Source: Eledone cirrhosa (lineage: Eukaryota). From it: DNA of 64,000 bases. Shown here one piece after another: positions 1-64,000 of the stretch. Within the stretch, counting starts at the first letter, position 1. Each line of letters starts with the position of its first letter. The position numbers were made by a program, and so were the translations under genes. The stretch is from positions 310,992,001-311,056,000 of the forward strand of contig OZ024742.1 of NCBI GenBank assembly GCA_964016885.1, given 5' to 3'. The notes under the pieces were generated by a model. That model saw nothing but the letters and a program-made list of their open reading frames with translations. It was not told the origin of the DNA and did not search any database.

Positions 1-1091
1 ATGGGTAGAAGAACACAAAAAATAAAAATCCACACCATCCTGCCGATTATGGACATACGGTGGGTTTTTACAGGTTTCCTGGACCTGGATGATGACACGC
101 TGGTGTCCATGGGAAAGGCATCGGGTGACGCGTTCAGTGGAACGATCCTCGAACTTGTAGTTCAAATGAGGCCCGAAAGGATCGCCCAGATCCCTGAACG
201 CGTCATACTGGATGATCAAACTTTCATCAACATTACCGTTGAGGGTAGGCGGCCCTCGTGTTACCTCTGCGGAACCAGGGGTCACCTGAGCGCTGTCTGT
301 CCCCAACTTAATAAGAAAACCCCAATCCTGCCTACACCACCAACAACTGCACAACCAACACAATCACCACAACTACCACTACAAAAACAACCACCACAGC
401 TCAAACCAAAACAAAACAATGTCCAACCCATCCCCCCCACTCTAAAAACAAAAACAATTTCCAAAACCCCCGCACCGCAAACACAACCCGAAAATATACC
501 CCTCCCCTCCAACGCGGAAGATGACCCTAGTTCGTCGTCGGACGAGGAGGAGCACTTCCACACAATCAAAAAAAAAAAAAGAAAACACACCTCAGACACA
601 CAAATGAAAACAACCCCTCCCCAAAACATAACACTGACACCAACACAAAAGAGCTCACAACAACAGCAAACAAAAAACACCACACAAAAACAAAAACATG
701 CATACACATACATAAACACAAGAAACAAAAAACTGTTAAACATTGTGTACAACAACAATCTAATAAAAACCCAAGGGCCTAACTTCACCCAGGCAGGGGA
801 TTTCCCCCACCTCAAAATGATTAAGGCCCCACAGGACACCTATAAAACTTTAAAAAACAACTTTAAAGAGGACGTGGGTCCCCCCCCCCCCCCCCTGCGT
901 CGGGCCCATTAACCGCGTCCTCCTAAAAAAACTACCCCACCCCCTCCCCAAACACCCACACAACTCCAAACTCCCCAACCACACAACACACTGATGCCCC
1001 TACACTTCCACAAACCACCACCCCACCCAACAACCCATCCCCCACCCTAATGGAAATTGTGCAGCCCGATACCCGGGACGCAGAGAGGTAA
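1..1091 (+). pseudogene. Tx1 ORF1 (gag-like CX2CX4HX4C protein), copy A, frameshift in poly-C at ~880-896
   Basis: CYLCGTRGHLSAVC; after the C-run the shifted frame reads PCVGPINRVLLKNYP...DTRDAER* (homologous to PCLKPLNRVLLKDFP in copy B) and ends at TAA 1089-1091. Confidence 0.85.
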
Positions 1092-1093
1092 GT
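1088..1093 (+). promoter_or_regulatory. Putative 5' splice donor overlapping ORF1 stop (copy A)
   Basis: GAG|GTAAGT, perfect intronic U1 consensus; the TAA is the ORF1 stop. Confidence 0.6.
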
Positions 1094-1115
1094 GCCTTTT
1101 CTCTTAACCACCAAC

Positions 1116-4100
1116 ATGGCTATGCTAAGAGTAGGCTGTTTAAATTCGCGTGGCCTGGGCTCAACTTGGAAGCAAGCAATGCTTCTAAATGACCTCAGGT
1201 CACAACGTATAGATGTGATGGTTATTTGCGAGGCCCGGATCAGCAACGTGCGACAGCTGGCCCCCACCTTTGATGACTTTGAGATGCACGCATCTCTCTG
1301 TCAGCCCGGAGGTGGGGGTGGGGTTGTCGTTCTGCTGCAAAAACATCTGGGTCTCGCAACACAGATGGTACATTTGGGCCCGGAGGGTCGACTAGTGGTT
1401 CTGGACCTTGGCAGTGGTAAAGGCGGAGCGTTTAGGTTGGGAGCTGTCTACGGCCCTTTCGGGTCAATGCGGCCGGACTTCTTCCATCGTCTGGAGACTT
1501 TTCTAGGGACGTTCCGCTCCTTGCTATTAGTGGGGGACTGGAATGGTATCCTAGATGCACGCTGGGACTACGTAGGGGCCTGTCCCGATAGAGAGGGGAT
1601 AGAAAGGGTTAATCGGTCGATTTGACCTGGCCGATAGATATCGACTAGATTTTCCGACTGCGCCAACCTGGACTTGGGCAAATCGTAGCGGATCATCTAG
1701 GTCGTACCTAGATAGGTTCTTAGTTAGAATTAAGGATAAGGACTTTTTAAGTTGTCCAAAAATGCGCATGGTTGGCTATTCAGACCACAAATTAGTGACC
1801 TGCATGGTCAACCTTGACAGAACTCATAGACAGGGACCCGGTTACTGGAAGCTCAACTTGTCCTTACCTGCAAGTAAGGCTTACAGGGACCGGATTAGCA
1901 CTTTAGTTAAGGAGCGGTTGACGGGCGCCATCGTCAACAGCAGGTGGTGGGGATCTCTCAAAAGAGAGATTAGAGTAGTCTCTATAGAATTTAGTAAGGA
2001 GTTAGCCTCAAATAGAAATAGGAAGGAAAGGGAGTTGGTAGATAGTGTAGAAGAGGCAATTAGAAGCGGCGACGTGGCCAGAGTGCTAGCGTCGAGAACG
2101 GCCCTGGGCCAGTTCTTCGACGCGAAACACGAAGGCTGCATCGTCCGAAGCAATATACGTGCTCTGGGAAACGAGGGGACCAAAGCTGTTAGCTGGGCCC
2201 GCGTGACAGAAGCCAAAAGAGGGAGCAGATCCACTATCCGGTCTTTGCGAGACCAGAATGGACGGGTGATCCTTGAACCTAAGCAGATGTGCGAAGCTTT
2301 TCAAAAGCACTTTGCCGGATTGTTCGGAAGGGGCGGGGAGCCGGATGGGGATGTGGACTTCGGTCCATACCTCGACGGCCTGCCGCGTCTCTCGGACAGG
2401 GAGGCGAAGTCCTGCGAGGAGCCGATTTCAGCCGCTGAGATAGAGGACGTGCTGAGCCAATGCGGCAAACGCAAATCCCCGGGTCTCGATGGTCTTCCAT
2501 ACGAACTATATCTAGCTATGCCGGACTTGTTCCCCTATCTCCTTGAGGCTGTCTACTGCAACTGGCGACAGAACGGGAGAATTCCCTGTGCTGTGACCAA
2601 GGGCGTAGTCACGCTAGTGAGGAAGGACGAGAACAAGGGGGACGATATAAATAATTTCAGGCCCATAACTCTGCTAAATACAGAGTTACAGATTTTGGCC
2701 AAGGTGCTAGCAAAGAGGTTGGCGCATGTCGTGGGCAACCTGGTGGGAGGTGCGCAGACATGTGCTATCCCGTCCAGGTCTATCCACGACAACCTCCACC
2801 TCATGCGATACATCATAGAGAGGGTTGGGAACGAACCCGGCTTTGGTGGGGCCCTGATCAACTTGGATCAATCTAAGGCATTCGATAGGGTCGACCATGG
2901 TTACCTGGATGCGGTGCTAGCGGCGGCAGGCTTCGGACCCGTTTTCAGGGGTTGGATCAATGCCATGCACAGCAGCCGCATCTGCTCTAGGGTCAAGATG
3001 AACGGCTACCTCTCGGAGCCGTTCGAAATCGCGCGGTCCATCCGACAGGGGTGCCCTCTCTCCTCCCTTCTGTATGTAGTGACTCTAGAGCCACTGCTGC
3101 GGAAGTTGGAGTTGTTGCAGGGCATCCCGTTGGAACCGGGATTGCGGAAAGCGGTGTCAGCCTACGCCGATAACGTAACAGTAATGGTGTCGACGGCCTC
3201 GGAAATCGGGGTGATCGGCACCTTACTGGAGGAGTACGAAAGGTTTACAGGGGCTAAGCTGAACCGGGACAAGTCGATCGGTCTGCAACTCGGCACGTGG
3301 AGGGGCAGATCGATGCCCTCCGATGGCGTCGTCGGGCGCTGGACGGAGGGCCCGGTGAACTTGCTCGGGGTCTGGTTCGGACCAGACCTCCAGGTGGAGA
3401 AGAACTGGGGTAAGGTAACGAACAGGGTGTTTGCACTGACCCAGAAGTGGGCCGAGTGCAAACTGTCCCTGAAAGGTCGGGCGGAGGTGGCGAACACTTA
3501 TATAGCGTCCGTCATCTACTACCGCCTGACCGTTGTGCCTTGCCCAAGGGAAACGCTCGCCAAAATGGAGCGCGCACTCTTCCAATTCCTTTGGAAGAAG
3601 CGGGCTCCTATGGTGAGGAGATCCATCTGTTGTCAACACCCTTCGAAAGGAGGGCTGGGGATGCCGTGGCTAATGATACGTAAACACGCATTAAGGCTAC
3701 GGCACCTTCAGATATTCCTCTCCGGTCAACCGGTGTGGGCCCCGTTTGTGAGGCGAGCCTTTCCCAGACTCGTCTCACTCACCGAGCTGCAATCCTAGGT
3801 CAAGCAGAGACCGAGAAAACTGGGCGCCGAGTGTGCCCAGGCACTCACGGCTCTCTGGCAGGCGAACCCGGCTGTCAGTGGAGAATCCACCTCGTCATTC
3901 TATAGAGGGCTGGTGGTTAGCAGGTGCGACGACGCCCTAGGAGAAGCCCTAGGCATGGAGGAAGACGAACTGGCCAACCTGTTCGGTAGGACATTCAGCC
4001 CGGGACCCATGGATAACTTCCAGAGGTCCCTGGCCTGGCAATGCTACAGAAGGGCTCTGCCCGTTCGAGAAAGGCTCTACAGACACGGGCGCCCGGGTAG

Positions 4101-4536
4101 GGACCCCTCGAAAAAGATCTGTCCCAGATGCGTGTGCGACGAGGAAACCGTTGCACACGCATTGGTACACTGCTCGGGCATTGCCGATCTGTGGGGCTAT
4201 GTCGAACAACTGCTGTCAAGGGTGGGACCGATCCGGTTGACCACCGAGTCTATTGTAACGGTAAAGCCGCCTCCCCTCTTCAAAAACGAAGAAGAGGCGG
4301 TGCTTCTGTGCGTAATAGCCATGGCGAAAGAGGTTGTATGGTGGACGCGTCTGAAAGGACTGAGGTCAGACACCTTTCTCTCTGGCCAACAACTGGTCCG
4401 TTTCTTCCGATATCATTTCGGAAGAAAGATCAGGATGGAGAGAGAGGTGCTGCACCCCAGCCGTTTTTATGAAAGATGGGTGAAAGTGGCGAGAATGGCC
4501 CGTGTGAATGGGCCTTCACTCTACATCAGACTATAG
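1116..4536 (+). pseudogene. Tx1 ORF2 (AP endonuclease, reverse transcriptase, C-terminal zinc finger), copy A, inactivated
   Basis: ATG 1116; GDWN and SDH APE motifs; SPGLDG, RPITLL, KAFDRV, RQGCPLS; YADD is YADN; frameshift ~1590-1620; TGG>TAG at 3796-3798; CPRC..H..C near end. Confidence 0.92.
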
Positions 4537-4540
4537 GTGA
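4513..4540 (+). promoter_or_regulatory. Putative 3' splice acceptor coinciding with ORF2 stop (copy A)
   Basis: ccttcactctacatcagactaTAG|GTGA followed by purine-rich GGAAGATGAAAG. Confidence 0.45.
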
Positions 4541-4810
4541 GGAAGATGAAAGACCAAGGGAGCACCCCTTCTCTGTGCTCCTGAGGAAAAGGGTTGCACA
4601 CTTTTTTCGGGGGTGTGTGCGACCCCCCAAGGCGCCTCCTCTCTATTGAGGACTTTGTTATAAATTTTATTTTTTGTTATATTTTATTTTATTTTTATAT
4701 ATTGTTATTGCCTCCTCCTTATTGAGAACGCCTTGTTTTGTAAACTCCCCCCATTGTACTTGTCCCACTTTTGATGCCCTGGTGGCAAATAAAAGAAACA
4801 TATCTATCTA

Positions 4811-5197
4811 TAACTGATTCTTTTTTTCAAATACCACTTTGGAAGAAGAATCAGGATGGAGAGAGAGGTGCTGTACCCCAGCAAGTTTTATGAAAGGTGG
4901 GTGAAAGTGGCGAGAATGGCCCGAGTGAATGGGCCTTCTCTCTATATCAGCCTGTAGGTTGAGGAAAAGGAGGAGGAGAGGAAAGGAGTACAAACTCTTC
5001 GTACTCCTGGAGATGAGGGTTGCACATTTTTTTTCGGGGGTATGTGTTACCCATATAAACTGTCTCCCTCTATTGGCGAAAATCGACTAACTTTTTTAAA
5101 TTCCATTTGTGATAACATTTTACACGTTTTTATTGTATGTAAACTTCCCCCTTTGTATTTGTCCCCTTCTTTTGTGCCCCTGTAGCTAATAAAGAAA
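4811..5197 (+). mobile_element. 5'-truncated Tx1 copy (ORF2 C-terminus plus 3' UTR)
   Basis: Encodes ...RIRMEREVLYPSKFYERWVKVARMARVNGPSLYISL*; AATAAA 5188-5193; TATC repeats on both sides. Confidence 0.9.
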
Positions 5198-5487
5198 TAT
5201 ATCTATCTATCTATCTTGATAGAGTGAGACACGCTTCACATCGGCTCCGCTATTCTATCGGAATTTACCCTTACTATAGTAAGTACCAGTGAATTTTTTC
5301 AGTGCAACACATTTGGAACACTTACCCCTGTTATTTAGGGAAACATTTTTACATTTTAGGGGGTAAAATAAATAACTATTTTTCTGTAAAACTTCTTTCT
5401 TGGCAGCATGGCGGAAAAGATGGCAGATATGTCTGCCATTAGCTCTGCCACGCCCCCCCCCCCCCCCCCAAGTCTGAAGAACAAAAA

Positions 5488-7221
5488 ATGGATACAACAA
5501 AACTAGACAACGAAACAAACAAGGAAAATGAAAAAACAAATGTTACGGAAAATGAGCAAACGGAAAACAAACAAACAGAAAATAAGAATACAAATAACAA
5601 CAAGGCAACTTTCGCCCAGAAAACAATAATATATACACCTATAGACTTAACTGCCGCCAGAGAAAAACTGGCAGAAGCAAAAAAACACATAGTCTTGGGG
5701 GAGAACGGAATGTTTTCCATTAATTCCCCCCCAGAATTCAAGAAAGCGAGAATAGAAAGCACTGTTCTCTTCAGAACAATCCTAAACCAAACGAGAAAGC
5801 CAGCACAGCCCAGCCAAATGGAGATTGAGTTGGTCCTAAAAGACTATATGAAGAATATTCTCTTCATACGAAAGGACCGACTCTATGGCAGCATTTCGGT
5901 CTTAACAAAAGACAGGGAAACAGCGCAGAGGCTTTCCCTAAGCCCACTCTCATCAACAACATACAGCTTCTATCCCTCCTACATGGGTAGAAGAACACAG
6001 AGAGTCAAAATACAAACAATGCTGCCCACAATGGACTTCTGGTGTGCTATTGCTGGCTTCATAGACATGGGCGAGGACACAGTGCTGTCAATGGGGAAGG
6101 CATCTGGAGATGCGTTCCTGGGAATGGGCCTCGACCTACTAGTCCAAATGATGCCCGAAAGAATAGCGCGAATCCCGGATCGCATCTGGCTGGATGACCT
6201 CACCCCAATATATATAATTGTAGAGGGGAGAAGACCAGCATGTTATTCATGCACGGAAAGGGGACACGTTAAGGCTAACTGCCCGAATCGTATCCCCCAA
6301 AAAGGACTATTGCCCACACCCACCACAAACAGTACACCAACACCACCCACCTCCAAAAATACACTAATACCACACACAGCAAACAAAATACAGACACCAC
6401 CAACCACAAGCACAACACAAACATCACCACCACCAGCACCAAACACAAGCACGACACAAAAATCACCACCACCATCACCAACCACAACACAAACATCACC
6501 ACCACCATCACCAACCACAAGCACGACACAAACATCACCACCACCACCACAAAACGCATTCCAAACAAATAATAAAAAAAAAACATCAACAAATCTACCC
6601 CTCCCGCAAAAAAAAAACAACCAGACACCACGTCCCTCCCACCTAGCGCTGAAGAGTTTCCCCCAACTTCTGAAGAAGAAGGAGGAGAAGCCTTCAGACA
6701 AGTTAAAAGAAAAAAAAGAAAGCACACACCCAGCACACCACAAATAACCCACACACAAACACCAACTCCAATCAGCCTCGACAAACAAAAATAAATCTGC
6801 GCCTCCCCTCTTCGAAACATTGACAGCATCACAAAAAAAGACTTTACAATACACATATATAAATAAAGAAAATAAAAAACTGTTTAAATTAATAAACAAT
6901 AGCCCTTTGGTGCAGACCGAAGGGCCAAACTTTATCTCAACAGAGAACTTCACCCATTTAAAAATGATAAAGGTCCCTCTGGACCTTTATCGTTCCTTAA
7001 AAGAACAATTTATACAGGACGTGAGCCCCCCCCCCCCCCCCCCCCCCTGTTTAAAACCGTTAAATCGCGTCCTCTTGAAAGATTTCCCCATAACCTCCCC
7101 TCTCCCTGACACAACTCCAAATACCCCAACCCCACCACACTCGGATACCCCACACCACCACAAAACATCCCTCCACCCAACACACCCGACGCCATGGAAA
7201 TTACACAACCCGGAGAGGTAG
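5488..7221 (+). pseudogene. Tx1 ORF1, copy B, frameshift in the A-rich low-complexity region ~6570-6620
   Basis: ORFs 5488-6747 and 6820-7221; CYSCTERGHVKANC knuckle; C-terminal block homologous to copy A; ends PER* TAG 7219-7221. Confidence 0.88.
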
Positions 7222-7223
7222 GT
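7218..7223 (+). promoter_or_regulatory. Putative 5' splice donor overlapping ORF1 stop (copy B)
   Basis: GAG|GTAGGT; the TAG is the ORF1 stop. Confidence 0.55.
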
Positions 7224-7252
7224 GCTTTTCTTTCTTCACTTTCAACACCAAA

Positions 7253-10200
7253 ATAGATCAATTGAGAGTTGGCTGTTTGAATGCGCGTGGCCTGGGCTCA
7301 GCTTGGAAGCAAGCAAAGCTTCTAAGTGACCTCAGGTCACGAAGTATAGATGTGATGGTTGTTTGCGAGAGTCGGATCAGCAGCGTGCGTCAGCTGGCTC
7401 CCGCCTTCGATGACTTTGAGATGCACGCATCTCTCTGTCAACCCGGAGGCGGGGGTGGGGTTGCCGTACTGCTGGATAAACGTCTGGCTCTCGACGTACA
7501 GATTGTTCACTCGGACCCGGGGGGTCGATTACTGGTGCTGGACGTCGAAGGCGGTGAAGGCGGGGCTTTCAGACTGGTCGGTCTTTATGCCCCCTTCGGG
7601 GCTGAAAGAGCCGACTTCTTCCAGCGTCTGGAGACTTTTCTAGGAACGTCGCGTTCCCTGCTTTTAGTGGGGGACTGGAATGAAATCCTAGATGCGCGTT
7701 GGGACTATGCAGGGGCATGTCCAGATAGAGGGGGGTGTAGCAGCCTCAAGGGGTTACTCGATCGATTCGACCTGGTCGATAGATTTCGACTAGATTTTCC
7801 AACTGTGCCAACCTGGACCTGGGCAAACCGCAGTGGTCAATCTAGATCGTACCTAGATAGGTTTTTGGTTAGGAGTAAGGATAGGGACGTATTTAGTTGT
7901 CCAGAATTGCTCATGGTTGGCTATTCAGATCACAAATTAGTGACCTGCGTGGTCAACCTTGATAGAACGCATAGACAGGGTCCCGGTTACTGGAAGATGA
8001 ACTTGTCCTTGCCGGCAAAGGAAGCTTACAGGAACCGGATCAGTAGCTTAGTTAAGATGCGGTTGACGGGAGCGATCGTCAACAGCAGGTGGTGGGTATC
8101 TCTAAAGAGAGAGATTAGAGTAAGTTCGATAGGTTACAGTAAGGAACTAGCGGCGAATAGAAATAGGAGGGAAAGGGAGTTAACAGATAAACTAGAAGAG
8201 GCGATTAGGAGCGGAGACGTGGCCAGAGTGTTAGCGGCGAGAACGGCGTTGAGCCAGTTCTTTGACGCGAAGCACGAAGGCTGCGTTGTCCGAAGTAAAA
8301 TATGTGCTTTAGGAAACGAGGGGACCAAAGCTGTTAGTTGGGCCCGCGTGACAGAAGCCAAGAGTGGGATTAAATCCACCATTCGGTCTTTGCGAGACCA
8401 GGATGGACGGGTGATCCTTGAACCTGAGCGGATGTGCGAGGCCTTTCAAAGGCACTTTGCTCGACTGTTCGGAGGGGGTGGGGGGGCCGGACGGGGATGT
8501 GGACTTCGGTCCATACCTCGACGGTCTACCGCGTCTTTCGAGCGGCGAAGCGCAGTGCTGCGAAAGGCCAATCACAGCCACTGAAATCGGGGAAGCGCTC
8601 AGCCAATGCAGCAGACGCAAATCTCCGGGTCTCGATGGTCTACCATACGAACTTTATTTAGCTATACCGGTCTTGTTCTCCGAACTCCTCGAGGCTGTCT
8701 ATTGCAACTGGCAACAGAACGGGAGAATTCCCTGTTCTGTGACCAAGGGCGTAGTCACGCTAGTGAGGAAGGACGAGAGCAAGGGGGACGACTTAAGTAA
8801 CTTTAGGCCCATAACTCTGCTGAATGCAGAGTTACAGATTTTGGCCAAGGTGTTGGCGAATAGGTTGGTGCTTGTGGTGGGTGGTTTGGTGGGAGACGCG
8901 CAGACATGCGCTATCCCGTCCAGGTCTATTCACGACAACCTCCACCTCATGCGATACATCGTAGAGAGGGTTGGGAACGAACCCGGCTTTGGTGGGGCCC
9001 TGATCAACTTGGATCAATCTAAGGCGTTCGATAGGGTCGACCATGGTTACCGGGATGCGGTGCTAGCGGCGGCGGGCTTCGGACCCGTTTTCAGGGGCTG
9101 GATTTCTGCCATGCACAGTGGCAACGTCTGCTCTAGGATTAAAGTAAACGGCTACCTCTCGGAGCCGTTTCAAATCACCCGGTCCATCAGGCAGGGGTGC
9201 TCCCTCTCCTCCCTTCTCAACGTATTGACTCTCGAGCCACTGCTGCGGAAGTTGGAGTTGCTGCGGGGCATACCCCTGGAACCGGGATTGCACAAAGCGG
9301 TCTCGGCCTATGCCGACGACGTAACAGTAATGGTGGCGGACGCCTCGGAAATCGGGGCGATCGTCACCCTACTGGAGGAATACGAAAGGCTGACGGGGGC
9401 TAGGCTGAACCGGGACAAGTCAGTCGGTTTGCAACTCGGAACGTGGAGGGACAAACCGATGCCGTTAGACGGTATCGTCGGGCGTTGGACGGAGGGCCCG
9501 GTGAAGCTGCTCGGGGTCTGGTTCGGATCGGACCTCCAGGTGGAGAAGAATTGGGGCGAAGTGACGAGCAGGGTGTTTGCGCTGACCCAGAAGTGGGCCA
9601 AGTGCAAACTATCACTGAAAGGTCGGGAGGAGGTGACGAACGCTTACATAGCGTCCGTCATCTACTACCGCCTGACCGTCGTGCCTTGCCCCAAGGAAAC
9701 GCTCACCATCATGGAGCGCATGCTCTTCCAGTTCCTCTGGAAGAAGCGGCCTCCCATGGTGAGGAGATCCATCTGCCAGCACCCTTCGAAAGGAGGGCTG
9801 GGTATGCCGTGGCTGTTGATTCGTAGGCACGCATTGAGGCTACGGCATCTACAGGTATTCCTCACCGGTCAGCCGGTGTGGGCCCCGTTTGTGAGGCGAG
9901 CCTTCCCACAGCTCGTCTCGCTCACCGAGCTGCAATCCTGGGTGAAGCAAAGACCGAGAAAACTGGGCAACTGGCACACCGAGTGTGCCCAGGCGCTCAC
10001 GGCTCTCTGGCAAGCGGACCCGACTATCAGTGGAGAATCCACCTCGACATTCTATAGAGGGCTGGTGGCTAGCAGGGGCGACGACACCCTTGGAGAGTCG
10101 CTAGGCATGGAGGAGGACGAACTGGCCAGCCTGTTCGGTAGAACTTTCGGCCCGGGACCCATGGACAACTTCCAGAGGTCCCTAGCCTGGCAGTGCTACC

Positions 10201-10688
10201 GGGGGGCTCTGCCCGTTCGAGAAAAGCTCTACAGACACGGGCGCCCGGGCAGGGATCCCGCGAAAAAGATCTGTCCCAGATGCGTGCGCGACGAGGAAAC
10301 CGTTGCGCATGCACTGGTACACTGCCCGGGCGTTGCCGATCTGTGGGGCTACGTCGAACGACTGCTGTCGCGTGTGGCGCCGATTCGATTTACCGCCGAG
10401 TCTGTGGTGAACATCAAGCCGCCTCCTCCCTTCAAAAATGAAGCAGAGGTGGTCTTTCTGTGCGTAATAGCCATGATGAAAGAGGTTGTGTGGTGGACGC
10501 GCCTGAAAGGTCTGAGGTCGGGTGACTTTCTCTCCGGCCAACACCTGGTGTACTTCTTCCGATACCACTTCGGAAGAAGGATCAGGATGGAGAGAGAAGT
10601 GCTTGGCCCCAGACAGTTTTATGAAAGGTGGGTGAAAGAAGCGAGAATGGCTCGTGTAAATGGGCCTTCTCTCTACATTGTTCTGTAG
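7253..10688 (+). pseudogene. Tx1 ORF2 (APE-RT-ZnF), copy B, one frameshift in G-run ~8475-8487, start codon ATA
   Basis: ORFs 7262-8584 and 8418-10688; YADD intact; ATA at 7253 aligns with the ATG of copies A and C. Confidence 0.92.
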
Positions 10689-10692
10689 GTGA
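10665..10692 (+). promoter_or_regulatory. Putative 3' splice acceptor coinciding with ORF2 stop (copy B)
   Basis: ccttctctctacattgttctgTAG|GTGAAGAAG: strong pyrimidine tract, then GAAGAA-type purine-rich sequence. Confidence 0.55.
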
Positions 10693-10893
10693 AGAAGTGA
10701 AGAGGAAAGGGGGAGCGCCTCCTCTCTGGGCTTCCCCCGCGAAAAGAGTTGCACACTTTTCGGGGGTATATTATTATTATATTTTATTATTATATTATTC
10801 TTATTGTTATGCCTTTTTCTTTACTCGCATTTATGTAAACTCCCCCCTGTGTATTTGTCCCTTTCTCTTGTGCCCTAGTGGCAAATAAAGAAA

Positions 10894-11020
10894 TATATCT
10901 ATCTATTTATCTACCTATGTATCTATCTGTCTGTCTGTCTGTCTATTTATCTATCCATTTGTCTGCCTAGCTATATAACCACCTGTTTATCGGTCTTCTT
11001 ATCTATCTATCTATCTATAT
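10894..11020 (+). repeat. Degenerate (TATC)n/(TGTC)n microsatellite
   Basis: tatctatctatttatctacc...ctgtctgtct...atctatctat. Confidence 0.85.
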
Positions 11021-11059
11021 CTCTCTCAATATGTATGTATATATACATATATATATATA

Positions 11060-14577
<3,518 letters not shown>

Positions 14578-14590
14578 ATATATATATATA

Positions 14591-14908
14591 TGTTTGAAAA
14601 AAAGGAAAAGAATGACTTCACTTGTAGTGTTAAAAAATGTATCATTTAATGTTATAATATTATATTATAATATTATGAGTTGGTAGATCCAGTAAGTTCT
14701 TTATTAACTTCGGTGGGAAGAATTTTATAGATTCCTGGTTAACTTGGGTCGGAGAACTTTTTCGCATTCGTCTGTGGCGATTGTCAAACTGAGATCAGGT
14801 TGTGTTGAAATGTGTGACTATATATCAGAGAGAGATTTGGATGTGTCTGTGGTGTGGCGTGTGGTGTTAATGAGTGTTGATGATTATGAAGGTCCAGAGG
14901 AATTAAAG

Positions 14909-15001
<93 letters not shown>

Positions 15002-15620
15002 ATCCCATTCTTATCAAAAGACATGTATCTTACACTTCATTAAAACTCAGACAAGCACCTAAATTCATCTTTGATATAGAAATCTGTAGAAGATATTCTT
15101 TATGGATTTGGAAGAGCTATGCCATTGTAAACACATCAAAGGTCAGCTAATGAAATAAAACCAGCAGGAGACAAACACCCTTATCTTACAACCTCACCAT
15201 TTTCTGAGTGTATATATATGTGTGTGTGTACGTGTGTGTGTGTGTGTGTGTGTGTGTACTTTAATTCCTCTGGACCTTCATCATCATCAACACTCATTAA
15301 CACCACACGCCACACCTCAGACACATCCAAATCTCTCTTATATATATAGTTATATAGTCACACATTTCAACACAACCTGATCTCAGTTTGACAATCGCCA
15401 CAGACGAATGCGAGAAAGTTCTCCAACCCAAGTTAACCAGGAATCTATAAAATTCTTCCCACCAAAGTTAATAATGAACTTACTGGATCTACCAACTCAT
15501 AATATTATAATATAATATTATAACATTAAATCATAAATTTTTTAACACTACAAGTGAAGTCATTCTTTTCCTTTTTTTCAAATATACCTAACTGTACCAA
15601 GGATCTCACACATTTTCAAA
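14591..15620. mobile_element. Fold-back PLE-type remnant with ~320-bp arms
   Basis: 14591-14910 is inverted to 15256-15585; internal (CA)n/(TG)n; ~35-nt tail on the right arm; (TA)n flanks. Confidence 0.7.
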
Positions 15621-59509: not shown

Positions 59510-59758
59510 TTTCTTTATTAACCACAAGGGTTTACATAAAGTAGACATTAAGGACAGTGCAGGACAATACAGGACGGTACAAATGGGCATTTCTGCGTGT
59601 AAAAAACAAAAACAGAGGATGTAACAAAAAAATAACAATGAAAAATTCCCCAATAGAGGGGAGACTTCGGAGGGACATTTGTGGAGAAAGCCCAGTAAAA
59701 GGCCACAGTGACCCTGACCACCAAGGCAAGTGCCCTCTCCCAGTTTTCCACCTTTAAT

Positions 59759-62700
59759 TTACAGATATATACTCAGAGTAGGCCCATTCACTCAGGCCAT
59801 TCTTGCTTCTCTCACCCATCTTTCAACAAAATGCTGGGAAGAGAGCACTTCCCTCTCTACCCTGATTTTCCTTTTCAAATGAAATTTGAAAAAGTCAATC
59901 AGGGCATCACCGAAGAGGTAAGTGCTCGTCTTCAGCCCTTTCAAACGTGTCCACCATACTATCTCTTTCGCCATGGCCACCAGACAGATAAAAATTGCCT
60001 TCCCTTCCCGGCTAAAGGAGGAGGGCGGGGCAATCCTCACGATGGACCCAGATGATAGCCGGATCCGTCCTACACGCGACAGCAGGTGTTCGACATAAAC
60101 CCACAAGTCAGCAATTTTCGGACACTGGACGAGTGCGTGCAGGACGGTTTCGTCGCCCTGCGCGCATCTCGGACATGCCCGGCTGACGGCACCTCCATGC
60201 CTGTAGAGTTTATCCCGAACTAGCAAGGCTCCTCGGTAGCACTGCCAGGCCAGAGATTTCTGGAAGTTGTCCATAGGCCCCGACCCGAAAGTTCTTCCGA
60301 AGAGATTGGCTAGTTGATTTTCGTCGACGCCTAGAGTTTCCCCAAGTACGTCGTCGCTCTTCCCCTCCACTAATCCTTTATAGAACGCCGAGGTGGAGTT
60401 TCCACCGATCACATTGCCCGATTGGTCGAGGGCTGTGAGCGCCTGAAGATATTCCAGTCTCCAGGCGCTCCCTCTCGGTCTTCGCTTGACCCAGGACTGC
60501 AGCTCCGTCAAGGAAACGAGCTGGGGAAATACGTGTCTAGCAAACGGCGACCACACCTGATCACCGTCGAGGAAGAGGTGGAGATGTCGTAGCCTGAGCG
60601 CGTGCCTGCGCATCATCAGCCACGGCATGCCCAGCTCTCCACGTAGCGGGTGTTGACAACAGATGGACCGCCTGACCATCGGAGCGAGTCCCTTCCACAA
60701 AAAACGAAAGAGCAAACGCTCCAGCGCAGTCAGGCGAGGCTTAGGACAAGGTACGACGGTCAGGCGGTAGCAGATGACAGACGCGATGTACGCGTTAGCC
60801 ACCTCCGCTCGACCTTTCAGGGATAGCTTCCTCTCCGCCCATTTCTGGGTGAGAGAAGCCACCCTGCTCGTCACCTCGTCCCAGTTTTTGTCCGTCTGGA
60901 GGTCCGGACCGAACCAGACCCCTAGCAATTTAACCGGTCCGTCCGTCCAGCGTCCGACGACGCTGTTGGACGGCATGGACCTGCCTCTCCAGGTGCCGAG
61001 CTGCAGGCCCACTGACTTTTCCTGGTTGATCATGCTCCTGTCACCGCTTCGTATTCTCTTAGTGTAGTGCCGATCGCCTCGATGTGTTTGGCGTTGAACA
61101 CCACTACGGTGACATCGTCCGCATATGCTGACACGGATCTTCCGCATCCTAGTTCGCGCGGGACGCCCCTCAACGTCTCCAGTTTGTGCAGTAATGGCTC
61201 GAGAGTCAATACGTAGAAGAGGGACAAGAGGGGACATCCTTGGCGGACCGAGCGCATGATGTTGAACGGTTCCGAAAAGTGACCGTTCACTCTCACCACA
61301 GAGCAGATGTCGCTGTGCATGGCAGCGATCCAACCTCTGAAGACGGGCCCAAAGCCAGCCGCCCTCAGGACTGCCGCTAGGTAACGATGGTCGACCCTAT
61401 CGAAAGCTTTCGACTGATCTAAATTGATCAAAGACCCACCCGTGCCAGGTTCCCCAGCTACCCTCTCTACGATGTATCGCATGAGGTGGAGGTTGTCGTA
61501 GATGGATCTGTCGGGAATGGCGCATGTCTGCACCTCTCCCGCCAGACCACCAACGACAAGCGCCAACCTCTTTGCTAGCACTTTGGCCAAAATCTTGAAC
61601 TCTGTATTTAGCAGGGTTATGGGCCTGAAATTATCTATGTTATCCCCCTTGTTCGGATCCTTTCTCAGCAGTGCCACTGCTCCTCGGCTCACAGAGCTGG
61701 GAATTCTCCCATTCTGTTGCCAGTTGCAGTAGACGTCCGCCAAGAGGCCTCCGAACAAGTCTGGCATCTGTACGTAAAGTTCATAGGGCAGACCATCCAA
61801 ACCAGGCGATTTACCCCTTGTGCAGCCAGTCATTGCCTCCCGTACTTCAGCGGCTGTTATCGGCTTTTCGCAACACTCCGCCTCAGTGGTCGAGTTAGAC
61901 ACTAAAGTCCATCCCTCGACCCGGCCCGCCGCTGCCCCCGAGCAGCTGAGCGAAGTGTCGCTGAAAAGCTTCACACATTTGCCCGGGATCGAGTAGCATG
62001 CGCCCGTCGTGGTCCACCAAAGACCGGATCGTGGCTTTGTTGCCACGACGCGCCTCCGCCACTCGGGCCCATTGAACGGCTTTCGTCCCCTCGTGTCTGA
62101 GAGCACGCACTCTAGCTCTGACAACGCAACCTTCGTGCTTTGCATTGAAGAATTGGTCAAGGGCCAATTTCGCCGCAAGCACGTCGGTCGCGATGACTTT
62201 GCTAAGTGCCTCGTCTAATTTTCTAACTAGTTCACCCTCTGCTCTATTTTTCTCTATTGCTAAAGCCTTACTAAACCTAATGGATTCTATTATAATCGCT
62301 CTATTCAGAGCAAACCACCACTTGTTGTTGACGATGGCCCCCGTCAACGCCCGCTTAACTAGTTCGCTAATCCGGTCTCTGTAGGCCTTGCGCGCTGGTA
62401 AGGACGCGTTTAGCTTCCAGTAGCCGGGTCCTCGTCTATGAAGCCTATCTAAGTCAAGCACACAGATCACGAATTTGTGGTCCGTGTAGCTGACTATCTT
62501 GAATTGTGGACAGACTATGCTAGACATATCTATTTCCCTACAAAATACTCTATCTGGATATGATCTGGATGACCCTATGCGATTTGTCCAAGTCCACATT
62601 GGCACATTCGGGAAATCCAATCGGTACCTGTCAGACAGTTCAAAACGCCTGAGCAGGTTGGTGAGGCTCTTGCACCCTCCACCCCTATCCGCTAATCCCA

Positions 62701-63157
62701 CACAGTCCCAGCGTGCATCTAAGATCCCGTTCCAGTCGCCCACTAACACTAAAGAGCGGGACGTTCCAAGAAAGGTCTCCAGACGCCGGAAAAAATCAGG
62801 CCGCCCTGCTCCTGTCGGGGCATAGACGGCCACTAGCCTGAAAGCTTGCCCGTCTCCGTTGGTCACGTCCAGCACCACCAACTTACCCTCTGGGTCCAGG
62901 AAGATGGCCCGTATGGCGAGATCCAAACCTCTCCGAAAAAGCACAGCAACTCCTCCCCCCGATCCAGGACGGCTGGGAGATGCGTACACATCGTAGCTGC
63001 CGAAGATCGGTGCGAAGGCCCGTGCTTCGGAGATTCTGGTCTCGCTGATGGCCACTACATCTATGTTTAGTGACCTGAGGTCGTTGAGCAGGTGACCCTG
63101 CTTTCATGACGACCCCAAGCCACGCGCATTTATGCTGCCTATTCTGAGTGAGGTCAT
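59759..63157 (-). pseudogene. Tx1 ORF2, copy C (stops and frameshifts)
   Basis: ATG 63157; TGG>TGA ~63105; ORF pieces 61895-63055, 61030-62178 (YADD), 59792-61333; stop TAA 59761-59759. Confidence 0.92.
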
Positions 63158-63190
63158 GTTTAAAATGGAGTGGAAAAGATGGGAAAGACC

Positions 63191-63196
63191 ACTTAC
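63191..63196 (-). promoter_or_regulatory. Putative 5' splice donor overlapping ORF1 stop (copy C)
   Basis: ACG|GTAAGT; the TAA is the reconstructed ORF1 stop. Confidence 0.6.
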
Positions 63197-64000
63197 CGTA
63201 CTTTTCGTAGAGGAAGGATGGTTTCTCCATCCCTTTTCACATGATCGTCTGGTGAAGGGACCGTTGAATCGTCCCTTCGGCTGGTCGTCGGCTCTTCTAT
63301 GAGTATGTCCGAATATACTCTCCGGTTGAGAGTCCCTCCTAGGTCTCTGAAATCACCAACTGCGTTGGGAAATTTCGTTTTAATGTTTGTGTATTGTTTC
63401 TGTGCTATTTTTACCAGTCTTATTTCTGTGCTATTTTTACCAGTCTTATGTTCGTTGGCGTTTTGATTGGTGCTGGTATTATGTAGTCGTGCTGTGAAAT
63501 GTCTGTGTGTTCAATTATGTAAGTCATTAGTTTCTTGTGTGTATTTATTGCCGTGCATTTGTTTTTCTGGGGGTGGGGTGTGGTTCTGCTATTTTCTTGT
63601 CGTTGTTGCTGGGTGTGTGTGTTTTGTTGTTGTGTTTGCGATGTTGGTGCTTGTGATGGTGGTGTTGAAGGTGTTGTTGTTGTTGTTGTTGGCGGTGGGG
63701 TTGTCGCCGGTGGTGATGGTGGTGCTAGTGTGGGTGGTGATGGTGTTGGTGGTGTTGCTGCTGTGAGTCTCTTTGCAGTAGCCTTTACCCGTTTTTCATT
63801 TCTTTCCTCCCTTTTCGAAGGCGACGATGCGCTGCTTCTGCGTTTCTGCCTTCTTACGACCTTTTGCCATCCCTCTCCCACCTCACACTCCATGTCTGAT
63901 TCTGTGAGGTCGGGGAGGGGTACCAGCTCCACTCTTTCACTTGTCGTTGTTGGTGATGTTTGCAGTGGAGTCTCTGTTGCAGCTGCATTTGGTATTACTG
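63193..64000 (-). pseudogene. Tx1 ORF1 C-terminal part, copy C, broken by a 26-bp tandem duplication (63397-63448)
   Basis: Removing the duplication gives IRLVKIAQKQYTNIKTKFPNAVG...LPLRKVR*, homologous to LKMIKAPQDTYKTLKNNFKEDVG in copy A. Confidence 0.8.

Follow-up and report, generated by a model that had tools for sequence, protein, structure and literature searches.

Tx1-like LINE families represented in the window, a stretch of 64,000 nucleotides, carry at the end of ORF1 a motif that closely resembles a U1-type splice donor and is retained across most lineages and in a related family from a different host. The favored interpretation, to which we give a probability of roughly 0.4, is that this donor at the ORF1 stop would be used to remove ORF2 up to an AG at the ORF2 end, producing an ORF1-only mRNA. 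Removal of ORF2 from such a donor had been proposed from two copies by a sequence-only reading. Its donor part gains comparative support from the additional lineages and from the relative in the other host, whereas a shared E-R-stop terminus, the ORF2 TAG as acceptor and ORF1-only retrocopies either failed or found no support.

Anatomy of the Elements

The two principal copies in the window, A and B, are both broken and come from related Tx1-like LINE families, the label Tx1 being that of the sequence-only reading, with an RT tree that holds no named Tx1 row and matches that carry no clade name. The families have the features of L1/Tx1-type non-LTR retrotransposons, with an APE-RT-zinc finger ORF2, a CCHC-type ORF1 and truncated copies. 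ORF2 contains Pfam PF03372, PF00078 and PF13966, with zf-RVT at or slightly below the cut-off, and ORF1 is a separate frame of 540-640 codons in which zf-CCHC is found in three of four at E values of 0.009-0.24, under the cut-off. Copies are dispersed, LTR-free and mostly 5'-truncated with AATAAA at the 3' end, and exact matches number 5,294 for the ORF2 end and 2,202 for the ORF2 start (different patterns). A TATC repeat lies downstream of 49 of 57 A/B copies and an ATT repeat downstream of 8 of 9 family D and 10 of 11 family J copies, a Tx1-like microsatellite target preference in which A, B, C, E and H are associated with TATC and D and J with ATT.

In copy A, on the forward strand, the ORF1 for the zinc-knuckle protein (positions 1-1091, its start preceding the window) ends in TAA at 1089-1091, its frame being broken near 886 by a lengthened C run and again at 931. 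The donor-like motif GAG/GTAAGT (1085-1093, GT at 1088-1089, phase 2; the slash marks the putative exon end) contains this stop and is followed by a pyrimidine-rich spacer without AG (1094-1115) that leads to the ATG of ORF2. ORF2 (1116-4536) encodes the APE endonuclease, RT and zf-RVT and ends in TAG at 4534-4536, the acceptor originally proposed; it is broken near 1599-1603, where there are deletions, and by an internal stop at 3796-3798. A CAG at 4527-4529, 7 nt upstream of the ORF2 stop, is an alternative candidate acceptor that fits a phase-2 donor. The 3' UTR (4537-4793) has a short hairpin and AATAAA at 4788 and is followed by a TATC repeat.

Copy B, also on the forward strand, has an ORF1 (5408-7256) with several indels that ends in its family frame at TAG 7254-7256, and the motif GAG/GTAGGT (7215-7223, GT at 7218-7219, phase 0) lies inside ORF1. 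Its ORF2 (7253-10688) starts at an ATA overlapping the ORF1 stop, has a frameshift near 8479 and ends in the candidate acceptor TAG (10686-10688), followed by a 3' UTR (10689-10889) with a hairpin and AATAAA at 10884. The bracketing GT and AG are located where they had been placed previously, with donor-to-acceptor intervals of 3449 nt in copy A and 3471 nt in copy B.

Two additional families are represented in the window. The 3' end of a 5'-truncated family C element (4812-5193, forward strand) has its ORF2 stop TAG at 4955-4957, and the TAG/GT that had been noted in this fragment is present at 4955-4959; an AATAAA occurs at 5188. On the reverse strand a third, diverged family, termed D, carries ACG/GTAAGT (63191-63199) at its ORF1 stop with the ORF2 ATG at 63157. 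The family D ORF2 stop is TAA (59759-59761) and therefore provides no AG at the stop; an ATT-repeat tail follows AATAAA at 59519.

The End of ORF1 in Families A and B

The TAA does serve as the stop of ORF1 in family A, an ORF1 of at least 458 codons ending there in 8 of 29 copies and in none in the other frames. In family B an extra upstream base relative to the window copy is present in 24 of 29 measurable copies, copy B having a 1-nt deletion near 7148. A family B ORF1 of 495-606 codons runs through the donor and stops 11 codons later in 7 of 30 copies, and a long ORF1 in the E-R-stop frame is found in 1 of 30. The identical E-R-stop product that had been deduced for A and B is an artefact of this deletion, and the TAG within the copy B donor is not the stop of ORF1. 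The proposed symmetry, with ORF2 bracketed from stop codon to stop codon, holds for A and fails for B because the family B ORF1 passes the donor. Among 30 family B copies the donor is GTAAGT in 16, GTAGGT in 13 and mutated in 1.

Conservation of the Donor Motif

With one copy per lineage aligned across the indel-rich spacer, 14 of 16 lineages have G/GTRRGT where ORF1 ends, and the two deviating lineages still carry G/GTRA. Positions -1, +1, +2, +5 and +6 do not vary among the majority sequences of 11 of 11 lineages, for which a motif filter left 36 of 40 copies; the four-fold tree length covered is 2.37. The four-fold sites of ORF2 are invariant at 65 of 299 positions (22%), from which hand arithmetic gives ∼1% for three free donor positions. 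Against the general donor consensus, which is not host-derived, a score of 8-9 of 9 is reached by 10 of 12 junction windows and by ∼1.2% of 588 background windows. These comparisons point to a motif at the ORF1 end that is more than chance, and Arg-stop coding can account for part of its conservation. The donor is in phase 2 in families A, D, E and H, phase 1 in C, I and J and phase 0 in B, the lineage phases being taken from open ORF1 frames and from copies other than L297, L105 and L118, which have private indels and a deviant phase; lineages H, H2, F and K are represented by one to three decayed copies each. The spacer between the donor and the ORF2 ATG is 75-87% pyrimidine in 16 of 16 lineages.

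The L304 family, from a different host, has 40% ORF2 identity and forms a sister clade (97/93). It carries a donor matching at 9 of 9 positions one base past the ORF1 stop, in noncoding sequence 8 nt upstream of the ORF2 ATG, with the donor flank retained in 76 of 76 matches (overlapping loci). In all 8 L304 subfamilies a second donor directly follows the ORF2 stop and the 3' UTR has a pyrimidine-rich YAG. L303, the other family from the host of L304, lacks a good donor where its ORF1 stops, and distant relatives at 22-32% identity have none, a score of at least 8 being reached among 39 junction windows only in L304. The search for ORF1p homologues gave 0 matches, and no relatives were found in the viral contigs searched.

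The Acceptor Side

ORF2 ends in TAG in 11 of 12 lineages, with a mean pyrimidine fraction of 0.63 and often a competing AG, which is located upstream of the TAG in 8 of 11 lineages. The TAG shows no more conservation than neutral sites, is missing from family D and ranks 7th of 45 conserved YAG columns by pyrimidine content. The candidate in copy B is among the top 6 of 111 YAG sites for pyrimidine richness; that in copy A is pyrimidine-poor, with 32 of 108 YAG sites in the element equally rich and the other AG 7 nt upstream. If the TAG were the only acceptor, 5 of 12 lineages would gain 27-72 codons; given this and its loss in family D, the TAG stays a candidate acceptor. The GT/AG context is better kept across families on the donor side than on the acceptor side.

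In 13 of 13 lineages the last 13 nt of ORF2 contain an AG that, joined in the donor phase of that lineage, adds no more than three codons, against 9 of 26 cases for the other phases (p ∼0.04 over independent phase changes, hand-counted and post hoc, several copies having yielded no donor phase). An acceptor beyond chance is not clearly indicated. Two other arrangements were considered and set aside. The AG/GT at the ORF2 end as a second donor is plausible in A and E and is not conserved, as it is absent in I and J, and an acceptor upstream of the ORF2 start, giving an ORF2-only mRNA, is rejected because 13 of 16 spacers have no AG.

Spliced Copies in the Genome

A family A junction probe has 0 matches in the genome, and no spliced retrocopy occurs among the 1,517 copies that carry the A-type exon end. 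Of these, the individual reading covered the 27 in which GTA does not follow, as distinct from the remaining 1,490, and all 27 run on into ORF2. The 14 matches of a wider probe all belong to another repeat, and in the fetched loci, mostly found via ORF2, 137 of 137 ORF1 ends are followed by ORF2. These searches yield no copy lacking the donor-to-acceptor interval, and the suggestion that splicing gives rise to ORF1-only retrocopies fails. Tx1 elements are thought to mobilize other RNAs in trans (PMC4494074), so some spliced copies might be expected. Contigs of unrecorded kind came from four runs; the listing of their joints has 4, with 0 at a donor, and covers 6 of 100 loose ends, and contigs drop rare forms. 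One contig spans the copy B donor and one spans the B ORF2 stop, both unspliced. These contig observations are counted neither for nor against splicing. The higher depth on ORF1 contigs is unusable for ranking the parts of the element.

Interpretation and Alternatives

In the favored interpretation U1 would bind the donor motif at the ORF1 stop, and the predicted 3.4-kb intron would be ORF2 with its acceptor at an AG at the very end, either the stop-codon TAG or an AG 7-13 nt upstream of the stop depending on the lineage. The short spliced ORF1-only mRNA would raise ORF1p relative to ORF2p, while unspliced RNA would yield ORF2p and also serve as template. Nonsense-mediated decay follows a 50-55 nt rule, and the spliced RNA would escape it because the junction would lie at or just upstream of the stop. 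Copying of the spliced RNA into the genome would occur below a detectable rate, likely because the RT prefers its own mRNA.

The main rival is a U1 docking site with another job, a rather unlikely but serious explanation in which a real U1 site is not paired with the AG at the ORF2 end and guards the full-length RNA from early cleavage and polyadenylation, steers 3'-end formation or export, or joins an internal or host acceptor. In its favor are a well conserved donor beside an acceptor that is not conserved, and the failure of the probes to find spliced copies. In relatives the donors after ORF2 are each followed by a U-rich tract, and 29 of 29 distinct 3' UTRs are unspliced; U1 on the EVD donor is reported to repress early termination (PMC5580714). 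This explanation does not account for the match between donor phase and terminal AG, synonymous constraint singles out no internal acceptor, and no conserved poly(A) hexamer is found near the donor among the 5 of 7 lineages listed; in family C the hexamer is missing both from the 1.5 kb before the donor and from ORF2.

Less probable again is a motif unrelated to U1, made up of an Arg codon, a stop and a termination/re-initiation context for coupled ORF2 translation derived from one ancestor, with the TAG/G at the ORF2 end of the same nature. Donor positions +2 to +4 are a stop codon in most lineages with all three stops represented, a purine after the stop favors termination, re-initiation may rely on the pyrimidine spacer and the CAACATGG context, and more than a fifth of four-fold sites are invariant regardless. 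Human L1 is described as retaining donors that are mostly unused (PMC5860796). However, the motif has outlasted a shift of the stop in B, C, I and J, is separate from the stop in L304 and fits the donor consensus at 8-9 of 9 positions. A mini-intron of 41-66 nt that starts at the donor and ends with the AG in the first Arg codon of ORF2, which would fuse ORF1 to ORF2 and for phase-2 donors joins in frame with the Arg codon rebuilt (read from the alignment), is highly improbable and largely refuted by genomic copies. Such RNA would carry the code for its own RT and would be expected to be copied, yet the join is seen in 0 of the 14 copies whose exon end is followed by a base other than G. In B, C, I and J the join would break the frame, and the pyrimidine tract adjoins the donor and not the AG.

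Comparison with Known Systems

The proposed splicing out of ORF2 resembles the shGAG RNA of the Arabidopsis Ty1/copia element EVD, whose structural gene has a conserved U1-type donor at its end and in which a spliced short mRNA gives an excess of structural over catalytic protein and unspliced RNA is the template (PMC5580714). In EVD, which has LTRs and a single ORF, experiments showed a short intron whose use is coupled to early termination (PMC5580714), whereas the present case is a bicistronic LINE with a predicted 3.4-kb intron reaching the ORF2 end and a normal poly(A) signal. Human L1, another LINE from the L1/Tx1 group, has conserved splice sites and gives rise to spliced RNAs (SpIREs) that can retrotranspose, accounting for 131 of 6,609 full-length L1s (PMC5860796). 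In those events parts of the 5' UTR or ORF1 are lost, ORF2 is kept and the element is harmed (PMC5860796); the present donor sits where ORF1 stops, its use would take out ORF2, and a spliced copy was not found. HAL1 (half-L1) is an ORF1-only product of an L1-type element, as the predicted spliced mRNA would be, but is a genomic non-autonomous family (PMC5753468), and no ORF1-only copy joined at the present sites was found. Kibi and Koshi of the Tx1 clade share the APE-RT-zinc-finger ORF2, zinc-knuckle ORF1 and microsatellite insertion; the targets here are TATC and ATT, and the available text on Kibi and Koshi makes no mention of a splice-site architecture (PMC4494074). Drosophila TART is a non-LTR element with mapped splice sites, its introns lying in antisense transcripts (PMC1636488). 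No description of such an architecture in a LINE was found in a literature search that left most subscription journals and Repbase notes outside, and this negative is therefore not proof of novelty.

The excess of LINE ORF1p over ORF2p is usually ascribed to inefficient re-initiation on a single bicistronic RNA. A broader and tentative proposal is that in a Tx1-like branch, in octopods and at least one other animal host, ORF2 would be a retained intron, a fixed U1 donor giving a dedicated ORF1-only mRNA and unspliced RNA giving the RT and the sole template, with donor phase, terminal AG and stop having shifted together. If true, this would be the LINE counterpart of copia shGAG, and the splice route would be a second solution to ORF1p excess, convergent with copia. 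Even without splicing, the retention of a donor at stop codons between families with 40% protein identity amounts to an RNA signal that is unexplained and testable; with splicing, the host spliceosome would be in a position to influence how much RT is made by a family that is very abundant and was recently active.

Organization of the LINE Cluster

The first 11 kb of the window hold a head-to-tail cluster of plus-strand LINEs in which copy A, ending at 4793, is followed by the 5'-truncated 3' end of a family C element (4812-5193) and finally by copy B, which ends at 10889; a LINE of the more diverged family D, in minus orientation, occupies about 59.5-64 kb (family letters are the naming of this analysis). 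The APE, RT and zf-RVT domains are all recognized in ORF2, ORF1 shows a weak zinc knuckle, and among named proteins the closest match comes from Argonauta hians, which makes an octopod host likely. Insertion sites are TATC or ATT microsatellites, and putative membership of Tx1 fits both the domains and the targets. Families A and B are young and abundant in the 3.0-Gb genome (96-98% identity for the best 30 copies of each), with frames disrupted in both window copies. The C runs of ORF1 (880-896 and 7026-7047) and the G run of B's ORF2 near 7445-7460 differ greatly in length between copies, often with loss of frame, reflecting slippage or assembly error. A second family C ORF2 3' fragment at about 16100-16220 (plus strand) ends short of the stop codon, and a 504-codon open frame at 12473-13987 (minus strand) resembles by eye an RT of the Penelope type whose end is GIY-YIG-like.

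ORF1 Termini and the ORF2 Start of Family B

Rechecking in the window sequence showed all coordinates and lengths of the sequence-only reading to be correct. That reading placed the ORF1 stop inside a splice-donor motif, GAG/GTAAGT (1085-1093) in A and GAG/GTAGGT (7215-7223) in B. The TAA of family A is the genuine stop. In family B the TAG is not, the long ORF1 of the family reading on through the donor to stop 11 codons downstream (7 of 30 copies versus 1 of 30 in the frame first proposed). Copy B is short by one base near 7148 that is present in 24 of 29 measurable copies, and the identical C terminus ascribed to both copies is thus an accident.

In all 30 family B copies ATA replaces the ORF2 ATG of the other lineages and overlaps the ORF1 stop (7253-7256, plus strand), the first in-frame ATG falling past the N-terminal endonuclease motif. 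This ORF2 is nevertheless under purifying selection (pN/pS of 0.21 for shared and 0.61 for private changes, p 1.8e-4), and its translation is therefore likely to rely on re-initiation at a non-AUG codon or on a -1 slip at the stop.

Conservation of the Donor

In this genome 14 of 16 lineages carry the motif G/GTRRGT at a distance of 28-52 nt upstream of the ORF2 start codon (one copy per lineage, the J copy being one whose motif is intact), and a pyrimidine-rich spacer that varies in length invariably follows it. All 11 lineage majorities agree at five positions, and the flanks are variable; as the neutral baseline is itself sizeable, with 65 invariant sites among 299 four-fold ones, the chance figure for the three donor positions free of Arg-stop coding is no better than about 1%. 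Scores of at least 8/9, against a general consensus not derived from this genome, are reached by 10 of 12 junctions compared with about 1.2% of background windows. The donor is a real conserved motif.

A sister family with 40% ORF2 identity, L304, has a perfect donor one base 3' of the ORF1 stop, in non-coding sequence. It was found on contigs deposited as part of a bacterial MAG that are likely to be contamination from the host; the elements there are arranged as tandem arrays. Among the junction windows of 39 relatives L304 scores at least 8/9 and the other 38 do not; L303, the other family of this host, lacks a good donor at the ORF1 end. In each of the two, a strong donor follows the ORF2 stop at a distance of no more than 50 nt (8479-8487 in L304, 8497-8505 in L303), with a U-rich tract behind it. 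In L304-type 3' UTRs a Y-rich YAG lies about 230-260 nt beyond that donor in 8 of 8 subfamilies. None of the 29 distinct 3' UTRs is spliced, and all flank matches at the junction in this host are unspliced.

The 3' End of ORF2

The candidate acceptor, the ORF2 stop (4534-4536 in A, 10686-10688 in B), is not established. TAG is present in 11 of 12 lineages, unsurprisingly so given the 22% invariance baseline, and D has TAA; the site ranks 7th among 45 conserved YAG columns. A competing AG lies at most 13 nt upstream in 8 of 11 lineages (4528-4529 in copy A). Joining to the TAG adds nothing in A, C, E, I and J, three codons in F and, in its own frame, in B, and 27-72 codons in A2, A3, A4, H and D. 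Every lineage that fails at the TAG carries, in the ORF2 frame, an upstream AG fitting its phase-2 donor, and in those lacking the upstream AG (B, E and I) a stop in the lineage's own phase directly follows the TAG. With either AG allowed, at most three codons are added in 13 of 13 lineages versus 9 of 26 for wrong phases (p about 0.04, a hand estimate for a post hoc rule and lineages sharing ancestry, of which at least H2 looks mosaic). The match of donor phase with terminal AG is a hint and not a result.

Element H2, on the minus strand of locus L127, is collinear, with the best match along ORF2 shifting between C and A/F types, and is likely a recombinant lineage. A further stop codon (TGA, TAA or TAG) two bases past the ORF2 stop (4957-4962, 59759-59754 and related loci) is retained in C, H, I, J, some G copies and even D, whose AG is gone. 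A short 3' UTR hairpin 3' of a purine run (4559-4585, 10708-10738 and 4985-5009) is a possible RT recognition element, weakly supported by two-sided change at one of six consensus pairs in eight sequences.

Search for Spliced Copies

The A junction probe had no match in the genome. The A-type exon end occurs in 1,517 copies; 27 of them lack the following GTA, and all 27 run on into spacer and ORF2. The three B exon-end variants comprise a point mutant and two unrelated sites. A wider exact-match probe for the A, B, C and E types, without positive control, gave 14 unrelated matches, and 137 of 137 ORF1 ends in the fetched loci, which were mostly retrieved through ORF2, lead into ORF2. The suggested ORF1-only retrocopies were thus found by none of these searches, nor does any copy examined lack the donor-to-acceptor interval; set against 5,294 genomic matches to ORF2 3' ends, this disposes of the idea of such retrocopies and of splicing that would retain ORF2. 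Against an ORF2-less mRNA the missing copies count only moderately, since L1-type RT is described as favoring its own RNA (PMC5860796), although Tx1 elements are described as likely acting in trans (PMC4494074).

Discussion

Splicing from a donor that sits on the ORF1 stop or immediately behind it would take out the ORF2 start, so the message would in every case be ORF1-only. With its junction at the stop codon, a message is spared nonsense-mediated decay; for the message to be short and still use the normal poly(A) signal, the acceptor would have to lie at the end of ORF2 or within the 3' UTR. We predict from these sequence features, at a probability of roughly 40%, that the donor is used to splice ORF2 away and produce a short ORF1-only mRNA. 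A U1 role independent of splicing, or a different acceptor, is somewhat less probable; the weakness of the ORF2 TAG suits it, and the phase match hints the other way. Coding or termination context is unlikely: Arg-stop coding covers part of the motif, and its retention in three reading phases and the L304 donor carry more weight as donor evidence than positional invariance. Mini-intron fusion is highly improbable, given that none of the copies examined was spliced.

The literature searched contained no report of a LINE with such an architecture. The families are neither HAL1, an ORF1-only L1-type family, nor SpIREs, the retrotransposed spliced L1 RNAs. Splicing of ORF2 would work like the short GAG mRNA (shGAG) of Ty1/copia, a system of which these LINEs are not members. 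The donor of the Arabidopsis element EVD is described as both making the short GAG mRNA and protecting the full-length RNA (PMC5580714), and by analogy ORF1-only splicing and a U1 role in these LINEs may be one mechanism.

Follow-up and report, generated by a model that had tools for sequence, protein, structure and literature searches.

In a 64,000-nt stretch of Eledone cirrhosa DNA (hereafter the window), the first reading frame (ORF1) of a LINE-type element ends inside a sequence resembling a 5' splice site. The stop codon forms part of the donor-like motif, and the second reading frame (ORF2) starts a short distance downstream. Here we ask what such a motif is doing at the junction of the two frames. 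The preliminary description attributed it to selection on the RNA and named three candidate functions, namely a splice donor, a U1 binding site protecting against premature polyadenylation, and a termination-reinitiation signal. Published sources are cited below by PMC number.

The window, its elements and their relatives

The window is microsatellite-rich animal DNA with three copies (A, B and C) of L1-group, Tx1-like elements and three 3' fragments (D, E and F). The main features are as follows (the arms are defined in the third section).

1 to ~4800, plus strand: copy A
~5220-10895, plus strand: copy B
64000 to ~59510, minus strand: copy C
4812..5200, plus strand: fragment D, a 5'-truncated 3' end with the right arm only
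19480..19797, minus strand: fragment F, a C-like 3' end with a partial right arm
63196..64000, minus strand: 3' part of C ORF1, truncated by the window edge and frameshifted by a 26-nt tandem duplication at 63449-63398
59759..63157, minus strand: C ORF2 (endonuclease and reverse transcriptase), with premature stops and frameshifts
59514..59519, minus strand: terminal AATAAA of C, next to an (ATT)n tract
4788 and 10884, plus strand: terminal AATAAA of A and B, respectively

Fragment E (window 15972-16216, plus strand) ends a few bases short of the ORF2 stop, within the right-arm region, and is followed by unrelated sequence. Copies A, B and C are all decayed. Their ORF2s are 69-85% identical, and the fourfold-site distance equals 0.76 between A and C and 0.85 between B and C.

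Pfam domains found in ORF2 were Exo_endo_phos (E 6e-12, in C) and RVT_1 (E 6e-23, in B); zf-RVT stayed under its cut-off. The ORF2 reverse transcriptase is nearer to L1 (LINE-1 ORF2p, E 3e-38) than to the R2 type (R2 proteins, E 6e-20 or weaker). ORF1 matched zf-CCHC with E 0.004, below the curated cut-off, and its Atlas look-alikes carry zf-CCHC. A separate ORF1 with a CCHC knuckle is a feature of the Tx1 clade and the L1 group. The closest named relatives of the window elements come from Argonauta hians (65%) and Acanthosepion pharaonis (51%), which by itself would point to an octopod-like host. Elements of the Tx1 clade of the L1 group resemble the window copies in having an APE endonuclease, a reverse transcriptase and two ORFs, and may share with them insertion beside simple repeats (PMC4640811); L1-Tx1 families are listed as recently active in Octopus vulgaris (PMC13282606).

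A, B and D end in (TATC)n-like tracts, and a short tract of this kind precedes E. C ends in (ATT)n, and F, in a trace of (ATT)n. The positions abutting the elements are 4800-4811, 5200-5219, 10895-11020 and 15960-15972 for the (TATC)n-like tracts and 59505-59460 for (ATT)n. In this small set of copies, the difference in tracts between A, B, D and E on the one hand and C on the other suggests that these may be microsatellite-targeted families. A, D and B are arranged head to tail. Rfam gave no matches within the window, and tblastn against plasmids gave none. One match was obtained for relatives of ORF1 and one for fused proteins of greater length, which is weak evidence on fusion. Two further sets of ORFs, at 12473-13987 (minus strand) and 43893-45408 (plus strand), look like a Penelope-type reverse transcriptase with a GIY-YIG endonuclease. 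A self-inverted match of 72% lies at 59838-59933, near the end of C ORF2.

A genome scan for relatives yielded 45 loci. Forty-two of them are tandem arrays of mostly intact elements on 16 contigs of the assembly CAXXMW01; 41 of these have 42-44% amino-acid identity over the query, and one is a broken copy. The array loci form two families, L001 and L002-L042 (the main array family), with about 49% DNA identity to the window copies, and lie well apart in a reverse transcriptase tree of unlabelled relatives. CAXXMW01 is a species-representative bacterial assembly, and its 16 contigs made of eukaryote-type retrotransposon arrays are likely host contamination. The other three loci (L043-L045) are similar strays in three other assemblies.

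Donor-like motifs in the non-coding stretches

The junctions and one 5'UTR of the window copies contain the following features (a slash marks the splice position of the donor-like sequence).

63191..63198, minus strand: CG/GTAAGT of C, containing the ORF1 stop TAA (63195-63193)
63158..63192, minus strand: C spacer, 35 nt, pyrimidine-rich, followed by the ORF2 ATG (63157-63155)
1086..1093, plus strand: AG/GTAAGT of A, containing the ORF1 stop TAA (1089-1091); ORF2 ATG at 1116
7216..7223, plus strand: AG/GTAGGT of B, containing the ORF1 stop TAG (7219-7221); the ORF2 start position 7253 reads ATA
5276..5410, plus strand: B 5'UTR, donor-like ATA/GTAAGT (GT at 5279) and an acceptor-like pyrimidine tract with CAG (ends at 5406); ORF1 ATG at 5408

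The C ORF1 does end in LPLRKVR encoded up to CG/GTAAGT, as read at 63198-63191 of the minus strand, and the donor-in-stop motif is common to A, B and C, as was the pyrimidine-rich spacer of 24-35 nt (24 nt in A, 31 in B and 35 in C). We also checked whether C ORF1 might end elsewhere. It ends here: no stop interrupts its final 68 codons, 42 of which, from the first onward, match the relative P0010 (E 0.001). The stop found further upstream, at 63420, is due to the 26-nt tandem duplication. The view that the ORF1 tail of C is unrelated was wrong, since C, A and outside relatives have a common C-terminal domain that reaches up to about 50 codons before the stop. The ends given for A (AER) and B (PER) are a mixed case. 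Both stops are present, but reaching the end of A requires two homopolymer frameshifts and the frame of B is indel-dependent, departing from A over the last ~25 codons via a 1-nt and a 14-nt gap.

Since A, B and C form one lineage (69-85% identical), the motif was inherited and has one origin rather than three independent ones. The probability that its five non-stop positions would be identical in all three copies is about 0.015, as estimated from the three-way identity at fourfold sites (141/327). With random ORF ends, composed of B ORF1 codons, a stop and bases of element composition, the score of A was reached in 0.14-0.22% and that of C in 1.4-2.1% of 200,000 draws. The sites match 7-8 of the 9 positions of the 5' splice site consensus. 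By a simple U1-complementarity score, based on this consensus and not on a trained model, the site comes first among 245 GT sites in A and among 259 in B, and shares third place among 237 in C.

Selection on the RNA was supported. What is conserved, however, is not Arg(NGG)-stop-GT, because in relatives the donor lies 1 nt after the stop or, in L001, is absent. In the main array family all 57 copies have an ORF1 that ends with Glu-TAA followed by G/GTAAGT, one of them with an additional A. An Arg at the ORF1 end was found in only 1 of 25 long-tailed relatives, with no enrichment (73 single-stretch matches were kept of 102, and many may be truncated). As judged from protein sequences alone, the ORF1 relatives P0011, P0014, P0032 and P0010 end with EGKS, QGK, KW and GKKWKQN; a donor read in other phases gives Gly-Lys-(Ser/stop) or Trp-stop.

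Donor-like sites are not confined to the ORF1 end. A second one is located at the ORF2 stop or 14 nt after it in 48 of 48 array copies, and in L002 and L032 this second donor reads Arg-TAA-GT. L001, having no donor at the ORF1 end, carries a perfect one 41 nt past the ORF2 stop. In L002, L003, L008 and L032 the ORF1-end and ORF2-end sites are the two best donors among 381-403 GT sites. Further, GTAAGT occurs 50-61 nt into the 5'UTR of B and of 5 of the 8 array units with a delimited 5'UTR. Given U1-type sites at three non-coding stretches, the donor-in-stop arrangement is one cheap way of placing such a site, and the U1 site is probably under selection. At 5276-5410 the B 5'UTR looks as if it contained an intron of 128 nt whose end is a single base ahead of the ORF1 ATG; the 5'UTR donors of array families are similar to that of B, some of them having no acceptor, and the 5'UTR donor of L008 has no YAG ahead of the ORF1 ATG.

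Of the three functions proposed initially, protection by U1 against premature polyadenylation would have no AATAAA to act on within ORF2, as none occurs in any of 7 ORF2s. AATAAA does occur in ORF1 (5 in B). Past the ORF2 stop, one conserved AATAAA lies at 437-458 nt in 4 of 4 array units, and a second conserved poly(A) signal position, at 692-729 nt (L001, L008, L020, L032). Both positions are downstream of the second donor, so that a U1-controlled choice of the 3' end is possible. A termination-reinitiation signal of the known type is not seen. TURBS of caliciviruses and influenza B include the UGGGA motif 1 about 40-90 nt upstream of the stop (PMC3542737), and UGGGA is absent within 100 nt upstream of the stop in all 6 junctions; control of ORF2 initiation is nevertheless the best reading, via the duplex described below. 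The splice donor matches the consensus, but no conserved acceptor and no spliced copy were found.

Predicted pairing between the two ends of ORF2

The junction formed by the ORF1 stop, the spacer and the ORF2 start is one arm of an imperfect inverted repeat of 60-80 nt. The partner arm, 3.4 kb downstream, consists of the ORF2 end and the 3'UTR start. The arms in the window copies are listed below.

63131..63215, minus strand: C left arm (ORF1 end, stop, spacer, first ORF2 codons); best-supported core ~63198-63137
59711..59788, minus strand: C right arm (final codons of ORF2, its stop TAA 59761-59759 and the initial ~48 nt of the 3'UTR)
1071..1143, plus strand: A left arm
4504..4587, plus strand: A right arm (ORF2 stop TAG 4534-4536)
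7208..7280, plus strand: B left arm
10656..10731, plus strand: B right arm (ORF2 stop TAG 10686-10688)

The left arm begins in the last codons of ORF1, includes the stop and the spacer and reaches about ORF2 codon 7-9, and the right arm of the window copies covers the last ~9 ORF2 codons, the stop and ~45 nt of the 3'UTR. When junction 20-mers were scanned along the ORF2 and 3'UTR of their own element, the best joint partner in A, B and C was the 3'UTR start. (A pairing noted by eye about 160 nt before the ORF2 stop came second to this site and was dropped.) The full-arm energies were −57.2 (A), −78.5 (B) and −65.4 kcal/mol (C), with z-scores of −5.3, −9.0 and −5.8, respectively; none of 2000 dinucleotide shuffles was as strong in any of the copies. 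The right arm was the best window of its own element among 472 (A), 559 (B) and 441 (C). In a coarse all-against-all grid the pair ranked first of 4095 in B and fell outside the top 6 in C (2701) and in L032 (3081); hence raw energy alone is insufficient to pick it out. The A left arm pairs better with the right arms of C (−73.9) and B (−61.1) than with its own.

The duplexes contain 7, 11 and 6 G-U pairs vs 0, 1 and 1 A-C mismatches in A, B and C, respectively (24 vs 2 in total), a count biased by the folding method, which favors G-U. The energy of the antisense duplex is a fairer test, and it was weaker than the sense one in 3 of 3 window copies. Together, these results point to the sense RNA. 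Of the 14 donor positions from +3 to +16, all are paired in B, 13 are in C and 8 are in A, and at four of them B and C differ on both sides of the pair. The pyrimidine-rich composition of the spacer is explained by its complementarity to the purine-rich start of the element's own 3'UTR.

In cofolding, the helix outcompeted local folding in 6 of 6 cases, and it was present in the fold of the whole 3.8-kb span of B. The duplex lowered the predicted accessibility of the ORF2 start region in 5 of 6 cofolds; the AUG of A was not masked. In the window copies the unpaired probability of the donor fell from 0.41-0.48 alone to 0.13-0.23 in the presence of the arm, i.e. the donor is buried, whereas in L008 and L032 the duplex did not affect its accessibility. 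Both arms are predicted to be able to form local hairpins, and the duplex may therefore be one of two states. The local hairpin of the right arm (4558-4581, ~4980-5005 and 10708-10737, plus strand) has a loop of pyrimidines that could pair with the run of purines preceding the ORF1 stop, and A and D, compared by eye, show a both-sided change in its stem. This predicted hairpin is possibly a nucleation site or an alternative state. The consensus fold of five 3'UTR starts gave just 8 weak pairs.

The array families provided an out-of-sample comparison. Eight representatives of the two families were subjected to a free scan, and in all 8 the best partner window started 64-102 nt ahead of the ORF2 stop. 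A window anchored on the ORF2 stop missed it in 7 of 8 (z from +0.2 to +2.3; L001 had z −2.9), since the ORF2s of the array families have longer C-termini. At the homologous site, anchored on a Gly codon, z-scores ranged from −3.6 to −6.0, with 0 of 500 shuffles as strong for each of the 8 representatives. Cognate pairs had energies from −52 to −79, and swapping arms across three lineages gave −24 to −39, which is the shuffle level. One ungapped register, with anchors three codons ahead of the endonuclease Asn and at the C-terminal Gly codon, gave pairs in 78 of 96 cells in 8 sequences, as compared with 31-46 of 96 when slid by 1-3 nt. These counts should be read with kinship in mind: 7 of the 8 out-of-sample representatives, and 4 of the 5 of those in the register test, are close kin. 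Most register columns contain two-sided changes, and one pair type is kept in only 2 of 12.

Four lineages agreed on the partner of the junction, while among 19 control windows there was no four-way agreement and one three-way. GC-rich windows elsewhere reach similar energies. Synonymous recoding weakened the duplex in 9 of 9 cases, modestly (z from −1.5 to −3.3). Among 8 haplotypes of the array family, 13 of 53 reference pairs vary: changes affect both sides in 2 and a single side in 5, and 7 are disrupted in part of the haplotypes. The antisense duplex of L001 and of L020 was about as strong as the sense one, and no such pairing was found in L045, the most distant locus testable (25% identity).

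The duplex is present in all three lineages and the ORF1-end donor, in two. The lineage with no such donor, L001, has a TAATG stop-start overlap; hence the duplex is tied to the stop/start junction and not to the donor. As the register is fixed on ORF2 codons, spacers range from an overlap to 35 nt, and the stop of ORF1 and the start of ORF2 are always spanned, the junction itself is the probable target of the duplex. On these computed folds and comparisons, we consider it very probable that the duplex is real and selected.

Possible roles of the duplex

Complementarity, fixed register and compensatory changes were computed; the function is what we infer from them. In the model that we favor, the element RNA would fold with ORF2 (3.4-3.5 kb) as the loop of one large imperfect hairpin, and the duplex would conceal the start region of ORF2 until its own outer part is melted by a ribosome that completes ORF1. 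ORF1 termination would thereby be coupled to ORF2 initiation, with reinitiation at a low rate and a low output of ORF2, and ORF2 translation would be tied to RNAs that retain an intact ORF2 end. The donor-like motif would be a second, overlapping signal at the only non-coding spot between the ORFs, where G-TAA-GT makes double use of the stop. During transcription this motif probably binds U1, with no obligatory splicing, and in the window lineage the U1 site would be masked once the 3' arm is transcribed. Translational gating may be the main job of the duplex, a reading to which we give nearly even confidence. More tentatively, one may propose that in Tx1-type LINEs across distant animal lineages a co-evolving duplex from ORF2 start to end is a conformational switch. 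It would license ORF2 on intact RNA only, shield the ORF1 stop from nonsense-mediated decay (NMD), mask the donor as an anti-U1 strand (in the window lineage, once the 3'UTR is made), and partly set the amino acids at both ends of ORF2p; this larger proposal is possible, and we would not call it probable.

The duplex could instead act mainly as an NMD shield, bringing the 3' end beside the ORF1 stop, which is followed by an effective 3'UTR of 3.7 kb, so that termination looks normal and the RNA survives. The predicted fold leaves 153-201 nt beyond the right arm, in place of 3665-3699 nt, between the region of the ORF1 stop and the terminal AATAAA. In human cells an engineered 26-nt fold-back located 28-50 nt past a premature stop suppresses NMD (PMC2689704), and the inner helix here lies at a similar distance from the ORF1 stop. 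There too, intramolecular pairing sets the 3' end beside a stop with a long 3'UTR; it was, however, an engineered reporter with an arm by the poly(A) signal, while the present duplex is natural, has both arms partly coding and covers a start codon. Against shielding as the main role, the register is fixed to ORF2 codons and neither to the ORF1 stop nor to the poly(A) signal, the terminal AATAAA of the array families still lies ~690-730 nt past the ORF2 stop, and the arm extends over the ORF2 start in every case, something for which a pure shield would have no need. We regard shielding as unlikely on its own; it is compatible with gating. Still less likely is a timing switch, in which U1 sites opening each non-coding stretch sustain polymerase II and block early polyadenylation until the duplex masks the ORF1-end site for polyadenylation and export. 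It would account for GTAAGT in the 5'UTR, at the end of ORF1 and at the ORF2 stop or past it, as well as for the AATAAA in ORF1 and downstream of ORF2 in array units, and a retained 5' splice site motif is known to block 3' processing and export (PMC4380460). But ORF2 is devoid of AATAAA, the duplex exists in the donor-less L001, and donor accessibility is unchanged in L008 and L032.

Real splicing would join the ORF1-end donor to an acceptor at or beyond the ORF2 stop and remove ORF2, yielding an ORF1-only mRNA, with the duplex looping out ORF2 and setting the spliced fraction. If the donor of A or B is joined to the AG within the ORF2 stop, the same Arg-stop end is restored, and the donor variants conform to the splice consensus (A or G at +3 or +4). 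By a crude acceptor score this AG ranks 1st of 375 in B but 47th of 299 in A; C ORF2 ends with TAA, and joining to the next AG adds ~67 codons. The ORF2 stop as a universal acceptor was accordingly rejected, as it holds in B, is weak in A and fails in C. Under the 50-nt rule of NMD, a splice junction at the stop would escape decay. In relatives, on the other hand, the ORF2 end has a donor and not an acceptor (48/48), the 5'UTR donor of L008 lacks the YAG already mentioned, and none of 57 ORF1 ends or 48 ORF2 ends in the arrays is a spliced copy (counting genomic copies that match the search motif). In the window copies, moreover, the donors are buried in the predicted duplex. Ty1/Copia elements produce a spliced gag-only RNA, and the likeness is that a splice signal lies near the end of the frame of a structural protein needed in excess; these, however, are LTR elements with demonstrated splicing and early termination (PMC5580714). 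On balance, splicing of this kind is quite unlikely. Also rejected was a tiny in-frame intron (42, 49 and 53 nt) fusing ORF1 and ORF2 at the Arg codon of L-R-[VI]-G. It is in frame in A, B and C, but its AG ranks 123/299, 344/375 and 36/317, respectively, the acceptors in A and B being poor, and it gives no fusion in the array family because the donor lies after the stop. Finally, chance pyrimidine/purine complementarity and a chance donor inherited from one ancestor, with no function, might be suspected, as the pairing was noticed post hoc, other GC-rich windows have similar energies and the window copies are decayed. The prediction, however, also held for two families outside the original sample, whose arm sequences are different while their register is the same, so that this explanation is largely refuted and highly improbable.

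Gating of ORF2 by the duplex has precedents in part. Translational coupling in SART1 was reportedly described by Kojima et al. in 2005. SART1 requires an RNA structure downstream of its UAAUG overlap (PMC5972666, PMC3894237). Like the present elements, it is a non-LTR element with the ORF2 start beside the ORF1 stop and an RNA structure, in our case a predicted one, over or just after the ORF2 start. The three window copies and the main array family lack its TAATG overlap, which L001 shares. SART1 differs in that its structure is described as lying downstream of the overlap, while the partner strand of our elements is found 3.4 kb from the junction and the window spacers are 24-35 nt. In barley yellow dwarf virus and tombusviruses, pairing over ~4 kb between the junction preceding the polymerase frame and the 3' region was proposed to control polymerase synthesis (PMC5009743). 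The long-distance pairing of such a junction with the 3' region is the point of likeness; the viral interactions are short loop-loop contacts driving frameshifting or readthrough, and ours is an imperfect helix of 60-80 nt. The fixed relation of frames seen in the viruses does not hold either, since spacers of 24, 31, 35 and 14 nt correspond to frames 0, +1, +2 and +2. By analogy, the duplex would work like both SART1 coupling and the plant-virus recoding interactions, being a member of neither. In the open literature, with most subscription papers and Repbase Reports outside its scope, we found no report of a long-range duplex or ORF-end donors in Tx1/L1 elements, nor of long-distance control of polymerase synthesis in a non-LTR retrotransposon; control of the latter kind is already known from plant RNA viruses.

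Translation of ORF2 from a two-frame LINE RNA has been called unresolved or only proposed (PMC3894237, PMC5972666). The helix bears on this question and on how such RNA escapes NMD, and, being conserved and having named base pairs, it makes both testable by mutants. In practical terms, recoding or tagging either end of ORF2 would break it.

Two minor observations concern single codons. The B ORF2 start at 7253-7255 (plus strand), ATA instead of ATG, lies inside the predicted duplex. It is probably a mutation; cephalopods edit RNA from A to I, and it is only an idea that editing of the ATA base would create a start codon. In L008 (4206-4221) and its kin, the ORF2 stop TAG is in the loop of a short perfect hairpin between the right arm and the second donor.
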